Shown: positions 1 to 64,000 of the stretch, in pieces
Position numbering within the stretch: the first letter of the stretch is position 1
Layout of the letters: each line of letters opens with the position of its first letter
IMG/VR virus record: IMGVR_UViG_3300043754_000129
Location: 1 to 64,000 of that record
Reading direction: 5' to 3' (one strand)
DNA from: a virus
Lineage: Duplodnaviria; Caudoviricetes
Length of the DNA stretch: 64,000 nt
The notes under the pieces: model-generated
The model's database searches: none
Told to the model about the DNA's origin: nothing
The model's input: the letters and a program-made list of their open reading frames with translations, nothing else
Made by a program: the position numbers and the translations under genes

Positions 1-492
1 TTACCGGAGTGACCCGTTCATGAGTTCCGTGCGCACCACCATGACAGTGTTGCCGCCCAAGTTCTCGCCCGTCCACTGCGCGGGATTGCCAATACGCGGG
101 TCATCCTTCGCGAAGCCCGCCCCCCACCGCTTATTCCAACTGCCTTCTGCCAGAACCAGCGGATGCGTCTGTATCAGCAACTGCGCCAGTCCTGGGTTCT
201 GCTTGTACTTCTCCCGGTTACCGACGAGTGCAATCTTCGGCGACCATTCATCCCAGACTTGCTGGTTAAAGCCCATCACGCCCTTGCCAATCTCCTTGCA
301 CTGATAGCCATTGCTGGCATTGAGGATCGCTTGCGCGGTTGCCTCATCATTGAAGAGCTTGGCCTTGCCGAACATGATGAACTTCTCGACGCTATCGAAG
401 AACACGTCGCGATACCAGAACTCCGAGCGGTACATATGGCTCGGGAAGTCTGTGTGGCCCAGATAGGCCAAGACGCTTCCGTGCTGGTTCAT
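1..492 (-). CDS. NADAR (YbiA/DUF1768-like) family protein, ADP-ribose/N-glycosidase
   Basis: Motifs SVEKFIMFGKAKLFND, KEIGKGV, KYKQNPGLAQLL, LAEGSWNKRWGAG and GENLGG match the NADAR/YbiA pattern; the stop codon is at bases 1-3. Confidence 0.85.
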   Translation of the reverse strand: MNQHGSVLAYLGHTDFPSHMYRSEFWYRDVFFDSVEKFIMFGKAKLFNDEATAQAILNASNGYQCKEIGKGVMGFNQQVWDEWSPKIALVGNREKYKQNPGLAQLLIQTHPLVLAEGSWNKRWGAGFAKDDPRIGNPAQWTGENLGGNTVMVVRTELMNGSLR

Positions 493-503
493 GTTTAAAC
501 CCC

Positions 504-1583
504 TTAGGAGGCTTCGGCTTCCGTCATGGGTACCAACGCACCCAAGATGTTGTCGAAGACGATGTGGAGCGATTTAACCATGTTCTGGCGGCTAAATTCG
601 TTCATGTCCGTGACCTGGGCCGACTGGATGCTGCCACCGACGGTGATCAGGAACTTCATCGAGCGCGAAGGCCACTGGCCACGCGTGTCGCAGAAGCGCC
701 AGCGGTAGAAGTCACCGATCGGAATCGTGATCTGCGTGAAGTCCTTATCGCTCGCCACGAACTGCACACCGGACTTCGGAATGCGTTCGTACTGATCGAA
801 GATGTAGTTCGCCTTGTCGAAGACGGCTTGCATCTGTTCGTCGAAGTCGCCCATGTCCACCGTGAAGCCGAGGGGCTTGAGCAGCTCATCCAGTTCCGCA
901 CGCAGACGGCTGGCCACCGTCGGGAAGGCGAACGAGTAGTCCGAACGGAACCATTCGTTTTCTTCCGGATGATGGTAGACCAAGCGCTCGTCCTGATTGG
1001 CTTCGAGCACGTAGACCACACCCACGTTCGATTGCGGCAGCTTCGTGCGCAGCACCATCAGCGCCTTGACTTGGCCGCTCGGGTACTTCATCGCGTAGAA
1101 GCCCGAGTTCAGGCTCGTCACCGGCGTGGTGTTCTCGACTTCGATCCATTCCTGGCCGTCGATCGTACCTGCCATCAGTGGCAGCGTGAGCTTGATGAAG
1201 TCTGCCAGTTCCTGGAGCTCCAACTCGTCCTTGGTCGGGAACTTGTTGAAGGTCAGGTCGACGTTGCGGCGCGAGTCGTCATTGCGCGGACGGTTCTGGG
1301 GGTTGAGCCAGTCGTCCATCTTCAGATGCTCGCGCAGCTTGCGCGCGATCGTGCCCTTGCCCGTGAAGAAGTCATAGGCGCTGAAGCGCTTCTCGCGCAG
1401 GCGGTCCAGGTGCACACCCAGTTGCTGCTGAAGCTTCTGGAACGGGACAGCCAGCTGCTTGTCCTTGAAGATCGCGTCCAGGTTGGTGGTGATCGCAGCG
1501 ATGCACGAGGCAATGCCGTCAATGTCGTGCTGCGTCGTGTCGGAGTCGCGCTGGCGCAACTCTTCGTAGAAATTCTCGCTCAT
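504..1583 (-). CDS. hypothetical protein (359 aa)
   Basis: Long ORF with phage-like codon usage and an AC-rich leader; no recognised motif. Confidence 0.7.
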   Translation of the reverse strand: MSENFYEELRQRDSDTTQHDIDGIASCIAAITTNLDAIFKDKQLAVPFQKLQQQLGVHLDRLREKRFSAYDFFTGKGTIARKLREHLKMDDWLNPQNRPRNDDSRRNVDLTFNKFPTKDELELQELADFIKLTLPLMAGTIDGQEWIEVENTTPVTSLNSGFYAMKYPSGQVKALMVLRTKLPQSNVGVVYVLEANQDERLVYHHPEENEWFRSDYSFAFPTVASRLRAELDELLKPLGFTVDMGDFDEQMQAVFDKANYIFDQYERIPKSGVQFVASDKDFTQITIPIGDFYRWRFCDTRGQWPSRSMKFLITVGGSIQSAQVTDMNEFSRQNMVKSLHIVFDNILGALVPMTEAEAS

Positions 1584-1642
1584 GTTGGTCTTACCTTATT
1601 GGTTATACCGGTCCAGATCATGAAACCGTGCGGTAAAAAAGC

Positions 1643-2050
1643 TCACCACATGTCTTCGGTGTAGAGTTCCCGATAGCTCGGATGCTTCTTGATGATCTGG
1701 TTCGCTTCGTTCGCGAGGGTCAAGCCCGTGATGCGGTTGACAAAGCGACCGGTGTTTGTGAGGAAGCCCTGCTTGCGCGTGTGTTCGATACCCGCATGCC
1801 CAAAGGCATCCATCGCCCAGATGAGGTGATGGTGACGGCCCGGTGCGGGGGCTGCATAAATCACGCCGCTCGGATGACGAATCGCACAAGCGACCACGTG
1901 CTCCGGACGACCCTTCTTACGCTTTCCAGCGTAACGCCGCATAAAGGCCGCCTCCGTACCACGCAGCAGCTGCACGCTACCACAGGCACGGTGTCGGAAT
2001 TCCTCTACGCGAATATATCGCAGATTGACGAGGAGCTTCTTCAAGCTCAT
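1643..2050 (-). CDS. small conserved phage hypothetical protein (HHHLI...QGFLTNTGRFVNR family)
   Basis: C-terminal VACAI..RHH..QGF.T..GRFV.R..LYTED pattern recalled from widespread phage hypotheticals; ATG at 2050 chosen within ORF 1643..2317. Confidence 0.6.
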   Translation of the reverse strand: MSLKKLLVNLRYIRVEEFRHRACGSVQLLRGTEAAFMRRYAGKRKKGRPEHVVACAIRHPSGVIYAAPAPGRHHHLIWAMDAFGHAGIEHTRKQGFLTNTGRFVNRITGLTLANEANQIIKKHPSYRELYTEDMW

Positions 2051-2147
2051 CGGCTGTTGGCTACCCTCGTACGGGATAGTGTCGTTTTGTTGCTGAAACC
2101 AGAGGGTCGCCGCAATCGCCGCAGCCACCCCTGATAACGGCAGAAAT

Positions 2148-2708
2148 TCAAGCCAGCTCACAGATCGGTTGGTCCTGTCGTTTTGTTTTCTGTTCCCGTC
2201 GAAGCCCGCGCAGATCCACTGGCGGTTCGATAGCGTTGATGTTATCCCAGCCACGCCCAGAAAGCATCCGCGACCAGTTAGCCTGAGTACCAAAGCCATA
2301 CCGGTCGCGGAGATCATTGAGCGTTACTGTTGGGTTCTGACGTACGTAGCGGCGAGCCTCCACCACCAGCTCCGGGGTGAAGTCAGCAGTGCGACGCCGT
2401 TGCGAGGAAACTTGGCGTGTGACGATCTCGCAGTTCTCGGGAGTGTAGTCTCCAACCATCTCCTTTCGTGCGACCACCGAACCGAGCTTCAACTTCCGCC
2501 AGTCCGGCTGTGTCATGATCCAGTTCACGTAGTTCAGATAACCCTTATCGTTCTCAAAGTGCCAGGCTTGACAAACCTTGACACCTTTGCCGCCATAATC
2601 CTTGTACTCCCGATTCCGCTTGTTGTTGCATCGCCGATTCATGGCGAGCCACGCAGGGTAATAGTCGGGGTACTCTTGGCGTCCTTCTCGTTCTTTATGG
2701 TAGGCCAT
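2148..2708 (-). CDS. HNH-endonuclease-like protein with C-terminal HTH, active site apparently degenerate
   Basis: W.AM.RRC.N...Y..YGGKGVKVC..W and GDYTPENC are typical of phage HNH proteins; the C-terminal segment RDRYGFGTQANWSRMLSGRGW is HTH-like. Confidence 0.75.
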   Translation of the reverse strand: MAYHKEREGRQEYPDYYPAWLAMNRRCNNKRNREYKDYGGKGVKVCQAWHFENDKGYLNYVNWIMTQPDWRKLKLGSVVARKEMVGDYTPENCEIVTRQVSSQRRRTADFTPELVVEARRYVRQNPTVTLNDLRDRYGFGTQANWSRMLSGRGWDNINAIEPPVDLRGLRREQKTKRQDQPICELA

Positions 2709-2754
2709 TTCTAATTAGTTTTTATGCTCTTGTCGTTGCTTTGCCTTTACTGCT

Positions 2755-3204
2755 TCACACGCCGTTCACAAGCCGCAGATGCGACACGGAGCCGGGAGCC
2801 TTGTCCACGGGAAGTGTCGGTGCCAACTGACGGAAATACAGTGCATATTCGGCGAGCGTGTAAATACACGAACCGGTTGCGGTCTCTTCGGTCCCAAACA
2901 GATGACCGAGTTGCGCAAACCCGCCCGCGCCGTTGAAGTCTTCCACGACCAAGTAGAAGAGCTCCTTATCGTCCATCGGAAACGCCAGCGAGTACGATAC
3001 GGCCTTGCCCTTACTGATGCTAAAATCAAGTACAACGGCGTCCGCGAAGGTTGTGACATCGTTATCCGTGATCTTCACTTTCACCGCCTGGCCGACCTGC
3101 AATCGGGTGGGCGAGACTTCTGCGCCAGCAATCAAGCCTTCGAGTGCTCGCTTAGGAATGATCCGTCCACCGAACTGATGCCAGCCCAACAGATTTTCGT
3201 TCAT
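2755..3204 (-). CDS. hypothetical protein
   Basis: ORF in a co-oriented operon with an AGGA RBS. Confidence 0.6.
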   Translation of the reverse strand: MNENLLGWHQFGGRIIPKRALEGLIAGAEVSPTRLQVGQAVKVKITDNDVTTFADAVVLDFSISKGKAVSYSLAFPMDDKELFYLVVEDFNGAGGFAQLGHLFGTEETATGSCIYTLAEYALYFRQLAPTLPVDKAPGSVSHLRLVNGV

Positions 3205-3216
3205 TCTTGCTTCCTG

Positions 3217-3588
3217 TTATTCATGCTTGGTTTTAGGGTTCACCACGGCCATGGTGATTCGTTTGTTTTCAAAACTACACCAGACCATCTCACTGTCCTC
3301 GGTCATCTGTTCGAACTCCACGGTTGCCCGGAAGTGTTCGGCCATACGCTCGACGACCTTAAGGTGGCTCTTGGCCGCAGGCATTGGGTGGAGCTGGTCG
3401 TACTCCATGCCTGCGAACCTGGCTTGCTGCAACTGCGTGATGATCGTGCCGACGTAGATTCCCGCCATAAAGTCGAGGGAACCGTCTTCTTCGTCAAGGG
3501 TCACGCGGCGAGTTAAAACCCCCAGATCACTCACCTCGATATCATCGTTGGAGACAACGCTAAACTTCGGACGATCATCATTGCTCAT
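3217..3588 (-). CDS. hypothetical protein
   Basis: ATG at 3588 is coupled (ATGA overlap) to the stop of the upstream gene. Confidence 0.65.
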   Translation of the reverse strand: MSNDDRPKFSVVSNDDIEVSDLGVLTRRVTLDEEDGSLDFMAGIYVGTIITQLQQARFAGMEYDQLHPMPAAKSHLKVVERMAEHFRATVEFEQMTEDSEMVWCSFENKRITMAVVNPKTKHE

Positions 3589-3935
3589 GGTAACAGTCTC
3601 AGCAGAATAAATGCCCACAGGAGCTTGCACAGGAAGTGCAAGGCTTGATCGACGTGCAACGAAATTTTCTCATTGCACTTCACACGATCTATCAACGCGT
3701 GACAGATCGCCTCTGCAACACCCATCCAAACGTAGCCTGTTACCAGTACTACAAACGCCCCATGAATCAGGGCGTGTGCTCCCAACGCGTACGGCCAGAA
3801 GAGCTTCCCGACCGGCGTGTTGTGATTCTTGGCCATCGCCATGAAGTCGCTCTGTGCCCAGAAGTCCGCGACCGCATGGAAGACCAGCAGCCACCACATG
3901 GTGACTGCGAAGTTGCTGTGGAAGGCCGCAATCAT
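3585..3935 (-). CDS. DUF3307-like membrane protein
   Basis: H..ADF..Q, H..IH, H..ID and DQ.LH motifs within hydrophobic helices. Confidence 0.75.
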   Translation of the reverse strand: MIAAFHSNFAVTMWWLLVFHAVADFWAQSDFMAMAKNHNTPVGKLFWPYALGAHALIHGAFVVLVTGYVWMGVAEAICHALIDRVKCNEKISLHVDQALHFLCKLLWAFILLRLLP

Positions 3936-5155
3936 TGCTGACCTGCCAGGATGATCTCGCCCTGGGCGTTAAACGCCGTGAGCAGCTCGAGCGCTTGTTG
4001 GCGGATCTCTTGACCGCGCACAACGTGACCGTACCAGCGCACGCCGACCGACCCCGGGTCACGCTTGCTGGCCAGATCGCGCTTGGCACCGTCGGTGTCG
4101 ACCACGCCAGGGAACATGTCGCTACAGAGCCATGCGTCTTGCACAGCCGTATGCGTCGCGTCCGGTTCGACCAGCATGAACTCGATCGTGGTGTTGTCGT
4201 TCACGCCGACTTGCGCGACTTGCAGACCCCACGCTTCGAACATCTCGCCAATCGGGCGACCGTACTTCTCGCCGAAAGCCATGCTGACCTTCGAGTCGTT
4301 CGGCACGAAGCGCTGTTGCTTGTTGTTCATGTCGCGCGACTTCAGTTCGAAGCCCCGCTCCAGCCCGTCGATTTCGCGCGGATGCAGTTCGAGCGTACGC
4401 TTGATCATCTCGGGCGAGACACCCGGGATCGACTTCGGCAGACGACGCACGAAGAGCACCAGGTTGCGCGAGTAGTACGGCGTGTTGGTCACGAAGTCCG
4501 CGTAGCTGCCCGGGTTCTTCTGGAACTGCACACCGGCCAACTTGAAGAGCAGGTGATGGCGATACGTGTCCATATCGTCGGGCAGACCCTTGGCGACCAC
4601 GTCGTAAGCTTGCGACAGGAGGCCGAGGAACGCGGTGTTGCCTGCCGGGTGGAAACCTTGCAGGGGCGGAAGATTGCCCGCATGCATATCGATCGAGGCG
4701 ACGATCGGCGGCGACGGCCGGTCCGACGTGATGCCGTTGACTTCCTCGTACTGTTCGCGCAGGATCGCACCGTCTTCGGGCGTCACGTTGCCGAGCATGA
4801 CTTCAGCGATTTCCGCCGGCGAGGCGCCTTCGGGCAATGCAGTCAGACCCGCGATGATCGGATCCGACGATTGATTCGACGAGACGTCCTTGTTGATGTC
4901 TTCGCCCGGGCCCTGATACGTAGCCGGATCTGCACCCATCGGCACGAACGGTTGACCGCCCAGCTTGTAGCCAGGTGCCGCGTTCACGATGGTGGCGCGA
5001 CCTTCAGCCGCGGCTTCTTCGGAAATGCCTGCCCGTTCCGCGACTTCTGCATTCGAACCTTGGATCATGTCCTTGAGTTCTTGATCGGGCGTGTTGTTAT
5101 TCTGACGACGGTCCTTCTTCTTTCCCCGTCCTTCAATGTGAATCGGTTTATTCAT
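3932..5155 (-). CDS. hypothetical protein (408 aa)
   Basis: Long ORF translationally coupled to the downstream gene; start MNKPIH after a TAGGA RBS. Confidence 0.75.
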   Translation of the reverse strand: MNKPIHIEGRGKKKDRRQNNNTPDQELKDMIQGSNAEVAERAGISEEAAAEGRATIVNAAPGYKLGGQPFVPMGADPATYQGPGEDINKDVSSNQSSDPIIAGLTALPEGASPAEIAEVMLGNVTPEDGAILREQYEEVNGITSDRPSPPIVASIDMHAGNLPPLQGFHPAGNTAFLGLLSQAYDVVAKGLPDDMDTYRHHLLFKLAGVQFQKNPGSYADFVTNTPYYSRNLVLFVRRLPKSIPGVSPEMIKRTLELHPREIDGLERGFELKSRDMNNKQQRFVPNDSKVSMAFGEKYGRPIGEMFEAWGLQVAQVGVNDNTTIEFMLVEPDATHTAVQDAWLCSDMFPGVVDTDGAKRDLASKRDPGSVGVRWYGHVVRGQEIRQQALELLTAFNAQGEIILAGQQ

Positions 5156-5237
5156 TCCGCATCCTAGTTGGTTATTCCGGTCCATCATGGAATTTTCAAC
5201 TAAGGTATTTCTTTACCTGTCTCCTATTAAAGAAAGA

Positions 5238-5270
5238 CGCCCACTCCCGGAGGAGTGGTGGGAGTGGGCG
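5238..5270 (-). terminator. intrinsic terminator
   Basis: 11-bp perfect stem CGCCCACTCCC/GGGAGTGGGCG followed on the minus strand by TCTTTCTTT. Confidence 0.65.
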
Positions 5271-5318
5271 CAAATACCCTCCACGCTGCGAGGAGACATC
5301 GCGGGGAGGGGCGCTGCT

Positions 5319-5831
5319 CTATGCAGCCTTTCGGTGATAGCGACGGTGCTCCGGCAGATCCGGTTCGTCGTCCTGAAGCTGATGCCGCACTGCAACGACA
5401 GCAGCGAGCTTAACAGGTGCCGGAGGCGTGGCCAATGCACGAAAGGCCATGACTCCTTGATTCTTGGCTGCGGTCTTCTTACGACGGGCACGACGGTTAT
5501 TCGCCAGGATCCGCTCGTAGTTCTTCGGCTGATCCCGGTAACGCTTTTCAATCTCGTAGCGATTGGTCTTCGGCATCTCCGCATTCGGTTTGACACCAAT
5601 GGCAATCACAGGCTGAGGCACACCACCCTTGCCACGCTGTGGCTTGTAGCGGATGATGTAAAGCGTCTGCGTGTGACCTTCACGTCGACCCACGGCTTGG
5701 GCAATCGCTTCACTGATCGCACGGTCACCTCGGTCCGGAATCGCCTTACGAATGGCGTCCAGGGATTGGGGGCGACCCTTGGTTTCAATCAGCTGACGGA
5801 TGCGTTCGTACGTCTTGTTTGTTCTTGGCAT
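5319..5831 (-). CDS. putative winged-HTH DNA-binding protein (paralog family A)
   Basis: N-terminal helical segment, then LYIIRYKPQRGKGGVPQPVIAIG, shared with 5785..6351 and 6760..7146; basic C-terminus. Confidence 0.6.
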   Translation of the reverse strand: MPRTNKTYERIRQLIETKGRPQSLDAIRKAIPDRGDRAISEAIAQAVGRREGHTQTLYIIRYKPQRGKGGVPQPVIAIGVKPNAEMPKTNRYEIEKRYRDQPKNYERILANNRRARRKKTAAKNQGVMAFRALATPPAPVKLAAVVAVRHQLQDDEPDLPEHRRYHRKAA

Positions 5832-6351
5832 GTTTCGTTGGTTCTTGATTCGATGTTCGGTATTGACGGGACGTGGTGCCTTTGACTTCTACAGGCGCCA
5901 CAGGCATGAACATATTCGCAAACACATTCACAGCGCGAGCTTCGGCTTGCTGTGCTTCTTCACGTGCGGCTTCTCGCTCGGCACGCTTTTGTTCACGAAT
6001 GGCTTCTTGTTCTTCCTTGCTAAGGCGACGCTCCGGACGGGAGAGCGCCATCTCGTGGTTGTACCGATTGACAGCCTCGGTACGGGATTGCTTCAGATCT
6101 GGGTGCTCGGCATCCTCTTCATTGCCAAGACCGATGATCGGCGACAGGGCGCCACTCTTACCGACGTGACGATCCCAGTCATGGACTCGAAATATCCGCT
6201 TCTCTTTCTTGCGACGGTCTTCTTGAATACACCACTGAATCCGGTTGACCGGCACATCCAGCATGTACTTCCCAATGCCTTCATAAGTGAGCGGACCCTG
6301 CTCATGAAGCACTTGATAGATTCGACCCTTCAGTATTGCTGGATTGGGCAT
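5785..6351 (-). CDS. putative winged-HTH DNA-binding protein (paralog family A)
   Basis: RIYQVLHEQGPLT (wHTH-like start) and FRVHDWDRHVGKSGALSPIIGLG motif. Confidence 0.6.
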   Translation of the reverse strand: MPNPAILKGRIYQVLHEQGPLTYEGIGKYMLDVPVNRIQWCIQEDRRKKEKRIFRVHDWDRHVGKSGALSPIIGLGNEEDAEHPDLKQSRTEAVNRYNHEMALSRPERRLSKEEQEAIREQKRAEREAAREEAQQAEARAVNVFANMFMPVAPVEVKGTTSRQYRTSNQEPTKHAKNKQDVRTHPSAD

Positions 6352-6673
6352 TCTCGGTTCGGAACATTGCGTGAGGCTGTACAGCCCTTCCCTTCATGCG
6401 CTCGGCAATCTTGCGCATTCCACCTTGGCTAATTCGGATCTGCGAAACACGTGCCTGGCTGATCCCCCACTTCTTAGCCGGGACGGTATTGTTGGTCGTG
6501 GTGTCGAGCACAATCTCCAAGTCGCGCACTTCCTGCACGCGCTTAGACAGACGCGCCAACTTCTTCACATCTGCCGGGCTCAACTCATGGCCTTCTTCAA
6601 TACGCTCCAACACTTCCGAATACAGATCATCGATCTGATTCAGAATGTCGCTGATGCCGTGTTGCACCTTCAT
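6302..6673 (-). CDS. putative HTH protein
   Basis: AKKWGISQARVSQI resembles an HTH recognition helix. Confidence 0.55.
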   Translation of the reverse strand: MKVQHGISDILNQIDDLYSEVLERIEEGHELSPADVKKLARLSKRVQEVRDLEIVLDTTTNNTVPAKKWGISQARVSQIRISQGGMRKIAERMKGRAVQPHAMFRTENAQSSNTEGSNLSSAS

Positions 6674-6716
6674 AACCTATCCCGATGAAGTGAGTTTTAC
6701 CAATTGGTTGTTTTTA

Positions 6717-6753
6717 CGGCATAAAACGGAGACCCGAGTTTCCCCGGGTCCCT
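6717..6753 (-). terminator. hairpin + TTTTATGCCG element
   Basis: Stem GACCCG/CGGGTC followed on the minus strand by GTTTTATGCCG. Confidence 0.65.
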
Positions 6754-6759
6754 CTACAC

Positions 6760-7146
6760 TTACATGTAGTTGTCGATCGCGTCGAGCTCCTTCTGGACCA
6801 TGCGCTGCTGATGCCGCGCACGTTTCTCGTTCAATCGGCGAATGTCTGCCAAGGACGTGTCCTCGACAAACTCTTCGGTCTTCGGTACATCGGGTTCCGT
6901 GCCGAGTACCAGGATCGGCTGCGGTTTACCACCATGACCCACCTGCGTCGCGTAGCCAACAGCACGCAGCTGACGCGTACCGCCATCCATCCCGCGCAAG
7001 CGTTCCAGCGCGGACTTCACGCTTTGCGGATCGAGATGGTCCAGGATGTCCTGGAGTTGGCGCAGCGTAAAGCGCTTTGCAGGCTTGCCCTCTTCTTGCT
7101 TATAGAGAGCGAGGATCTGTTCACCCACCGGAGACGAACGTGCCAT
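6760..7146 (-). CDS. putative winged-HTH DNA-binding protein (paralog family A)
   Basis: FTLRQLQDILDHLDPQSVKSALERL helix pattern and LRAVGYATQVGHGGKPQPILVLG motif. Confidence 0.65.
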   Translation of the reverse strand: MARSSPVGEQILALYKQEEGKPAKRFTLRQLQDILDHLDPQSVKSALERLRGMDGGTRQLRAVGYATQVGHGGKPQPILVLGTEPDVPKTEEFVEDTSLADIRRLNEKRARHQQRMVQKELDAIDNYM

Positions 7147-7148
7147 GA

Positions 7149-8237
7149 TTACACCGCCATCGGAGCAGAGATCGGCTCACCCGGGGTATAACCCTCGAGC
7201 GAGAAGTCAGTCGGTTCGACCTTGTCCAACCAGGCAACCGCTGCATCAGCGATCATCTGGTTCGCACGCTCACGCGGCAGCGGCGTATGCGGGTCGTTCT
7301 CGCAGGCCATGACGCCATCGAGGACATTGTCGTACATGTCCAGGTACGTCGGCACGCGATCGCTGATCACGAGTTTCGGGAGATCCTGCACCGGACGCTC
7401 CAGGTACTCGTTGACCATATCCATCTGGTTGCGATAGATGTGGGCATCGTTGGAGATGATCGTGAGCCACGTGGCCTTGTAGCCCGTGAGGCGCGCGACC
7501 AGTTCCAGCAGCGTCGCTGCTTCCATCACATTCGACGGGAAGCCGAGCGGCATGTCGTTCGAACGGATCGTGACCGAGAGAGCCAGTTCCTTCTTCGACG
7601 GCGTAGGCACGAACTGATACAGCAGGTGACAGGCCGGCAGGGCGATCTCGTCGAGCTTCGCAGGATTCCACGCATGGAACAGGATGCGGCGGTCCGACGG
7701 GTTCAGGATGATCTTGCGCACGCACTCGGCGAGTTGATCGATTTCCTTGAACCAGATATCTTCGTCCAGACCAACCTGACGGCCGGAATGGTCTTCGAGT
7801 CGCTTCCAGCCATCGGCTTCGAGTTTCGCTTCGGCAGCGACATGTGCATCCGAGCTCGGGAAATCCGTCGGCTTCAGAAGCTTGAATGCAGGCCAACGAC
7901 GCCATTGCGCACCGTACACATCGCCCAGGTCATCCGTGCCCTTGCGGAACGGATTGCCGAGCCACTGAGCGTTCTCATTGGCATTCTGATCCCAGAACTT
8001 GCAGCCCAAGCCCCGGAAGTCGAATGCGCTCGTCACGCCCCGGATGAAACCGACGAGTTCGCCGTTCGCGGCCTTGAACGGTGCACGACGGCCGGTCAGT
8101 GCCGGGTAGCCCGAGGGCAGGTAGAAACGCATCACAGCCGGATACGGCAGCTTGATCGTATCGATGCCGGTGCGGGCATTCGGTTCCCAGGTCCCCTCTT
8201 GCAGGATCTGGCGCAGTACGCTTTTGTATTGGTTCAT
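7149..8237 (-). CDS. thyA: thymidylate synthase
   Basis: RTG, DLG.VYG.QWR, DQL, RRI...WNP, LPACH (catalytic Cys), RS.D..LG.P.N and DAHIY motifs. Confidence 0.97.
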   Translation of the reverse strand: MNQYKSVLRQILQEGTWEPNARTGIDTIKLPYPAVMRFYLPSGYPALTGRRAPFKAANGELVGFIRGVTSAFDFRGLGCKFWDQNANENAQWLGNPFRKGTDDLGDVYGAQWRRWPAFKLLKPTDFPSSDAHVAAEAKLEADGWKRLEDHSGRQVGLDEDIWFKEIDQLAECVRKIILNPSDRRILFHAWNPAKLDEIALPACHLLYQFVPTPSKKELALSVTIRSNDMPLGFPSNVMEAATLLELVARLTGYKATWLTIISNDAHIYRNQMDMVNEYLERPVQDLPKLVISDRVPTYLDMYDNVLDGVMACENDPHTPLPRERANQMIADAAVAWLDKVEPTDFSLEGYTPGEPISAPMAV

Positions 8238-8269
8238 GTTGGTTCGTTGGTTCTATGGTCCGGTACAGC

Positions 8270-9058
8270 TTAGTTGTTGTCGATAAAGTCGAACGTGATA
8301 ATGTCACGCAACTCGCGATGCATGATGTTATCGATAAAGGTGTCAACAGAGATGCAGCGCAGGGAGAAGCGACACTGCGTCGGCTTCTGCTCCATCATCG
8401 CCATGAAGGCATCCCGGAAGTAGCCCGCGGGCGTCGCAACCGCGGTGAGCGCCCAGTCACCGTCGATCTGCTCGATACGGAACTGCGACAGACGGCAGCA
8501 CGTGTGATCGATCTCGATCGTCATCATGCGTCGCATCCATTCTTCATTCCCCATCGCCGGGAACTTCATCGGGTGACCGTATTCCGAATACAGGCCGCGC
8601 GCATTCAGTTTCGGCAATAATTCATCGACGCGCGTACGCGAGACGAACACCCCTGCCTTGTTCTTTTGATCGAGCTTGGTGAGCGTCACGATGTACGAAT
8701 CGTTCAGGGTCGAGACGGTCTGCTTCAGGGCGGCAACGCTCGTCGGTGACGGCTTCGCTTCGTGCAGTGTGAGGTAGGCGTAATCCGACGTCGTGATCGA
8801 AATGGCTTCGCCGTTTGTCTTGAAGAGAATGACGTTATCACCATTCAACTTCAGCTCGGACTCTCCGCATGTTACTTCTGCGGTTTCCCCACTGGCCTGT
8901 ACTTTCGAATAAACAGCCTTGAAGATGATCCCGAACATGCGCTCGAAGAAGACCTTCATCTGAAAGTCGCGGATGTACATCGAGTGGTTGTACGTGAAGT
9001 CGGACTCGTTGGCGACGTCGACTTCATTGAGGTTCTTCACCTCGCGGTAACTGCCCAT
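8270..9058 (-). CDS. phiKZ-type prohead protease paralog with an N-terminal extension
   Basis: The C-terminal ~130 aa (GLYSEYGHP, TPAG, FSLR, RELRDIITFDF) align by eye with the phiKZ gp175-type protease pattern recalled as GALYGE.GHP / P.G / FSIR / REL..IVT.D. Confidence 0.65.
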   Translation of the reverse strand: MGSYREVKNLNEVDVANESDFTYNHSMYIRDFQMKVFFERMFGIIFKAVYSKVQASGETAEVTCGESELKLNGDNVILFKTNGEAISITTSDYAYLTLHEAKPSPTSVAALKQTVSTLNDSYIVTLTKLDQKNKAGVFVSRTRVDELLPKLNARGLYSEYGHPMKFPAMGNEEWMRRMMTIEIDHTCCRLSQFRIEQIDGDWALTAVATPAGYFRDAFMAMMEQKPTQCRFSLRCISVDTFIDNIMHRELRDIITFDFIDNN

Positions 9059-9062
9059 TTCG

Positions 9063-9542
9063 TTATCCTTGGTTATCGTCTTTCTTGCCGCCCTGAATGA
9101 CTTGCAGGCGGTCCTTCAAGCGCGGGGTGGAGATGCGCTCGATGTCAAAGCGGTGATCGGCTTCTGCGAGATGCATACGGCCGTCGTACGCCGAGTCCCG
9201 TACCGGCTCAAGCAAGACGACCGGCACGTTGTAGGCGGGCATGTAGAAGTTCGGCACATCGGTTTCGATGGCGAGGTCCACGAGGAAGATCTGGGCATTG
9301 CCGTGACCTTCCAGGATGTGGCAGTTGATGCCCACGATGCCTTCTTCGCCCGTCTCGTCATTCTTCCAGTACGAGTTGTACGTCGTGGGAATGGGATCGG
9401 GCAGCTTGTCCTTCGCCGGATCGAACTCGCGACCGAAGTGAACCTTCCACTGTTTCTTGGTCTCTTCCATCGCAATTGCGTAAGGCGACTTGGGGTTCGT
9501 CAGCATAATACGCTTCAGAGCGTCGATGTGCAGAATTCTCAT
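9063..9542 (-). CDS. hypothetical protein
   Basis: ORF with an AACCAAGGAG leader. Confidence 0.7.
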   Translation of the reverse strand: MRILHIDALKRIMLTNPKSPYAIAMEETKKQWKVHFGREFDPAKDKLPDPIPTTYNSYWKNDETGEEGIVGINCHILEGHGNAQIFLVDLAIETDVPNFYMPAYNVPVVLLEPVRDSAYDGRMHLAEADHRFDIERISTPRLKDRLQVIQGGKKDDNQG

Positions 9543-9556
9543 GCCGTACTCCTTGG

Positions 9557-10147
9557 TTATCGGTAGTTCTTACCCGCCATCCAGCGCATGAAGCGCTCCC
9601 AGCGCGGGCGTGATTGATGCACCTCTCGCGCGTGTTCTTCCGGTGGCAGGTTCTTGCGCAATTGCCATGCGCGCGTATCGCGGTTGGTGGTGTTCGCAAT
9701 ATGGATCGGATCAAAGCCGTACTCGGCTGCGGTCGCTGACCAAGGAGCTGCATAGTTCGTGACACCATCCTCCAACTGCTTGACCAGCTCGAAACGACGC
9801 CAGATCCATCTATCCAACTCATCATTAACGAGGAGTGGATGTCCGACGGTGATCGTCTTAAGTTCTTCGCTAAATGCCGGCGTGAGATACTTCAGAGCGC
9901 GGTGGACGTAGTTGTGTGCATCTGGATCCCTGTAGACGAAATGCGAGAGATCAGCGGCACGTTCCTCCTCTGTGAGGTCAGCACCCATCACGATCTTCAC
10001 GACAGTCACGATGGCCAAGCGACTCGCATACTCCTTGGCGGCTTCACGCTGCGCCTTGGTACGCTTCTCGACGATGTAATGCGTCATCGCCTGGATCTGC
10101 CGATAGCGCCGGCGACTCCGTTTGACACGAATGGTTTCAAAAGCCAC
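9557..10147 (-). CDS. hypothetical protein
   Basis: GTG start at 10147 with a GGAGG RBS, inside ORF 9557..10237. Confidence 0.6.
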   Translation of the reverse strand: MAFETIRVKRSRRRYRQIQAMTHYIVEKRTKAQREAAKEYASRLAIVTVVKIVMGADLTEEERAADLSHFVYRDPDAHNYVHRALKYLTPAFSEELKTITVGHPLLVNDELDRWIWRRFELVKQLEDGVTNYAAPWSATAAEYGFDPIHIANTTNRDTRAWQLRKNLPPEEHAREVHQSRPRWERFMRWMAGKNYR

Positions 10148-10208
10148 GGCTGACCTCCATGAGATCAACCGTTGCAGTACGAAATTGCCGATGCATGTTT
10201 TTCCTTGG

Positions 10209-10421
10209 TTATTGGTATATGCAAACGCGCCAGACATAATTCACGGCGAACGCCACCACCACACTCATGAAGAGAGTGAGGAGGTAGCGACGACGATGAT
10301 AGCTGCGGCGAACGCGGTAGTACGAGTGGGGATAGATGCGATGATGAAACTTCATCTTCAGGCGACGACCACGCATAAAAGCAAAGAGCGTGATGACGAT
10401 GAAGGCGAGAAGCCACCCCAT
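10209..10421 (-). CDS. possible small two-TM membrane protein
   Basis: Two hydrophobic stretches (WLLAFIVITLFAF; LLTLFMSVVVAFAV) separated by an Arg-rich loop; start uncertain. Confidence 0.35.
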   Translation of the reverse strand: MGWLLAFIVITLFAFMRGRRLKMKFHHRIYPHSYYRVRRSYHRRRYLLTLFMSVVVAFAVNYVWRVCIYQ

Positions 10422-10464
10422 GATGACGGCGGCTGCAATGTCGCTTGAATCCACTGAGTGGCTC

Positions 10465-10863
10465 CTAGAAAACCATCGCCAGACGCGCAGGTACCACTTC
10501 CGCATCCAGACCGATAGCTGCTTCGTCCGCATCCGCCTTCCGGGCGAAGTACGTGGCGAGCTTGTTATTCTGCGTCCAGTCCACCTTGCCCATGCAGATG
10601 GTCATGAACTCACTCACGCCGCGCTTGCGCACCACGTGGGGATTTTCGCGATCGAAGCGCTCTTGTACCGCAGCCCAGAAGGCGAGCGCTGCTTGATCGA
10701 GTTTGTCGGGGTCAGTCACTTCCACTTTCCCGTCAGGCGAGATCACGACCAGCGGTTTGCTGTCGTTGGTCTGGATGACGAGGTTGGGTTGGAAGGTACT
10801 TTCGCCGATTGAGAGGACGCCAGGCCACCCGCCTTGAAACACATGCGGATTATCTTCACTCAT
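10465..10863 (-). CDS. hypothetical protein
   Basis: ORF with a GGAG RBS, coupled to its neighbour. Confidence 0.65.
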   Translation of the reverse strand: MSEDNPHVFQGGWPGVLSIGESTFQPNLVIQTNDSKPLVVISPDGKVEVTDPDKLDQAALAFWAAVQERFDRENPHVVRKRGVSEFMTICMGKVDWTQNNKLATYFARKADADEAAIGLDAEVVPARLAMVF

Positions 10864-11161
10864 GGTGAGACTCCTTTTGTTTGAATTCTGTTTTGATGTC
10901 GTCGATGGTCACGAGCGACGCCGACTGCCACTCGGGCTTTTTGCGGCGAATGCGCAGCGTAGTCGTCGTGCCGTCGATATCCACGAAGTCGATCCGGTCC
11001 GCTCGGGCGTAGGCCGACCAGTGATGCTTGAGGTCATAGAGCAGATCGATGTCCTCAGGCTTCTGTTCGCCGTCTCGGATAGCAAGACGCGGTTCGTGGC
11101 GCAAGTCGGTCCTGAACAGCATAAGGATCAGGTAACGACCGTACAGTGACTTATCCATCAC
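10856..11161 (-). CDS. hypothetical protein
   Basis: ORF in a tightly packed operon. Confidence 0.6.
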   Translation of the reverse strand: MMDKSLYGRYLILMLFRTDLRHEPRLAIRDGEQKPEDIDLLYDLKHHWSAYARADRIDFVDIDGTTTTLRIRRKKPEWQSASLVTIDDIKTEFKQKESHHE

Positions 11162-11166
11162 TTGTC

Positions 11167-11625
11167 CTAGTTGTACTTAGGATGAAGATCCCACGTGATC
11201 ACCTTATCCACGATGGGAACCAAACGTCGTCCTTCTTGACGACGAATCATGGTCCGCGCTTGAAACTGCCACGTCAACGCGAGCGGGTCATTCTGAAACA
11301 TGGCCTGCACAAGTTGAGCATGCGGTCCAGCAAGCTTCAACGTACCAACGATCTGGAGATCATCTTCCCCCGACAACTGTTGGGTGCCGATATCCGTGAA
11401 GAGGCCGAACGCGTTCAAACCGTTGATCGTGAGCAACTGCTTCTGATTACGGCCCTGGTGCGTTGGGTTCAACTCGGCCACCACGTGGTTCCGGCGCACC
11501 CGTGCTGTCACATCAGACAGATGCTCGTAGAACCACTGCGGTTTATAGACGATGTCCTCGTTGGCTTGATCGCCCATCATTCCGAGCTTGATGACATAAG
11601 CCCCATGTTGTTCTTTGATGATCAC
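11167..11625 (-). CDS. hypothetical protein
   Basis: ORF with a TAGGAG RBS. Confidence 0.65.
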   Translation of the reverse strand: MIIKEQHGAYVIKLGMMGDQANEDIVYKPQWFYEHLSDVTARVRRNHVVAELNPTHQGRNQKQLLTINGLNAFGLFTDIGTQQLSGEDDLQIVGTLKLAGPHAQLVQAMFQNDPLALTWQFQARTMIRRQEGRRLVPIVDKVITWDLHPKYN

Positions 11626-11637
11626 CGCAACTCCTAA

Positions 11638-11874
11638 TTACGTATACGACATCGGGATGTCAACCGACGAGTCGATAATTTCCCGATACGGCCGGAACGT
11701 GTCCGCTCCGTTAAGCGACACGCTGTCCTGGGGATGCAGGTAAAAGTCCACAATCGGACCATTGCCACGGCGAGCGAAGAACAGACCTTGCTGCGCGTTC
11801 CAGCGCGCGATAGCTGCACCCTTCGATTGACCAGCGTAATAAGAGCCGTGTTTAAGTTCTGCTTTAGAAATCAT
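11638..11874 (-). CDS. small conserved phage hypothetical protein (MI.K..L..G.YY.G...ARW family)
   Basis: ATG at 11874 with a GGAG RBS; motif recalled from other phages. Confidence 0.6.
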   Translation of the reverse strand: MISKAELKHGSYYAGQSKGAAIARWNAQQGLFFARRGNGPIVDFYLHPQDSVSLNGADTFRPYREIIDSSVDIPMSYT

Positions 11875-11920
11875 CTTATCCTCTCCAGGAAGATGCTGCG
11901 AGCTTCCAAAACACCTAATG

Positions 11921-12643
11921 TTACATTGCGTCTGCCGGATGGGCGATGACGCGTGACACCAACTCAATCAGACTCTCCCGAGTCTGTTCATGCTCCGGTT
12001 GAGTTGTTAAGGTATCAACGTACTTGATGAAGTCCTGCCACCAAGCATCGTTTACTTCTGACAGCCCCGACAGCCAGATAGCCGCTCGGTCAACGCACTC
12101 CTTTTGTTGCGCAGTAAGACCGGACAGCTCTTTGAGATCTTCGATCGTATCAGCTACCGATCGAATCTTTAGAAAATCAAAACGCAATTGATACCAGTAC
12201 TCCGGATTATTCTCCTCAAGTAAAGTTGCCACATGGTCAAGGGAATCCACACCCTCGGGTACAGGGGTGGTAAGGTGGACGAGATTGGCTGCCTGTGCAG
12301 CAGCCATTACGGCCTGGTGGGCCGCCACGTCCGCGGGGGTCGGATGCATGACTTCCCACATCTCTGCGGGTTCAAGCCACCGGACTCCCGATTGGTACAC
12401 GAGCGCCACACGTTGAGCGCCCGGGAACGCGACGACGAACCCCTCCACCCGATTCTCTGGGCGATCGCCGAGCAGCCCCATCGCTTTGCGACGGGTCATG
12501 TTGCTGATCGTGATCTTCCAGTCCTTCTCGGTTGGACAGTCCGGCGTCTTAGGTCTATGCCGCAACAAGATGGGCAAGAAAATGAGGACGGTCAGAAGTA
12601 TCCCCGCTGCCGCCCCAAAACAGAATACGCTATCGATTGGCAT
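11921..12643 (-). CDS. hypothetical protein with an N-terminal TM anchor
   Basis: AAAGILLTVLIFLPILL helix; TAATG coupling to the tmk stop. Confidence 0.65.
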   Translation of the reverse strand: MPIDSVFCFGAAAGILLTVLIFLPILLRHRPKTPDCPTEKDWKITISNMTRRKAMGLLGDRPENRVEGFVVAFPGAQRVALVYQSGVRWLEPAEMWEVMHPTPADVAAHQAVMAAAQAANLVHLTTPVPEGVDSLDHVATLLEENNPEYWYQLRFDFLKIRSVADTIEDLKELSGLTAQQKECVDRAAIWLSGLSEVNDAWWQDFIKYVDTLTTQPEHEQTRESLIELVSRVIAHPADAM

Positions 12644-13404
12644 TACGCCCCCATCAGCGACGGGTAAAGCGCGTGCTGCGCTTTATACATCGCCTGATGC
12701 GCTTCGAAATACGGCATCAGCTTGCTGCTGACGAGCTCGCTCACTTCCGCAAACACTTGCTCCACCGATTGATTGGCGTTCACGTCCATCATGCGTGCGC
12801 CACCGATCTGACGACGATATTCATAGCCTTCGAACGTGCGCTGCTTGAACATCATCTCTTCCGCATTCATGCGGTTGAATTCCTTCACGCGGCCGGCCAG
12901 ACGCGCTTGTGCGACTGCGAGCGGAATCTTCAGGAAGAGCGTGATGTTCGGCTTGAAGTTGCCTTCGACGATCTCTTCGAGCATCTCGACTTCCTTCAGC
13001 TGACCGCGACCCGCGCCCTGGTACGCGTAGTTGCTATCGAACCAGCGATCCGCAATCACCAGCTTGCCTTCACGCATGGCCGGCTTGATGATCGACTCCA
13101 GACACTGCGCGCGTGCAGCTGCAAAGAGCAGCGCTTCGGCAATGTGTTGAACCGGTTCACCCGTGTCTTCGGTGCCGAGCACCAGGTGACGGATCTTCTC
13201 GGCGTAGGGACTGCCACCGGGCTGGCGCACGACCACGGGTTCAATGCCGTGAGCACGCACGCACTGCACGAGATGCGGCACGATCGTGGACTTGCCGCTG
13301 CCGTCGGGACCTTCCACGCTCCAGAACTGGCCGGGGTAGAGGGCGAACTTCTTGCTGTGCAGTTGCGGGTTCAAAAGGTCAAGGGTGCTGATGATGTGGT
13401 TCAT
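12643..13404 (-). CDS. tmk: thymidylate kinase
   Basis: P-loop EGPDGSGKST, ALLFAAARAQ and DRWFDSNYAYQG. Confidence 0.95.
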   Translation of the reverse strand: MNHIISTLDLLNPQLHSKKFALYPGQFWSVEGPDGSGKSTIVPHLVQCVRAHGIEPVVVRQPGGSPYAEKIRHLVLGTEDTGEPVQHIAEALLFAAARAQCLESIIKPAMREGKLVIADRWFDSNYAYQGAGRGQLKEVEMLEEIVEGNFKPNITLFLKIPLAVAQARLAGRVKEFNRMNAEEMMFKQRTFEGYEYRRQIGGARMMDVNANQSVEQVFAEVSELVSSKLMPYFEAHQAMYKAQHALYPSLMGA

Positions 13405-13485
13405 TTGGTTCTAAGTGGTTGTAGTGTATAGGCTTGTTCCATAACGTAGGCCCGTTTAATAAATTCTACCCAAACCACATAACGA

Positions 13486-13516
13486 CGGCATAAAAGCGGA
13501 GCCGAAGCCCCGCTTC
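13486..13516 (-). terminator. hairpin + TTTTATGCCG element
   Basis: Stem AAGCGG/CCGCTT, then TTTTATGCCG on the minus strand. Confidence 0.7.
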
Positions 13517-13528
13517 AAATGACTGGCA

Positions 13529-14017
13529 TTACGCCGGCTCCAGATCTTTTTCTTGAATCAGGTACGTGTGATCCACTTGCAAACGTCGATGCATCACCGG
13601 TCGCTGAGGATCGCTGATCACGTCGAGTTCAGGGCGACGGTAGGGCTTCTTACCGACGGCCGTGAAGCCCGTAATCGAGATGCGAATCTTCTCGGTGCCT
13701 TCCAGCAAGACACTGGTCAGTGGACACTCTTTGAGCAGTCCGACGATCGTGTTTTGGAAGATGCAGTCCGGTGCCATCTGCAACGAATGGATACGCACGT
13801 AGGCGTCGCCCGCGTCGACTACCTTATCGTCCTCGATCTGGATGCAGGCAACCAGACCGCTGTTCTTCAGCGCCGTCACTTCGAAGTGTACCGGTTGGCT
13901 AAAGTCAATCTCGGGAAGCTTCTGACCATTGGTCATAAACTTCGAATTCAAAAACGCCCCGTGGACGAGGTCCTTCAGTCCCGCGATATTCATGTTGGTT
14001 TTAGAGGTGCTGCTCAA
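13529..14017 (-). CDS. hypothetical protein
   Basis: ORF; start either TTG 14017 (coupled) or ATG 13993. Confidence 0.6.
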   Translation of the reverse strand: MSSTSKTNMNIAGLKDLVHGAFLNSKFMTNGQKLPEIDFSQPVHFEVTALKNSGLVACIQIEDDKVVDAGDAYVRIHSLQMAPDCIFQNTIVGLLKECPLTSVLLEGTEKIRISITGFTAVGKKPYRRPELDVISDPQRPVMHRRLQVDHTYLIQEKDLEPA

Positions 14018-14436
14018 ACGTAGTTGTAGTAGACATCGCTGTCAAACTCACGCCGCAGGGAAATGAACCCGGGTACTTCATGCGGTGCAAGGCCTTCATC
14101 TTCCTCATCCATTACGACGTGGTCTTCGCCGATGGAAAAGAGATCCTCCTCTGACAGAATCAGAGTCGGCAGCAGTAACTTCGGGACACACTTACGGGCT
14201 TCCTCCGTAAATTGGTATTTGCCGGAAACCCGCCAAACCAAGATCTGGATTTGTCCCTCGACTCGCTTCGCCTGAAACAACAGCTGATAGCGACCGTTAT
14301 GACTTAACTTCCTCAACCGACTCTTACACGTTGGAGAGAGCGGAAGGTCCTGCAAATGTACCGTTGTAGCCACGATACGCCCCATGATTAAAAAGGTGGT
14401 CCCAGGGATGCTTCTCGCATCCTCTTCGTACTGCAT
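14014..14436 (-). CDS. hypothetical protein (visibly AT-richer)
   Basis: ORF fills the gap between neighbours; composition differs from the flanks. Confidence 0.5.
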   Translation of the reverse strand: MQYEEDARSIPGTTFLIMGRIVATTVHLQDLPLSPTCKSRLRKLSHNGRYQLLFQAKRVEGQIQILVWRVSGKYQFTEEARKCVPKLLLPTLILSEEDLFSIGEDHVVMDEEDEGLAPHEVPGFISLRREFDSDVYYNYV

Positions 14437-14464
14437 AGCATTCTAGGACCACCTTCACAGGGGC

Positions 14465-15394
14465 TTACTCGGGCTTCGCCAAGTGTTCGCGCAGCGTCGC
14501 GCCGAGCACGGTTTCGTGCAGGACATTGGCCGGCGTTTCAACGACTTCCGACTGGCCAGCAGCGACTGCCAGACGGTGGTATTGCGCGTTTTCGATCTGC
14601 GACTGATGTGCCGACATGTTCTCGTGAACGGCGTCCGCACGCAGGAAGTGATCTTCGATGATGATGCGCGACCACGGCTCGTACTCGGCCTTGTGCTCGT
14701 TGAGCTCGTTGAGCGAGCGCACCGGACCATCGAGGTGGACGTTCTCCTTCTTCTTGACGGAGATGTAAGCCGGCAGTTCCAGGAAGTGAACAACGGCCAG
14801 ATGCGTACGACCCACGGAGTTCGCCGTGTCGTGGATGAACCCACGGAACTTCAGCGCTTCCTTGTGGTCGAGAATGCTCCACACGTGAACTTCTTCACCC
14901 GTACGCGTGTCGATGAAGATGCACTCTTCTTCGAGCTCGCGACCGAGATTCGTGAGGATGGTGTTGTAGAGATCGAGATCCCCGTTGGCCATCCAGCTGA
15001 AGTCCTCGTACTCGATGTGACCACCCCAGCCGATCGAGCTCTTGCCATCGAGGCGTTGCTCGCCGGCGCCCGGCACGCGGTAGTACGTCGAGACCTTCGT
15101 CGCGTCGTTGTCCGCGCCCAGCCAGCCGATGATCGTGTACGGCAGGATCTGCAACACGCTTTCGTCGCTTTCGAGGCGATTGCGTTGACGCAGCACGATG
15201 CGGCTGTTCACGAGCTTGCTGTTGGGCGTTTCGTCCGAGAGGCCGAGGGCCGCGCCATTGTCTTCGAACCACCACCAGGGTTTGTTATCGAGACAGTTGG
15301 GCGTGAGGCCCATCTCGACGACAGCCTTGGTGTCGATACCGACGATGAAGGCGGGGTACTTCGTGTGGAACTTCTTTTCTTGGTTCTGGCTCAT
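14465..15394 (-). CDS. NUDIX-family phosphoesterase (COG4112-like)
   Basis: R..LE.DE..LQILPY, GE.RL.GK.SIG.GGH, Nudix box RELEEE and N.VGR.HL. Confidence 0.8.
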   Translation of the reverse strand: MSQNQEKKFHTKYPAFIVGIDTKAVVEMGLTPNCLDNKPWWWFEDNGAALGLSDETPNSKLVNSRIVLRQRNRLESDESVLQILPYTIIGWLGADNDATKVSTYYRVPGAGEQRLDGKSSIGWGGHIEYEDFSWMANGDLDLYNTILTNLGRELEEECIFIDTRTGEEVHVWSILDHKEALKFRGFIHDTANSVGRTHLAVVHFLELPAYISVKKKENVHLDGPVRSLNELNEHKAEYEPWSRIIIEDHFLRADAVHENMSAHQSQIENAQYHRLAVAAGQSEVVETPANVLHETVLGATLREHLAKPE

Positions 15395-15417
15395 TGTTCA
15401 CTGTTTCCGATTGAGGA

Positions 15418-15753
15418 TTACTGCGCTTTGTCGAAGCCGCTCAGCTCACGCTTTTCCGTGATGTGCTTCAGGCTCTTTTCGCGGAAGCCATGAATGTCTT
15501 CTGCGATCTTTTCTTCCAGCTCGAGAATGTAATCGAGCAGCGATTCGATGATGGAACCATCGAAGAGGCTGTGGTCATGCGGGCGACCACCGGCCCAGGT
15601 CAGCAGGTGCGTGTTGGCAGCCGGCGGTTGGCCCAGGGGAACGTGAGCCGCAGCCAGCTGGCGCAGGAAAGCCGTCGGGTCAATCTTGAACTGTTTGCGC
15701 AGTTCGTCTTTCTTGAGTTGGCGGGCGGCTTCGCCATTCAGTTCAGGCATCAT
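15418..15753 (-). CDS. hypothetical protein
   Basis: ATG after a GGAG RBS. Confidence 0.6.
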   Translation of the reverse strand: MMPELNGEAARQLKKDELRKQFKIDPTAFLRQLAAAHVPLGQPPAANTHLLTWAGGRPHDHSLFDGSIIESLLDYILELEEKIAEDIHGFREKSLKHITEKRELSGFDKAQ

Positions 15754-15906
15754 AGACTCCATTGTCGTAAGGAGAGTTCCTGCACACGATCGCGCAGGGA
15801 AGTAAAAAACACTCTGATCTCAGAAAGACAAAATGTCTAACTCAGAGACTAAGTTAGTGATATATCAGTATTTTTGGTTTGGTTCTTTTCCTCCCTAGAA
15901 ATAGCC

Positions 15907-15955
15907 AAAAAAAGAGGGGCTGGTACCAAGGGGCGCCTATCGTCGCCCCACCCCT
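15907..15955 (-). terminator. branched terminator-like structure
   Basis: GAGGGG/CCCCTC outer stem enclosing a GGGCG/CGCCC hairpin, followed by T7 on the minus strand. Confidence 0.5.
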
Positions 15956-15993
15956 CAAACTCCGCGTGTCATCTTCGCGGATGGAACAGCCGG

Positions 15994-16284
15994 TTAGGCA
16001 AAGGCGGCGCTGCGACGGAACGCGCGCTTGGCATGACCCTTGCCGATGAAGACGGTCTCGGCTTGGTAGCCGAGCATGTTGAGTTGGGTGAACAGATCCT
16101 TCACTTGATCAGTCGTCGGACGCTTGATACGCGTCGGGTGCGAAACCTGGAAATGCAAAGACCGATGATGCCCTTGAGGATCCACAACGCTAGCGGAACC
16201 ATGAGCTTGCTTCGGATCCATCGATTCGTTAACAGCCACCTGAAAACGGTCATCGCGATGCCCCAAGATGAAATCGAATAGCAT
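15994..16284 (-). CDS. hypothetical protein
   Basis: ATG after an AAACCAAAGAAGGA leader. Confidence 0.65.
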   Translation of the reverse strand: MLFDFILGHRDDRFQVAVNESMDPKQAHGSASVVDPQGHHRSLHFQVSHPTRIKRPTTDQVKDLFTQLNMLGYQAETVFIGKGHAKRAFRRSAAFA

Positions 16285-16324
16285 GTTGTTCCTTCTTTGG
16301 TTTAGTATAGTTGCGAGACAGACA

Positions 16325-16353
16325 GGGGAGCGCTTCGCTCCCCCGCCTATGCC
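16325..16353. terminator. hairpin with TATGCCG arm
   Basis: GGGGAG/CTCCCC stem; TATGCCG follows on the plus strand. Confidence 0.5.
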
Positions 16354-16355
16354 GT

Positions 16356-17120
16356 TTAGTGCTGGACGGCCGTTGCGGCGTCGGTCTGCTCATGCGCACC
16401 GATGATCACGTTCACCGCGACTTCGAGCTTGTCACGGATGTACTCGTGGCTTTGGCCCGTCGACAGTGCGTTGCTGGCGATTGCTTCGAAGCGCACCTTT
16501 GCAGCTTCACGTGCCATGTCATCGAGACCGGCCACGCGTTGTTGTGCAACTTCGACGAGGCGCGCGACGTTCGGGTTGTCGCTGAACAGCGGACGGTTCA
16601 GGCCGTCTTCACGACGCGGGAAGCGCAGCACGCCTTCGCCCGTCGGACGATGTGCGCGAGCGAGCTCTTGCAGGTTCACCGTGGGCGACTTGCGCAGGAA
16701 CGCCGGAACGTCCGGGTTGTCTTCACGCATGATCTCGTGCGGACGATTCGGCACACTGTTCGTGACGTCGTAGCCGCGGGCGTGTTCGTCTTCGGTGGCT
16801 TCCGACGGGCCCGTAGCCGAGAAGTGTTGCACACCTTCCCAGGCGGCGACGTGCGAGAGCGTCCAGCCCTTCGCATGAAGTGCTTCTTGCAGATCGAGCA
16901 TGAAGCGCGGCGTGAGCAGCGGTGCTTCGTCGAAGTCCGGGAGGACCACGGCGACGGTACCGCCCTTGATGTTCAGGGCGCGATTCGATGCGACGATGTA
17001 GCCGTGTGCGGCGTGGTGGCGTGCTTCCTTGTGCACGAGCACATCCATTTCACCGACTTCGTTACGGTCAACGGAAACGGCCACACCCAGCTTACGGAGA
17101 ACTGCTTTCTTGATCGACAT
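16356..17120 (-). CDS. putative early protein carrying an FtsZ C-terminal-peptide-like motif (DVPAFLRK)
   Basis: ATG at 17120 after an AC-rich AAGGA leader; first gene after the promoter motif at 17201-17225. Confidence 0.75.
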   Translation of the reverse strand: MSIKKAVLRKLGVAVSVDRNEVGEMDVLVHKEARHHAAHGYIVASNRALNIKGGTVAVVLPDFDEAPLLTPRFMLDLQEALHAKGWTLSHVAAWEGVQHFSATGPSEATEDEHARGYDVTNSVPNRPHEIMREDNPDVPAFLRKSPTVNLQELARAHRPTGEGVLRFPRREDGLNRPLFSDNPNVARLVEVAQQRVAGLDDMAREAAKVRFEAIASNALSTGQSHEYIRDKLEVAVNVIIGAHEQTDAATAVQH

Positions 17121-17200
17121 GATTACTGTTCCTTTTTGGTTTGGTTGGTTATAACTACAGGGCACTACTGCCCATGACACTCGGTGATTTGGGGATCGAG

Positions 17201-17225
17201 GTCAAGGGCGTGATATAGGTCTGAA
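17201..17225 (-). promoter_or_regulatory. putative early (virion RNAP) promoter, copy 1: TTCAGACCTATATCACGCCCTTGAC
   Basis: The same 25-bp pattern occurs at 56171 and 60394, always intergenic and upstream of minus-strand accessory genes; the core resembles the phiKZ early TATATTAC motif. Confidence 0.65.
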
Positions 17226-17245
17226 CCTATTTTGAATCGCGATTA

Positions 17246-17722
17246 TCAATTGGTATTGAGGGTGACCGTAATCGGACCCGGCAGATAAAGTACCGAGTTC
17301 GCAATCGGAGCAATTTGAGCGGTACCCACAGTGGAGGTGCCGAATTGCAATTCCGTGGCCACAAGACCGAGTTGCATGGCGATGGCTTCGAGCAGCAACA
17401 CGCCCTTCGTATTGGCATGCACCGTCACGCTCGGGTTGGCGGGAACGATCTCACTGAGTGCCTTACGCTGGTAGATGATCGTCTGATTGCAGCCGTCTTC
17501 GTTGACATCTTCCACGAGGTCGGTCACGTAGACCATGATCATCGTGTTGCTGTTTGCGCCGTCCACGTTGACACCGGGAATCTCACGGTAGCCGCTCGGA
17601 GGAGGAAAGGGAAGGGGAGTACCGCACTTGACGTTGTTCGGATCCATCGGTGCAGTGAACGCAGGGTTCGTCGTATAGGCGATGATGTTCTGCGGACCCG
17701 TCAGACTGGGATTGATGTGCAT
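17246..17722 (-). CDS. virion structural protein, phiKZ-type tail/baseplate-associated paralog family
   Basis: NT..V...YQR..L..LGL...NSVLY.PG pattern shared with 17821, 18911 and 19392. Confidence 0.65.
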   Translation of the reverse strand: MHINPSLTGPQNIIAYTTNPAFTAPMDPNNVKCGTPLPFPPPSGYREIPGVNVDGANSNTMIMVYVTDLVEDVNEDGCNQTIIYQRKALSEIVPANPSVTVHANTKGVLLLEAIAMQLGLVATELQFGTSTVGTAQIAPIANSVLYLPGPITVTLNTN

Positions 17723-17744
17723 AGCGGATTTTGAGTTGAGGGAA

Positions 17745-17787
17745 TAAAAAGCGTACCCCAGGCTAACCCGAGGTACGCTTTCTTTTT
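17745..17787. terminator. bidirectional-type intrinsic terminator
   Basis: AAAGCGTACC/GGTACGCTTT 10-bp stem flanked by A and T tracts. Confidence 0.7.
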
Positions 17788-17820
17788 AGCTGTTCACTAC
17801 CTAGCTGTTACTGCGACTGC

Positions 17821-18786
17821 TTAGCTAGCGGCGACTTGCGAAGCCTGGCCGTCAGCTGCCGGAGCAGCCGTCGTACCGTCAGCAGCAGCGACCGGAGCGG
17901 TCGTCGTGCCATCGGCAGCCGGGGCGGTACCGTCGGCAGCGGGAGCTGCGTTGGTGCCATCAGCGGCGGGCGTGCTGGTGCCGTCGGCAGCGGGAGCTGC
18001 GTTGGTGCCATCAGCGGCGGGCGTGCTGGTGCCGTCGGCAGCAGGTGCAACGGGAGTCGTACCGTCAGCGGCGGGTGCCGTGCTGGTACCATCAGCTGCG
18101 GGTTGCGTCGACGTACCGTCGGTGGGTGCCACCGGGGTCGTGCCGTCGGTCGAAGCAGCGGGCGTCGAACCATCCGTACCCGTACCCGTCGACGACGTGC
18201 CGTCAGCGGCCGGAGCCACCGGAGCAGCAGCTGCCGAGAAACCCGACAGAGCCGTCACGTCCGTCAGAGCGGCGAGCGTCGGAGCCGGCGGCGTAACCGG
18301 TTGGCTCGGGAAGTTCACAGCCAGCGAGCCGGTCGAACCGTCGACGTAGAGCAGCGAGCCCGAAGCCGAAACGATTGCGATCGAACCCGTCACCGAACCG
18401 TCCGCAGCAGCAGCCGGCAGCGTGAGCGTGCCGTCAGCGTTGATGAACGATGCGTTGAACGAGACTTCCGATTGCACGAGGCCGAGGGCCTTCGAGACGA
18501 GACCAGCGATGTCAGCTGCCGTTTCCGTGCCTTGCAGCGAGATCGCGGCGGGAACCGGGTTGACGCTGTCGCTCAGACCACGACGCGTGAACGTGAAGCT
18601 TTCCGTGTCAGCGTAGCCTTCGGCGCCCACGATGACCACGGTGTTGCGGCCGGCATCGTCCGGCGTCACAGCGCTGACGCTCTGAACCGAGAGGATGTTC
18701 TCGGTGATCGCCGACCACTTCGGATTGTCCGTCTGGATTTGAGCCAGCAGGTTGCCGAGTGCGGTCAGGCTGGAATTGATCTGCAT
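17821..18786 (-). CDS. virion structural paralog with a long PAADGT-repeat C-terminal tail
   Basis: The N-terminal domain resembles 17246 (MQINSSLT vs MHINPSLT; FTRR.L; SLLY..G); about 120 aa of low-complexity tail. Confidence 0.75.
   Translation of the reverse strand: MQINSSLTALGNLLAQIQTDNPKWSAITENILSVQSVSAVTPDDAGRNTVVIVGAEGYADTESFTFTRRGLSDSVNPVPAAISLQGTETAADIAGLVSKALGLVQSEVSFNASFINADGTLTLPAAAADGSVTGSIAIVSASGSLLYVDGSTGSLAVNFPSQPVTPPAPTLAALTDVTALSGFSAAAAPVAPAADGTSSTGTGTDGSTPAASTDGTTPVAPTDGTSTQPAADGTSTAPAADGTTPVAPAADGTSTPAADGTNAAPAADGTSTPAADGTNAAPAADGTAPAADGTTTAPVAAADGTTAAPAADGQASQVAAS
17870..18230 (-). repeat. coding tandem repeat (about 12 PAADGT-like units; exact 51-bp duplication at 17930-18031)
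   Basis: Unit CCGTCGGCAGC...CGTGCTGGTG is repeated exactly twice plus a partial third. Confidence 0.9.
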
Positions 18787-18910
18787 GATTAACCTTGGAA
18801 AAAGAGTTCGGGACTGGGGAAGTCAGAGGGAGGGTTTCTCCGCTCATATCAATCCACAGGCGTGTAAATTTTGCCATGACGATGAACTGTCACGACATGC
18901 CCTCTCCAGT

Positions 18911-19378
18911 TTAGGACGATGGAGTGATGCTAATCTCCACCTCGTTCAACCAGAGCAAACTCCCCGGAGCCATCTCCATCATCAGCGACACACTGAGCGC
19001 CCCATCGGGAAACCCAGGCAAGATGCCATCCTGGATATCCTCGACAGTGAGGTTCAGTGACCACGCTGCGTTAATCTGGGGTAACAAATCAGACAAGTAG
19101 TAGGCACTGCCAACTGCAAACGTCGTGGTCCGAGAACCCGGTACGGTTGAGATGTCAGTACGGTTGTACTTGAATGGTTCACGACCTTCGAATACGGTTG
19201 CGCCTTGTGTGGAACTGATGAAGGCGACGGTGTTCATACCGGAAGAGTCAGTGTCCGGCAATGATGCTACTTGTTGGACACTGATCTGATCCGGCGTGAT
19301 GGTCGTATCGTTGTAATAGTTAATTGCTGCGAGCAGAACGCTCAAGGCGCTCTGCGTGAAATCTAGCACGAGCGCCAT
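18911..19378 (-). CDS. virion structural protein, phiKZ-type tail-associated paralog
   Basis: LL.AIN..N, YNRTDIS, LL.QIN..W.LNL..EDI.D and SLLW motifs. Confidence 0.75.
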   Translation of the reverse strand: MALVLDFTQSALSVLLAAINYYNDTTITPDQISVQQVASLPDTDSSGMNTVAFISSTQGATVFEGREPFKYNRTDISTVPGSRTTTFAVGSAYYLSDLLPQINAAWSLNLTVEDIQDGILPGFPDGALSVSLMMEMAPGSLLWLNEVEISITPSS

Positions 19379-19391
19379 GGCTTCTCATCCT

Positions 19392-19946
19392 TTAAGGGAA
19401 AGTGAGGCCCGTCGAGGGCTTCGTCACCGAGGCTGCGATACTGGTAGCTGTCGTCGTGGCGGTCAGCACCACACTATTTCGATAAATCAGCGAGTTCGGG
19501 TCTGCGGTCAGTACAAACGCCACGCTCGTCTTGCCTGCCGGGGGCACCGGGAGCGACGCCGGGTTGATGTCACCGGCCACATACAGCTGGTTCGTGTCGT
19601 TGTTGGGCAGCACCGAAATCTGCATGTCGGTGGAGAGCGCCGTGTTGATCGCGGCGATCAGCTGCGCATACGACGTCATGGCCGTCACGTCATACGTAGC
19701 ATGGCCAGCGAAGATCGTCGACAGGTCGATGCGGTTGTATTTGTACGTGTAGCTGCCAGCCACACCCGAGCCCTGCACACCTTGCATCAGCACACAGGCT
19801 TCGTAGGTGGCGGAGTCCACGTCGTGGTTCTCCATGACCGGACCGAATTCGATCTGCTCGGTCGTGTAGCTCGTGCCGTTGTCGGCGTTGAATTGCTGGA
19901 GCAGGATAGCCGCAGCCGCTTGATTCAGGTTCAGCGTAACAGACAT
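19392..19946 (-). CDS. virion structural protein, phiKZ-type tail-associated paralog
   Basis: LL..FN..N, YNRIDLS, LI.AIN and NSLIY motifs. Confidence 0.75.
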   Translation of the reverse strand: MSVTLNLNQAAAAILLQQFNADNGTSYTTEQIEFGPVMENHDVDSATYEACVLMQGVQGSGVAGSYTYKYNRIDLSTIFAGHATYDVTAMTSYAQLIAAINTALSTDMQISVLPNNDTNQLYVAGDINPASLPVPPAGKTSVAFVLTADPNSLIYRNSVVLTATTTATSIAASVTKPSTGLTFP

Positions 19947-19953
19947 GATGTCC

Positions 19954-21327
19954 TCAAGGAGTCGTAGAATTGCTTTGGTCAGCCGGCTGCACGAAGATGG
20001 AGAGTACCGTCGACGTGGCGTACTTAGCTGAGGAGAAGTTGGTGCCTAGCATCTGCATGTAATGATGCGCGCCGACGACCACCCCATTGATGGTCTGGAT
20101 CGAATCCTCATCCAAATACATGATCTGGGTTGGTAGGCCCGGCGTAATGAGCAACGGATTGGAGTGCTGCCACTCCATCTGAATCACCGACCCCATCGCA
20201 CGCGTCAACTTGGAGTACTCCTCCAGCGAGTTCGCATTGATTGGGTTATTCGAGCGGTGAACGTTGTTGTTCCCATTGGGACGCTGCAAGCCTACAAACT
20301 CGTTGTTGTTGTCGCCGCGACTGGCCAGGGCTTTGTTGTCTCCCAGCGTCGCGAAGCCACCCATGAACTTCGTGGCATCCGAGAAGCGAATACCGTTACC
20401 GCTATTCAACTGCTTGGCGTTACTCGGATCGCGGAACTTCACATTGCCTGTGGCGAGCACCACCAGTTGGCCACCAGCTTGACGATACGTGCGCTCCACG
20501 TTCGTGTACTTGTTCTTCGGCAGGTTGATCACCGTGAGCGTGTTCTGACTCGTATTGAAACGCGTCGTGTCCATGGATGGAAACACATGCCACTGGTTAC
20601 CCTGCAAGTAGCAGCCCATTCCGGAGTTGTACACCCCGCCTGCATACTTCTGAATGTACTTCGCCGCATCCACGAGCTTCACGCCATGGGGCAGTACGAT
20701 GTGTTGACGCGCGGTCTGGTTCGACGACTTCTGCATCGTCACGCCTTGGACGGTGCGTTGACCATTGACGGTCGTCATCTGCGAGACGTTCGTGAGGATC
20801 GACTTGATCGCATCATCCACGGTGGCGCCTCGGAACACCTGCCCCACATCCATCATGCGCATCTGGTCGAGTGCTTTATTGACCAGCTGGAAGTGCACGG
20901 GAATCTGTCCCGTCAAGTCCAGGTTGAACTGGGTCGCAGCGTTGAAACCGTTTTGCTCGACCGCCGGGTTACCCGTATCCAGAATCGTCGCGGTGTACGT
21001 TTCGGATTGGGGCGTGCCTGACGTATTCACTTGGTCGCCCGTTTCCATCATGGGTACGAGCGTCAGGGTGATGTCGAGGTTGTTCTTGTACGGGTAGATC
21101 AGCTTGGAGTACATACCAAGCGGCAGACTCATCTCCACGAGGATGTGGTCTGCGTACCCGTCCAGATAGTTGCGTTCAATGTCAACGTTCAGGACCTTCA
21201 GGGGCGTCACCGTCTGACCTGTGGTATTGACGATGATCTGTGCATTCACCTGGAACTGCACAGGCTTCGCCCCCTGGGCCGTGATGGCGCTGACTTCGAG
21301 CATGAGGCTCGATTGTTCAAACTCCAT
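19954..21327 (-). CDS. conserved phiKZ-like virion structural protein (possibly baseplate hub-like)
   Basis: Long ORF in the structural block; I.LP.G..L....YIQ...GGVY..G.GCY pattern recalled from phiKZ-like virion proteins. Confidence 0.65.
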   Translation of the reverse strand: MEFEQSSLMLEVSAITAQGAKPVQFQVNAQIIVNTTGQTVTPLKVLNVDIERNYLDGYADHILVEMSLPLGMYSKLIYPYKNNLDITLTLVPMMETGDQVNTSGTPQSETYTATILDTGNPAVEQNGFNAATQFNLDLTGQIPVHFQLVNKALDQMRMMDVGQVFRGATVDDAIKSILTNVSQMTTVNGQRTVQGVTMQKSSNQTARQHIVLPHGVKLVDAAKYIQKYAGGVYNSGMGCYLQGNQWHVFPSMDTTRFNTSQNTLTVINLPKNKYTNVERTYRQAGGQLVVLATGNVKFRDPSNAKQLNSGNGIRFSDATKFMGGFATLGDNKALASRGDNNNEFVGLQRPNGNNNVHRSNNPINANSLEEYSKLTRAMGSVIQMEWQHSNPLLITPGLPTQIMYLDEDSIQTINGVVVGAHHYMQMLGTNFSSAKYATSTVLSIFVQPADQSNSTTP

Positions 21328-21336
21328 GAGTCCCCC

Positions 21337-22047
21337 TTACTTGCGCCAGGCAAAGGCCGGCTTCACGCCACCGTTCTTCTGGCCGCGCGTGAACGCATCG
21401 GCAAGCGAGACGCGGTCCGGATACTTCTCTTGCACGGGTTCTTCGCCCTCGTTCTGGCTGACCTCGTGCGACTTGCCATCGGCGCTGATCCGAACGATTT
21501 CGCTGAACGGCTTGATAACGTTCTGACGGGCGTGCGGAATGGCATCGAGCTTGCGACCGAGCAGCGAATCCACGTACTCTTGCGTGAAGTGGTACTTGGC
21601 GTGCTTGTAGACCACGTTGGCAAACTGGTCGAGCTTCACCAGATCATCCAGCGGGGCGGCTGCCTGGATCCGGATGTTCATTTCCGTTTGCAAGTGATGC
21701 CGCCAAGCCAGCAAGTGATCCGTGATGTAATCATAGATCCGCTTGGTGTCCTTCTCGTTCACCACCCCCACCGTCACCCCTTGCTCGAAGTACTCCATCA
21801 TCGAGGAGATCGTGAGCATGCGGTCCACGCGTTCATTGCGCATCTGTTCGTCGTACTCGGGCATCCCCGAAGTCGGCGTACCGTACTCCCGCATCTCATC
21901 CAACGAGATCGTCTGGATGCGCTGGACGCGACAATGAAACAGCTCGTTAAAGATCCACCATCCCGTGTCGCGCTGCTCAACTGGCACCCAATTGCTGGCC
22001 CGGGGCACCACGACGGGGTTCTTTGGCTTTAAGCGCTGTTTCATCAT
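21337..22047 (-). CDS. conserved phiKZ-like protein
   Basis: ORF in the structural operon; P..DL..LD.FA..VY motif. Confidence 0.65.
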   Translation of the reverse strand: MMKQRLKPKNPVVVPRASNWVPVEQRDTGWWIFNELFHCRVQRIQTISLDEMREYGTPTSGMPEYDEQMRNERVDRMLTISSMMEYFEQGVTVGVVNEKDTKRIYDYITDHLLAWRHHLQTEMNIRIQAAAPLDDLVKLDQFANVVYKHAKYHFTQEYVDSLLGRKLDAIPHARQNVIKPFSEIVRISADGKSHEVSQNEGEEPVQEKYPDRVSLADAFTRGQKNGGVKPAFAWRK

Positions 22048-22056
22048 CTTTCCTTT

Positions 22057-23415
22057 TTATTCCCGACGCAGTGCCGCCCGAATGAGCAGCAACACAATCG
22101 GCGTGTAGTAGAACATGGCGAGGCGCGGCCACGCGTGCCACGTATCGCAGAAGGCCAAGAGCGTCTGATGGTTCAGGGCTCGGCCATGCAGATAGTCCCC
22201 GACCATCAGTTCGAGTTGCGACTGCCCGTCTTCCCCGTGGTAGAACTCTTTGGAGAAGATGTAGTAGTCGTCGATCAACACCGGCTTGATGAGCGGCGCC
22301 TTCACATACGGCAGACCCGGCAGGTTCGTGACCGGCAGCATGTCTTCGAGCCGACCCTTACGCGAGGGCACTTCCACCAGCTGCGAATCCGTGATGGGTT
22401 CGAGCCCCATGCCCGCCAACTCTTGGTCCACCGTCAACTCGACGTCGATCGGATAGACCACCTGATTGATGCCGCTCCAGCGAATGCCGTTGAGCATCGG
22501 GTTGCGCGTGAAGCGATTGACCCACACGAGACCAGCGCGCTTGTTGACGAACTTGAGCAATTGCAGATCCTTTTGCAGCAGCACATCCCACAGCTGCGTA
22601 CAAGCCATCGCTGGCTGGTCGTCACAGTCCAGAATGCGCATGTTCAGGAGCTCAGGCGTGTCGAGCGCTTCGAACATCGACTGGAGTGCCTTCACCAACC
22701 ACGCATCGTAGGTCGGGTACATCTGGCCCGGCACGATAAACGTGTTGAATTCCTTGCTGAAGAACTGCTTCGTATAACTCGTCAGGATGCTCTCAGCGCG
22801 GTTGTGCAGCCGGCTGATGTTCTGCCATGCGGCTTCTTCCACGAGCGGGTTCTGGCCCGCTTGCAGGTAGTCCTTGACGTATTCTACGGTGTTGATGATT
22901 TTGCTTTCCAGGTCGCGCAAGCGTTCCGGGATTGCATAATCCTGCATCTCGTACTCGATCGTGAAGACCGAGTCTTTGTAGAAGCTCTTGCGCTCCGAGC
23001 CCGTCACCATGAAGATGGCGAAGCGGCCGTCATCGGTTTCCGCGATGAACATGTCGCCCATGTTCGGGATGAGCACGGGGTAGAGGTTTGCACCGCCCAC
23101 GTAACTCATCTTCTTGGTCGCCTGGTCTTGCGAAGCCGTCAGCGGTGCCGTGACCTTCAGCTCCAAGCCACGCACACGCCGGTACTGTTGCAGCTGCGCG
23201 GGCTTATTGACCGACTGACCCGCTACGCCGTTGTCACGATCGAGCACTTGGCTGTAGTAGTCGACCGTCCAGCTGGAACCCTCGACGTGCGTCAAGAGGT
23301 CGGTAGCAGGAATGTAGCGGGTGTCAATCGCAATGCCTTGGTACTGCGGGTCGGTGATGCGAACCTGCGAGGTCTGCTTGACCGGTGGGGTCGACGAAGT
23401 ATCAACCAACGGCAT
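22057..23415 (-). CDS. conserved phiKZ-like virion structural protein
   Basis: LLTHVEGSSWTVDYYSQ, PN.GD.F and FYY.P..L motifs recalled from phiKZ-like virion proteins. Confidence 0.7.
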   Translation of the reverse strand: MPLVDTSSTPPVKQTSQVRITDPQYQGIAIDTRYIPATDLLTHVEGSSWTVDYYSQVLDRDNGVAGQSVNKPAQLQQYRRVRGLELKVTAPLTASQDQATKKMSYVGGANLYPVLIPNMGDMFIAETDDGRFAIFMVTGSERKSFYKDSVFTIEYEMQDYAIPERLRDLESKIINTVEYVKDYLQAGQNPLVEEAAWQNISRLHNRAESILTSYTKQFFSKEFNTFIVPGQMYPTYDAWLVKALQSMFEALDTPELLNMRILDCDDQPAMACTQLWDVLLQKDLQLLKFVNKRAGLVWVNRFTRNPMLNGIRWSGINQVVYPIDVELTVDQELAGMGLEPITDSQLVEVPSRKGRLEDMLPVTNLPGLPYVKAPLIKPVLIDDYYIFSKEFYHGEDGQSQLELMVGDYLHGRALNHQTLLAFCDTWHAWPRLAMFYYTPIVLLLIRAALRRE

Positions 23416-23418
23416 GTC

Positions 23419-24936
23419 TTACTCCTTAACTTGAACGAAGAACGTCTCGACCGTCTTCATGTTGATCCGCTTCATCAGGTCCGCAGTCTGTCCCGTCAGA
23501 TAACTCATCGAGCCATTGGTTGCAATGCCCGAGTTGCCAATCTGGTCCGGCGTGTAGTTCCAACCCGGCCACAGCGCCCGGATCAGTTGCACGAGCACCG
23601 GATAGTTCATGCGCAGACGCTGCACCGCCCCCGGCGACAGATAGCGCCAGTTGTAGCACAGCCCGAACCACAGGTGAAAGCGTGCGCGCGGATTCGGATT
23701 GAACGTGGTGGTCACATTCAGTTCGTTATCCACGAGGATCGCCCCATCGGCCATCTGCGTGTTGGACAGGTAGAGCGCACAGTTAAACACACTCTGCCCG
23801 CGCTTGGTCATGTAGGGTGCTTCGCCGATGATGAACTGCTTCATCGCGTCCGTCATCGCGTAGCCTTCCGAGAGCGTATCGAGATTCATCAGCGTACTCG
23901 GCGAGCCACCTTGCGACAGATCAATCGAGAGCATCGCACTCATGATCTTCAGGTAATGCAGCGGTTGTGTCTGGGGCACGAAGTCATCCCACGACGGCAG
24001 CATGATCCCGGTCTTGTCGCGCACCGACGAATTCAACGCCCGGGTGCGATCGAAGTGATTCAGATACCAGGCCGAGAGACTGAACGTCTTCTCGATATTG
24101 TCCGGCGTGTACACGGGCTTTTCATCCCGGTACTTGATGACCTGGTTGTGAATCATCAGCGGGTACTGCAAGACGACCGAAGCCGGCTTGTCGTACTTGA
24201 ACTTGAACGCAAAGCTGATCGTCCAGGTTTCCGCGTTGTCTTCCTTGTTACCTTGCTCAGGCTCCCCGGTGAAGTCCCAGTAGCCCACGATCTTGCCCTG
24301 GTGCTCTGGCACGGCCACTTGCAGCTGCGTGCCGCTCATGTTCGATTCCACCGTCAGCTGGGCGCCGGCGCTATTCTTAAACCACTGAGCGTACGAGACG
24401 CCGTAACCTGCGGTCGCTTCCATCAAGCGATGGATCTCTTCCAAGATCACCATCCCCACGGGCGGCACTTGGTAAGCGTAGCGGATATCCAACATGTGGA
24501 GATCGCGCATCTGCGACATCCGGACTCGAATCTGATCACGCCAGCGTTTGGCCTTCACTTCATCGATGGCACGGAACTTGAAATTGATCGTGACTTCCGT
24601 GTGTACGTACACGGGCTTCATAACCGTTTCCACACGAGGGTCGTGCAGAATGAAGAGGTTCTCCGGGTACACCACAGCCGTCGAGGCAAGGCGTTCGGGA
24701 TCCATCTCTTCGGTGACTTCGATACTCACCTGGTCGTCATACGCGAGCTCCGAATCCTTGGGATTGTGCAGGAGCGTCGAGCCGGGCTGAAACGTCTGAC
24801 CGTTAGGCGACGGATACAGGATCGGCGTGTTCTCGTGTAAGCCCGTCCACTTAAAGAGCTTACGTGTCACATCGTAGATGACCGGTCGGGTGACGCTATC
24901 GTAGGTCTCCGGAATGGCTAACACAACAGTTGGCAT
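23419..24936 (-). CDS. conserved phiKZ-like virion structural protein
   Basis: Y..V.RP, PVY, F.Y.KP and YP..IHNQ motifs; structural operon. Confidence 0.7.
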   Translation of the reverse strand: MPTVVLAIPETYDSVTRPVIYDVTRKLFKWTGLHENTPILYPSPNGQTFQPGSTLLHNPKDSELAYDDQVSIEVTEEMDPERLASTAVVYPENLFILHDPRVETVMKPVYVHTEVTINFKFRAIDEVKAKRWRDQIRVRMSQMRDLHMLDIRYAYQVPPVGMVILEEIHRLMEATAGYGVSYAQWFKNSAGAQLTVESNMSGTQLQVAVPEHQGKIVGYWDFTGEPEQGNKEDNAETWTISFAFKFKYDKPASVVLQYPLMIHNQVIKYRDEKPVYTPDNIEKTFSLSAWYLNHFDRTRALNSSVRDKTGIMLPSWDDFVPQTQPLHYLKIMSAMLSIDLSQGGSPSTLMNLDTLSEGYAMTDAMKQFIIGEAPYMTKRGQSVFNCALYLSNTQMADGAILVDNELNVTTTFNPNPRARFHLWFGLCYNWRYLSPGAVQRLRMNYPVLVQLIRALWPGWNYTPDQIGNSGIATNGSMSYLTGQTADLMKRINMKTVETFFVQVKE

Positions 24937-24980
24937 AGTCTATCTCACAAGACGGTACATAAAATCGGGCGAAATGACGA

Positions 24981-25012
24981 CGGCATAAAACCCGAGGCCG
25001 AAGCCCCGGGCC
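24981..25012 (-). terminator. hairpin + TTTTATGCCG element
   Basis: CCCG/CGGG stem with inner pairing; TTTTATGCCG follows on the minus strand. Confidence 0.65.
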
Positions 25013-25037
25013 TTACGCGTTCCACTGGGGTATGCTG

Positions 25038-26447
25038 TTAGGCACGTTGCGGTGCTTGCACACCGTTCTTGTAGCACGAGAGCGACCCACGCACCAGGAT
25101 GAAGATGCTGTTCACCACACGCAGGGTGTGATGGTACATCGGCACGAACGGCTCATACGTCCAGTTCGCAAACGCCGAGTTGAAGTTCAGCATCGAGCGG
25201 TAGTAACCCACCGACTTGTCGCCGAACTCGGCCTTATCGAGCAGCTCCATTTCCTTGCTCGCCTTGACCGATGCATCCTGGCAGTCGTCTGCCGTCTTGT
25301 AGAACTGGTTGACGTACTGCGCGTAGAAGCTCGTGAGCACTTCGAGACAAGCGTCGGCGTGATCGAGCAGTTGCTCCATCTCCATTTCCGTGCCTGCCGG
25401 AATGCCTTGCAACACGTCTTGGCCGCGCTCCACCGTCTTGGGCACGTCGCCCTTGGTGAACTTCAGGCCCGACAAGCGGATGCGCTCCAACGCCACGTCA
25501 GCCGATTCACCATGCACGCGCTCATGCTTCTGGAAGCGCAGGTGCCCCGAACCAATGAAGCCGTTGGCCGTGTACTCGGACGGTACATCGATCAGCACAC
25601 CGGTCAGCTTGTCCTTCAGATCGTCCGCCGACTTCTCGGGGATCTTCGGGTCGAACTGGCTGATGGCTTCGGTGATCGCAGCGCCCGACTTGAGCACGGC
25701 CGTCGCGTAGTCCTTGAAGACGAAATCGTCGAGCTTCACGAAGTGCGTCATCTCGGTGTTCAGGTGCTCCCAGACATTGCTGGAATACATCTGCGGGATG
25801 AGGCCATGCGTGGCGCCCGTGACGTTGAACGTCTTCTTCAGTTCGTGTGCTTCGCCCACTGCGCGCACCGCTTGACGCAGTTCGAGCAGCGTTGCCTTGT
25901 ACTTCTTCGTGACCACCGTCACCCGGTAGAAGTCACGGATCTTCGACCAGATCTTCTTGATGAAGTTCAGGATGGCTTCCCAAATCCGGCGAGCCGTTTC
26001 AATGATGCCTTCCGTCGCAATGCTCATGCCGATGAAGGACTCCATCGCGGGAATCACTTCTTCCGGCAACACTTCCGTGCCTGCCGTGGCCGTCTGACCG
26101 ACCAGTTCAATCAAGAACGCTTCGGCGGGGGTAGCTGCTTTGATATCCCTGGCAACCACCGCCAAGTCTTCCAGAGCATCCGAAATTTGAATGACGCGTT
26201 CCGACTCACTCAGATCCCGCCCGATCTCGCCCGCTAACACGCGCGCATCGCCGAGAATGATGCTGGCTTCTTCCAGCGAAATGACCTCACCCTCGTCAGC
26301 ATGCGCCACGCTTGCGGGATCTTTGCTGTCCGTGCCTTGCTCGTCGTACGCTTCTTGCGCAGGCTTCACTTCAGGCACAGCAGGTGCAGCCTGAGGCTCG
26401 ACCTTCTTCGCGGGCGTGGGCGGTGTCGCAAACAGATTCACACGCAT
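25038..26447 (-). CDS. inner head / ejection protein of the phiKZ gp93-97-like paralog family
   Basis: Acidic propeptide, A-x-E sites (AMES, ATEG), then amphipathic RIWEAILNFIKKIWSKIRDF. Confidence 0.75.
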   Translation of the reverse strand: MRVNLFATPPTPAKKVEPQAAPAVPEVKPAQEAYDEQGTDSKDPASVAHADEGEVISLEEASIILGDARVLAGEIGRDLSESERVIQISDALEDLAVVARDIKAATPAEAFLIELVGQTATAGTEVLPEEVIPAMESFIGMSIATEGIIETARRIWEAILNFIKKIWSKIRDFYRVTVVTKKYKATLLELRQAVRAVGEAHELKKTFNVTGATHGLIPQMYSSNVWEHLNTEMTHFVKLDDFVFKDYATAVLKSGAAITEAISQFDPKIPEKSADDLKDKLTGVLIDVPSEYTANGFIGSGHLRFQKHERVHGESADVALERIRLSGLKFTKGDVPKTVERGQDVLQGIPAGTEMEMEQLLDHADACLEVLTSFYAQYVNQFYKTADDCQDASVKASKEMELLDKAEFGDKSVGYYRSMLNFNSAFANWTYEPFVPMYHHTLRVVNSIFILVRGSLSCYKNGVQAPQRA

Positions 26448-26473
26448 GGGTTTTCCTATCTGACAAAATAAGA

Positions 26474-26493
26474 CGCCCGGGTTTCCCCGGGCG
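26474..26493. terminator. GC-rich hairpin
   Basis: CGCCCGG/CCGGGCG stem between head-protein genes. Confidence 0.55.
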
Positions 26494-26530
26494 CCCAATG
26501 AACTACAGGGGAGTGACTACGAGACGCGGA

Positions 26531-28474
26531 TTAGGCGCTCGCTTGTTCCTTCAGCTTCGCACGCTTTTCAGCGGCAGCAGCTTCAGCGGCCGGATCCGGC
26601 TTGCCGGTGACCTTGTCGGCGACCTTCTGGCCGGCTTCCTTGATGGCGCTGCCGGCCTTGCCAGCTGCTTCACCGATCTTGGCGCCTGCCTGCTTGGCGG
26701 CTTCACCAGCCTTGTTGGCTGCGTCCTTGACTTGCTGGGTCATGCCCGGCTTTGCGGCTTCGCCTTCGGCCGGAGCAGCTTCGCCCGTACCTTCAGCCTT
26801 GCCGTGCGCCTTCGCGCTCAGTTCGCCCCAGCCCACGATCTTCTCGGCCACATCGACCAGATAGTGGTTGACTTGCGTCGCGGCTTCCTTGAGCAGCTCT
26901 TGCGCCTTGCGAGCGATTGCCAGCTTGGCATTGCCTTGCGTCTTGGCTTCGACGTTCTCGCCTTCTTGACCGTCGTGCATGCCGTTGATGTTGCTTTCGG
27001 CAGCAGCCATCAGTTCCTTGAACGCGCCACCAGCAGCGTCCAGGCCTTGACGCGAATTCGCGACAGCCGTCGTGATCTCGATGACCAGATCCGCAGCGCG
27101 CTCGATCTGCGCCGAATCCAGCGTCGGCACCTTCGTGGCTTCGCCTTCGACCGGCAGGTTGATCTTCTTGAACTGGCAGTGCTCGACGTTCGCTTCGCTC
27201 CACACGGAGACGATACGCACGCGGCCCGGCAGTTCCGGCGACGAGTACATCGCTGCGCCGTCCGGAGCGGACACGCCTTCGATGCTCGATTCCTTCTGGA
27301 GGCCGAAGCTGTACTGGTCAGCGTTCTGGTTGCCCGGGTTCGCGCCGCTCTTCACGCTTTCGATGAGCTTCTGGATCGAACCGAAGTACTTCGACGCGCC
27401 GTTGTTGAACTGCTTGACGAAGTGGTCGAGGCTCGTGACCGTTTCGTCGAAGTTCACGCCGTTGGCGAACGACAGTGCCTTGGCGAGGCCGGCGTTGTCG
27501 AGTTCCTGTTCTTGCTTCTGGGCCTTGGCGACCGTTGCGGCAACTTGCTTGAGGGCTTCAGCGCGAGCCTTGACCTTCGTGTTCGTGTCGAACAGCTTGT
27601 TGTACCACTTGACGATCCAGTCCCAAATCTTCTTCGACCATTCGACGATCTTCTTCCAGATGTTCGCCGCGGTTTCCGACAGGTTCTCGATCGCGATCTG
27701 CGTCGAGCTCTGGCGCGTTGCCGAACCACCGAACGATTCCATCGCCGGCGTGACCTTGTCCGTCGGGATGCCCAGACGGCCGTAGATGTGTTCGAGCGAC
27801 ACACGCAGCACGCCCGCGCCGCCGCGCGTCAGACCACCTTCCTTGTCGGCCAGAATCAGCTGTTCGCGGATGGCTTCGAGTGCCGTTGCACCGGCTTCGG
27901 CTTCGTCGATTGCGTTGTCGTGCGCGTCGATCTCGCCGCGCTCGGCGTTCAGTTCAGCCATGTCGGCTTCGGCCGATTCAGCGTGTTCCGGCACGTCTTC
28001 GAGTTCGCCCAGTTCGTCGATCTCGCCTTCACCAGCGGTGCCTTCTGCGCCCGGAGGCGTTTCGCCTTCGGTCGGCGGCACTTCGCCTTCACCCTCGACC
28101 GGGGGAACTTCACCCTCGCCTTCTGCGGGCGGGGTTTCACCTTCCACGGGCGGCGTCTCGCCTTCGGCCGGAGGCGTTTCACCTTCGACCGGCGGGGTTT
28201 CACCTTCGCCTTCCGTCGGGGGCACTTCGCCCTCACCTTCGCCGGCTACCGGCGGGGTCGATTCGCCTTCGCCTTCAGCGGGCGGCGTACCTTCACCTTC
28301 TGCCGGAGGGGTGCCCTCGCCTTCACCAGCTGCCGGGGGCGTTGCCTCGCCTTCAGCCGGGGGAGTAGCTTCACCCTCGCCTTCGCCCGGGGCCGGTGCG
28401 TTGGTCGGGTCTTCGAGTTGCGGCTGTTCGCCTTCCATGGCCATGATGCCACGATTGAAAATACTGCGACGCAT
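26531..28474 (-). CDS. inner head / ejection protein paralog with an expanded EGETPP-repeat propeptide
   Basis: AMEG, AMESF and AIEN sites; IWKKIVEWSKKIWDWIVKWY amphipathic helix as in 25038. Confidence 0.8.
   Translation of the reverse strand: MRRSIFNRGIMAMEGEQPQLEDPTNAPAPGEGEGEATPPAEGEATPPAAGEGEGTPPAEGEGTPPAEGEGESTPPVAGEGEGEVPPTEGEGETPPVEGETPPAEGETPPVEGETPPAEGEGEVPPVEGEGEVPPTEGETPPGAEGTAGEGEIDELGELEDVPEHAESAEADMAELNAERGEIDAHDNAIDEAEAGATALEAIREQLILADKEGGLTRGGAGVLRVSLEHIYGRLGIPTDKVTPAMESFGGSATRQSSTQIAIENLSETAANIWKKIVEWSKKIWDWIVKWYNKLFDTNTKVKARAEALKQVAATVAKAQKQEQELDNAGLAKALSFANGVNFDETVTSLDHFVKQFNNGASKYFGSIQKLIESVKSGANPGNQNADQYSFGLQKESSIEGVSAPDGAAMYSSPELPGRVRIVSVWSEANVEHCQFKKINLPVEGEATKVPTLDSAQIERAADLVIEITTAVANSRQGLDAAGGAFKELMAAAESNINGMHDGQEGENVEAKTQGNAKLAIARKAQELLKEAATQVNHYLVDVAEKIVGWGELSAKAHGKAEGTGEAAPAEGEAAKPGMTQQVKDAANKAGEAAKQAGAKIGEAAGKAGSAIKEAGQKVADKVTGKPDPAAEAAAAEKRAKLKEQASA
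28030..28400 (-). repeat. coding degenerate tandem repeat (about 14 (E)GE(G/T)xPP units)
   Basis: Direct reading of the translation and of recurring TTCGCCTTC/TTCACCTTC DNA units. Confidence 0.85.
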
Positions 28475-28614
28475 TTGTGTTGCTCCTATTGCAATAGGGA
28501 AAGATTTGTTCACTACAGTACCCGCGCGGTACTTCTCAAGCACGTCTGCTCTGAACAGGCGAGCTCAAGACATGACAATCAGCGAGTCAACACTGACTAT
28601 ACAATGGTAAAGAT

Positions 28615-29223
28615 TTACACGTTACCGAAGAGCAGATGGAGCGTGCCCAAAAGGTCTTCGATACCTTGCGGTTGACTGCACCAACGCTGGATTACGTTGA
28701 TGAGACTGTACTGCACCGGATCGCACGGAACCGTCGTGCCTTGCTTCATGAAGAAGAAGTCACGGGCCGTTTGACACGGCTGGAACGGACGCAGTCCCTC
28801 GCTCGAAGTCTTGAGCAGATACGCCCAGGTCTCGAGACGGAATTCGTGCGTGCCGGTCGAAATGAACCGGCAGATGTCGCCCAGGAAGCGAACGTGTTCT
28901 TCACTGATCGTGGGCAGACTCAACTGCGACATGTACCAGGAATAGAAGTTCGACGTCCCGAAGGCTTGCAGCGCTGCGATGAGAACCGCTTCACGGAACT
29001 CTTCGGAGAGCGTGTCAGCCGAGCGCTTGATGTACTGCGAGTACAGCGTCTCGACGACTTGATTGGCATCGAGCACGACCGGGGTCGGTTGCAGGATGCC
29101 AATTTGCTTTTGCGAGCGGATGCGGATTTCGTAGGGCTTCGGACGCTCCGCGAGTCGCACAGGCAAGTCACGCCCGGCGAAACCCCGCGGATAGATCTTG
29201 AAGCCGGCGAGGGCTTCAGGCAT
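28615..29223 (-). CDS. conserved phiKZ-like hypothetical protein
   Basis: ORF overlapping the stop of the upstream gene; structural block. Confidence 0.65.
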   Translation of the reverse strand: MPEALAGFKIYPRGFAGRDLPVRLAERPKPYEIRIRSQKQIGILQPTPVVLDANQVVETLYSQYIKRSADTLSEEFREAVLIAALQAFGTSNFYSWYMSQLSLPTISEEHVRFLGDICRFISTGTHEFRLETWAYLLKTSSEGLRPFQPCQTARDFFFMKQGTTVPCDPVQYSLINVIQRWCSQPQGIEDLLGTLHLLFGNV

Positions 29224-30106
29224 AGTCAGCCTCCATCTTGGCGATCTTCGCGTTCATGTCCTGCACGCGCTTTTCCATGTAGTCGATTTCCGACGCGAGC
29301 GCGGCATCCGGCTTCTTCGCTTGCAGCTTCTCGAGGTAGAGCTTGCGCATCTGCACGAGTTGCAGCTCTTCCTTGGCCGAGTTGTACTTGCCCACTTGCC
29401 ACTCGGCGATCGCTTTGCCGATGTGGTAGAAGGGGTTCCAGGTCGACGCAATGAAGTTCATCTTCATCGGGTCGGTCTTGGCGCTGCCCAGCGTTTGGGC
29501 GACGGCACCGGCGGTAGCCGCCTTCACGACGACTTCAGGCGCTTCGTCGATGCGCTTGGAGAGTTCGTCGGGCTTGCAGGCGATCGCGACGAGCGCTTGC
29601 GCGAACATCGTGAGCTTGTCGTGGATGAAGTTGACTTCGGCCGGCACGAACGAGGTCTTGACAGCGACGTCGCTTTCCGGGAAGGTCGCCGTTTCCGCGA
29701 CCATCAGGAAGTTGGCGAGCTTGCGCGCATAGTTCGAGATGAACTGGACCGCATCCAGATACTGGAGGATCGAGGCCTTCTTGTAGGTCAGCGCCGACGA
29801 CACGACTTCTTCGTTGAACTGCGAGATCACCATCTGCTCGACGACGTCGAGGTTGCGCGCCGTGTTGTTCAGTGCTTCGAGGATCGTGGGGACCATGCCC
29901 TTGCTGCCAGCGATGCGACCGAAGGAGCTCGAGATGCTCTTCATGTCTTCGCTGCGCCACGACCACTTGCCGAAGAGGGTGTCCAGCGCGTCATACGCCG
30001 GAATGGTCGCTTCCCGCAGGCCCTTGCGCACGTTACCAAGATCATCGAGGATCTTGTCCTTACGCAGGCTCGGCGCCAACGTGGCGATGTATTGCTCAAC
30101 CTTCAT
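29216..30106 (-). CDS. virion head protein (phiKZ gp90-like)
   Basis: Helical protein ending in a coiled coil; NP.YH.G..IAEWQ motif; synteny. Confidence 0.65.
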   Translation of the reverse strand: MKVEQYIATLAPSLRKDKILDDLGNVRKGLREATIPAYDALDTLFGKWSWRSEDMKSISSSFGRIAGSKGMVPTILEALNNTARNLDVVEQMVISQFNEEVVSSALTYKKASILQYLDAVQFISNYARKLANFLMVAETATFPESDVAVKTSFVPAEVNFIHDKLTMFAQALVAIACKPDELSKRIDEAPEVVVKAATAGAVAQTLGSAKTDPMKMNFIASTWNPFYHIGKAIAEWQVGKYNSAKEELQLVQMRKLYLEKLQAKKPDAALASEIDYMEKRVQDMNAKIAKMEADYA

Positions 30107-30171
30107 GATTGAAGATCCTTTCGTGAAAAAAATGAAGCTGAGTGGATTGCTCCACCCAGCCGATGAGTTGG

Positions 30172-31650
30172 TTACAGACGCGGAGCTTGGCCGAGCGTGT
30201 AGGCCTTCAGGATGTCCGAGACGTCCGGACCGTTGCCCTTGCCGGACGCCTTGATGTCGCGGAACGACACGTCGGTTGCATCGGGCAGACCACGGTGGTA
30301 GAACGTGACGCGGTTCCATTCCTTGTCGATCACGGCGACGATCATGAGCGACGTGCGTTCGAACACTTGCTGGCGCCACTTGAAGTCGCTGAACTTGCCG
30401 GGCATCGATTGCTCGAGTTCTTCGATCGAGTTCGTCGTGGTGACGATCATGTTCGAGGCCGACGCAACCGACGGCACGCCGCTGATGAAGGCGGCCATGA
30501 GCGACTTCTGTTCACGCTTGATGACGTTGTGGTAGACGCTGTCGCTCGAGGTCATGAGGCTGCGACGGTGTTCGTCGATCAGGTCACGAGCGAAGATCAG
30601 GTCCTTCACGAACGAGAGGCGGCCCGACTTGTAGCCGTGCCAACGGTCGTCTGCCGAGTGCAGCTGGTAGGCATTGAGCGACAAGATATGAACGAGCTTC
30701 GCGCTCGGGATGGTGTTGACCACCAACCGGATCGCAACCGGCACATTGAACGTTTGCCCGTTGTTCTTGAGTTCGACGTTGATGACCTTGCCCACGGACA
30801 GGTTCGACGCTTCGCGGATGTCCTTCAAGGCACCCTCGTCGACGTGCAGACCCACGCGTTCGCCTTCGGCCTTCGACTTCTTCTCGGCGGCTTCGCGCTC
30901 AGCGGCAGTACGAGCGCGCTCTTGCAACTGGAAGTCACGGTCGGCTGCGCGATCGAGTTCGTTCTCGGTGTCACGGCGCTTGTTCTTGGCACGGTCTTCG
31001 GCACGTTCGGCGTCTTGTTGACGCTGGCGTTCCTTCTGCGCATGACGGTCCGCGTCTTGCTCGTCGCTGCGGGCGACTTCACGATCGGCCTTCCAGTTCT
31101 TGTAGTCCTTGTCGTTGTCGAACGGGGACTGAACCTTGCGGCCATTCTTGTTCATGTCGTTGCCGAAGTCGTCCATCGCTTCGAGCGCAACGGCTTGGTC
31201 GTCCATGTTGCGGAAGTCGGGGAGCGCATCCTTGTACGCTTCCATCGAGAACTGCATGCCGTCGCCCTTGGAGTACTTGAACTTCATACCACCGAAGTTG
31301 TTGGCGACATCACGCTTCAGATTGCCATGGGGGTTCGAGTGACCGTTGGGGTTGAACTTACCCAGCGTATCGATCACCTTCACGTTGCCCAGGGCCGAAT
31401 CCAGCGACAGGGCTTGCAGGTAATAACCTGCGAAAATGCTTTGCATCGATTGAAGAACGTCGTGCAGTTCTTCGACATACAGCGCGTCCGTATCCACCAG
31501 CACGAGCGGCTCGACACGAGCGGCTTGCGAGAAGGACACCAGATCCGTGCTGGCTCCGACAGCGGCCGCACGATCCATGAACATCTTGATGGCGGCCTGG
31601 CCTACCACCGCACCGGCGGCTGCGGCATTCGTTACGATCTCAGCACTCAT
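30172..31650 (-). CDS. virion head protein (phiKZ gp89-like)
   Basis: ARVEPLVLVD, SIFAGYYLQA, LSVGK, F.KDL.F..DL and G.GPD..DI motifs recalled for this family. Confidence 0.7.
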   Translation of the reverse strand: MSAEIVTNAAAAGAVVGQAAIKMFMDRAAAVGASTDLVSFSQAARVEPLVLVDTDALYVEELHDVLQSMQSIFAGYYLQALSLDSALGNVKVIDTLGKFNPNGHSNPHGNLKRDVANNFGGMKFKYSKGDGMQFSMEAYKDALPDFRNMDDQAVALEAMDDFGNDMNKNGRKVQSPFDNDKDYKNWKADREVARSDEQDADRHAQKERQRQQDAERAEDRAKNKRRDTENELDRAADRDFQLQERARTAAEREAAEKKSKAEGERVGLHVDEGALKDIREASNLSVGKVINVELKNNGQTFNVPVAIRLVVNTIPSAKLVHILSLNAYQLHSADDRWHGYKSGRLSFVKDLIFARDLIDEHRRSLMTSSDSVYHNVIKREQKSLMAAFISGVPSVASASNMIVTTTNSIEELEQSMPGKFSDFKWRQQVFERTSLMIVAVIDKEWNRVTFYHRGLPDATDVSFRDIKASGKGNGPDVSDILKAYTLGQAPRL

Positions 31651-31685
31651 CGCGCTAGTCCCATTTGAAAAGAGGTTAAACAAGT

Positions 31686-32954
31686 ATGGCTACATCTGAC
31701 GGTACCACGGGCACCTCAGCTGCATTGGATATTTCCAGCGTCTTCACCGCTGCAAGTACCACGCCGCAGAGCGCCGTGGACTCGTTGTTGGCGACGACGC
31801 CAATGGGTTCGCGCGGAACGGGGGCGCTGAAGAATACGTACTTCGGCATCAACCACCGCCAGACCCCTAACGCGGTTCCCATCAACAAAGACCATTACGG
31901 TCTGACGTTCTTCACGCGACCGAACCTGAATTTGTCGCTGGGGAACTTACGTGCTGTTCGTTTGTTCAATCCGTTGACGACCACCAACGACAAGACACTT
32001 CAAAGAATTATCCGCTGCTACCTCTCGCCTCGTGAGAATCAAGGCGATACGACGTTGGGGATTGCAGCGACGACTTCGCCCTTTGTGGACCCGCAACAAG
32101 CGTTCATTCCACTCTTGACGAATACCTTGAAGGGTATCAATGGTTGGCAAGATGTCACCGTTCCCTACAACACCTCGCATGAGGGGTTATATAAGGAACA
32201 GTACTCCATCGTCGACGGAGTGACGGACATTTATTCGGCATACGATATTACAGCCAATTTCCGCAACATTCCGGGCGATCCGATCACCGCAATGTTCTTC
32301 TACTGGGCGCACTACATGAGCAATGTGTTCCAGGGGAACATGGTGCCGTACCCGGAGATGGTGGTGGAAAATGAGCTGGACTACCAGACGCGCATCTATC
32401 GCCTGGTGCTTGATCCGAGCCGCACCTACGTCCAGAAAATCGGCGCGTGTGGGGCAGCGTTTCCGTATGCGAATCCCATTGGGGGTTCGTTCAACTATGA
32501 TTCGGAAAAGCCCTACAACGACACGAATCAGGACATCAGCATTCCGTTCCATTGCGTGGGTGCGATCTACAACGATCCGATCCTGCTCTACACGTTCAAC
32601 AAGACCGTGCAGGACTTCAATCACTCGATGACCGATGCGAACCGGGCGTCGATGAATACGAAGATCCCGATGGCGGCATTGCAGCTGTTTAACAACCGTG
32701 GCTACCCGCGCATCAACCCGGACACGTGGGAGCTGGAGTGGTGGATCGATAACGCTACGTACAACCAAGTGCTGCCGGTCACCGAGATTGGCTTGCTCAC
32801 GGGTACGCAGACGTTGCCCACGGGCCAGAGCACGCCGAGTGGCGTGACGAACTCGCAGATCTACACGGCCGGTCACACGCAACCTAGTGTGAATTCGAGC
32901 TCGGTGAACAAGAACGTCATCCACAGCTTGCCGGTTACCCAGAACAACTCGTAA
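31686..32954 (+). CDS. virion structural protein (phiKZ gp88-like, tail tube/baseplate-associated)
   Basis: FFTRPNLNL, FIPLLTN.L, DYQTRIYRL.LD and YND motifs; synteny. Confidence 0.7.
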   Translation: MATSDGTTGTSAALDISSVFTAASTTPQSAVDSLLATTPMGSRGTGALKNTYFGINHRQTPNAVPINKDHYGLTFFTRPNLNLSLGNLRAVRLFNPLTTTNDKTLQRIIRCYLSPRENQGDTTLGIAATTSPFVDPQQAFIPLLTNTLKGINGWQDVTVPYNTSHEGLYKEQYSIVDGVTDIYSAYDITANFRNIPGDPITAMFFYWAHYMSNVFQGNMVPYPEMVVENELDYQTRIYRLVLDPSRTYVQKIGACGAAFPYANPIGGSFNYDSEKPYNDTNQDISIPFHCVGAIYNDPILLYTFNKTVQDFNHSMTDANRASMNTKIPMAALQLFNNRGYPRINPDTWELEWWIDNATYNQVLPVTEIGLLTGTQTLPTGQSTPSGVTNSQIYTAGHTQPSVNSSSVNKNVIHSLPVTQNNS

Positions 32955-32963
32955 GGACTCTTC

Positions 32964-35900
32964 ATGGCAACAACCTCATCGGACGGCGTGAGCACCACGG
33001 CGGCAATGGTCGCCTCGCTCACGGTGCCTTCGGGCAGCCCGACGATCACGGACCTGATTAATAGCATCGTTAATTATCAGTACAATCCGGCGGGTATCCA
33101 ACAAGTCGCGTTCAACTACTTGAACGAAGTCACGGGTGGCGTGGTCAACATCGTCGACCCTTCCAATCCGTACGTGCATTCCATCGAGACGAGCGCGGTC
33201 AACACCGCGGCCTTCATGGAGAAGGTGCAGGCACTGTGGCGCAAGGGCTACTCGGTGTCGGCTGTCACCTACGCGGATCTGTATCCGCACATGTCGGACA
33301 CGGACTACGTGAATCGCTTTGCTTCGCCCGCCACCACGACGTGGACGCTGGCCTTTGGCGAGAACGAGCTGCTCAACAAGCTGGTTGCGGATCCGACGAC
33401 CGGTACGAAGAAGCTGACCATTCCGCGCAACACCTACTTCACAGTGGGCGAAGTGCAGTTCAGTCTCCAGTACCCGATCAACATCGTGCAGGCTGCGCAC
33501 GGTGGTTTGTCGGTGACCTACGACACGACGATTGCGAGTCCGCTGCAAACGCTGACCTCGAATCTCGTCGATTGGCAGTACCGTCAGGGTCAGGATCAGA
33601 ACTGGGTGTTCTTGACGTTCCCGGTGCAACAGTTCGACATCATCACCCGCACGGGTACCTGTTCGCCGAGCCGTCAGTTCAGCCAGACGATCCCGCTCAC
33701 GAACCAGTTCTACTACTGCCGGGTCTACGCGTTCAACTCGACGATCAGCAGCTGGGTGGAACTCCAGACGACGCACTCGTCCGAGATCTATGATCCGCTG
33801 ACGCCGACGGCCTTGCTGACGGTGGACACGGACATCGCTACGGGCGTGACGCAACTAGAAGTGAGTATTCCGCAGGTTTATACGGCCAGTGGTCTGTTGA
33901 ACCAGAACATCCGCATCGACGTGTACGAGACGCAAGGTCCGCTGAACATGAACCTGGCGAACTACGCTGCGTCCGCGTTTGCTGCGAACTTCTTCGCGAT
34001 CGACACGAACGACACGACGATGTTCACGACGCCGCTCAATACGTTCTCGGCGGTCCTGACGTATTCGGATTCGACGGTCATCGGTGGTACGAACTCGCAG
34101 AGCTTCCTCTCGCTGCGCCAGCAAGTGGATGACAACTCGGTAGGTCCGCAATCCCTGCCGATTACGCCGGCCCAGCTGCAAGACACGTTGAGCCAAGAAG
34201 GCTTTGGCGTGGTGAAGAACGTGGACAACATCACGAACCGGACGTACCTGGCCACGGCCCCGATGCCGCAGCCGACGGACAGCTCGTTGATTACCGCGGC
34301 CTGCTCCACGATCTCGACGATCGCATTGTCGGTGGCGCAAGCGGTTGCCAACAGCGCCGTGATCGATAACGGCTCGAGCGTGACGATTACGCCGAAGGCC
34401 GTGTACCAGAACGTGAACGGCGTGGTCTCGATGGTGAGCGATGAGGTGCTGAACCAGCTCGCTGCCATGACACCGACCAACCTGGCACTGGCTGTCAACT
34501 CCGGGAACTACTTCTGGAGCCCATGGCACTACGTGGTCGACATGACCAAGAACGAGTTGGCGCTGCGTCCGTACTACCTGAATTCGCCGGCTGTTGAGAC
34601 GAAGCTCTGGGTGGGCGAGAATGACACGACGCAACTCGAAGTGAGCACGAAGACGTACACGCTCTCGCAAACGGCTACGGGTTATCAGCTGGTATTGGCG
34701 ACGACGTCGAACACGGCCTACCAAGGTCTGGACGACAACCAAGTCTTCTGCCAGCTCTCGTTCATCCCGCCGGGTCAAACGGCGCGGGCTTATCTGAACG
34801 GCACGCTCACGGGCAAGACGAGCACGGGTGAGCGTCTCTTCACGTTCGATCTGTCGACGAACTACAACGTGGACGCCAACTCGAACTTGTACCTGACGAA
34901 GTTCTTCATGTACAACACGACGGCGGGTCAGCTGACGGCCTGTCCGCTGGAAGCCACGATCGATGTGGTCTACGGTACGACAGCCACGATGCCCTCGACG
35001 TGGGTGACGGATACCGTCGACACGAAGCTCGGTCGCTTCCTCTTGGGTGCGAACGCAGTCGGCGTCACGAACGAACAGCTCGTCATTGAGTTCGGTCAGT
35101 ATCTCGATACGCTTTGGGCAAGCGCACGGACGGTGGTCTCGACGGTGCAGTACCAGACCTACACGACCAACGTGCCGTACTACTACGAAGCGGACGTGTA
35201 TCAGCCGGACGCGACAACGGGTCTGCCGTTTAGCTACGTCGACAACGAGATCGTCTTCACGGTCTTGCACAAGAAGGGTGATCCGGTGCTCAACACCGAT
35301 GGCACGCCGAGCTACCGCTACCGTGTGGGGGATGTCATCCTCGACGGTCAAGGTAACCCGGTGCCGATCAGTCCGCGCAACCTCACGCGCAACCTGGACA
35401 TCATGCTCATCGAAGCGGCGTATCGCTTTGCCAATGACACGGTGGCCCCGGCCTACGTGAGTCAGTTGCTCACGACGGTGACGGGTTGGTTGACTGGTGA
35501 ATTCGAGACGCTCAACAAGTCGTTGCTCGAACAGACGGAGCTGTACTACTACCCGGTGTCCAACATCGGTAGCGTGCAGGTCTATGGCCAGGATGGCAGC
35601 ATCTACAACCTGGATGCGGGTCAGAGCTTTGTGGTTACCTGCTACGTCGCGCCGAACGTCTTCGCTAACGAGACGCTCAAGGGACAATTGCAGACGGCTA
35701 CGATCAGCACGATCAGCGAGGCACTGGCCAATACGGTGGTGTCGGATTCGCAGATCAATGCAGCCCTGAATGCGATCTACGGCACGGATGTGATCAGCTT
35801 CACGTTCTCGGGGTTGGGTAATGGGAAGGCGAACTTCTCGACGCTCACGCTCGTGAACGACAGCGCGCAACTCGGTATTGCGAAGGAGCTCATTGTGAAC

Positions 35901-35981
35901 GCCAACGGTACGCTCAGCGTGCAAGAAGCGGTGACGGTGAACTTCGTCTCGTACGCTCCGGGTGGTAACGCGGTCGCTTAA
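32964..35981 (+). CDS. large virion structural protein (phiKZ gp87-like, putative baseplate wedge)
   Basis: 1005-aa beta-rich ORF; DP.NP, DLY.HMSD.DY and KNVD..T.R motifs; synteny. Confidence 0.75.
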   Translation: MATTSSDGVSTTAAMVASLTVPSGSPTITDLINSIVNYQYNPAGIQQVAFNYLNEVTGGVVNIVDPSNPYVHSIETSAVNTAAFMEKVQALWRKGYSVSAVTYADLYPHMSDTDYVNRFASPATTTWTLAFGENELLNKLVADPTTGTKKLTIPRNTYFTVGEVQFSLQYPINIVQAAHGGLSVTYDTTIASPLQTLTSNLVDWQYRQGQDQNWVFLTFPVQQFDIITRTGTCSPSRQFSQTIPLTNQFYYCRVYAFNSTISSWVELQTTHSSEIYDPLTPTALLTVDTDIATGVTQLEVSIPQVYTASGLLNQNIRIDVYETQGPLNMNLANYAASAFAANFFAIDTNDTTMFTTPLNTFSAVLTYSDSTVIGGTNSQSFLSLRQQVDDNSVGPQSLPITPAQLQDTLSQEGFGVVKNVDNITNRTYLATAPMPQPTDSSLITAACSTISTIALSVAQAVANSAVIDNGSSVTITPKAVYQNVNGVVSMVSDEVLNQLAAMTPTNLALAVNSGNYFWSPWHYVVDMTKNELALRPYYLNSPAVETKLWVGENDTTQLEVSTKTYTLSQTATGYQLVLATTSNTAYQGLDDNQVFCQLSFIPPGQTARAYLNGTLTGKTSTGERLFTFDLSTNYNVDANSNLYLTKFFMYNTTAGQLTACPLEATIDVVYGTTATMPSTWVTDTVDTKLGRFLLGANAVGVTNEQLVIEFGQYLDTLWASARTVVSTVQYQTYTTNVPYYYEADVYQPDATTGLPFSYVDNEIVFTVLHKKGDPVLNTDGTPSYRYRVGDVILDGQGNPVPISPRNLTRNLDIMLIEAAYRFANDTVAPAYVSQLLTTVTGWLTGEFETLNKSLLEQTELYYYPVSNIGSVQVYGQDGSIYNLDAGQSFVVTCYVAPNVFANETLKGQLQTATISTISEALANTVVSDSQINAALNAIYGTDVISFTFSGLGNGKANFSTLTLVNDSAQLGIAKELIVNANGTLSVQEAVTVNFVSYAPGGNAVA

Positions 35982-35986
35982 GGAAG

Positions 35987-36025
35987 CGGCATAAAGGCCC
36001 GGCATTGCGCCGGGCTAATATGCCG
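35987..36025. terminator. bidirectional terminator with CGGCATA...TATGCCG arms
   Basis: Between convergent genes; inner stem GCCCGG/CCGGGC, outer arms complementary. Confidence 0.75.
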
Positions 36026-36030
36026 TCAAC

Positions 36031-37422
36031 TTACATCGGCTTGACAAAGCGTTTGAATTCCTTGTCGACTGCCTTGAGCTCGTGCGCGACCGAGGTCCAG
36101 CGTGCCAGGTTGCCCCCGTCTTGATTCAGACCGTGAACGGCCAGACGCGTAGCAATGGCTGCCGCAAACCCCGCAGCATTCGACGCCATATGCAGGAGTC
36201 GATTCTGGAAGCTCATCAGCTCACCGGTGATGCTGATCATCGACGCCACATCTTGACCGAGCACAAAGATCGCTTGACGCAACGCTTGACCCAACATGGT
36301 CGAGTGCTGGCCGCGCTTGCCGTCGCTGTGGTAGTTGCCCGAGGTACGCTCCAGCGACTGGAGTTCGTTCTTCGTATTCTCCAACAGCGGCATCGTCGTG
36401 TTCAGGGCACTGAGGCTCTCGACCACGTCTTCCCGGTTGAACGCTTGGCTCATCACCTGAAAGAGTTGGTCAAAGGAGATCGGACCTTCCACTTCCTGGA
36501 CGCTCGTTGCATGCGCCAGATTGTAGATGTACTGCTTGATCTCCGGCAGTGTTTGCTCCACTTCCTTGAAGCGCACCACCATTGGCTCCGTAAGCACCTG
36601 GAGAGCCCGCAGGTTGGCCGCGTCGGCCGTGTTGCTGTCATCGGTCAGGTTCAGACGCGAGACCGCTTCCAGGGCCGTTAGACGCTGACGCAGCACCACT
36701 TGCAAATTGCTGAACAACACACTCAGCTGCGCCATCTCCGTGCTGTACTCGCCCCTGTGGACGATGTCGTGGAAGAACGGATCCTTCGTTTGCAGGAAAC
36801 GGGCGATGCGTTGGTCGTGGGCGTTGTCCTTGAAGAGTTGCTCGATCGCTTTGTCCAGTGAGTAGACTTCGCGGTTCGGGGCGTCCTTCAAGTAGATGTA
36901 CTGGCCACTCGTGCTCGTCACGGCTTCGTTCACGAGGGTCTCGCAGCGCTTGAGGAGCTTCTTCGTTTCCTCGAGCTCTGCGATGCTATCCTTCACAGCT
37001 TCTTCAGGAGAGGCTGCGTCCTTGCGACCCATGAGCCACTTGAAGAACTTCACAATGGCCATGACGATCGCAGCAATGCCAGCGGCAATCAGACTCCACA
37101 CGCCTGCACTCAGTTCTTCCAACGCTACACCGTAGCGGGTCTTACTGGGGTTGACTGTGTAGTAGCCGATCGGACGCTGACCGTCGAACTCAGGCAGCAA
37201 GCGCTGGGCTTCCAGGGCAAACTGCTGGCTCATGCCCTTCGAATCAAGAAGGGCTGCGCGCAAGACTTCCAGATCCTCGATGCGGGCTTCCAGTGCACCC
37301 AAGCCGTCGAGTTCCTCCAGAAGATCGGGAGCAACGCCTGTACCGACCGTTTCCACGATCTGCGGCACCAACTCCCAATCTGCATCGTAATCAAGCGCCG
37401 TGTTCAGGCGCTGATTAAACAT
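36031..37422 (-). CDS. virion head/ejection protein with a TM segment (phiKZ gp86-like)
   Basis: ALE-E processing site followed by hydrophobic GVWSLIAAGIAAIVMAIVKFFKWL. Confidence 0.7.
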   Translation of the reverse strand: MFNQRLNTALDYDADWELVPQIVETVGTGVAPDLLEELDGLGALEARIEDLEVLRAALLDSKGMSQQFALEAQRLLPEFDGQRPIGYYTVNPSKTRYGVALEELSAGVWSLIAAGIAAIVMAIVKFFKWLMGRKDAASPEEAVKDSIAELEETKKLLKRCETLVNEAVTSTSGQYIYLKDAPNREVYSLDKAIEQLFKDNAHDQRIARFLQTKDPFFHDIVHRGEYSTEMAQLSVLFSNLQVVLRQRLTALEAVSRLNLTDDSNTADAANLRALQVLTEPMVVRFKEVEQTLPEIKQYIYNLAHATSVQEVEGPISFDQLFQVMSQAFNREDVVESLSALNTTMPLLENTKNELQSLERTSGNYHSDGKRGQHSTMLGQALRQAIFVLGQDVASMISITGELMSFQNRLLHMASNAAGFAAAIATRLAVHGLNQDGGNLARWTSVAHELKAVDKEFKRFVKPM

Positions 37423-37867
37423 TGCCCTGGATCGCCTTGATCACCGACGACGCTGCGATCTGGATCGCGAAGATCTGCTGCTTGTACTGGTTGTTGAAGC
37501 AGCGCGACTCTTGGTCGACGAAGCGTGCGCAACCGAGCACGTTGTCGTAGAAGCCGATCGAGGCGTCGTAGACGGGCACGTCAGCCGGGTGAGCAGCCGT
37601 GTAGCGCAGCATCCAGAACTCGCGCACTTCGTCCAGGCATTCCTTGACGTCGAACACGCATTCCTCGTTGAACGCGCCGATGAGTTCCTTGGCGATCTGG
37701 AGGTTGTTGTAGTTGTAGTACTGGCCCGGGGCGTCCGTGCACGCCGTCGGGAGCGCCAGCGCGCGAGCGACTGCCATGGCCACACCGGCAGCGATGACGC
37801 AACGGCGGTCCGCTCCCATGTCTTGGGCGTTGACCGTCTGGATAAAACGAAGGAAAGACACGTTCAT
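37415..37867 (-). CDS. conserved phiKZ-like small protein
   Basis: ORF coupled to the downstream gene; F..IRY motif. Confidence 0.65.
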   Translation of the reverse strand: MNVSFLRFIQTVNAQDMGADRRCVIAAGVAMAVARALALPTACTDAPGQYYNYNNLQIAKELIGAFNEECVFDVKECLDEVREFWMLRYTAAHPADVPVYDASIGFYDNVLGCARFVDQESRCFNNQYKQQIFAIQIAASSVIKAIQGNV

Positions 37868-37891
37868 GATTTTCTCTCTGATGAAGATGGG

Positions 37892-39190
37892 TTAGGCACC
37901 GAGTTGCTTCAGTGCAGCCGAGCGCACGAACAGGTCGTTGTGCGCCAGGTCTTCGAGTTGACGTTGCAGCTTTTCCTGGCTGATTCGCTTGCGCTGAACC
38001 GGCGAGAGGAAGTCGTAGACGTAGCCGAGCAGCTGTTGCTTTTCGGTGAAGCCGTTGAGCACGTCGTCGATGACCTGGATGTCTTGCGCCAGTTGCGCCT
38101 GACGATCCAGATCCTTGTTGACCTTCATCTCGGCGACGAGTTGATCGCGCATGCGACCGTAACGCGTCTTGAGCGTGCCGTACAGGGTGTCGCTTGCTTC
38201 GACGCCGTCATTCAGACAGAGAATGAGCGTGAAGAGCAGCGACGAGCCGAGCGTGAGTGGCGCCAGGATGACGCAGCCGATCTTCATGGCTTCGACGTAG
38301 AGCCAGAACGGCCAGCTGCGGTACTTGATCGAGTTGTGCTCACGGTAGAGCTTGTCGAGGAACGTGGTGACGTCGCGTGCTGCGCCTTGGCGAGCGGCGA
38401 ACTGGTCAGCCAGCACTTCCCAGCCGTTGATGTCGAAGATGTTCGAACCGATCTCGCTGCGCAGCTCGCGCACATACGTCGAGATCAGCACGATCTCCGT
38501 GATCTTGCGGTTGTTGGACTTGGCGAGCGCTTCGGCGTCAAGTTCCTTCATCTTCATCTGGGACTTGATCTTCGTGAGGATGACTTCACGGTCCTTCACG
38601 CTCGTCGGCGTATCGTACGTCTTCGAGATGGCCTGGAGGATGAAGTTCGACGTCATCGTCGCCGCCAGGTATTCGAAGAAGCTGAAGAGGTGGCCCAGCT
38701 CGTGCAGGATACCCGCGGCTTTCTCCGCCGCCGTAAAACGACGGGAGACGAGCAGAGCAGCCGGCAGCAACAGCTGGCAAGCCATCTCGCTGAACACGCC
38801 ACCCACCTTGCCGCGCTTCAGGTCCACCGTGCCGATTGCCTTCTTGCTCGGATCGCTGAGAATCTTATCCGCGTCAGCCGTGCCAATCGCTTCCCGGATC
38901 CACAGGTCCAGGCGGTTCCAGAACACGTGGTTCGGGTTGGCCACCGGCGGGCAGCAGGCGAGGTCGCCGACGTCACCGGCCCAGCTCACGAGCAGTTGCA
39001 AGCCGGTGTGCGCCTTGATGACCGCGGGGAGGGTCAGTGCCAGCTCATGATCCGGGATGTCGCGCTCGGGGATCTTTTCGAATTCGGTGATGAGATTGGT
39101 CAGCTCTTTGAAAAGCTGTTGGTCGCGCTGGAATTCGATCGATTCCAGGGCCAAGGTGTCCCCTTGAAAAAGGCTGAGTCGTCGCCGCAT
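37892..39190 (-). CDS. virion protein with a zinc-metallopeptidase-like motif (phiKZ gp84-like)
   Basis: ILHELGHLF (HExxH) and downstream EVLADQFAARQG; hydrophobic C-terminal segment; ALE site near the N-terminus. Confidence 0.7.
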   Translation of the reverse strand: MRRRLSLFQGDTLALESIEFQRDQQLFKELTNLITEFEKIPERDIPDHELALTLPAVIKAHTGLQLLVSWAGDVGDLACCPPVANPNHVFWNRLDLWIREAIGTADADKILSDPSKKAIGTVDLKRGKVGGVFSEMACQLLLPAALLVSRRFTAAEKAAGILHELGHLFSFFEYLAATMTSNFILQAISKTYDTPTSVKDREVILTKIKSQMKMKELDAEALAKSNNRKITEIVLISTYVRELRSEIGSNIFDINGWEVLADQFAARQGAARDVTTFLDKLYREHNSIKYRSWPFWLYVEAMKIGCVILAPLTLGSSLLFTLILCLNDGVEASDTLYGTLKTRYGRMRDQLVAEMKVNKDLDRQAQLAQDIQVIDDVLNGFTEKQQLLGYVYDFLSPVQRKRISQEKLQRQLEDLAHNDLFVRSAALKQLGA

Positions 39191-39315
39191 GGCAGGCTTC
39201 CTTGAGTTGAATGTAGAAACTAACCTAGCGGTCTCATGCTGTAGACGCAGCAAAGCTCAGCTAGTGGAGTCAAAAGATTGACGTCACGAACGGGAATAAC
39301 CAAGGATTAAAACAC

Positions 39316-41115
39316 ATGAGTGAAGTCGTAGCTCTCCCGGACGGAGTGAAGGGGTATCAGTGCAAGTTTGCAGTGTATTGCCCGCCTCCTAAAGGCATGC
39401 GAGATGATTATCATCTCGTGAAAGAAACGATCCACAAGACGGATGGCTCGACTGAGCCGGCTGTCCGCATGATCAAGAATTACAAGCGTCCGATCTGGCG
39501 CACGAAGAAGGGATACCAGAATCACCAGGATCCCAAGGAATGGGAAGACATCGTCAAGCTGGACCGGTTTGACACGACCCAATCCGAACTCGACTTCACG
39601 ATCAAGAAGTCCCTCGGTATGCTCTGGCACAAGGGCGATCCGCGTGAACTCCGTAAGTCCCCGTACCTGTACGGTGTGGACTTGCTCTCGACGTGCGTGG
39701 TCAAGAAAGCGTACATCGATAAGTACCCGGGCATGAACGCCGTTTATGACGTCGCCGCATTCGACGTGGAAACGGACGTGGTGAACGGTACCGACCAGAT
39801 TACGATGGCGACGATCTCCTACCGGGATCGCGTGGTGACCGCGGTGCAGAAGTCCTTCCTCGAAGGCTTTGCCATGGTGGATCGCCGTCTGCAAGAGCTC
39901 TTCGATAAACACATCGGAGACGTCTACGCAGATCGCAACATCAAGTGGTCATTGGAAGTCGTCGATTGTGAGATCGATGTCATCCGGGCCTGCTTTAAGA
40001 AAGCCCATGAATGGAAGCCTGACTTCATGGCCATCTGGAACATCGACTTCGATATGTCCAAGATGTTGAAAGCCTGTGAGCGCAGTGGCTGGCGCCCTGA
40101 GGACATCTTCTGCGATCCGGCGGTGCCGCTCGACTATCGGTACTTCCGTTACAAGAAGGGTCCGAACATGAAGGTGACGGCATCGAACAAGAAGATGCCG
40201 ATTCCGCCTCAAGCGCAGTGGCACACGGTCTTCTGTCCGGCCTCGTTCTACTTCATTGACGCGATGTGCGTGTACTGGAATCTGCGCTCCCAAAAGGGCA
40301 AGGATCCGTCCTATTCCCTTGATGCGATTCTGAACAAGACGTTCAAGGGCAAGGTGCGCAAGCTCAAGTTCGAAGAAGGCGCTCACCTGCGCGGGATCGA
40401 CTGGCACAAATTCATGCAGACGAAGCACAAGCTCGAATACGTGATCTACAACGCGTTCGACTGTATCGGCATGGAGATCCTCGACGAAGAGACGAAGGAC
40501 TTACGTCTGACTATGCCGTCGTTTGCGGAATGGACGGACTTCGCGAACTTCAACTCGCAACCGCGCCGACTCGTCGACAAGCTGCACTATTTCTGTCTGG
40601 ACCACGGCAAGGTGATCGGTATAACGTCGGACTTGATCAAGTCCGACTTCGACGCGATGACAACTAAGCTGGGGGGCTGGATCGTCACACTACCGGCACA
40701 CTTGGTAGCGGACAATGGGGTTCAGGTGATCGAGGAAGATCCGCACCTGCGCACCAACATTCGGCTTCACGTGGGAGACTTGGACGTCTCGGCGTCTTAC
40801 CCGAACGGCGAGTGTGTGTACAACATCAGCAAGGAGACCACCAAGAAGGAAATGATCTCCATTGAGGGTGTGAGCAATCGCACGCAACGCCTGCAAGGGA
40901 TCAACTTCTCCGGCGGCTACAGTAACGCCATCGAGTTCTGCACGGACCTCTTTGGTATGCCAACTCTCGATACCTGGTTGGGTGCGTTCGCCCCGACCGT
41001 GGGTCAGCACTTCACGATTCCGTTCTACCGTAATCTCGCGCGCATTGAAGGCGGGGACGATACCTTCGGCGATGCACTCGATGACGAAGATGAAGGGGAT
41101 GATGACGAGGATTAA
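39316..41115 (+). CDS. family B DNA polymerase, 3'-5' exonuclease plus motif A part (split PolB, phiKZ gp82-like)
   Basis: ExoI AFDVETD, ExoII WNIDFD, ExoIII YNAFD and Pol motif A DLDVSASYP; motifs B and C absent. Confidence 0.85.
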   Translation: MSEVVALPDGVKGYQCKFAVYCPPPKGMRDDYHLVKETIHKTDGSTEPAVRMIKNYKRPIWRTKKGYQNHQDPKEWEDIVKLDRFDTTQSELDFTIKKSLGMLWHKGDPRELRKSPYLYGVDLLSTCVVKKAYIDKYPGMNAVYDVAAFDVETDVVNGTDQITMATISYRDRVVTAVQKSFLEGFAMVDRRLQELFDKHIGDVYADRNIKWSLEVVDCEIDVIRACFKKAHEWKPDFMAIWNIDFDMSKMLKACERSGWRPEDIFCDPAVPLDYRYFRYKKGPNMKVTASNKKMPIPPQAQWHTVFCPASFYFIDAMCVYWNLRSQKGKDPSYSLDAILNKTFKGKVRKLKFEEGAHLRGIDWHKFMQTKHKLEYVIYNAFDCIGMEILDEETKDLRLTMPSFAEWTDFANFNSQPRRLVDKLHYFCLDHGKVIGITSDLIKSDFDAMTTKLGGWIVTLPAHLVADNGVQVIEEDPHLRTNIRLHVGDLDVSASYPNGECVYNISKETTKKEMISIEGVSNRTQRLQGINFSGGYSNAIEFCTDLFGMPTLDTWLGAFAPTVGQHFTIPFYRNLARIEGGDDTFGDALDDEDEGDDDED

Positions 41116-41118
41116 GTA

Positions 41119-41598
41119 ATGAAGAAGACGGTTGAGATCCCGATGCACTCGCTGGAGGATCTCATGACCTGGCACGCGCAGCAAGCGTCCCGCTTTGAGA
41201 ATCTGGCTGAGGAGCACAAGAAGAAGTACGAGCCTCTTGGTCGTTACGGGGAAAGTGTGGTGCGCGGGGATTATCGCAAAGCCACCTTTCACCGGATGGC
41301 GGAAACGGTCTGTGCCAATGCAATTGTTGCGAGAGGACAAGGAGATGTGTTCGCAAATAAACGTCCCCTTGCGGGACCTGGAGGATGTGTTGGACTGGCA
41401 CCTCACCCAGCTGGAGCGGGAGCAGACGCGGTTTGCATCGCGCCCGACGGACCCGAGGTATGCGGGCTTCCCGAGACAGATCCAACGCATGCAACGCATG
41501 GATCGGAAGAAGATCGTCTTTCACCAACGTATCTCGAAGATCTTGCAAAGCGCGCTCGAGCAACTCCGGGCTCCTTCTGGCCCAGCACCGGTACCTGA
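41119..41598 (+). CDS. small helical protein (paralog family WH/FH, copy 1)
   Basis: EIPMHSLEDLMTWHAQQ...TFHR; the 3' half overlaps copy 2. Confidence 0.6.
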   Translation: MKKTVEIPMHSLEDLMTWHAQQASRFENLAEEHKKKYEPLGRYGESVVRGDYRKATFHRMAETVCANAIVARGQGDVFANKRPLAGPGGCVGLAPHPAGAGADAVCIAPDGPEVCGLPETDPTHATHGSEEDRLSPTYLEDLAKRARATPGSFWPSTGT

Positions 41599-41641
41599 AA
41601 ATGATCAAGCTTGCCCAAGTAGTCATCAAGACCCCGCGTGA
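41345..41641 (+). CDS. small helical protein (paralog family WH/FH, copy 2)
   Basis: NVPLRDLEDVLDWHLTQ...VFHQRI; GAGGA RBS before ATG 41345. Confidence 0.6.
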   Translation: MCSQINVPLRDLEDVLDWHLTQLEREQTRFASRPTDPRYAGFPRQIQRMQRMDRKKIVFHQRISKILQSALEQLRAPSGPAPVPENDQACPSSHQDPA

Positions 41642-41804
41642 CGTGTACGACTGGCACGTCTCTCAGGTAGCGCATCACATGGAAGCGATCAAGAAGATGA
41701 ACAGTGATCCCCGTGTGAAGGACGGCAACAAGCTGCTCCAGAAGCATTTGGATCAGGTACAGTTCCATCAGTCGATTGCCAACGTGCTCCAAGCCACGCT
41801 GTAA
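41601..41804 (+). CDS. small helical protein (paralog family WH/FH, copy 3)
   Basis: IKTPRDVYDWHVSQ...QFHQSI. Confidence 0.6.
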   Translation: MIKLAQVVIKTPRDVYDWHVSQVAHHMEAIKKMNSDPRVKDGNKLLQKHLDQVQFHQSIANVLQATL

Positions 41805-41812
41805 AGCGAACA

Positions 41813-41848
41813 GCATAGAAGCCCGGGTCGCCCCGGGCCTTTATGCCG
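41813..41848. terminator. bidirectional terminator with GCATA...TTTATGCCG arms
   Basis: Between convergent genes; stem GCCCGGG/CCCGGGC. Confidence 0.75.
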
Positions 41849-41859
41849 TCTCGGCGCGT

Positions 41860-42693
41860 TTAGAACATCGGGTGCGCGATCAGATTCTGGTAAGCCGCTG
41901 CGAGCTTATCGTCGTACGCATTCTGGGCGTGTTCGTTCACACCGTTGTACTGCTGCGCGAAGCTCACCCAGTTGTGGGTCACGAGTGCTTGCAGCATGTG
42001 GCCGCCGTTCATGTCCTTCAGGTAGGTCACGAACGCTTCGAGCTGGTTCTGCTCGTTGACTGCCATCGCATTGGTGAAGTCCTCGATGTTCGAGAAGCCG
42101 CACTGGATGTAGTAGTAGCCCATGATCTGGAACAGGCCCCACGACGCGCAACGCAGCGCGAGGTCAGGCGACACGCCGTACTGCGTGCAGATTGCTTGAG
42201 CGGCCTTGAGGCGCTGGTGTTCAGCCGGGCCACCTTGATAGCCACCAGGCGTCGTGTTGCAGAGCAGCGGGTTGGCTGCGACGATCTGGGTGACGGTAGC
42301 TTGCGGGAGAACGGTAAGCAACGTGCGGTAGAACTGTGCGCGTTCGAAGAGGATCGTGACCGAGCCGTCGTTGAAGAAGCCTGCGCCCGAGGTCTCGACC
42401 TGGCAGACGGTTTCAACGGTTGCGGCGTCCGTACCGAGCTCCTGAGCGGCTTGCTGGTACGCGGCAAGGGTCAGGTACTTGCCAGCGATGAAAGGCGCTG
42501 CAAGGGCTGCTGTGGCGGCGTCATAGACACCAGTGACAGGCAGGTTGCACAGATGCTGATACGTGCAGAGAGCAGCGACAGACTTCGGACCGAACTGACC
42601 ATCCGCGGTCAGATTGGCGCCAGTCTTTTCGTTGATCGCACGCTGAATGAGTTTGGTATATGCGACGGTGGTCCCAGCCGGCAAAGCGCTCAT
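41860..42693 (-). CDS. endolysin: peptidoglycan-binding domain plus N-acetylmuramidase (DUF3380-like)
   Basis: DGQFGPKS...YQ....LPVTGVYD (PG-binding); VETSG.GF, ILFER..F, ASWGLFQIMG, FA..YNG and YD.KLA.AY. Confidence 0.9.
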   Translation of the reverse strand: MSALPAGTTVAYTKLIQRAINEKTGANLTADGQFGPKSVAALCTYQHLCNLPVTGVYDAATAALAAPFIAGKYLTLAAYQQAAQELGTDAATVETVCQVETSGAGFFNDGSVTILFERAQFYRTLLTVLPQATVTQIVAANPLLCNTTPGGYQGGPAEHQRLKAAQAICTQYGVSPDLALRCASWGLFQIMGYYYIQCGFSNIEDFTNAMAVNEQNQLEAFVTYLKDMNGGHMLQALVTHNWVSFAQQYNGVNEHAQNAYDDKLAAAYQNLIAHPMF

Positions 42694-42735
42694 GGTTGTA
42701 ATCCTGAGAGACAAAAATCAAGTAGACGGAGTAAA

Positions 42736-42782
42736 ACCCTCAACATCAGGAACCCGGTTTAGAGGGCCCTGATGTTGAGGGT
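42736..42782. other. 15-bp perfect inverted repeat upstream of the endolysin
   Basis: ACCCTCAACATCAGG, 17-nt loop, CCTGATGTTGAGGGT. Confidence 0.85.
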
Positions 42783-42808
42783 GCTCACAGGATAAGTGAG
42801 GGTCGGGG

Positions 42809-42982
42809 TTACTCGTCCTTCGTCTGCTCAATGCGCTCGATTTTGTTGATCAAACGCGTGACTTGGCGGCGCTCCATACGGCGTGCGACCGGGCGTTGCT
42901 TGCGCGACGGGCCGCAGCACGGGCACTTCCAACCACCCGGACCATACGAAGCGATGCGATGACAAAAGGCTTTTGCTTTCAT
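42809..42982 (-). CDS. 57-aa basic Cys-motif protein (not in the ORF track)
   Basis: Manual translation MKAKAFCHRIASYGPGGWKCPCCGPSRKQRPVARRMERRQVTRLINKIERIEQTKDE; AAGGA RBS. Confidence 0.65.
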   Translation of the reverse strand: MKAKAFCHRIASYGPGGWKCPCCGPSRKQRPVARRMERRQVTRLINKIERIEQTKDE

Positions 42983-43026
42983 GACAGGTTTCCTTGTTAA
43001 GGTTCACTATGTCACGATTGCCTCCG

Positions 43027-43209
43027 CTACAGGTTAAGTTTACTCTCCACCGTACAACAGACGGCTTCTCTTTCTTTCCAGTGGCAACACCACCAGCACC
43101 GAACCAGTCCATCGGTCCAGTGCCGTTTCGGGGTCACTAAGCTGAGCACCGGGGCGGGACTCACAGTCCCGTCTGGTACCGGTACTCGCAGGGCTGTCTC
43201 CACGCTCAT
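43027..43209 (-). CDS. 60-aa Cys/Trp-rich protein
   Basis: TAGGAG RBS; CWWCCHW...CC. Confidence 0.5.
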   Translation of the reverse strand: MSVETALRVPVPDGTVSPAPVLSLVTPKRHWTDGLVRCWWCCHWKEREAVCCTVESKLNL

Positions 43210-43231
43210 GCCAACTCCTACTGCGCAGCGA

Positions 43232-43384
43232 TTAGATCAAGCAGCCGCCGCCACGGCGTTCTTTTGCCGGGCACGCACTCAGACGGTTAGCCCAAGCACG
43301 TTGACGGTAATGCTTGATGACACCCGTGCCAATCCACAGGCACGCCACCGTAGCGGCGCCCCAGACGTAGGACAGGATGTCCAT
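43232..43384 (-). CDS. 50-aa single-TM protein (not in the ORF track)
   Basis: Manual translation MDILSYVWGAATVACLWIGTGVIKHYRQRAWANRLSACPAKERRGGGCLI; starts 2 nt after the upstream stop. Confidence 0.55.
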   Translation of the reverse strand: MDILSYVWGAATVACLWIGTGVIKHYRQRAWANRLSACPAKERRGGGCLI

Positions 43385-43386
43385 GC

Positions 43387-44616
43387 TTACTTGCCGAAGA
43401 AGGCAGCAAGCTTCACGCGGCCGCGCTCGCTCAGACCGTACTTCGTGATGTTCTCGAAGTGGATCTGGTGGACGAGCTGTTGACGCGTTTGCGGATTCGC
43501 GAGCGTCTTCAGGAGCGTGATGATCTTGCGGAAGCCGAAACGATGGTCGGTCGACAGCGGGATGTGCTCGACGAATCGGAACACGTGCGTTTCCTTGAAC
43601 GCGCCTTCACGGTGGTGATGGAGCAGTGCGAGGATCGCTTGCATCGTCGGACGGAAGTCGCCTTCGAGGTTGTTGATCGCGGAGAGCAGCGCGTTGTAGA
43701 AGCCGACCTGTTGCAGGATGCCGTCCTTCTGCGCGATCGGCTTGCCCGGCTTCATCTTCACGATGTATTCCTTGATCGTGTTGATGATGATCTGCGCTTC
43801 CATCGACGCGCCCGTCATGAGCTTCTCGACGATCTGGTCGACTTCGCTGATGCCCGTTTGCACGGCCGGCAGCACGACGGCTTCTTCCTTCGCGACGACA
43901 GCCGGCGCTTCGACCTTCAGCGAGCGGTCTTGCGTACCGAGCACGTTCGTGACCGGCGAGGGCGAACCCTTGAAGTCCGGGTTGGGTTGCTGCGGCACCA
44001 GGGTCTTGAGACCGTTGGCGCTGTTGGCGACCTGCGGGAGCGTGCCCGCGCCGTTGGCGTTGTTGCTGACGATGGTGCCCGTGACGACCGGAGCGGCCGG
44101 CGTTTGCGGCACGTTGGCGGCAGCGTTGCCCTGGATCACGTCCTTGACTTCTTGCACGACGTTCTTCACGGCGTTTTCCGCGCCTTCGACCGCACCTTCA
44201 ATGGCGTCTTCGATCTTTGCGACTTCGCCTTCGATCGCACCTTCGATCTTCTTCACCCACGACACGCCTTCCGGCTGGGCAGCGCCCGGAACCACGGGGA
44301 CGCCTTGCGAGTCGAGGACCGGATCAACCGGGGAGGTCGATTGTGACGATTCGCCCGAGCATGAAGTGTCCGCAGATGCCGTCGGGACGTTGGGCAAGGT
44401 GGAGGCGACGGGGGCGGGCTGGCTGATCGGCGAGCCCTGCGCGTTCAGGATTTCCTGACCCTGCTGCTGGGGCGTCTGCACTGCGATCGTCGCCGCGCTG
44501 TCCGAAGCTTGCGCGGACGACGTTCCCACGTTTCCCTGTGCACCGCCTTGCGGGGCTTCCGCGCCAGCGTGGTGGAACGGGTTGACCACAATACCTTGTT
44601 TCTGTTCTTCGCTCAT
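43387..44616 (-). CDS. conserved phiKZ-like protein with a long disordered N-terminus
   Basis: C-terminal domain Y...M.PG.P...GAF.E..VFRF recalled as conserved in phiKZ-like phages. Confidence 0.7.
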   Translation of the reverse strand: MSEEQKQGIVVNPFHHAGAEAPQGGAQGNVGTSSAQASDSAATIAVQTPQQQGQEILNAQGSPISQPAPVASTLPNVPTASADTSCSGESSQSTSPVDPVLDSQGVPVVPGAAQPEGVSWVKKIEGAIEGEVAKIEDAIEGAVEGAENAVKNVVQEVKDVIQGNAAANVPQTPAAPVVTGTIVSNNANGAGTLPQVANSANGLKTLVPQQPNPDFKGSPSPVTNVLGTQDRSLKVEAPAVVAKEEAVVLPAVQTGISEVDQIVEKLMTGASMEAQIIINTIKEYIVKMKPGKPIAQKDGILQQVGFYNALLSAINNLEGDFRPTMQAILALLHHHREGAFKETHVFRFVEHIPLSTDHRFGFRKIITLLKTLANPQTRQQLVHQIHFENITKYGLSERGRVKLAAFFGK

Positions 44617-44638
44617 TGCTATATTTTCCAGGTTGGAG

Positions 44639-45985
44639 TTACATCAGTGCGGTTTGGTAATTCATCCGACGCGTTTGCAGGGACTTGCCGTGCATGGCCT
44701 TCATCGAGATCAGCATGAAGGTCGAGCCGTATTCAGAGATCGCCGACGAGAGAGCGGTCGGGTTGACGGAAAGTCGATCTCCCACACATGTTGCGCAGTA
44801 GTCAGTTTTGTCCAAATTGCAGAACATCGGACTGCGAAGCATGATGTGTTTTCCCAGATACTTCTCAGCATCCTGGGGCGAGTTGACTTTCTCATGACCC
44901 GCTTGGGTAACGACCGAGAAGCCCGGCAGTTTGTAGACGTTCTTCTTGTCGACGAGCATCGGCAGGCCGAGCTTCGTGCCACAGTCAGCCTTGGTGATGA
45001 CCATGTTCGAGGAAGCACGCAGCAGCCACTTCACGGCTTCACCACCGAGCATCGTTTCAGCACCGCGGTTGTACGAACCCGCCCGCAGGCTGTCCATCAT
45101 CGCGGGGAACTTCTCGACGTTCCAGGTCTCCGAGAGCGAGGTGTCGATGAGATCCATCCCGCCTTCACCGAAGCCGAACTCCGCACCGTGCATCAGGAAC
45201 ACCTTGGAGCGCACCACGTCGAAGAACTTATCCTTGATCAGGAAGTTCTCCGCTTCATCGCCCTTGAGGTATTCCTTGTCGTAGGCAATGAGTTGCTTCA
45301 TGATCGCGGCAATCACAGCCGGATCGTGCAGGCGACCCTTGTTCTCTTTCAGGAGCTTCTCGCGCAGTTCCTTGATGCCAGGCGGGGCCACCATTTCCTT
45401 GGCGGTCTTCGCCGGCACACACAGCTGCGTGTAGCCTGCCAAGTGGAACATCGCGTCACAGAACTTCACGTACTCCGAGACGGTCAGGGGAGCGTCCGTG
45501 CCTTCACCCACGGGCGGAGCATGCACAATCCCCATGGGCATCTGGTGCGTGGACGGATTCGTTTCCACCACCCGGTTCAGGAGCTCTTGCTCGATCTTCT
45601 CGGCATTCACCCGACCGACCTTGTACTTCACCTTGTTGCCAAACGGCCAGATGAGACAGGTGTAGTTGAAGAGGATGTTGCCGTAGCTCGTGGTGACTTC
45701 CGCGTCGTAGAGGTTCTCGACCTCACCGTGCTTGATGTCCACCGAGTCCTTGAAGGCGAATGGCGGTTGACCAGCCGGGGCGTCCTCGAGCATCGAGAGC
45801 GCCCCACCCTTGTCCGGGTCGATGAAGAAGTGACCCGCGGGCGTCTGCACGATGCGATACGGATACGGTTCCTTCTTCCACTGGTCCGGGATCTCCTTCA
45901 CCAGGCTGAAGGCGGAGATGACCCAAGCCTTACGCTTGTACTCCCCAGCCTTCATGGCCTTCAGGAAGAATTCACGACGATGCAT
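44639..45985 (-). CDS. virion RNA polymerase beta' subunit, C-terminal part (phiKZ gp80-like)
   Basis: DCGT, LRSPMFC...DYCATCVG (Zn site) and MKAMHG, corresponding to beta' C-terminal regions; RKLFLM.G-like KVFLMHG. Confidence 0.85.
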   Translation of the reverse strand: MHRREFFLKAMKAGEYKRKAWVISAFSLVKEIPDQWKKEPYPYRIVQTPAGHFFIDPDKGGALSMLEDAPAGQPPFAFKDSVDIKHGEVENLYDAEVTTSYGNILFNYTCLIWPFGNKVKYKVGRVNAEKIEQELLNRVVETNPSTHQMPMGIVHAPPVGEGTDAPLTVSEYVKFCDAMFHLAGYTQLCVPAKTAKEMVAPPGIKELREKLLKENKGRLHDPAVIAAIMKQLIAYDKEYLKGDEAENFLIKDKFFDVVRSKVFLMHGAEFGFGEGGMDLIDTSLSETWNVEKFPAMMDSLRAGSYNRGAETMLGGEAVKWLLRASSNMVITKADCGTKLGLPMLVDKKNVYKLPGFSVVTQAGHEKVNSPQDAEKYLGKHIMLRSPMFCNLDKTDYCATCVGDRLSVNPTALSSAISEYGSTFMLISMKAMHGKSLQTRRMNYQTALM

Positions 45986-46871
45986 TTGTCTTCACTCCCG
46001 TAGTGAGATAGGTTTGGTAGCGCAGGAGCAGATCGTTCACCGCGATCGAGACACGCGTGAGCTTGTCCAGGTCGACGATGTAGTGTTCCAGATGCGATTC
46101 AATGATCGCGCGCGGGCTGGCATTGCCGTCGGTGGAGACGAGCGCGCAGCAGATGAGGTTGGCGGCGCACTCGACGTCTTCGAGCGTCGCCACCGTTTCG
46201 CCCGTCAGGTTCATGTAGACGACGAACGGATACCCCACGTCCATGCCTTCATTGAAGTAACGGTCCATGAGGATGAGCACGTTCGTGGTCGGCGCCATCT
46301 TACCATCCTTGAAGCGCAGCGAGGCCTTGAAGTCCTTGAAGGCTTTCACGTACGGACCGCGGTGATCCTCGTGTTCCTTCTCACCTTCCTTGAAGGCGTT
46401 GGCTTGGCTGGCCAGTTCGATGATGCGCACGATGGTCCGCTGGGACACGTCATGCAAATCGACCAACCATTCTTCGGGCGGTGTGGCGGTGCACGAGGCC
46501 AGGATCTCGGCGAGGAGTTCCGTCGGATGGAGCTCGAGTGCAGCACGCTCCAGCACCTTGGCCGGATCATCCGAGGCTTCCACGCTGTGAATGCCGGTGA
46601 GGAAGCGCGTGAGGTGTTCCACCCGAATCTCGGGGTCGACCTCGATACCGAGTTGCTTGAGCACCTGGATCTGATAGTTCCGGGTGGTTTCGTAGACGTT
46701 GTTGGACGTCTCGCCCTGATCGACTGCATCGTCGAGCATGAGCAGCTGGACGAAGTCGCCCTGGTAGTCATCGTTGATGAACAGGTCCAGGCTCGCATGG
46801 GCTTCGCGAATCATCTCGACGAACTCAGGCGAATTCGTGGCGGTCAGCGCACTTTGCAGGATATCGAGCAT
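45972..46871 (-). CDS. conserved phiKZ-like protein (gp79-like)
   Basis: ORF overlapping the RNAP gene start; synteny. Confidence 0.65.
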   Translation of the reverse strand: MLDILQSALTATNSPEFVEMIREAHASLDLFINDDYQGDFVQLLMLDDAVDQGETSNNVYETTRNYQIQVLKQLGIEVDPEIRVEHLTRFLTGIHSVEASDDPAKVLERAALELHPTELLAEILASCTATPPEEWLVDLHDVSQRTIVRIIELASQANAFKEGEKEHEDHRGPYVKAFKDFKASLRFKDGKMAPTTNVLILMDRYFNEGMDVGYPFVVYMNLTGETVATLEDVECAANLICCALVSTDGNASPRAIIESHLEHYIVDLDKLTRVSIAVNDLLLRYQTYLTTGVKTNASS

Positions 46872-47049
46872 GTTTTCTCTGTGATAGTAAAAAATGTATT
46901 TTAATACCGATGTCGCGCATGCTGTAGCGGGATATACCGTTTACATACACTTTCGGTATGTCACGAGTCATCGGGGTCGATAGTCGTAACGTATCAAATG
47001 ATGAATCGAACCAATTGGACCAATTCAAACTAATAGGCAGGGCAGTATC

Positions 47050-47976
47050 ATGACGAAGAAGAGCGCAAGCCGGATCCAACGCGACCGTGTGAAGAAGATG
47101 CAGGCTGACCTCGCTTCGGGCGTGGCCAAGCCGGCTACACCGCGTCAGCACGCGCCTGCAAACATCGGTGCCTTCAAGGCGACCGACGGGGGTTTCAAGT
47201 TGTCACCAGCAGATCGTATCCTGGCTGAATGCCGCCAGGGCCTGGGCCTCGTGCCCGAACAACAGAAGAACACGTGCTGGGACGACCTCACGGGCGTGTA
47301 TCGCGAGTGCACCTCGCTCCTGTTCCAACACACCATGATTTCGCAGCTCCTGACCGACAAGGATCTGCTCCAGTATCTGGACGACCACAATACGTTCAAT
47401 CTGAATGTGAAGCAATTCGCAGCCGACCTCGGCCAGATGAACGTCGAACTCCAGAACCTGCACGCGCTGCACGCTGACAAGGTCGGCGGCACGGACGATC
47501 AGGACCAGCTGATCCACTCGATCAACATCTATGAACAATATCGTTTGTGGATGGAGCGTCACGATGCGGTCGTCAAGCCCGTCGTCATGCAGATCCTCGA
47601 ACAGACCAACGCAGCAGAACTGAAGCGCAATGCAGCCAATCAAGCGGCCGCTGAAGGCATGATTGCCGCTGAAGTCCCGGCTGAAACGGTCGACGCTGGC
47701 GTCCTCGACGTGAACACGATCACGGACGTCGAATTCCGAGATGCCGTGCAAACGGCTGAACCCAACATCGTGCCGGCGCCCAAGCAGTATGGTCGCGGCG
47801 AACAACCTTCGATCATCCATGTGGATGAATCGCCGTTCCAGAAGGAAATTCGTGGCGCCAACAGTCCCATCGCGCACATCGATGAGGCTGCCTTCTTCGC
47901 CCCGGGTCACAAGCCCGAAGGTGAAGCGCATGCCCACCACGGCACGCACCACAAGCACGAACATCACGCTGTCTAA
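47050..47976 (+). CDS. hypothetical protein, helical core with a His-rich C-terminus
   Basis: Strong phage codon usage; ends HAHHGTHHKHEHHAV. Confidence 0.7.
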   Translation: MTKKSASRIQRDRVKKMQADLASGVAKPATPRQHAPANIGAFKATDGGFKLSPADRILAECRQGLGLVPEQQKNTCWDDLTGVYRECTSLLFQHTMISQLLTDKDLLQYLDDHNTFNLNVKQFAADLGQMNVELQNLHALHADKVGGTDDQDQLIHSINIYEQYRLWMERHDAVVKPVVMQILEQTNAAELKRNAANQAAAEGMIAAEVPAETVDAGVLDVNTITDVEFRDAVQTAEPNIVPAPKQYGRGEQPSIIHVDESPFQKEIRGANSPIAHIDEAAFFAPGHKPEGEAHAHHGTHHKHEHHAV

Positions 47977-47996
47977 CAAGAACGGACCACAGCACA

Positions 47997-49580
47997 ATGA
48001 CTCAAGAGAACCAAGGTCTTTCAACCGATCTCGTGTTGGAAGACGACGGCTCGGTGGCGGGGCAACCCGCCCAGAACGGGGGCTTCGATGTTGTCCCCGA
48101 AGATACCGTAGCTGCCCCGGTGGAAGTGGCAGCAGAAGCAGCACAGAAAGCCGGCGATGAAAAGGCGGAATCGCAAGAGAGTGGCATTGGCTACCTCCCG
48201 CCGTCGGCAACCACGCAACAAGATCACGAGGTCTTCGCGGGCCTCGGCAAGGACTGGGAAGACGGCGATGTGACCATCGTCGGGATGGCGGACACGCGGG
48301 ATCGTACGCGTGACGCTATCAACGGTTTGCCCAACGTCGATCCGACCAGCACGGAAGCGGGTCGCGAGTGGGCCGGCTACATGCAAGAGTCGCTCAACTC
48401 GGTGCCGGCCCGTGACCAGTGGCGTTCCTCGTTGGACCGTGACGGTTCGGCCTGGCGTCAGCAAGTCGACTCCGAGCGCGGCCCGCTGCGCATGGGTGCT
48501 CTCTCCTTCGGTAACAACGACAGCGGCGTGCTGTCGGGTGAAAAGGCTGTGCTGCGCATTCGTGCGCAAGTCGGTCTGGGCCACGTCATTCAAGTGCCCC
48601 TCTGGCACTCGGGTTTCTGGGTCTCGGTGAAGGCGCCGTCGGATTCGGCCATGATCGAACTCAATCGTCGTTTGCTCGACGAGAAGGTGGTCGTGGGTCG
48701 GACGACGAACGGTCTGGCCTTTGCCAACACCTCGTCCTATATCTCGCAGGTGCTGCTCGACTTCGTGATGGATTACATCTACGACACGACGCTGCAAGAG
48801 AAGGACAAGAACGTGATCCGTTCGATGATCCAGTCGCATGATCTGCCGCTCCTCGAATGGGGTCTGGCCTGTGCAGTCTGGCCGCGTGGCTTCCAATACG
48901 CGCGTCCTTACATCGATCCGATCAACAGCGCCGAGAAGATCATCAAGGGCAAGCTGATGGTCAGCAAGCTCGTGTGGACGGACACCAAGGCGTTCACGTC
49001 GTGGCAAGTCGGTCACATGGCCAACAAGGTCAGCGGCTCGATGTCGACCGAAATGGTCAAGCGTTATCGTTCGGAATTCACGATCGGTCAAGCGCGTCGC
49101 ATCGACCTGGCCTCGAACCTGGCGATCACGCTGAAGGTGCCCAACGTCGTCGACTATGTCAACGCCGGTACGCGCTGGGTGGCCGAGATCACGCAGACGG
49201 TGGATGCGGCGTTTGCCGAACCGCCGGAAGACAATCGTCGTGCCAACCTGATCGTGCAACACGGTCAAGCCACGGCGATGCGTCAGTACACGCACTGGGT
49301 GGAAGCAATTCACTCGGGCAACGCGAGCATCGTCGATTCGGAAACGATCGAGAACGTGCTCAACGATCTGTCGGCAGACGACGACATCCGGACGAAGTTC
49401 TTCGACGAAGTGCGCAAGTACATCGACGACACGACCATCGCCCTGATCGGTACGCCGGCGGCTGAACACGAGAAGGCGGACACGCTGCCGCGCTTCCCGC
49501 ACGTGCTGCCGATGAACGTCGAGCACACTTTTTTTACCCTGCTCGAGCAGAAGGTGATGCGGATCAGCCAGCGCATCTAA
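47997..49580 (+). CDS. conserved phiKZ-like core protein (gp77-like)
   Basis: G....VPLWHSGFW, D...L.WG.A...WP.GF and Y.HWV motifs; synteny. Confidence 0.7.
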   Translation: MTQENQGLSTDLVLEDDGSVAGQPAQNGGFDVVPEDTVAAPVEVAAEAAQKAGDEKAESQESGIGYLPPSATTQQDHEVFAGLGKDWEDGDVTIVGMADTRDRTRDAINGLPNVDPTSTEAGREWAGYMQESLNSVPARDQWRSSLDRDGSAWRQQVDSERGPLRMGALSFGNNDSGVLSGEKAVLRIRAQVGLGHVIQVPLWHSGFWVSVKAPSDSAMIELNRRLLDEKVVVGRTTNGLAFANTSSYISQVLLDFVMDYIYDTTLQEKDKNVIRSMIQSHDLPLLEWGLACAVWPRGFQYARPYIDPINSAEKIIKGKLMVSKLVWTDTKAFTSWQVGHMANKVSGSMSTEMVKRYRSEFTIGQARRIDLASNLAITLKVPNVVDYVNAGTRWVAEITQTVDAAFAEPPEDNRRANLIVQHGQATAMRQYTHWVEAIHSGNASIVDSETIENVLNDLSADDDIRTKFFDEVRKYIDDTTIALIGTPAAEHEKADTLPRFPHVLPMNVEHTFFTLLEQKVMRISQRI

Positions 49581-49594
49581 AGTTAAGGCACGTC

Positions 49595-50023
49595 GTGCAG
49601 CCCGACTTCGGGGCACATGTTCCGGAGGATAACCTCCTGCGGAAAGTGATTGAGACTGGACCCGTGGTGAAGAACTCATCCGATCTCCAGTTGATGCTGC
49701 GCGACATGTACGAGACGACGTACGGCATTTACGATCACAACAAGGATCGCGATGAGGACTTGCTGAGTCTCGTTGAGATTCGAGAAAGTGAAGACGCGAG
49801 TGTCGGCGGCCATCTGTACGAGCGGATTCGGCAATACGACAAACGTGAAATCCTGAAGTTCTTTGGATTGGACGTGACCCAATTCCTGGACCTACCGACG
49901 GACATTGCGAACTATCTGGTGGAGCTGTCTCTCCAGAAGCAAGCGAGTAACCACAACGTAGCCCGGGATGCGGAACAACAGGTTCAGCAACAGCTGGGCC
50001 TCTTTGATAATCAACCTGTTTGA
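49595..50023 (+). CDS. conserved small protein (FGL...QFLDLP motif)
   Basis: ORF directly after the gp77-like gene; start codon uncertain. Confidence 0.55.
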   Translation: MQPDFGAHVPEDNLLRKVIETGPVVKNSSDLQLMLRDMYETTYGIYDHNKDRDEDLLSLVEIRESEDASVGGHLYERIRQYDKREILKFFGLDVTQFLDLPTDIANYLVELSLQKQASNHNVARDAEQQVQQQLGLFDNQPV

Positions 50024-50042
50024 TTACTGAGCGGAGGATGGC

Positions 50043-50504
50043 ATGATCGTAACAACGCAAGTGGAAGACATCTTGACGTCCCCTGCTCAGACTCTCATTC
50101 TGCCGTGTAACACGGTGGGAGCGCTTGGTGCAGGCCTTGCCAAGAAGTTCAAAGAGAAGTGGCCAGAGATTGAATGGCCGTATAAGTATCAGTGCCAGAC
50201 GTTCCAGTTGGAATCGAATGGCCTGTATTGCTATCGACTGAAGACCAAGCTGCCCAAGCAGATTCTGTTCTTCCCAACCAAGAAGCACTGGAAACATCCC
50301 TCGAAGTTGCACTACATCGAGAAAGGACTTCTGAAGTTGGTGAAGGACTATGAGCGGTATGGGATCACGTCGTTGGCAGTGCCTATGCTCGGTTGCGGGC
50401 TTGGGCAATTGGAATGGGAAGATGTGTATCCGATGATCTTGGAGCACTTGGACCCGTTGCCAATTCCGGTGCGCATTTGTTTGTCGCCGGAGAAGCAATG
50501 GTAG
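50043..50504 (+). CDS. macrodomain protein, DarG-like ADP-ribosyl glycohydrolase
   Basis: PCNTVGALGAGLAK.FK, ILFFPTK.HW..PS...YIE.GL and SLAVP.LGCGLG.L.W. Confidence 0.9.
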   Translation: MIVTTQVEDILTSPAQTLILPCNTVGALGAGLAKKFKEKWPEIEWPYKYQCQTFQLESNGLYCYRLKTKLPKQILFFPTKKHWKHPSKLHYIEKGLLKLVKDYERYGITSLAVPMLGCGLGQLEWEDVYPMILEHLDPLPIPVRICLSPEKQW

Positions 50505-50572
50505 TACGGTAGGACCTTAATGGTGGGGGTGGTGGGATTCGAAACTTTTCCATCCACATTAAGGGTTTCGAA

Positions 50573-51139
50573 ATGAAGAAGATTGTCTCGCTGTTTTGCC
50601 GTAACTGGGAAGTACGTGAAGCCGACGGTGGTCACCTGGTCAAGAACGAGGTGATGGCAGAAGCGGAATGGGTCGTGAAGGGAGAGGGTGTCGCCACTCG
50701 TAAGTGGGACGGTGTCGCGGTGCTGGTTCAGGACGGGCGCGTGTTCATGCGCTTTGATCTGAAGTCGGGACGCCAAGTGCCTGAAGGTTTTCTCCCGGCT
50801 CAGGATGCTCCGGATCCCAAGACTGGCCACTGGCCGGGCTGGGTGCCTGCTGATACGCCGGCTGGCAAGTACGTCATGGAAGCGGTGAACAAGGCGGGCG
50901 TGGTAGCTGACGGAACGTACGAAGTGTGTGGGCCGAAGATTGGGACGCGTCATGGCGCCAATCCCGAGAAGCTGTCGGAACACGTTCTGATCCCGCATGG
51001 GAAGGATGTGATCGATGACTGTCCGCGCACCTTTGACGAACTGAAGGCGTACCTGCAAGCACGCACGATTGAAGGCATCGTCTGGCATCACCCTGATGGC
51101 CGGATGGTGAAGATCAAGAAGGCGGACTTCCCGCTGTAA
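50573..51139 (+). CDS. ATP-dependent RNA ligase-like protein (DUF5565-like)
   Basis: Motif I RKWDG, GHWPGW, GTYE..GPKI, IEGIVWHH.DGRM.KIK. Confidence 0.75.
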   Translation: MKKIVSLFCRNWEVREADGGHLVKNEVMAEAEWVVKGEGVATRKWDGVAVLVQDGRVFMRFDLKSGRQVPEGFLPAQDAPDPKTGHWPGWVPADTPAGKYVMEAVNKAGVVADGTYEVCGPKIGTRHGANPEKLSEHVLIPHGKDVIDDCPRTFDELKAYLQARTIEGIVWHHPDGRMVKIKKADFPL

Positions 51140-51159
51140 AGAAGCAAAAAAAGAAGGAA

Positions 51160-51196
51160 GCATAAGCGCCCCGGGTTTCCCCGGGGCTTTATGCCG
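51160..51196. terminator. bidirectional terminator with GCATAA...TTTATGCCG arms
   Basis: Between convergent genes; stem GCCCCGGG/CCCGGGGC. Confidence 0.75.
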
Positions 51197-51201
51197 TTGG
51201 C

Positions 51202-51609
51202 TTATTCAGCCAGCAACTGCTCGAGCGTTACCGCTCCGCCGTTTCCTTCGGGCTCCTCGTACTGACGCATCGGGTAGCCCTTCGGTACAACGTGCAACGG
51301 CTCGCTACGGTCGTAGCACTTACCGCTCCAGTCCCACGACCAGGACATGTCACAGAAGGCCGCCATGCCGTTCTCCGGGCCTGCGTAACGGAAGACCGGA
51401 ATCCATTCCTCCGTCTCCCGCACGTAACGCCACTGGCTTTCCGACGCGCCCGGAACAGCCAGGAATTCCTCCGGCTGCAAATGGGTGTTTTGGATTACCA
51501 CTTGACGCCCAGCGATTTCACCCATAAGGCATTCGCTGTCACGCAGGTAGAGAGTTTGAATCTCTGCGAGCGTGTACACCTGCCCTGCCTTCGGATAAAT
51601 CTTTGTCAT
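51202..51609 (-). CDS. hypothetical protein
   Basis: AAGGAGG RBS; follows the chimallin-like gene. Confidence 0.65.
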   Translation of the reverse strand: MTKIYPKAGQVYTLAEIQTLYLRDSECLMGEIAGRQVVIQNTHLQPEEFLAVPGASESQWRYVRETEEWIPVFRYAGPENGMAAFCDMSWSWDWSGKCYDRSEPLHVVPKGYPMRQYEEPEGNGGAVTLEQLLAE

Positions 51610-51633
51610 GTTTGGCCTCCTTGCCTGATGACG

Positions 51634-53364
51634 TTAATTCCAGCGATCGAAGCCCGAACGCGGGCCCGGACCGTAAGACTGACCTTGAAACGGTTGACGG
51701 AAGAGTCCGCTTTCTTGTGCACCCATCGCTGCTTGCGAAGCGAACGGGTAGTCCGGCGTCCACGCCTGCGGCTTTTGCGGCACCCGCACCGCGAAGCCTG
51801 CATCACGCAGACCGTTACGCAGTGCATTGATGAAGCTCGCACCGAACGACACACGCGTGGCGATGTCCGTGAACTGCACCTTCCCGAGCAGGCCACGGAT
51901 CATGTCCTTGCGTTTGGCAAGCCGGACCGGCTCCGGGATCGACAGGTTCATGTAGGTCGCTGCCCAGTCTTCACTCAGACGGGGGTCACGGCCATACGTG
52001 AGCGCAGTCACCAACAACTGGTCCACATCCCGCACATCACGATGACTTCCATCGCGGTCGGCGTAGTAGCCCAACGGAATCGGATTGTTCTCCGTGAAGA
52101 CAACCTGATCGTGGCCGTTGAAGTAGTTGTTGAAACGCCCGGCACACAGGTGCTGCGCGGTGTGCAGGATGTGACTGCGTGCGGCTTCCGAACCATGGGC
52201 GGCAGCGGCCCAGACTTCGGTACGCCACGTGTCTGCCCCGGCATTGGCGATGTCCATCGAGAACACGAGGTTCGGACGGATGATGTCACGCAGCTTCTGC
52301 GCCATTTCATCCGGTTCCGCGATCACCCGGGGGAAGTCCGGCAGCAAGGCTTCCAGCCGGCTCGTGCGGGTGAGGTCCATGTTCGGATTCACCAGCGCAT
52401 CGTACCAGCTGTTGTTTTCGGTGAGCGTGCTGGCCATGCCGATCATGAGCAGCTGCATCGAGAGCAGATCCGGCGCATTGCGACCCGGCTGGATCTGGGT
52501 GATCACGAAACGCGGAATGTACTTCTTTTCCGGCATCGCAATCAGATCGACGAAGCCGCTCACTTCCCCGACTTCCTCCTCACGGTTGGTCGGCTGACCC
52601 GGCAGCTGACGGGCAGCGGCCGCGAGGGTGAGTGTCACATCGCGCCGCACCGGCTGGCCGAACGAGTCGACAGCATGCGCAACCTGCGTCGACAGGTAGT
52701 CCGTACGCAACGAGTACACGCCGCGATCTTCGATGTCGCCCAGACAGATTTCGTTCGGACCATCCGTCTGATCGACCAACGCCGTGGTGGCCGCCATCGC
52801 GATGTTGTACGCCACGCGATTGAAGATCAGCGGGTCTTCCAGATTCAGACCGCGGAAGAGCACGCAGGGGGCGGCGTCGAAGAACGTCGTGTTGGGCAGC
52901 TTGTTGGCGAGCACTTCACGGACGATGGTCTGGTAGGTGCGATCGTACACTTCGCCAAGCGAGCGCTCGGTCTCGATACGCAGGCCCTGGTAGTTGATGG
53001 AGTCGGTGCGGGTTTGCAGGATGGACTCTTCCGTCTCGATCATCACGAGTTGGTAGCCCATGCCAGCTTCAGGCTTGTCGCTCTTCATCGCCAGAACAGC
53101 CAAGGCGGGCACGAGGAGGTGCTCATGCGTGATGGGTATCAGCGTGAACACGAAGTCCGTGCTGGCCTTCTCCAGGGCCTTAGCGAGCAGGTTCTGGAAC
53201 TTCTCGAGTTCCGGGTGGCTCGGCTTGAGCGACTCGAACAGACCGCTGCGCGCATCGAAGAACGAACGCGGGCCACGGGTCTTCTTGTCGCCCTCTTCAC
53301 GGGCACGACGGAATGCATCACCCATGCCGGCCGGATCTGCGCTGTGGTTTTCGTTGATTGCCAT
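51634..53364 (-). CDS. chmA: chimallin (phage nucleus shell protein) homolog
   Basis: Colinear motif matches to the 201phi2-1 gp105 sequence as recalled: DSFGQPVRRDV ~ DTVGNPIRADI; NLVFSMDI ~ NPVFQIDL; GRFNNYFN ~ GGFERFFD; IPLGYY.DRDG.HRDVRDVD ~ IDLGNWFDGDEKRDRRDLD; FINAL...L.DAG ~ FIEAL...L.EAG; Gly/Phe/Gln-rich C-terminal segments. Confidence 0.85.
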   Translation of the reverse strand: MAINENHSADPAGMGDAFRRAREEGDKKTRGPRSFFDARSGLFESLKPSHPELEKFQNLLAKALEKASTDFVFTLIPITHEHLLVPALAVLAMKSDKPEAGMGYQLVMIETEESILQTRTDSINYQGLRIETERSLGEVYDRTYQTIVREVLANKLPNTTFFDAAPCVLFRGLNLEDPLIFNRVAYNIAMAATTALVDQTDGPNEICLGDIEDRGVYSLRTDYLSTQVAHAVDSFGQPVRRDVTLTLAAAARQLPGQPTNREEEVGEVSGFVDLIAMPEKKYIPRFVITQIQPGRNAPDLLSMQLLMIGMASTLTENNSWYDALVNPNMDLTRTSRLEALLPDFPRVIAEPDEMAQKLRDIIRPNLVFSMDIANAGADTWRTEVWAAAAHGSEAARSHILHTAQHLCAGRFNNYFNGHDQVVFTENNPIPLGYYADRDGSHRDVRDVDQLLVTALTYGRDPRLSEDWAATYMNLSIPEPVRLAKRKDMIRGLLGKVQFTDIATRVSFGASFINALRNGLRDAGFAVRVPQKPQAWTPDYPFASQAAMGAQESGLFRQPFQGQSYGPGPRSGFDRWN

Positions 53365-53396
53365 GTGGAATTCTCCTTGGTTTGCTGTTGGTGGTT

Positions 53397-54116
53397 TTAA
53401 CGCGGGGTGAGCACTTCGTTGGGGTAACGCTCACTGTGATCGACTTTGCCTTCTGCGTAGGCAATACCGAAGGCCGTGACGCGGATCTCCTCGCCGCACG
53501 GGTTGGTATCGTCATCGCAGACTTGCGGAGTCGGCTCGAGCGTGCCCGGGTAGAAACGCTCGATCCACAGACGACGGTTGCAGTCGCAGGAGAAGTTGTT
53601 TTCCTCCCAGTCGAAGATCACCGTGTCGAGCGGATAGCCGTAGCTGTACTCCTTGCGCACGTCGTACTCTTTGCCCTTGTACTTGAGCGTCACAAGGGCT
53701 ACGGGGCGCTTGGTGACGTTCTCGCCTTCACGCTCATCGAGCTTCAGGTCGGGCTTGACGAGCGGCGCCAGCAGCTGTTTAATGCGGTCCTTGTAGACAT
53801 CACGCTCTTCCTTCGTATCGAAGGCGCGCACGTACACTTCCTTGCCGTACTCGATGCCGTTGGGTTCGCCCATCTGCTTGCGGAAGATGGCGAGCTCAAT
53901 CACTTCCCCGGAGATCACGAGGCCGTAACCAGCCTTCTCCGGGATCTTGTCATCGTTGTACGGACACTGCTGGTGCATCTTCGCCCAGAGCTGCTCTTCC
54001 GTGAGTTCGGCAGGCGGCTTCTTGATCCCTTCGACCGCCTCATGAGCGGCGTGAGCGATCATCTTGCCGTAGGGCGTGGTGTCGAGGAAATTGAAACCGT
54101 TGTAACCGTTCTTCAT
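53397..54116 (-). CDS. hypothetical protein with a W..NNFSCDCNR motif
   Basis: C-terminal Cys cluster (SCDCNR...C...CG) suggests metal binding. Confidence 0.7.
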   Translation of the reverse strand: MKNGYNGFNFLDTTPYGKMIAHAAHEAVEGIKKPPAELTEEQLWAKMHQQCPYNDDKIPEKAGYGLVISGEVIELAIFRKQMGEPNGIEYGKEVYVRAFDTKEERDVYKDRIKQLLAPLVKPDLKLDEREGENVTKRPVALVTLKYKGKEYDVRKEYSYGYPLDTVIFDWEENNFSCDCNRRLWIERFYPGTLEPTPQVCDDDTNPCGEEIRVTAFGIAYAEGKVDHSERYPNEVLTPR

Positions 54117-54151
54117 GCTACTACTCCTTCGTTTGATGTTTTAAGCAGGGC

Positions 54152-54355
54152 TTACCACCAGCGGTAGTTGCCCTGATTCGGCTTGTGCTGTTTGTTATCC
54201 AGAACGCAGACGGGCACACCGCCTGCCTTCTTGCGCGAGGTCCAGCTTTCGCGCGGTTGGAAGTGCGGAGTAGAGTGGGCCACCCGACGCTTCGAGAGTT
54301 CCACCTTCTTCTTTTGCAGGCGGCGCTGTTTAGGCGTCTGTTGGTAGTTCTTCAC
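54152..54355 (-). CDS. small basic protein
   Basis: GTG start after a TAAGGAG RBS; Lys/Arg-rich. Confidence 0.55.
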   Translation of the reverse strand: MKNYQQTPKQRRLQKKKVELSKRRVAHSTPHFQPRESWTSRKKAGGVPVCVLDNKQHKPNQGNYRWW

Positions 54356-54364
54356 AGTGACTCC

Positions 54365-54706
54365 TTAGAAGCCGAGCGAGCGCTTCGCGTCTTCGATGGT
54401 TTCGGCGCCGATGTCGTAGGTGACCAGGCGGGCGTTCGTGCAGTAGAGCGTACCGCGCACAATCTCTTCATTCTCGGTGCCGCGCGGGTCGGTGGCACGA
54501 CCGACATACTTCGGGTCACTCACCTTCGACACGAGGTAGACCACCTTCTTGGTGAGGGTGTCGAGCTTCATGTCGAGGACCTTCACGGGCTGGTGCGCAT
54601 GGGTGGCGCCAGTCCAATCACAATCCATCGGGTTACCGAATTGGCAGGTGGTCGTGTCGCCAACGAGGAGGTCGCCAGCGGGCATGTTCTTGATGGTCGA
54701 GTTCAT
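54365..54706 (-). CDS. 113-aa protein (paralog family B)
   Basis: AACCAAGGAG leader; similar to 55784..56125. Confidence 0.7.
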   Translation of the reverse strand: MNSTIKNMPAGDLLVGDTTTCQFGNPMDCDWTGATHAHQPVKVLDMKLDTLTKKVVYLVSKVSDPKYVGRATDPRGTENEEIVRGTLYCTNARLVTYDIGAETIEDAKRSLGF

Positions 54707-54749
54707 GGATTACTACTCCTTGGTTTGAAGTTATAGACTACAAAGAAAA

Positions 54750-54778
54750 GGCATACTGGCCTGGGACGTACCCAGGCC
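54750..54778 (-). terminator. hairpin + TATGCC element
   Basis: GGCCTGGG/CCCAGGCC stem, then AGTATGCCTTTTCTTT on the minus strand. Confidence 0.65.
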
Positions 54779-54787
54779 GGTAGGTCT

Positions 54788-55303
54788 TTAGTGGACGGTG
54801 TGGTTGCCTTCAACGACGAAACGCGGACGACGGGGCTGCGGAGCACGCGGCGCGTAGTTGGGGACATCAGCCACGGGCTGGCAGATCATGCCCTTGTCAT
54901 CATCACCGACGACCTGGACATGCACACCCTTGTCACCGGCTGCGTTGGTGACCGAGAACTTCTTTTCCAGACTCGCTTGCCACATACGGTCAGCTTTGAG
55001 CGGATCGGGTGCCGGTTCATTGCGCGCTTCGCGTGCTTTCGCGATTTCCTCTTGCGTCGGCACGCTGTCCGGGAAGAGCTTGTCTGCCTGAGTCGTGATC
55101 GTCTCCCAGAGCTTCTGGATCATCTTGACTTCTTCGATGAGTTCGGATTTGGGGACGCCGAACACGAGCTTGACCTTCAGGGCGGCAATGACTGCCATAT
55201 GCAGGCTGCATGCCACGCGCATGGCTTCTTCGGTGTCGGGAGGGTTGTCGACCACGAATTGCATCATTGCGAGGCTTGCTTTCTTTTCTTGTTGCTGATC
55301 CAT
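54788..55303 (-). CDS. hypothetical protein (paralog family C, VDNPPD motif)
   Basis: AACCAAGGAG leader; similar to 58153..58449. Confidence 0.7.
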   Translation of the reverse strand: MDQQQEKKASLAMMQFVVDNPPDTEEAMRVACSLHMAVIAALKVKLVFGVPKSELIEEVKMIQKLWETITTQADKLFPDSVPTQEEIAKAREARNEPAPDPLKADRMWQASLEKKFSVTNAAGDKGVHVQVVGDDDKGMICQPVADVPNYAPRAPQPRRPRFVVEGNHTVH

Positions 55304-55381
55304 TACGTACTCCTTGGTTTGTTGGTTATGACTGCGAAGACCTACTGACCTGGAGTTGCCCCCAGGCCGCTAGATCCTAGC

Positions 55382-55756
55382 TTAGTCGTTCGACAGCGTC
55401 ATGTGACGGATGGCAGTGCGCACAGCCTGATCTGCGTCAGACGTGAGGACCGCGATGCGATGCGCCGTCCAGTCCCAGTAGCCGCTGATGGTGTCTTGCA
55501 AGACCACTGCCTCGCGCCACATGGCACGCGAGATGACGGGATGTTCGCCGTCGCCTTCCGGGTTGTAGATGCTGTCCAGCGTGTCGCCCGATGCGCCGAG
55601 GTCGGCGCGCAGGAGCTGCATCTGTTCAGTCGAGAAGCGTGCCGCGTCGGGTACATCCAGATGCGGATGCGCCGACGATTCGTCGTTCAACGTCGTGATT
55701 GCTTTTTCGTTGAGAGGACGCGATTGACCCATGCCGATTGCGGTATTGCCAGTCAT
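55382..55756 (-). CDS. hypothetical protein with a GEHP...W...V....T..GYW.W domain
   Basis: Motif recalled from proteobacterial mobile-element hypotheticals. Confidence 0.65.
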   Translation of the reverse strand: MTGNTAIGMGQSRPLNEKAITTLNDESSAHPHLDVPDAARFSTEQMQLLRADLGASGDTLDSIYNPEGDGEHPVISRAMWREAVVLQDTISGYWDWTAHRIAVLTSDADQAVRTAIRHMTLSND

Positions 55757-55783
55757 GCTTGCTCCTTCGATAGGTAAGGTAAA

Positions 55784-56125
55784 TCAGAAACCGAATTCAG
55801 CGCGGGCTTGCGCCAAATCCTTCACAGCGTACTGCGGATCTTGCGAGCCGATTTCGCGCACGTTGTAGATGAGCACATCGGCCACGTTGTGATCCACCAT
55901 CGACTGACCGATGGCGACTTGATCCGGGTTGCTCTTCTTGGCTACCAGGTAAGCGAAGCCGCCGATGATCTTCTTCTTTTCCAGCACGATGACAGGCTTG
56001 GCTTCTTGCAGCTGATTGCCGTCGCCCGTGATCGTGCCACGGATCTCATCTCCGACGTTGTGGCCGTACATGTCGACTGCCACGTTCTTGATGATCGCGC
56101 CGTAGTTGATTCCGAGTTGTTCCAT
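55784..56125 (-). CDS. 113-aa protein (paralog family B), first gene after a putative early promoter
   Basis: AAACCAACAAAGGAG leader; similar to 54365..54706. Confidence 0.7.
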   Translation of the reverse strand: MEQLGINYGAIIKNVAVDMYGHNVGDEIRGTITGDGNQLQEAKPVIVLEKKKIIGGFAYLVAKKSNPDQVAIGQSMVDHNVADVLIYNVREIGSQDPQYAVKDLAQARAEFGF

Positions 56126-56170
56126 TGTCCTGCTCCTTTGTTGGTTTAGAGTATTAAGTCTGCTACTAGA

Positions 56171-56195
56171 CTCAGTAGCGTTATATAGGTCTGAG
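56171..56195 (-). promoter_or_regulatory. putative early promoter, copy 2: CTCAGACCTATATAACGCTACTGAG
   Basis: Matches the copies at 17201 and 60394; intergenic. Confidence 0.65.
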
Positions 56196-56205
56196 TTCTG
56201 TTTGA

Positions 56206-56631
56206 CTAGAACTTGGCCTGCATCATCAGTGCCGCTTGAGCAAAGAGACGCTCCACCACAATCGGGTCCGCCTCCTTGTAGCGCTGCATGTGCTCGAGAT
56301 ACAGGTTGTTGCGCTCACCCAGATTAAGCTCGGTGGAAAAGACCACCGAGTAATCCACGCCCACATCCTTGACACCGGACGTATCGGAGATGACAGCGTT
56401 GATGACAATGCTGGGAACGAGCGGTGCAAGCGAGCCGGAAGTCTGCACTTCCACGATCTTGCGAAACACCAACACGTCACTCACGACCTTCCCGTGCAGT
56501 GCCAGCACCCCCGGCATCTGACAGGGGCGCACGAGATAGCCGGCATGCGCGAGTACCCGATAACCTTCCGGGAACTGCTCGCGCAGCCGAGCATCTTCCA
56601 TGTTGATGGCAACTTTCTCGTTCTTATCCAT
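56206..56631 (-). CDS. hypothetical protein
   Basis: TGATG coupling with the upstream gene. Confidence 0.6.
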   Translation of the reverse strand: MDKNEKVAINMEDARLREQFPEGYRVLAHAGYLVRPCQMPGVLALHGKVVSDVLVFRKIVEVQTSGSLAPLVPSIVINAVISDTSGVKDVGVDYSVVFSTELNLGERNNLYLEHMQRYKEADPIVVERLFAQAALMMQAKF

Positions 56632-56936
56632 CAGGGCAGACCCCGCGTGATTTCGTCTACACGACGCAGAGCACGCTTAAGCGTCTGCGCGTCTGCATAC
56701 ACGGTGTTGTTGCCCATGACGTCGAGTGTGACATCCACATTGTCCTTGAAGACGCGGATGTCCGAGCGTACCAGGTCTTCGCAGCAACCCGCCGAGTCGT
56801 CACACGAGATGCTGATCTCGAAACCCTTGTGGGGAATCCGCAGGCAGATATTGGCCAGCGCTGTGCGCGACTTGTCGACGTCGCTCGTTTTGTGGTGGTG
56901 AAACTGGGTGCCGCCGCGCGGTACGTAAATGCTCAT
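56631..56936 (-). CDS. hypothetical protein
   Basis: AACCAAGGAG leader; ATGA coupling. Confidence 0.65.
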   Translation of the reverse strand: MSIYVPRGGTQFHHHKTSDVDKSRTALANICLRIPHKGFEISISCDDSAGCCEDLVRSDIRVFKDNVDVTLDVMGNNTVYADAQTLKRALRRVDEITRGLP

Positions 56937-57430
56937 GCCTGTTCTCCTTGGTTCTTGGGGGTTTCGCCGAGTTCGCTCAGAAGGTTCATGTAGTCCAGAT
57001 CACGCAGATCCTTCTTCACGCCTTCCGAGTTGACGGCGTAAGCGAAGTGGATGTCGCTTTGCAGCTTGGCCTTGGGGTGACGGAGCTTCTTCGGCACGCC
57101 CACGCGCAGCATCTGCAACTCCGCCTTGATGTTAAAGCGCAGCAGATCGCCGTTGAGCGAACGCGGCACATCCGAATGGGCCGACTCCGCATCATGCAAG
57201 CGAGCGCGCCGCAATGCCACCTTCATCTTGAGCGAACCACGCTTGAGGATACGCTCTTGACGCTTGAGGCTGACCATCGGGAAGATGACCTTGCTCAAGT
57301 CGTGGACGGGGATTTCCAGCGACTTGGCTTGCTCATAGACATCGGCCGACATGATCAGCCCGTCTTCTGCGGTGAGAATCTTCGCATTCGCGAGCATCTC
57401 ATCCTTGATGTTGCCGTATTCCTTGGCCAT
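56933..57430 (-). CDS. hypothetical protein
   Basis: AACCAAGGAG leader. Confidence 0.65.
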   Translation of the reverse strand: MAKEYGNIKDEMLANAKILTAEDGLIMSADVYEQAKSLEIPVHDLSKVIFPMVSLKRQERILKRGSLKMKVALRRARLHDAESAHSDVPRSLNGDLLRFNIKAELQMLRVGVPKKLRHPKAKLQSDIHFAYAVNSEGVKKDLRDLDYMNLLSELGETPKNQGEQA

Positions 57431-57455
57431 GCTTAAGACTCCTTGGTTTGATGTT

Positions 57456-58064
57456 TTAGATGCGCACTTGTTCCTGAATCAGCACGCGTTTGGCCAGCAC
57501 CTTCTCACGACGCGAGCCGTGACGCAGGATGCGCGCCAGTTGGTAATCGGTCCGGATGCGCGGCAGGACGTCTTGAAACACCTTGCCGCTCTTGTTCCAA
57601 CCACGCTCGAACGGCAGCTTGCCCTTGTCGTCCGCCCAGAGAATCTGGTACACACGCACAGGACCATAGCGTCGCTTAGCACCCATCACGTACTTGACCC
57701 GCGTGTATTGCCAAGTGACGTCACGGATGAAGATCGGCACGTTGAAAAGGTCGGTACGCAGACCCATCTTCACGCCACCATTCTTGCGCATTTCGTCGGC
57801 GAGCGTGCAGATGATCATCTGCTTGTTCTGCGCCGCCAGGTTTCCCGTCATGATGAATTCGGGCAACTGAAGCTTACCCAGGCCGATCGAGTAGGTGAAG
57901 CCGCTACCCTTCTTGCCCTTGCCCGGGAACACGTTCATGTGGGTGTGACCGTGCTTCTCGATCAATGCGTCGAGGTCCGCATGAATCCGGCGAATGCGCT
58001 CTTGCATGGGGAGTGCAAGCCAAGCTGCGCGTTCTTCTTCGTTCATTTCGTTGATGTTGTTCAT
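57456..58064 (-). CDS. DUF4262-like protein
   Basis: FTYSIGL..L.LPE.I.TG and QILW.D..G.LP motifs. Confidence 0.8.
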   Translation of the reverse strand: MNNINEMNEEERAAWLALPMQERIRRIHADLDALIEKHGHTHMNVFPGKGKKGSGFTYSIGLGKLQLPEFIMTGNLAAQNKQMIICTLADEMRKNGGVKMGLRTDLFNVPIFIRDVTWQYTRVKYVMGAKRRYGPVRVYQILWADDKGKLPFERGWNKSGKVFQDVLPRIRTDYQLARILRHGSRREKVLAKRVLIQEQVRI

Positions 58065-58091
58065 TTTACTTCTCCTTGGTTTTCAAGTAGC

Positions 58092-58130
58092 CGGCATAAG
58101 GGAAAGGCTTTTGCCTTCCCCAGTGTGCCG
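58092..58130 (-). terminator. hairpin with CGGCA...TATGCCG arms
   Basis: GGGAAAGGC/GCCTTCCC stem; arms on both sides. Confidence 0.65.
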
Positions 58131-58152
58131 AAAATTGTAGTTGGTTATGGAT

Positions 58153-58449
58153 TTATTTCGCTTTCAGATCCGGGTGGATCTTGGTGAGCTGTGTTTGCAC
58201 AGTCTCCCAGAATTTGGGGATGTCGACCATTTCGTCGGCTTTGCTGGCCAGGACGGTAGACACACTCTCAATGAGCTTACCATCCTTGATCGGCCAGTGT
58301 TCACCGAGTTTCAGCGTAACCGCCATCCGGTCAACGATCACTTTCAGATACTCCACTGCTGCGAGCAACCCACATTCGTCGTCAGGAGGGTTATCCACAA
58401 AGAACGCCAATACCCTTCGCTGATCATCCGACAAGCGTAGCGTGGTCAT
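58153..58449 (-). CDS. hypothetical protein (paralog family C, VDNPPD motif)
   Basis: GGAG RBS; similar to 54788..55303. Confidence 0.65.
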   Translation of the reverse strand: MTTLRLSDDQRRVLAFFVDNPPDDECGLLAAVEYLKVIVDRMAVTLKLGEHWPIKDGKLIESVSTVLASKADEMVDIPKFWETVQTQLTKIHPDLKAK

Positions 58450-58515
58450 GGTAGTTCTCCCCGACAAAAAATGTTAAAGGCACGCTCCTATAAAATGGCT
58501 TATCTGGGTAACTTC

Positions 58516-58782
58516 TTACCGGTTCAGGTGCCCCGTCAGCAATTTCGCTTCGGCTTCAGTCTTGACTGCACAGACGACTTCATCGTCGTGGGTCAGGACG
58601 GCGAACGCGTTCTTGCCATTGTGGACGGCGTTCTCGTACCAGTACGCACCTTTCTCGGTGCGCGGATTGTTCAGATGGTCCACGACGAGGGCGGCTTCTG
58701 CCCTCGAAGGGAAATGAAGGATGACGTTCTCCGGTCCTGAAAGAACGTCATATCGGTGGTGCCACCGCTCGTACGTGTACAA
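58516..58782 (-). CDS. small protein with an internal duplication
   Basis: TTG start after GGAG; two copies of V(L)...V.....(S/T).AEA.L...HLN. Confidence 0.6.
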   Translation of the reverse strand: MYTYERWHHRYDVLSGPENVILHFPSRAEAALVVDHLNNPRTEKGAYWYENAVHNGKNAFAVLTHDDEVVCAVKTEAEAKLLTGHLNR

Positions 58783-58793
58783 CGCAGGTTCTC

Positions 58794-59258
58794 CTATTCT
58801 TCTGTAAAGTCGCTGTAGCTGCCGACCTTATACAACCCCGTAAACATATCCTCGTCATTCGTAGACAAGAAACATGCGGCTTCGCTCTTGGTGACGGTAT
58901 CGTGATTGGCGCTGGATTTCGGATACCAATACCCGTCCGCACCCTGATACATACCATCATCGCTCTCGAATATTTTTACGTGGTGGCGAAAGGAGAACTC
59001 CACTTGAAACAGATAACCACGTACCGTATTGCCCGCGAGCTTCACCGTGCCCGGGGTAAAGACAGCGTGGATGGCTAACGGCATCGGCGGCAGGAACGAC
59101 TTCGGGGTGAAGGGGTTCTCAAACGGGTCACCTTCATACGCCGAGTTGATCACTTCGTTGATGTCTTTGCTCACCAACGAATTCAGGGATCGGGTAGAGA
59201 TCACCCAACGCAGCGCCATGCCGTTACCGTTCATCACGATAGGATCTCGCTTACTCAT
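58794..59258 (-). CDS. hypothetical protein
   Basis: AACCAAGGAG leader. Confidence 0.6.
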   Translation of the reverse strand: MSKRDPIVMNGNGMALRWVISTRSLNSLVSKDINEVINSAYEGDPFENPFTPKSFLPPMPLAIHAVFTPGTVKLAGNTVRGYLFQVEFSFRHHVKIFESDDGMYQGADGYWYPKSSANHDTVTKSEAACFLSTNDEDMFTGLYKVGSYSDFTEE

Positions 59259-59301
59259 GGTCCTTGCTCCTTGGTTCTTGGTTTGGTGTTATTGGTTCGA
59301 C

Positions 59302-59595
59302 TTACAGCTTGTACGGGGCAATCAAGGGTGAGACGAGACAGGGGTGGATGCTGAACAACTGACGAGCCAGACGTTCGAGATCCGCCACCCGTATCTTTAA
59401 CGAAGTGATCGCTTCCACGAGCAGGGTCATGTCTTTGCTCATCTGGCGCTCATCCTCTTCGCCCAACAGACAAATGCGATCGATGCATGTCTCCATGTAC
59501 TCGATCCCACGGGTACAACTCGGGATGTCCACGGGCGGACAATCCCGATACAGCCGGAGGTGTTCACGCTCCACACTACCGAACTTAAGTAGCAT
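59302..59595 (-). CDS. hypothetical protein
   Basis: AAAGGA RBS. Confidence 0.55.
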   Translation of the reverse strand: MLLKFGSVEREHLRLYRDCPPVDIPSCTRGIEYMETCIDRICLLGEEDERQMSKDMTLLVEAITSLKIRVADLERLARQLFSIHPCLVSPLIAPYKL

Positions 59596-59619
59596 CGTTA
59601 CTTCCTTTCGAGTTGGAGG

Positions 59620-60021
59620 TTATGCTGCTACCGCCTCCTCCTGGTACTGCGCGTTCAACGCACGGAGGCGATTGCTCGCTTCCTCGGCCGTGATCGTGCG
59701 GTTGGCCAAGTCACCGAGCACAGTCAGGTGATCGAGGTGCAGCGTCTCGTCACGTTCCTTGGCAACGGCCAGCGCATCCATGATTTCCTGATGGCGCGCG
59801 CCCATCGCTTCACGATTGCGTTCGAGTTCAGCCATACGCTCGACGTGTGCCGCCATCGCCTGATCCATCTCACGATAGATCTCGGTGACGCGGGCTTCGC
59901 CAGCCTTGCGGATGGCGTCCGTCTCCTGCTTCGTCTTCTTCACCAGCAGGTAACCCACACCTGCCACAGCTGCCACAACAGCGGCGATGCCCAGACCAGC
60001 GACGATCTTGTTCGATTCCAT
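59620..60021 (-). CDS. signal-anchor membrane protein with a coiled coil
   Basis: IVAGLGIAAVVAAVAGVGYLLV followed by KK; heptad-like C-terminus. Confidence 0.7.
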   Translation of the reverse strand: MESNKIVAGLGIAAVVAAVAGVGYLLVKKTKQETDAIRKAGEARVTEIYREMDQAMAAHVERMAELERNREAMGARHQEIMDALAVAKERDETLHLDHLTVLGDLANRTITAEEASNRLRALNAQYQEEAVAA

Positions 60022-60047
60022 TTTGGTTCTCCTAAAGACGATTGAAG

Positions 60048-60353
60048 TTAAACTGCTTCGGCGTGAGCGACCACGTCGTCCAGCAACTGTTGCAACGGGC
60101 TGTCACCTTCGCGGCGACCCAACTGACGCACCAGTTCACGGCGCACTGCCGGATCCGTTTCACGGGCGAGGGCGTCTTCAAGCGCGGAGATACGGTTGCG
60201 CTCGGTGACGCCGTCCCAGAAGGGATCGGACTTGCGTTTCGCGTCGGTACGCGGTTCAGTCTGTTCGCGATCGATGTCCTTGATAAAGGCATAAGCAACT
60301 ACACCGATCACTGCGAGGTAAGCAGCCGTCTTCACGATGTCTTTCAGTTCCAT
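60048..60353 (-). CDS. small signal-anchor membrane protein, first gene after a putative early promoter
   Basis: AAYLAVIGVVAYAFI helix; CAGGAG RBS. Confidence 0.7.
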   Translation of the reverse strand: MELKDIVKTAAYLAVIGVVAYAFIKDIDREQTEPRTDAKRKSDPFWDGVTERNRISALEDALARETDPAVRRELVRQLGRREGDSPLQQLLDDVVAHAEAV

Positions 60354-60393
60354 GGTAACTCTCCTGAGATAAGGTAATAAACTGGGGGTTTAT

Positions 60394-60418
60394 GTCAGGG
60401 GCGTTATATGTATCTGAA
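60394..60418 (-). promoter_or_regulatory. putative early promoter, copy 3: TTCAGATACATATAACGCCCCTGAC
   Basis: Matches the copies at 17201 and 56171; intergenic. Confidence 0.65.
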
Positions 60419-60517
60419 ATTCCATTCAATCGTCAAAAAGAACCAAAAAGAAAAGGAGATGGCATAAGTGCCAGCACCGGAGTACGTCACCCCGGTGCTG
60501 GCTTTTCAGTCGCTCAC

Positions 60518-60967
60518 TTATGCCGCGAGTCGAGTCGTGCGGAAGATCGAGGGTTGGTCAGCCCCACGAACTGGTAGTTCACCTCGGGCCAAGAACATCT
60601 GAATGTCCTTGCAGGCCTGGAAGACCTCGTTGACTTCGTAGCTGTAGCCGTCGATCTTGCTGAGGCCTTGCTCGAAGCTTTCGTGGGTCTTGAAGAGATC
60701 TACCGTTTCCTCAAAATCCGTCAGATAAACGCGGAAACGGTTTGCACCGGTTTCGCTAATCCATGCGTTCCGGCAGCCATAATGGCGACCGCTCACGTGG
60801 TTCTGGAGGCAGACCTTAATGCGAGTCACATTAGTGGTTGCTTCCTCATGGCGCGTGAGTTCCCCTACGCCTGGGAGTGGTTCCCCGTGTTTGAACATTA
60901 CGAACAGCAACTCTGCGATTGCTATGCCGATAGGAGTCGTACGGTTAAGCACTACTTGCTGGCTCAT
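60518..60967 (-). CDS. hypothetical protein
   Basis: GAAGGA RBS; AT-rich upstream region. Confidence 0.6.
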   Translation of the reverse strand: MSQQVVLNRTTPIGIAIAELLFVMFKHGEPLPGVGELTRHEEATTNVTRIKVCLQNHVSGRHYGCRNAWISETGANRFRVYLTDFEETVDLFKTHESFEQGLSKIDGYSYEVNEVFQACKDIQMFLARGELPVRGADQPSIFRTTRLAA

Positions 60968-61046
60968 TTGAATCTTCCTTCTTTGAGTTAAGTTTAAGAG
61001 TCTTAAGAGGTGTTCACCTTCTGTTCCTAATTGATTTTTTTGACAA

Positions 61047-61066
61047 CGAGTAATACTTATTACTCG
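61047..61066. promoter_or_regulatory. 20-bp palindrome CGAGTAATA-CT-TATTACTCG (possible operator or promoter element)
   Basis: Perfect 9-bp inverted repeat with a 2-nt spacer in an AT-rich intergenic region. Confidence 0.5.
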
Positions 61067-61092
61067 GACTTGGTCCTTAGCCCGTTACAGCG

Positions 61093-61113
61093 CAGGGGAC
61101 GACCAGTCCCCTG
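61093..61113 (-). terminator. hairpin downstream of the helicase
   Basis: CAGGGGAC/GTCCCCTG stem; weak U-tract. Confidence 0.45.
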
Positions 61114-61125
61114 TCCTGCTCCCTA

Positions 61126-62697
61126 CTACAACAGCGGATGGTACGGCGTCACTAACAGGTGCAGTGCAACACCGTCCAGGAGTTTTATTTTGTTCTCGTG
61201 ATAGTTCAGATGCTTTTCATTATCCGAATTCACGAGGTAGACGAACTCCGGCGTCTTACCCGAGCGCAGCTTACGAAGACGGCCCATGGCTTGCAGGTTC
61301 GCTGCTTCGCTGTCGATTGCGGTCGTCATGATCACTGCGATCAGATTCTTGATGTCATGCCCCGTACCCCCAGCCCCGATGGTGGTCACGCAGATATCGG
61401 ATTCGAAGAGGTTAGCCTTCGGGTCTCCGTCACTGGGCGCATAACGCCGGATATCCAAATCCGGATAGAGCACTTGCAGATACTTGGCAATTGCCGTACA
61501 CATGTCGATCGACGCTGCGAAAACCACAGCGCACTCTTCAGCATCCGTTTTCTTCTGGAAGTACTTGGCCTGAAGATAGATGTTAATCATCGTCAGGTAG
61601 TTCTTCAAGACTTGCGGCTGCTTCAGGATCGACTCTTCAAAGACGTTGTGCGAGTACTCGGTGCGGCCGCGCTCGGTGAACCGGATTTTGTCCGGGTAAT
61701 CGAAGCGGTAGGTGACGGCCGTGTAATTTACGTACTTGTCGTACGCCAAGCCCTTGAAGCGCCAATTCGACGGATATCCGATTTCGAACATCCGCATCAT
61801 GAACGGGTCCTTGGAGCGCAGGGTAGCACTCATGGACCAGATGTGTTGGCAGTGGGTGTACAAGTCGATCTTGAAGAAGTTGTGGAACTCGCGGTGGACT
61901 TCGTCAGTCACGCGCACGCCACAGCCGGATTGCCCCATGAACTCGTCCGGCATGAATGCATAGCCGATTTCCGAGATCCCGTAGTGAAGCTGTTCGTAAA
62001 CAGTCATCCAGCCACGGAAGATGGTGCTCGCGATAATGACAATCTTGCAATCCAGCAGACCCTCTTTACAGAGCTGCGTGAACGCCATCAAGTCCTTACC
62101 GGTACGGATGACCATGATGTCCATCCGATCAATGTCCAGCACTTCCACCAACTCATCGCACCACTTGACCACGTACTGCGGTAACACGGTAATAAAGGGA
62201 CGAACCCCCAGGCGTCCCAATGCGAACATTGAGATAATGCCCTTGCCTTTACCCGTCTGGACCCCGACGAGTTTAGTCGTCGGAGCGTCACCCTCCAGAA
62301 AGTAATTCACTGCGGAGATCTGCGCGTTCATGTCATCTTCGCGCAACTCCAAGCGCTCATCGGTCCCGAGTTTAAACTCTCGGGGAATGAGCTCCACCTC
62401 AACGGGTTCCGGAATGGGATCCTCGACCCATTGGGTGAAGTTCTCGCCAACGCGGGCGAATTCGATGTGCTTCTTGAACTCGGCGAGCACGTTCCGATGG
62501 AAGCGCATCTCGGTTCTATCCGCACACTTTGCTGCATATTCCTTCTCTACCTTCCGTTCGACACGGCCATACATCTTGCGCGGCATCCCCAGTTGCTGGA
62601 AGCGCGCCTTGAACCCAACCACCAGGTTCCGGGCCATAGCCGACGTTGGACGACAGACAAAGTGATGCGAGCGGATGTTCACAAAGAGCTCTGCCAT
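61126..62697 (-). CDS. SF2 (DEAD/UvsW-like) helicase (phiKZ gp75-like)
   Basis: QTGKGK (Walker A), TDEVH (Walker B), SAT (motif III), QAMGRLR (motif VI). Confidence 0.9.
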   Translation of the reverse strand: MAELFVNIRSHHFVCRPTSAMARNLVVGFKARFQQLGMPRKMYGRVERKVEKEYAAKCADRTEMRFHRNVLAEFKKHIEFARVGENFTQWVEDPIPEPVEVELIPREFKLGTDERLELREDDMNAQISAVNYFLEGDAPTTKLVGVQTGKGKGIISMFALGRLGVRPFITVLPQYVVKWCDELVEVLDIDRMDIMVIRTGKDLMAFTQLCKEGLLDCKIVIIASTIFRGWMTVYEQLHYGISEIGYAFMPDEFMGQSGCGVRVTDEVHREFHNFFKIDLYTHCQHIWSMSATLRSKDPFMMRMFEIGYPSNWRFKGLAYDKYVNYTAVTYRFDYPDKIRFTERGRTEYSHNVFEESILKQPQVLKNYLTMINIYLQAKYFQKKTDAEECAVVFAASIDMCTAIAKYLQVLYPDLDIRRYAPSDGDPKANLFESDICVTTIGAGGTGHDIKNLIAVIMTTAIDSEAANLQAMGRLRKLRSGKTPEFVYLVNSDNEKHLNYHENKIKLLDGVALHLLVTPYHPLL

Positions 62698-62765
62698 ACA
62701 GCACCAGTTAAAGAGTGGTGAAAGGAATGGGGAGGTGGACACACTCCCCAAACCATAAACGGCTC

Positions 62766-64000
62766 TTATCCGTAAACCACCGCCGGTTGACTCAGCGCTT
62801 CATACGGCATGAGCACTGCATCGAACGGATGCGGCAGACGGTTCTTCTGGATATACGACACGGGATTCACGATGACATCCCGGTGGCCTTCGAAGGCCAT
62901 TGCTGCCGAGAGCGAGCGATGCAGCATCGACTGACTCATCACGCCAAAACCCGAGTTCGGCGACCAACCCTTCGGCAGGGCGTAGTCGCTGTCTTCTGCC
63001 GAGATGATCATCGCGCCAAAGAGCACGATGTCCAGGATCGGCATACCGACTTCGAGTTTCTGGTTGACCAGGTCGTACAGCTGAGCCAGGGCAACCGACG
63101 GCGTAAGGTTCTTGTCGCGGTTTTGCATTTCTTCAACCGACGACTCGAGCATGCCGGCGATTTCGCGCGAGTGCTCCGCCATGTTGTAATGCTTGAGCGG
63201 AAGCGCGAGGATCGGTTTGTTCCAATCCCAATTCGCCATGTCGATGACGTAGTTATCGTACTCGTCCGTCGTGTACCCGTTGATCCGGATGTACTCGAGG
63301 AACTCGTGCGTGAGGGAAGATACGCGACCTTTCCACTCCGTCACAACATCAGCACGGTCAATCATTTTTGCCTGATGGACTTGAATGCCCATCGAGTGGA
63401 TCGACGAGAAGCGGCTGATCGTCAGGTTCTCCACCGTGTCAACAGCCAGCACGTCCGAGATGCTCGGGATGTCCTTGGCTGCGAACACCACCTTGACAGA
63501 GACACCCTTTAGCTGGGTCGCCATCAAGTACGAGTTGTCGTCTGTACCCACCTTCAGATACATTCGATCCATCTCGTTGAGCACCAGCGCCTCGATACTG
63601 GCCGAGCTATCCAAGTGCTTAGTCGACAGCACCGACTGCGAGGATTTCTCGGTGAGCACCATACAACAGAGGTGGCCGATGTTGGTGAAGTCCGGCACCG
63701 AATGCGAGAGCGCGCCGAAGCACGTCGAGCACACGCCGATCGGATCCGGATGGTTGCAGTGCATCACCGAACGGATGGGAACGATCTTGTTGACCAGGTA
63801 CGTTTCATCGCCCTTGATCGCACGCAGCTTGTTCGCACCTTCGTCCAGGTAATACTTGCCAGCCAGACGCTTCAGATCCTTCTTGCTCATCTTCCACGGG
63901 ATGTACTTCTGAGTCCCGCAGTCGCCGCGATGCAAGTGCTGGATGTTCATCGACATCAGCTGAAGTCGGCGCGAGAAGTACTCAGTGCCCTTCAACGGCG
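62766..64000 (-). CDS. non-virion RNA polymerase beta' subunit, C-terminal part (phiKZ gp74-like), 5' end beyond the window
   Basis: DCGT, RS.M.C..PDP.GVC.TCFG (Zn site), TEK.SQ.VLSTKH, RSLSAAMAFE; the frame stays open to the window edge. Confidence 0.88.
   Translation of the reverse strand, partial: PLKGTEYFSRRLQLMSMNIQHLHRGDCGTQKYIPWKMSKKDLKRLAGKYYLDEGANKLRAIKGDETYLVNKIVPIRSVMHCNHPDPIGVCSTCFGALSHSVPDFTNIGHLCCMVLTEKSSQSVLSTKHLDSSASIEALVLNEMDRMYLKVGTDDNSYLMATQLKGVSVKVVFAAKDIPSISDVLAVDTVENLTISRFSSIHSMGIQVHQAKMIDRADVVTEWKGRVSSLTHEFLEYIRINGYTTDEYDNYVIDMANWDWNKPILALPLKHYNMAEHSREIAGMLESSVEEMQNRDKNLTPSVALAQLYDLVNQKLEVGMPILDIVLFGAMIISAEDSDYALPKGWSPNSGFGVMSQSMLHRSLSAAMAFEGHRDVIVNPVSYIQKNRLPHPFDAVLMPYEALSQPAVVYG

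What the first reader, a model, noticed from the sequence alone, without database searches (positions are those of the whole stretch)
16689..16712. FtsZ C-terminal peptide mimic (DVPAFLRK) in a putative early gene
Seen: the 254-aa product of 16356..17120 contains ...EDNPDVPAFLRKSP... in a polar, low-complexity linker between two apparent domains. The gene is the first one after the putative early promoter at 17201-17225. Known: the conserved FtsZ tail in proteobacteria is D-I-P-A-F-L-R-K, the docking peptide for FtsA, ZipA, MinC, SlmA and ClpXP. The match is 7/8, with a conservative I-to-V change. Inference: the protein is an early host-division inhibitor that titrates FtsZ-tail partners, or uses them to reach midcell. 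Either fits a nucleus-forming phage that needs an undivided cell and a centred nucleus.
Basis: partly seen in the sequence, partly recalled or inferred. Interest (0 to 1): 0.82.

Follow-up and report, generated by a model that had tools for sequence, protein, structure and literature searches.

The report
Phage protein copies FtsZ docking tail
A giant soil phage makes a protein whose floppy middle carries an exact, evolutionarily conserved copy of the short peptide that the bacterial division protein FtsZ uses to dock onto its partners, so the phage probably plugs into or jams the host's division machinery; no paper in the searched library describes this trick for a phage, and it has not been tested.

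Summary
ORF 16356..17120 (-) encodes 254 aa, and DVPAFLRK (aa 137-144) lies at 16689..16712.

- **Placement:** the motif sits in a 78-residue linker modelled as disordered, between a phage-specific N-domain and a three-helix bundle.
- **Chance:** about 5e-5 matches are expected per proteome, and the motif occurs once in this 324-kb chimallin-encoding genome.
- **Conservation:** all 7 close homologues keep it while the linker around it varies by insertions, deletions and substitutions. So do 11 of 21 distant representatives, and 6 more carry a P[AT]VxR variant.
- **Host link:** DVPAFLRK is the native FtsZ tail of many Acidobacteriota (8/8). The family's F/V/Y variation mirrors the tails of that phylum, not those of Gammaproteobacteria.
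- **Likely partner:** five sampled Acidobacteriota genomes have ftsA beside ftsZ, and neither ZipA_C nor MinC_C was found in them. FtsA is therefore the likeliest partner.
- **Co-fold:** a co-fold with E. coli FtsA gave only weak support (0.40; best control 0.00).
- **Not shown:** binding, a division block and early expression are inferred.

The promoter-like motif upstream is real and repeated. This scan has noted FtsZ-tail-like peptides before on other DNA (a plasmid, a WYL module, a phage H-NS, a CPR protein), but not this family. I found no paper describing a phage mimic of the FtsZ tail.

The parts
16356..17120 (-). CDS, 254 aa (P0001): N-domain + disordered linker with two short motifs + three-helix bundle
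   Evidence: The start is confirmed by 7 homologues that share M1 S2. An AGGA Shine-Dalgarno-like sequence lies 8 nt upstream.
16830..17120 (-). N-terminal alpha/beta domain (aa 1-97), specific to chimallin-type jumbo phages, function unknown
   Evidence: phrog_19581, E 7.4e-10. tblastn hits only Ralstonia phages RP12/RP31. Foldseek hits only RP12 and RSF1 hypothetical proteins. Folded alone, mean pLDDT is 82, with no PDB match (best Z 3.5) and atlas TM no higher than 0.42. H39, G40, P67 and G85 are invariant.
16596..16829 (-). Linker (aa 98-175), modelled as disordered and variable in length and sequence
   Evidence: pLDDT is below 50 over 98-134, 145-149, 156-163 and 168-172. Most alignment gaps among homologues fall here.
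16689..16712 (-). DVPAFLRK (aa 137-144): copy of the FtsZ conserved C-terminal peptide
16611..16634 (-). Second conserved linker motif GVLRFPRR (aa 163-170), partner unknown
   Evidence: G163 V164 L165 F167 R170 are invariant in the close clade. A similar hydrophobic-L-x-F-x-R motif lies at or near the C-terminus of distant homologues P0017-19, P0021, P0027 and P0030. No convincing second copy is seen in this genome: five other regex hits lie in unvetted ORFs.
16359..16595 (-). C-terminal three-helix bundle (aa 176-254)
   Evidence: pLDDT about 96. Only generic helical-bundle matches were found, Z no higher than 9.9.
17196..17245 (-). Promoter-like bipartite motif (CGATTCAAA, about 8 nt, CAGACC, TATATCAC, GCCCTTGAC); candidate early promoter
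   Evidence: At least 12 copies, all on the minus strand and all upstream of gene starts. It is conserved at the syntenic site in relative L001. It fits the description of jumbo-phage early promoters in PMC7598289.
17121..17158 (-). Conserved proximal leader (GTAGTTATAACCAACCAAACC...AGGA)
   Evidence: Nearly invariant in 5 related genomes (A3). Similar TATAAC...AACCAA leaders precede other genes.
16325..16343 (-). GC-rich stem-loop 12 nt after the stop codon, with no U-tract
   Evidence: Conserved in 5 genomes, with changes on both arms that keep the pairing (A4).

Best explanation
The protein carries a short linear motif that copies the host FtsZ conserved C-terminal peptide, displayed on a flexible linker.

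Shown:
- The motif exists, is unique in the genome and sits in a segment modelled as disordered.
- It is under purifying selection at the peptide level across a family whose N-domains have diverged to about 20-25% identity.
- It is identical to the FtsZ tail of many Acidobacteriota.

Inferred:
- After infection, perhaps early, the protein docks through this peptide onto the host proteins that read the FtsZ tail.
- Docking competes with FtsZ for its membrane tether, so Z-rings cannot form or mature and the infected cell does not divide across the phage nucleus.
- The two folded domains may add oligomerisation, membrane contact or a second activity. The second linker motif (GVLRFPRR) may hold a second partner.
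For: - Identity and position of the motif.
- Chance expectation is 5e-5 per proteome, and there is one copy in the genome.
- All 7 close homologues (49-92% identity) keep [DH][VIA]PA[FY]LR[KR], while the flanking linker differs by insertions, deletions and substitutions.
- Synonymous codon differences inside the motif show that selection acts on the peptide.
- 19 of the 29 family proteins examined keep P[AT][FY]LR. The motif lies on both sides of the midpoint root of the N-domain tree.
- Several homologues extend the match to DLDVPAFLR[KR], and some continue with Q-A as in FtsZ.
- Of 120 DVPAFLRK sites in prokaryote genomes, 104 are C-terminal and 77 lie in ORFs with the tubulin signature. 56 of the 80 titled loci are Acidobacteriota.
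- Residue use at the aromatic position:
  - phage family: F14 V6 Y5
  - 65 Acidobacteriota FtsZ tails: F48 V8 Y5 I3 L1
  - 29 Gammaproteobacteria tails: F28 Y1 V0
- Val before Pro: 19/25 in the phage family, 37/65 in Acidobacteriota and 2/29 in Gammaproteobacteria.
- The phage is 57% GC and comes from soil metagenomes.
- ftsA lies beside ftsZ in 5 of 5 sampled Acidobacteriota genomes; ZipA_C and MinC_C were found in none of the 5.
- The phage encodes no FtsA, ZipA_C or MinC_C of its own.
- Co-fold of aa 120-160 with E. coli FtsA 1-390: ipSAE 0.40, best of 3 controls 0.00, verdict 'weak support'. Runs share at least 42% of contacts and partner pLDDT is at least 46. The mark was reached by 51 of 78 solved complexes and 2 of 108 mismatched pairs. 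At 0.60 or under it was reached by only 5 of those 78 solved complexes and by all 4 mismatches that passed.
- C-terminal fragments of FtsZ itself inhibit E. coli in vivo, and AlphaFold places them on FtsA subdomain 2B (PMC10769210).
- I374 and L378 of the tail are critical for ZipA, FtsA and MinC (PMC4117426). The equivalent positions here are V and L.
Against: - No binding, localisation, expression or phenotype data exist.
- The co-fold is weak, used a non-cognate (E. coli) FtsA, and could reflect memory of solved FtsA-tail complexes.
- The motif is internal, whereas in FtsZ it is at the C-terminus.
- Monovalent tail peptides bind weakly (20-80 uM; PMC4117426), and FtsZ gains avidity by polymerising. 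A monomeric decoy would therefore need high abundance or oligomerisation, and neither was tested.
- 4 of 29 family members lack any motif, 6 have P[AT]VxR, and the Ralstonia phage RP12 homologue is the N-domain only.
- The host is not identified. The Acidobacteriota assignment rests on the motif itself plus GC content and habitat, so the co-variation argument is partly circular.
- Another note of this scan judged a PAFLRK-like tail in a different phage to be a shared docking tag on replication proteins, not an FtsZ mimic (e1-3278468).
- Artificially elongated cells misplace the phiKZ nucleus (PMC10328376), so a division block is not obviously beneficial.
Confidence: 0.45

Rival explanations
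1. Same docking, different purpose. The peptide is an address label that brings the protein, through FtsA, to the inner membrane or the division site. There its N- or C-domain acts, for example by anchoring or orienting phage structures, without blocking division by competition.
For: All the mimicry evidence applies equally. A single low-affinity motif suits recruitment better than titration (affinities in PMC4117426). The N-domain is conserved without the motif in RP12 and RSF1, so it has a job of its own to which the motif was added. The N-terminus forms a short, basic, moderately amphipathic helix.
Against: No function is known for either domain. No localisation data exist. C-terminal FtsZ fragments alone are already inhibitory in E. 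coli (PMC10769210), so some competition would be hard to avoid.
Confidence: 0.25
2. The motif is a docking peptide for a partner unrelated to the divisome, either a phage protein or another host hub such as a clamp or a protease adaptor. On this view its likeness to the FtsZ tail is convergent.
For: Six family members replace the aromatic residue and the following Leu (VPAVQRQ and similar). The motif is internal, not C-terminal. A second conserved motif nearby (GVLRFPRR) has no FtsZ counterpart.
Against: In this genome the motif is on one protein only, not shared among several as a common tag would be. An 8/8 identity, extending to DLD flanks in relatives, is very improbable for an unrelated motif. 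The 'odd' Val variants also occur in natural Acidobacteriota FtsZ tails (IPTVIR, IPTVLR, IPAVLR). No phage-encoded tail reader was found.
Confidence: 0.2
3. The peptide has no partner. It is a structural element that packs onto the protein's own domains, or a chance match kept by descent.
For: Nothing specific. The AlphaFold2 model gives a single helical turn at residues 140-142.
Against: The model shows no confident packing, and pLDDT is about 50. The motif's position along the chain shifts by tens of residues among homologues, yet the sequence is kept. Conservation persists across N-domain identities of about 20-25%, with synonymous codon changes.
Confidence: 0.05

Closest known systems
FtsZ conserved C-terminal peptide (CCTP/CTC), E. 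coli DYLDIPAFLRKQAD; Acidobacteriota ...DDLDVPAFLRKRNEVM
   Same: It has the same 8-residue core, 8/8 to Acidobacteriota and 7/8 to E. coli. Relatives share the acidic D-L-D lead-in. It is displayed on a segment modelled as disordered. The residues equivalent to I374, F377 and L378 are kept.
   Different: It is not part of a tubulin/FtsZ protein. It is internal rather than C-terminal. There is no similarity to the FtsZ linker beyond the motif. It is monovalent unless the protein oligomerises.
Phage division inhibitors that act on FtsZ: lambda Kil (PMC11762379); T7 Gp0.4 and T5 Hdi (named from my own knowledge, not checked here)
   Same: These are small or medium phage proteins thought to stop host division during infection.
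   Different: There is no sequence or fold relation. They act on FtsZ, according to the lambda Kil abstract and, for the others, my own knowledge. Here the proposed target is the tail reader (FtsA), reached by copying FtsZ's own docking peptide.
Inhibitory C-terminal fragments of FtsZ (Savinov et al., as described in PMC10769210)
   Same: A free peptide containing the FtsZ tail inhibits E. coli in vivo and is modelled on FtsA subdomain 2B. The phage linker would act in the same way.
   Different: Those are laboratory fragments of FtsZ itself. This is a natural, conserved phage gene with two extra domains.
Other FtsZ-tail-like peptides noted in this scan (IncA/C plasmid membrane protein, WYL-controlled 66-aa protein, phage H-NS extension, CPR orphan protein)
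   Same: A short FtsZ-tail-like peptide sits on a non-FtsZ protein of a mobile element or an accessory gene.
   Different: These are unrelated proteins on other DNA. They are AI notes that I did not check. One similar case (e1-3278468) was judged not to be an FtsZ mimic.

Membership tests
FtsZ CCTP-type docking motif | Core consensus D-[IV]-P-[AT]-[FY]-[LMI]-R-[KR] | tested here: met
   The motif is DVPAFLRK. It matches 8/8 the tails of 104 C-terminal sites in prokaryote genomes (77 of them in ORFs with the tubulin signature) and 7/8 the E. coli tail.
FtsZ CCTP-type docking motif | Displayed on an intrinsically disordered segment | tested here: met
   AlphaFold2 gives pLDDT below 50 over most of aa 98-175, and the linker varies by insertions and deletions among homologues. 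This is a prediction only.
FtsZ CCTP-type docking motif | At the extreme C-terminus of a tubulin-fold GTPase, after the C-terminal linker | tested here: not met
   The motif is internal, with 110 residues following it. No tubulin domain is present: Pfam finds none and the fold searches find none.
FtsZ CCTP-type docking motif | Binds FtsA, ZipA, MinC or other tail readers | tested here: inconclusive
   Co-fold with E. coli FtsA: ipSAE 0.40, best control 0.00, 'weak support'. Runs share at least 42% of contacts and partner pLDDT is at least 46. The mark was reached by 51 of 78 solved complexes and 2 of 108 mismatches, but at 0.60 or under by only 5 of those 78 solved complexes and by all 4 mismatches that passed. 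There is no experiment.
FtsZ CCTP-type docking motif | Conserved among orthologues at the positions critical for binding (I374, F377, L378 equivalents) | tested here: met
   19 of 29 family members keep P[AT][FY]LR with V or I before the Pro in nearly all of them. 6 have P[AT]VxR and 4 have no motif.
Known phage division inhibitors (Kil, Gp0.4 and others) | Sequence or fold homology to a described inhibitor | tested here: not met
   Pfam gives no hit. PHROGs gives only phrog_19581, of unknown function. No PDB fold match was found.
Known phage division inhibitors (Kil, Gp0.4 and others) | Expression blocks division (filamentation, loss of Z-rings) | not testable with these tools
   This needs expression in a host.
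phrog_19581 / jumbo-phage N-domain family | Profile match to the roughly 100-aa N-domain, at the syntenic position upstream of thymidylate kinase | tested here: met
   phrog_19581 matches with E 7.4e-10 over aa 9-102. The RP12 ORF225 homologue occupies the same neighbourhood. Synteny holds in L001 and L004-L006.
Shared docking tail on several phage replication or repair proteins (T4-type clamp-binding tails) | The same tag recurs on several proteins of one genome, usually at their C-termini | tested here: not met
   The strict motif occurs once in the six-frame translation. A loose regex over all ORFs of 50 aa or more finds no other copy.
Jumbo-phage early promoter (vRNAP type) | A roughly 10-nt AT-rich conserved element repeated upstream of presumed early operons, with mapped transcript 5' ends | tested here: inconclusive
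   The repeated motif was found (at least 12 copies on one strand, all intergenic) and fits the description in PMC7598289. No RNA run holds this phage, so no 5' ends or timing are available.

The most novel reading that the evidence does not exclude
Copying the FtsZ tail is a recurrent, host-tracking strategy of phages. Unrelated phage proteins would carry the local host's version of the tail to seize FtsA-type readers. Candidates are this jumbo-phage family, a 67-aa family ending in D[LI]P[AL]FLRKQAD, and a Lys/Glu-rich protein of low-GC phages, one of them on a 236-kb contig. If so, the motif variant predicts the host lineage. It would also make this the first chimallin-encoding phage clade assigned to Acidobacteriota.
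Probability: 0.3. Interest if true: 0.85.

Novelty: new variant of a known kind. Interest (0 to 1): 0.72.

Why it matters
Phages are known to stop host division, but the described inhibitors act on FtsZ. A natural protein that instead copies FtsZ's own docking peptide would be short-linear-motif mimicry. That tactic is familiar from eukaryotic viruses (my own knowledge, not checked here). I found no report of it for the bacterial divisome in the papers searched.

- **Testability:** the idea needs one peptide, one host protein (FtsA) and three point mutants.
- **Host hint:** the motif offers a sequence-only clue to the host of uncultured soil jumbo phages. Here it points to Acidobacteriota.
- **Nucleus-forming phages:** it suggests how such a phage deals with a septum that would otherwise close where the phage nucleus sits.

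Tried and rejected
- **Family and fold searches.** Pfam gave no hit. Foldseek against PDB and AFDB clusters, VIA-align, and an atlas search of the N-domain model gave nothing informative. The C-domain is a generic three-helix bundle and the N-domain has no known fold.
- **More relatives.** The search for related loci in IMG/VR found no relatives. The profile search added no new family members.
- **Counting the motif in IMG/VR.** The scan for D[IVM]PAFLRK returned 9 loci. My rough estimate of random DNA matches is about 7, so the count itself is not evidence. One hit lies inside a helicase domain and two lie in a doubtful ORF, and these are probably chance.
- **Capture from ftsZ.** BLAST of the phage linkers against 77 FtsZ C-terminal regions found no similarity beyond the motif and its immediate flanks. 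There is no sign of a recently captured ftsZ 3' fragment.
- **Shared docking tag.** Rejected for this genome.
- **Phage-encoded tail readers.** No FtsA, ZipA_C or MinC_C was found.
- **Sigma-70 promoter and terminator scan.** No promoter was found, and the terminator count was at chance level.
- **Expression data.** No RNA run holds this DNA.
- **FtsN-like reading of the second motif.** The idea came from memory. A literature search for the peptide found nothing useful, so I dropped it.
- **Unpublished genomes.** G027 and G192 were flagged as unpublished.

Full report

Yes. The minus-strand ORF runs from ATG 17120 to the stop at 16356-16358 and encodes 254 aa. Codons 16712..16689 read D-V-P-A-F-L-R-K, aa 137-144. 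The ATG start is backed by an AGGA Shine-Dalgarno-like sequence and by seven homologues that all begin at the same Met-Ser.

An AlphaFold2 model built on a 29-sequence alignment shows three parts:
- a folded N-domain (about aa 20-97, pLDDT around 90);
- a linker (aa 98-175, mostly below 50, about 53 at the motif, with one helical turn at 140-142);
- a confident three-helix bundle (aa 178-253).

From this phage's own amino-acid composition, D[IV]PAFLR[KR] is expected 5e-5 times per proteome. The 323,678-bp genome has exactly one copy in six frames. The E. coli FtsZ tail is DYLDIPAFLRKQAD, with I374 and L378 critical for ZipA, FtsA and MinC (PMC4117426).

**2. What the element is**

The genome is a 57% GC jumbo phage from soil metagenomes. 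A chimallin-family gene lies in the window at 51634-53364 (PF25677, E 7e-21). Earlier notes of this scan also mention phuZ.

The gene lies after a block of virion genes (DUF7941 paralogues) and upstream of thymidylate kinase. That arrangement is shared by four related metagenomic contigs and, for the N-domain only, by Ralstonia phage RP12.

The N-domain matches only phrog_19581 (unknown function, E 7.4e-10) and hypothetical proteins of the Ralstonia jumbo phages RP12, RP31 and RSF1. Folded alone, it has no PDB counterpart (best Z 3.5). The C-domain is a generic helical bundle.

**3. Conservation of the motif**

Seven homologues at 49-92% identity all keep the peptide: DVPAFLRK in four of them, then DAPAFLRK, DVPAFLRR and HIPAYLRK. 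The surrounding linker differs by insertions, deletions and substitutions. Codons inside the motif differ synonymously (GAC/GAT, GTT/GTG/ATC, TTC/TTT, GCG/GCC), so selection acts on the peptide and not on the DNA or RNA.

An exhaustive profile-free search of 1.8 billion representatives found 23 family members. Adding the close clade gives 29 proteins:
- 19 carry P[AT][FY]LR;
- 6 carry a P[AT]VxR variant;
- 4 carry nothing.

The position of the motif in the chain ranges from about residue 130 to residue 198. On a maximum-likelihood tree of the N-domain, the F/Y form lies on both sides of the midpoint root. The Val form is nested inside it at least three times. Several members extend the match to DLDVPAFLR[KR], and some continue with Q-A as FtsZ does. 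This is the signature of a functional short linear motif.

**4. Whose tail is it?**

- 104 sites are within 12 residues of a C-terminus.
- 77 sit in ORFs with the tubulin signature, so they are FtsZ tails.
- 56 of the 80 titled loci are Acidobacteriota, mostly Terriglobia, ending ...DDLDVPAFLRKRNEVM.

The phage peptide is therefore an 8/8 copy of a natural FtsZ tail.

I then sampled FtsZ tails directly.

| Set | n | Residue before Pro | Aromatic position |
|---|---|---|---|
| Acidobacteriota FtsZ tails | 65 | V 37, I 24 | F 48, V 8, Y 5, I 3, L 1 |
| Gammaproteobacteria FtsZ tails (GTDB class that includes Burkholderiales) | 29 | I 26, V 2 | F 28, Y 1, V 0 |
| Phage family motifs | 25 | V 19 | F 14, V 6, Y 5 |

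- In Acidobacteriota the commonest core is VPAFLR, and variants include IPTVIR, IPTVLR, IPAVLR, VPTYLR and TPAYRR.
- The Gammaproteobacteria tails are almost uniformly YLDIPAFLRRQAD.
- The phage family's variation mirrors the Acidobacteriota tails, including the Val variants that at first looked un-FtsZ-like.

Together with GC content and habitat, this makes Acidobacteriota the probable host phylum. The argument is partly circular, because no host is independently known.

In five Acidobacteriota genomes, ftsA lies directly upstream of ftsZ, and neither ZipA_C nor MinC_C was found. The phage itself encodes none of the three. FtsA is therefore the likeliest reader.

**5. Direct test of docking**

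- ipSAE was 0.40 against 0.00 for the best of three controls, and the verdict was 'weak support'.
- Runs agreed in at least 42% of contacts, and partner pLDDT was at least 46.
- The mark was reached by 51 of 78 solved complexes and 2 of 108 mismatches.
- At scores of 0.60 or under it was reached by only 5 of those 78 solved complexes, and by all 4 mismatches that passed.

The result may also reflect memory of solved FtsA-tail complexes. It moves my odds only slightly.

Independent literature makes the mechanism plausible. C-terminal fragments of FtsZ are themselves inhibitory in E. coli and are modelled on FtsA subdomain 2B (PMC10769210).

**6. Regulation**

A 50-nt bipartite sequence (17196..17245) recurs at least 12 times, always on the minus strand and always upstream of a gene start. 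It is conserved at the syntenic site in a relative, where a 66-aa membrane-protein gene is inserted between it and the homologue. It fits the published description of jumbo-phage early promoters as roughly 10-nt AT-rich conserved elements (PMC7598289).

No transcript data exist for this phage, so 'early' is unproven.

A second, proximal conserved leader lies at 17121..17158. A conserved GC-rich stem-loop after the stop codon (16325..16343) keeps its pairing through changes on both arms. Together they bracket the gene.

**7. Rivals**

- **Address label.** An address label rather than a decoy fits the weak affinity of single tail peptides, and fits an N-domain that exists without the motif in Ralstonia phages.
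- **Unrelated partner.** This is argued by an earlier scan note on another phage (e1-3278468) and by the second linker motif GVLRFPRR. That motif recurs near the C-terminus of distant homologues and has no FtsZ counterpart. Against this rival, the motif is not shared among proteins of this genome, and the Val variants occur in real FtsZ tails.
- **Chance or purely structural role.** This is very unlikely given the conservation pattern.

**8. Wider context**

The IMG/VR scan for the peptide gave about as many DNA hits (9) as my rough estimate of random matches (about 7), so the count proves nothing. Two hits are nonetheless striking.
- A family of 67-68-aa phage proteins ends in D[LI]P[AL]FLRKQAD. 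The last 12 residues of one member are identical to the E. coli FtsZ C-terminus.
- A Lys/Glu-rich protein family of low-GC phages, one member on a 236-kb contig, carries SD[VI]PAFLRKAKG.

This scan has also flagged FtsZ-tail-like peptides on other DNA. I found no paper describing a phage or plasmid mimic of the FtsZ tail; every paper containing PAFLRK concerns FtsZ itself.

**9. Verdict**

- The motif is a conserved, exposed copy of the FtsZ docking peptide.
- The most likely mechanism is docking on host FtsA, with competition against FtsZ (0.45) or recruitment (0.25).
- Binding, phenotype, timing and host are all still to be shown.
- It is a new variant among phage strategies against the divisome, and a cheap, direct experiment can test it.

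Noticed in passing
L014:7365-7568 (-) and proteins P0032-P0040: A family of 67-68-aa phage proteins ends in D[LI]P[AL]FLRKQAD at the C-terminus (two members have DLMMLRKQAD or DLMMSRKQAD). It has a weak CsrA-like N-terminus (Pfam E 0.085, below cut-off). The last 12 residues of one member equal the E. coli FtsZ tail. This is an independent candidate FtsZ-tail mimic.
   Followed up: partly
L009:830-2212 (-), L012:4485-5768 (-), L011:1-1140 (-): A Lys/Glu-rich, low-complexity protein family of low-GC (35%) phages carries SD[VI]PAFLRKAKG. One member lies on a 236-kb contig.
   Followed up: no
window 16611..16634 (-): A second conserved linker motif, GVLRFPRR, is present. A similar hydrophobic-L-x-F-x-R peptide sits at or near the C-terminus of distant homologues (for example ALKFPRQ). 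Its partner is unknown.
   Followed up: partly
window 17196..17245, 56166..56215, 60389..60438 (-), and G000 positions 82054, 105690, 124439, 214635, 222954, 235389, 263786, 265931, 281457: A 50-nt bipartite promoter-like motif (CGATTCAAA, then CAGACC-TATATMAC-NCCCNTGAC) occurs at least 12 times, all on the minus strand and upstream of gene starts. It is a candidate early-promoter class.
   Followed up: partly
window 16325..16343 (-): A GC-rich stem-loop lies just after the stop codon. It is conserved in five related genomes with changes on both arms that keep the pairing, but it has no U-tract.
   Followed up: partly
L001:5728-5928, L004:3731-3931, L005:3729-3929: In three relatives a 66-aa single-pass membrane protein gene sits between the promoter-like motif and the homologue. 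It is absent from this window and from L006.
   Followed up: no
Acidobacteriota FtsZ loci L139-L208: FtsZ tails of Acidobacteriota are unusually diverse. Val, Ile or Tyr replaces the aromatic Phe in about a quarter of 65 genomes (for example DLDIPTVIRNLSD). In contrast, 29 Gammaproteobacteria tails are almost uniform.
   Followed up: partly
window 17821..18786 (-): The 321-aa protein upstream shares an N-terminal domain with its two neighbours (17246..17722 and 18911..19378; DUF7941 in relatives). It carries a long run of imperfect P-A-A-D-G-T repeats.
   Followed up: no
window 17091..17117 (-), aa 2-11: The N-terminus forms a short, basic, moderately amphipathic helix in most family members. 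It could be a membrane-contact helix, but this is weak evidence only.
   Followed up: partly
G000 (whole record): IMG/VR classes this chimallin-encoding record as a 'provirus' (323,678 bp against a 326,938-bp contig on record for P0001). That is unexpected for a phage of this type and may be a trimming artefact.
   Followed up: no

What the first reader, a model, noticed from the sequence alone, without database searches (positions are those of the whole stretch)
51634..53364. Chimallin (nuclear shell) gene outside its canonical locus: possible second chimallin
Seen: a full-length 576-aa ORF whose motifs run colinear with chimallin, including Gly/Phe/Gln-rich C-terminal segments of the kind used for lattice assembly. 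Known: in phiKZ-like phages chmA normally sits between the main DNA polymerase gene and a non-virion RNAP beta' gene (phiKZ gp50-54-55 block). Here it lies inside an accessory island between the gp75-like helicase and the gp77-like gene, among small unknowns and next to a macrodomain and an RNA ligase. Inference: either chmA was relocated, or this is a second, divergent paralog. A paralog could build a hetero-lattice, change shell permeability or import selectivity, serve another host, or interfere with the nucleus of co-infecting jumbo phages.
Basis: partly seen in the sequence, partly recalled or inferred. Interest (0 to 1): 0.87.

Follow-up and report, generated by a model that had tools for sequence, protein, structure and literature searches.

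The report
Hypervariable second chimallin in jumbo phage
This soil jumbo phage carries, besides its normal nuclear-shell gene, an intact second shell-protein gene from a separate, fast-evolving and previously undescribed branch of the family, and closely related phages carry very different versions of it, which suggests a strain-specific part of the phage nucleus.

Summary
Confirmed. Window 51634-53364 (minus strand) is an intact 576-aa chimallin homologue by sequence (PHROG 4795, E 5.5e-55) and by fold (the top nine PDB matches are all chimallin/PhuN, TM 0.70-0.82). The 323.7-kb genome also holds a canonical 646-aa chmA at 80003-81943, just upstream of the non-virion RNAP beta' gene. This is therefore a second copy, not a relocation.

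The two copies are 30% identical. The second copy falls in a well-supported clade of 12 short (532-576 aa), metagenome-only chimallins. An AU test rejects grouping this clade with the phage's own chmA lineage (p = 0.01). The clade lacks the Q-rich N-tail and the flexible inter-tetramer Loop. It keeps the two-domain core, the beta-hairpin and the C-terminal tail anchors.

Both copies lie on one contig in three independent assemblies. The paralog fills the same slot (gp75-like helicase island, convergent on Macro and RNA ligase) in at least five related phages. There it is 34-49% identical while flanking core genes are 73-93% identical and canonical ChmA is 91% identical. Synonymous divergence indicates cassette exchange.

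None of 118 chimallin-encoding cultured phage records has two copies.

Function is inferred: an accessory, strain-specific chimallin-type assembly protein. An overlapping window of this genome flagged the same stretch.

The parts
51634..53364 (-). Second chimallin gene (short-clade paralog), 576 aa. Approximate map against 201phi2-1 gp105: shortened N-tail 1-35, NTS-like SFF..GLF about 33-47, N-terminal domain 44-201 (beta-hairpin 121-132), GNAT-like C-terminal domain 205-529, CTS1-like 535-554, CTS2-like 564-576 ending RWN.
   Evidence: ORF and translation. Family matches. Fold. Domain mapping.
53373..53378 (-). Shine-Dalgarno AAGGAG, 8 nt upstream of the paralog's ATG. Only 32 nt separate the paralog from the upstream gene, so it is probably co-transcribed with it.
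   Evidence: Sequence read.
53397..54116 (-). 239-aa gene of unknown function directly upstream of the paralog. It keeps this position in the related phages L004, L007, L008 and L029 and is itself fast-evolving (51-59% identity). It shares the paralog's low synonymous divergence between L004 and L007, so it is part of the same cassette.
   Evidence: No Pfam or PHROG hit. Orthologues. dS.
51202..51609 (-). 135-aa gene of unknown function, last gene of the minus-strand run downstream of the paralog. Among the relatives it is present only in L008/L031 (68% identity).
51157..51187 (.). GC-rich hairpin (8 G-C pairs) with T-runs on both sides, between the convergent units. It is a likely bidirectional terminator that closes the paralog's transcription unit.
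   Evidence: The terminator scan as a whole is not enriched over shuffles, so this rests on position and stem strength.
50043..51139 (+). Convergent neighbours: Macro domain gene (50043-50504) and RNA ligase gene (50573-51139). They mark one edge of the slot in all related phages.
47997..49580 (+). phiKZ gp77-like core gene (PHROG 4585). Used as the conserved flank for rate comparison (82-84% identity to close relatives).
61126..62751 (-). phiKZ gp75-like DNA helicase. It is the upstream edge of the accessory island, which holds about 20 small genes before the paralog.
56180..56193 (-). Nearest upstream copy of a promoter-like motif (CAGACCTATATAAC). The motif also precedes the canonical chmA and the nvRNAP beta' gene. 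It is a candidate promoter of the unit that runs towards the paralog. Hairpins with T-runs at about 55340-55380 and 54754-54782 lie in between.
   Evidence: 5 matches against 1.8 expected in the window; suggestive only; hairpins.
54152..54355 (-). 67-aa basic protein ending GNYRWW. It is 85-90% conserved. It lies upstream of the paralog here but directly downstream of it in L004, L007 and L029, so it marks rearrangement around the cassette. Its C-terminal RWW resembles the terminal RW of both chimallins.

Best explanation
SHOWN. The ORF is an intact second chimallin-family gene in a nucleus-forming (phiKZ-like) soil jumbo phage. The same phage keeps a canonical chmA at the standard locus 26.6 kb away. 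The second copy is not a recent duplicate. It belongs to a separate, long-branched clade of short chimallins known only from metagenomes. That clade has lost the Q-rich N-tail, the large flexible Loop that links tetramers in phiPA3 PhuN, and a conserved FEGN..RIDTK segment. It keeps the two-domain core, the beta-hairpin, an NTS-like segment and the C-terminal tail anchors (invariant Phe in SGLF; terminal RW). It sits in one fixed slot of an accessory island between the gp75-like helicase and the Macro/RNA-ligase/gp77-like block. It behaves as an exchangeable, hypervariable cassette: alleles are 34-49% identical among phages whose flanking core genes are 73-93% identical and whose canonical ChmA is 91% identical.

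INFERRED. It is made during infection and still assembles by chimallin-type arm exchange, as tetramers or small patches, at or in the phage nucleus. Without the Loop it probably cannot build a long-range lattice as ChmA does. It would therefore act as an accessory, strain-specific shell component. Its fast turnover points to a role in conflict, either with co-infecting relatives or with host defence, rather than in basic shell construction.
For: Identity and fold.

Two copies in one genome. The copies are 30% identical over their full length.

Not an assembly artefact. Both copies lie on one contig in three independent assemblies: this record; JGI Ga0558098_0000816; and ENA k141_1550495, 320 kb.

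Separate clade. Exhaustive HMMER search. FastTree and IQ-TREE (C20 mixture) both give a monophyletic short clade with 99-100 support, sister to canonical P0079/P0088. The AU test rejects short clade plus own canonical clade as one group at p = 0.0099.

Conserved slot in five related phages.

Hypervariability. Paralog 34-47% against flanks 73-93%. Among L004, L008 and L029 the gp77-like gene is 92-93% identical and the paralog 38-46%. Within one genome pair, canonical ChmA is 91% identical and the paralog 45%.

Cassette exchange. Between L004 and L007, synonymous differences are 3 in about 554 sites in the 237-aa gene plus paralog, against 35 in about 622 sites in the flanks (Fisher p = 1.7e-7).

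Still under constraint. The ORF is intact in all 12 clade representatives, with 23 invariant columns. The protein stays acidic like ChmA. It has a strong SD and genome-typical codon-position GC.

Retained and lost assembly elements: read against 201phi2-1 NTS/CTS1/CTS2 (bioRxiv 10.1101/2022.02.14.480162) and the phiPA3 Loop 272-291. Deleting that Loop lowers shell integration and abolishes long-range order (PMC9938867).
Against: There is no expression or localisation data; only soil DNA runs hold the sequence. No binding evidence was obtained. phiKZ and phiPA3 shell proteins, 45% identical, each assembled only into the cognate phage's shell (PMC7804931). A 30%-identical paralog therefore need not mix with ChmA. 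The tails are not better conserved than the core among slot alleles (CTS1-like 35% against 39% overall), which gives no sign of co-evolution with the near-invariant ChmA. High divergence could partly reflect relaxed constraint. The three more distant clade members whose loci I read (P0061, P0066, P0067) sit in another context, and I could not show that their genomes also hold a canonical copy. The promoter motif evidence is weak.
Confidence: 0.55

Rival explanations
1. Self-contained second assembly. The paralog does not mix with ChmA but forms its own homotypic tetramers, cages or small compartment (for example around incoming DNA, or a decoy or auxiliary body). The alleles then work as a strain-specific identity or incompatibility marker between co-infecting relatives.
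For: Non-cognate chimallins at 45% identity do not enter each other's shells (PMC7804931), and the paralog is only 30% identical to the resident ChmA. Alleles vary freely while ChmA is nearly invariant, so the paralog is not constrained to fit the ChmA lattice. Loss of the Loop favours small assemblies over long-range order in phiPA3 (PMC9938867). Polymorphic cassettes in a fixed slot are typical of recognition or exclusion loci (my own knowledge).
Against: There is no direct evidence for any assembly. The tail anchors (SGLF, terminal RW) are the family-wide ones, so tail docking onto ChmA is not excluded. In this phage the last 25 tail residues are about 56% identical to those of its own ChmA.
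Confidence: 0.25
2. Decaying or neutral duplicate. A redundant copy under relaxed selection, on its way to loss.
For: It evolves very fast compared with ChmA and with the flanks. It is absent from the Caballeronia-associated relative and from FLC9. The upstream half scores poorly against the Pfam model.
Against: The reading frame is intact at 532-576 aa in all 12 clade representatives and in every locus read. The fold is predicted with confidence. There are 23 invariant columns, including family-wide anchors. It has held one slot across phages whose flanking genes are only 51-58% identical. The clade-specific deletions are shared, so they are old. In a close pair the paralog shows 3 non-synonymous and 3 synonymous differences and no stop or frameshift. 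The AU test rejects a recent in-lineage duplication.
Confidence: 0.07
3. Non-structural use of the chimallin fold. For example, a decoy or sponge for a host sensor that recognises ChmA, or a protein that uses the GNAT/AtaT-like C-terminal domain and its CTS1 (antitoxin-like) groove to bind another partner.
For: [quoted passage not shown] The gene lies in an accessory island beside candidate counter-defence genes (Macro, RNA ligase, DUF4262). Fast evolution fits host-phage conflict.
Against: A decoy should resemble ChmA, but the alleles diverge away from it (30% identity). The arms used for assembly are kept in every member. No catalytic motif was tested or seen.
Confidence: 0.1
4. Simple relocation of the only chmA gene.
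For: None after testing.
Against: A canonical 646-aa chmA with a stronger Pfam score (155 bits) lies at 80003-81943, at the standard locus.
Confidence: 0.01

Closest known systems
Chimallin ChmA / PhuN, the major nuclear shell protein of Chimalliviridae (201phi2-1 gp105, Goslar gp189, phiPA3 gp53, phiKZ gp54; PDB 7SQQ-7SQV, 8FNE, 8IGG)
   Same: Same family by HMM and same two-domain fold (TM 0.70-0.82). The protein is acidic. It has disordered N- and C-terminal extensions, a retained beta-hairpin, an NTS-like segment and the C-terminal tail anchors.
   Different: It is a second copy beside a canonical one. It is 18-30% identical to canonical proteins and about 70 aa shorter. It lacks the Q-rich N-tail, the flexible inter-tetramer Loop (phiPA3 272-291) and the FEGN..RIDTK segment. 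It is not at the DNA-polymerase/nvRNAP-beta' locus. It evolves several-fold faster and is exchanged as a cassette.
The canonical chmA of the same genome (G000 80003-81943, 646 aa) and its orthologues P0006-P0020
   Same: Same genome, same strand, same family. Similar C-terminal end (...RSGFSRWG against ...RSGFDRWN).
   Different: 30% identity. The canonical lineage is 56-91% conserved across relatives, while the paralog is 34-49%. The two fall in different clades.
Chimallin gene duplication noted in passing in an uncultured human-oral 'G3' variant genome (BMC Genomics 2025, PMC12625630)
   Same: Two chimallin genes in one metagenomic genome, one with low similarity to references.
   Different: A different habitat, and no sign that it is the same phage group. 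That paper gives no clade, synteny, structure or rate analysis in the text I read. I could not compare sequences, so it is unknown whether that copy belongs to the short clade.
Engineered phiPA3 PhuN Loop deletion (Nat Commun 2023, PMC9938867)
   Same: The short clade is a natural counterpart: the Loop is absent (0-1 residues) in the six short-clade members printed, and at least three quarters of the clade have a gap across that stretch. The tails and hairpin remain.
   Different: The engineered mutant is otherwise wild-type ChmA. Its reduced shell integration and lost long-range order are a lead to the paralog's behaviour, not a measurement of it.

Membership tests
Chimallin family (Pfam PF25677 / PHROG 4795) | Significant match to the family profile above the curated cut-off | tested here: met
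   PF25677 at 74.4 bits against a cut-off of 27 (only residues 352-527 align). PHROG 4795 at 188 bits over residues 89-536. phmmer against PDB chimallin chains at E 1e-15.
Chimallin family (Pfam PF25677 / PHROG 4795) | Two-domain core: alpha+beta N-terminal domain plus GNAT-like C-terminal domain | tested here: met
   AF2 model with pLDDT 78.8 and pTM 0.79. The top nine Foldseek PDB hits are all chimallin/PhuN, E 1e-27 to 3e-25, TM 0.70-0.82, aligned over 514-573 columns.
Chimallin family (Pfam PF25677 / PHROG 4795) | Flexible N- and C-terminal segments (NTS, CTS1, CTS2) that dock on neighbouring protomers | tested here: inconclusive
   Disordered ends at 1-48 and 532-576. NTS-like SFF..GLF, CTS1-like PDYPF..SGLF and a terminal RW align with the canonical tails; F555 is invariant and W575 nearly so. 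Docking itself is not shown.
Chimallin family (Pfam PF25677 / PHROG 4795) | Large flexible Loop forming the inter-tetramer 'Loop interface' (phiPA3 272-291) | tested here: not met
   The Loop is absent (0-1 residues) in the six short-clade members printed, and at least three quarters of the clade have a gap there. It is present in P0003 (290-312, low pLDDT) and in the reference proteins.
Chimallin family (Pfam PF25677 / PHROG 4795) | Self-assembly into tetramers and a square lattice that encloses phage DNA | not testable with these tools
   Needs biochemistry or imaging. Full-length homo- or hetero-oligomers exceed the size limit of the complex predictor.
Canonical chmA (core gene of Chimalliviridae) | Position downstream of the divergent DNA polymerase block and directly upstream of the nvRNAP beta' gene | tested here: not met
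   The paralog lies between the gp75-like helicase island and Macro/RNA ligase/gp77-like. The other copy, at 80003-81943, meets this feature.
Canonical chmA (core gene of Chimalliviridae) | Single-copy gene that tracks genome phylogeny | tested here: not met
   It is a second copy. Its tree disagrees with the flanks: L003 has the most distant flanks but not the most distant paralog. Cassette dS is about 10-fold below flank dS.
Chimalliviridae genome (host of the gene) | Chimallin plus multisubunit virion and non-virion RNAP genes in phiKZ-like order | tested here: met
   Canonical chmA. RNAP beta/beta' subunit genes at 44639-45985 and 78258-79784, with further subunits between 62766 and 67175. 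Gene order gp68-gp81 as in 201phi2-1.

The most novel reading that the evidence does not exclude
The short, Loop-less chimallin is a polymorphic 'nuclear identity' or incompatibility locus. Each allele would form, or cap, shells only with its own kind. Closely related nucleus-forming phages whose main ChmA is almost identical could then still keep their nuclei separate, or poison a rival's shell, during co-infection. Alleles would be swapped between phages as cassettes. That would be a self/non-self system built from the shell protein itself.
Probability: 0.15. Interest if true: 0.9.

Novelty: new variant of a known kind. Interest (0 to 1): 0.8.

Why it matters
Chimallin is treated as a single-copy core gene that alone builds the phage nucleus. 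The papers I read do not mention a second copy: the core-genome study of 66 cultured phages (10.1101/2023.02.24.529968), a 2025 review (PMC12908238) and a 2026 review (PMC13282480). In my own search, none of 118 chimallin-encoding records in the cultured-phage collection has two copies.

This is a conserved second lineage of the shell protein. It has lost one of the lattice interfaces and evolves like a conflict gene. That gives a concrete handle on open questions. How does the shell gain heterogeneity, such as sites for import, export or capsid docking? How do closely related nucleus-forming phages stay genetically isolated in one cell? Can hosts or rival phages target the shell? It also supplies natural Loop-less variants for structural work.

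Tried and rejected
(1) Complex prediction with the canonical core (P0003 44-596) plus the paralog tail (P0002 528-576) returned 'no answer' (score 0.01, controls not run). This is no evidence either way.

(2) The search for related loci in IMG/VR with the paralog alignment found no relatives other than the window's own record.

(3) The genome search on metagenome loci: the records are not held. Copy numbers in the long contigs of P0061, P0066 and P0067 therefore could not be counted.

(4) The short-clade alignment A4 was too divergent for a pattern scan of genome contigs.

(5) A third word-index search with the canonical alignment returned the same set as before.

(6) Read laying showed a close soil variant (116 differences in 5.4 kb), but the difference table was cut after position 51763. 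The three differences listed inside the paralog are all at third codon positions, which is too few for dN/dS.

(7) L004 against L007 gives only six differences in the paralog (dN/dS 0.30), too few to interpret on their own.

(8) Sigma-70 promoter and terminator scans are not enriched over shuffles. The phage-specific motif is only modestly enriched. I do not claim a temporal class.

(9) Relocation and recent duplication were both considered and rejected.

(10) The 456-aa ORF that fills the slot in the Caballeronia-associated phage is not chimallin-like (hhalign probability 0.2%).
Full report
**What is at the coordinates**

Window 51634-53364 holds an ATG-started ORF of 576 aa on the minus strand. 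Its GC by codon position is 0.63/0.43/0.77. That is the pattern of the other genes in this 57.4% GC genome. AAGGAG lies 8 nt before the ATG.

The protein matches Pfam PF25677 (Chimallin_Phikzvirus) at 74.4 bits against a cut-off of 27, with only residues 352-527 aligned. It matches PHROG 4795 'nuclear shell protein' at E 5.5e-55 over residues 89-536. It also matches the sequences of solved chimallin/PhuN chains at E 1.6e-15 to 1.5e-9.

An AlphaFold2 model built on 41 sequences has pLDDT 78.8 and pTM 0.79. The core, residues about 50-531, is ordered; the ends 1-48 and 532-576 are disordered. Against the PDB the model's nine best matches are all chimallin or PhuN, at E 1e-27 to 3e-25 and TM 0.70-0.82. 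The tenth match is at E 4e-3.

**One copy or two**

The window is the first 64 kb of a 323,678-bp virus record. The chimallin HMM finds two loci in that record.

- The stronger match (155 bits) is a 646-aa ORF at 80003-81943 on the minus strand. It is followed by the nvRNAP beta' gene at 78258-79784. In orthologous loci the divergent DNA polymerase lies about 6 kb upstream and a PF00623 gene lies directly downstream. This is the canonical chmA.
- The window's ORF is therefore a second copy, 26.6 kb downstream on the same strand.

The two proteins align end to end at 30% identity, E 6e-71.

**Where it sits**

The gene order matches phage 201phi2-1. It runs chmA, nvRNAP beta', gp68-70-like genes, nvRNAP subunits, then the gp75-like helicase at 61126-62751. 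Where 201phi2-1 has three small genes after the helicase, this phage has about 20. The last large one is the paralog, followed by a 135-aa gene.

This run converges on RNA ligase (50573-51139), Macro (50043-50504), a 142-aa gene and the gp77-like gene (47997-49580). A GC-rich hairpin with T-runs on both sides lies at 51157-51187, between the two units.

**How common is a second copy**

In the cultured-phage collection the paralog hits 96 records and the canonical protein hits 118, each at exactly one place per record. The nearest cultured phage is Burkholderia phage FLC9. It is 37.5% identical to the canonical copy and 26.7% to the paralog, at the same single locus.

The core-genome paper on 66 chimallin phages and the two reviews I read do not mention a second copy. 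One 2025 paper notes in passing a chimallin duplication in an uncultured oral 'G3' genome (PMC12625630).

**A separate clade**

An exhaustive HMMER search of 1.84 billion representative proteins gives 868 chimallin-like proteins. The best matches to the paralog are 11 further proteins of 532-568 aa, all from metagenomes.

In a FastTree of 195 sequences and an IQ-TREE (LG+C20) of 51, these 12 proteins form one clade with 99-100 support. The clade is sister to two canonical-locus proteins, P0079 and P0088 (96 support; P0079's locus was read). It lies far from the clade of this phage's own ChmA. An AU test rejects a tree that joins the short clade with the own canonical clade (delta lnL 39.5, p = 0.0099). 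I named that group after seeing the tree.

End branches in the short clade are 0.56-1.8 changes per site. In the own canonical clade they are 0.03-0.2. The copy is therefore an old lineage. Either it was acquired from another chimallivirus line, or it descends from an ancient duplication followed by losses. It is not a recent duplicate.

**What the short clade kept and lost**

I aligned it with 201phi2-1, phiPA3, Goslar and canonical relatives.

Lost:
- The Q-rich N-tail (P0003 residues 25-46).
- A 23-residue stretch, P0003 289-311. This is exactly the 'large flexible Loop' of phiPA3 PhuN (residues 272-291). It is reduced to 0-1 residues in the six members printed, and at least three quarters of the clade have a gap there.
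- The segment FEGNTTGFGSRIDTK (P0003 382-396).

Kept:
- The beta-hairpin (P0002 121-132).
- An NTS-like SFF..GLF segment.
- A CTS1-like PDYPF...SGLF segment.
- The terminal RW. F555 is invariant across 41 sequences and W575 nearly so.

In 201phi2-1 the NTS links protomers within a tetramer, and CTS1 and CTS2 link tetramers; deleting them disrupts assembly (10.1101/2022.02.14.480162). In phiPA3 the Loop forms one of four lattice interfaces. Deleting it lowers shell integration and abolishes long-range order (PMC9938867). In the model of the canonical copy this Loop has low confidence, as expected for a flexible element.

The paralog therefore looks like a natural Loop-less chimallin that keeps its arms. 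That it keeps the ability to oligomerise is an inference from these features.

**Both copies together, and a fixed slot**

Two further assemblies carry both genes on one contig.

- JGI Ga0558098_0000816 (104 kb): canonical P0013, 66% identical to the window's canonical copy, and paralog P0005, 43-46% identical to the window's paralog.
- ENA k141_1550495 (320 kb): a canonical copy 91% identical to P0003, and paralog P0057, 45% identical.

The paralog fills the same slot, convergent on RNA ligase and Macro, in L003, L004/L005, L007, L008/L031 and L029. A 44-kb contig from another soil study spans the region at about 98% identity. Misassembly is excluded.

A more distant relative lies in the assembly of Caballeronia arationis LMG 29324, with a canonical copy 57% identical. 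It has no paralog, and an unrelated 456-aa ORF sits next to its Macro gene. That assembly is broken inside the island.

**Hypervariability**

Identities to the window's genes are as follows.

| Gene | L004 / L007 / L008 / L029 |
|---|---|
| gp77-like | 82-84% |
| 142-aa gene | 89-93% |
| Macro | 84-85% |
| RNA ligase | 73-75% |
| Helicase | 87% (L029 only) |
| vRNAP subunit | 82-84% |
| Paralog | 34-47% |
| 239-aa gene upstream of the paralog | 51-59% |

Among L004, L008 and L029 the gp77-like proteins are 92-93% identical, but the paralogs are 38-46% identical. L003 has the most distant flanks (57-61%) and a paralog no more distant than the others (44-47%). Within one genome pair, ChmA is 91% identical and the paralog 45%.

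Conversely, between L004 and L007 the 237-aa gene plus the paralog show 3 synonymous differences in about 554 sites. The flanking genes show 35 in about 622 (Fisher p = 1.7e-7).

The two patterns together indicate that the cassette is exchanged among related phages and that many very different alleles are maintained. In the other soil sample, contigs match the flanks and then run on as unlike sequence at 51206 and 53886. Those positions bracket the paralog (weak evidence).

The protein nevertheless stays intact, acidic and foldable. The clade has 23 invariant columns.

**How it most likely works**

*Shown.* This is a second, old, Loop-less, hypervariable chimallin kept in a fixed accessory slot beside a conserved ChmA.

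*Inferred, about 55%.* It is expressed and oligomerises by arm exchange at or in the nucleus. It works as an accessory, strain-specific component, and its turnover reflects conflict.

I cannot decide whether it mixes with ChmA.
- For mixing: the tail anchors are the family-wide ones. In this phage the last 25 tail residues are about 56% identical to ChmA's.
- Against mixing: phiKZ and phiPA3 shell proteins, 45% identical, each assembled only with the cognate phage (PMC7804931). Paralog alleles vary while ChmA is nearly fixed. The tails are no better conserved than the core.

The main rival is therefore a self-contained assembly or identity/incompatibility factor (about 25%). A decaying duplicate is unlikely (about 7%). 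Relocation is refuted.

**Expression signals**

A motif, CAGAC-N-TATAT[A/C]AC followed by CTGA, occurs about 20 times in the genome, and 20 of 21 matches are on the minus strand. It precedes chmA (about 82033) and the nvRNAP beta' gene (about 79911). In the island it occurs at about 60417 and 56194. The latter site is 2.8 kb upstream of the paralog, with two hairpin-plus-T-run sites in between. Enrichment in the window is modest: 5 matches against 1.8 expected. I draw no conclusion on timing. No RNA run holds the sequence; the holders are soil metagenomes.

**Limits**

Three more distant clade members (P0061, P0066, P0067) sit in another context, upstream of a convergent SNF2 helicase; a DnaB-like gene lies beyond it in the P0066 and P0067 loci. 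I could not determine whether their genomes also carry a canonical chmA. 'Always a second copy' is therefore shown only for the slot-bearing group.

**Verdict**

The feature is a new variant of a known kind: an undescribed, fast-evolving subfamily of the nuclear shell protein. It has a testable mechanistic lead (Loop-less, arms kept) and a population pattern typical of conflict or recognition loci.

Noticed in passing
window 54152-54355 (-): A 67-aa, very basic protein ends in GNYRWW. It is 85-90% identical in relatives. It lies upstream of the paralog here and directly downstream of it in L004, L007 and L029. Its RWW end recalls the terminal RW of both chimallins, so it might use the same tail pocket.
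   Followed up: partly
window 54788-55303 (-): A 171-aa ORF is only 25-29% identical to its positional counterparts in phages whose core genes are about 80-90% identical. It is a second hypervariable gene in the island, with no Pfam or PHROG match.
   Followed up: partly
G001 (Caballeronia arationis LMG 29324 assembly), contigs C275 (143,740 bp) and C339 (74,066 bp); loci L020, L027, L028: A bacterial isolate assembly holds large contigs of a related nucleus-forming jumbo phage (ChmA 57% identical, plus helicase, gp77-like and Macro genes). This suggests Burkholderiaceae as hosts and a carrier state or contamination in that culture. C339 ends in a tandem GGTGCGGACGCAGGAGCTTGTGC-like repeat.
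   Followed up: partly
G000 about 82033, 79911, 60417, 56194, 17224, 15871 and about 15 further sites, nearly all on the minus strand: A promoter-like motif, CAGAC-N-TATAT[A/C]AC, followed a few bases later by CTGA. It precedes chmA and the nvRNAP beta' gene. From memory it resembles the AT-rich early promoter core of phiKZ. Enrichment is only modest.
   Followed up: partly
window 51206 and 53886 (run X2): In a second soil metagenome, contigs match the flanks and then continue as unlike sequence exactly at the borders of the 135-aa gene / paralog / 239-aa block. One joint skips 51228-53860. This fits a co-occurring relative with another cassette allele, but the shorter side of the joint is only 22 bases.
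   Followed up: no
window 57456-58064 (-); L003 4708-5199 and 9342-9923: DUF4262 genes recur in the island, and the JGI relative has two copies, one directly upstream of its paralog. Function unknown.
   Followed up: no
G000 as a whole: The IMG/VR record is classed as 'provirus' (323,678 bp, from a 326,938-bp contig). Its gene content is that of a phiKZ-like lytic jumbo phage, so the label probably comes from end trimming.
   Followed up: no
L010/L011, L019, L030 (contigs carrying P0067, P0066, P0061): Distant short-clade chimallins lie in a different conserved context, a few genes upstream of a convergent SNF2 helicase. A DnaB-like gene lies beyond it in L010 and L019. L019 has a HicB-like gene just upstream, and L010 has an Acb2/Tad1-like gene nearby.
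   Followed up: partly
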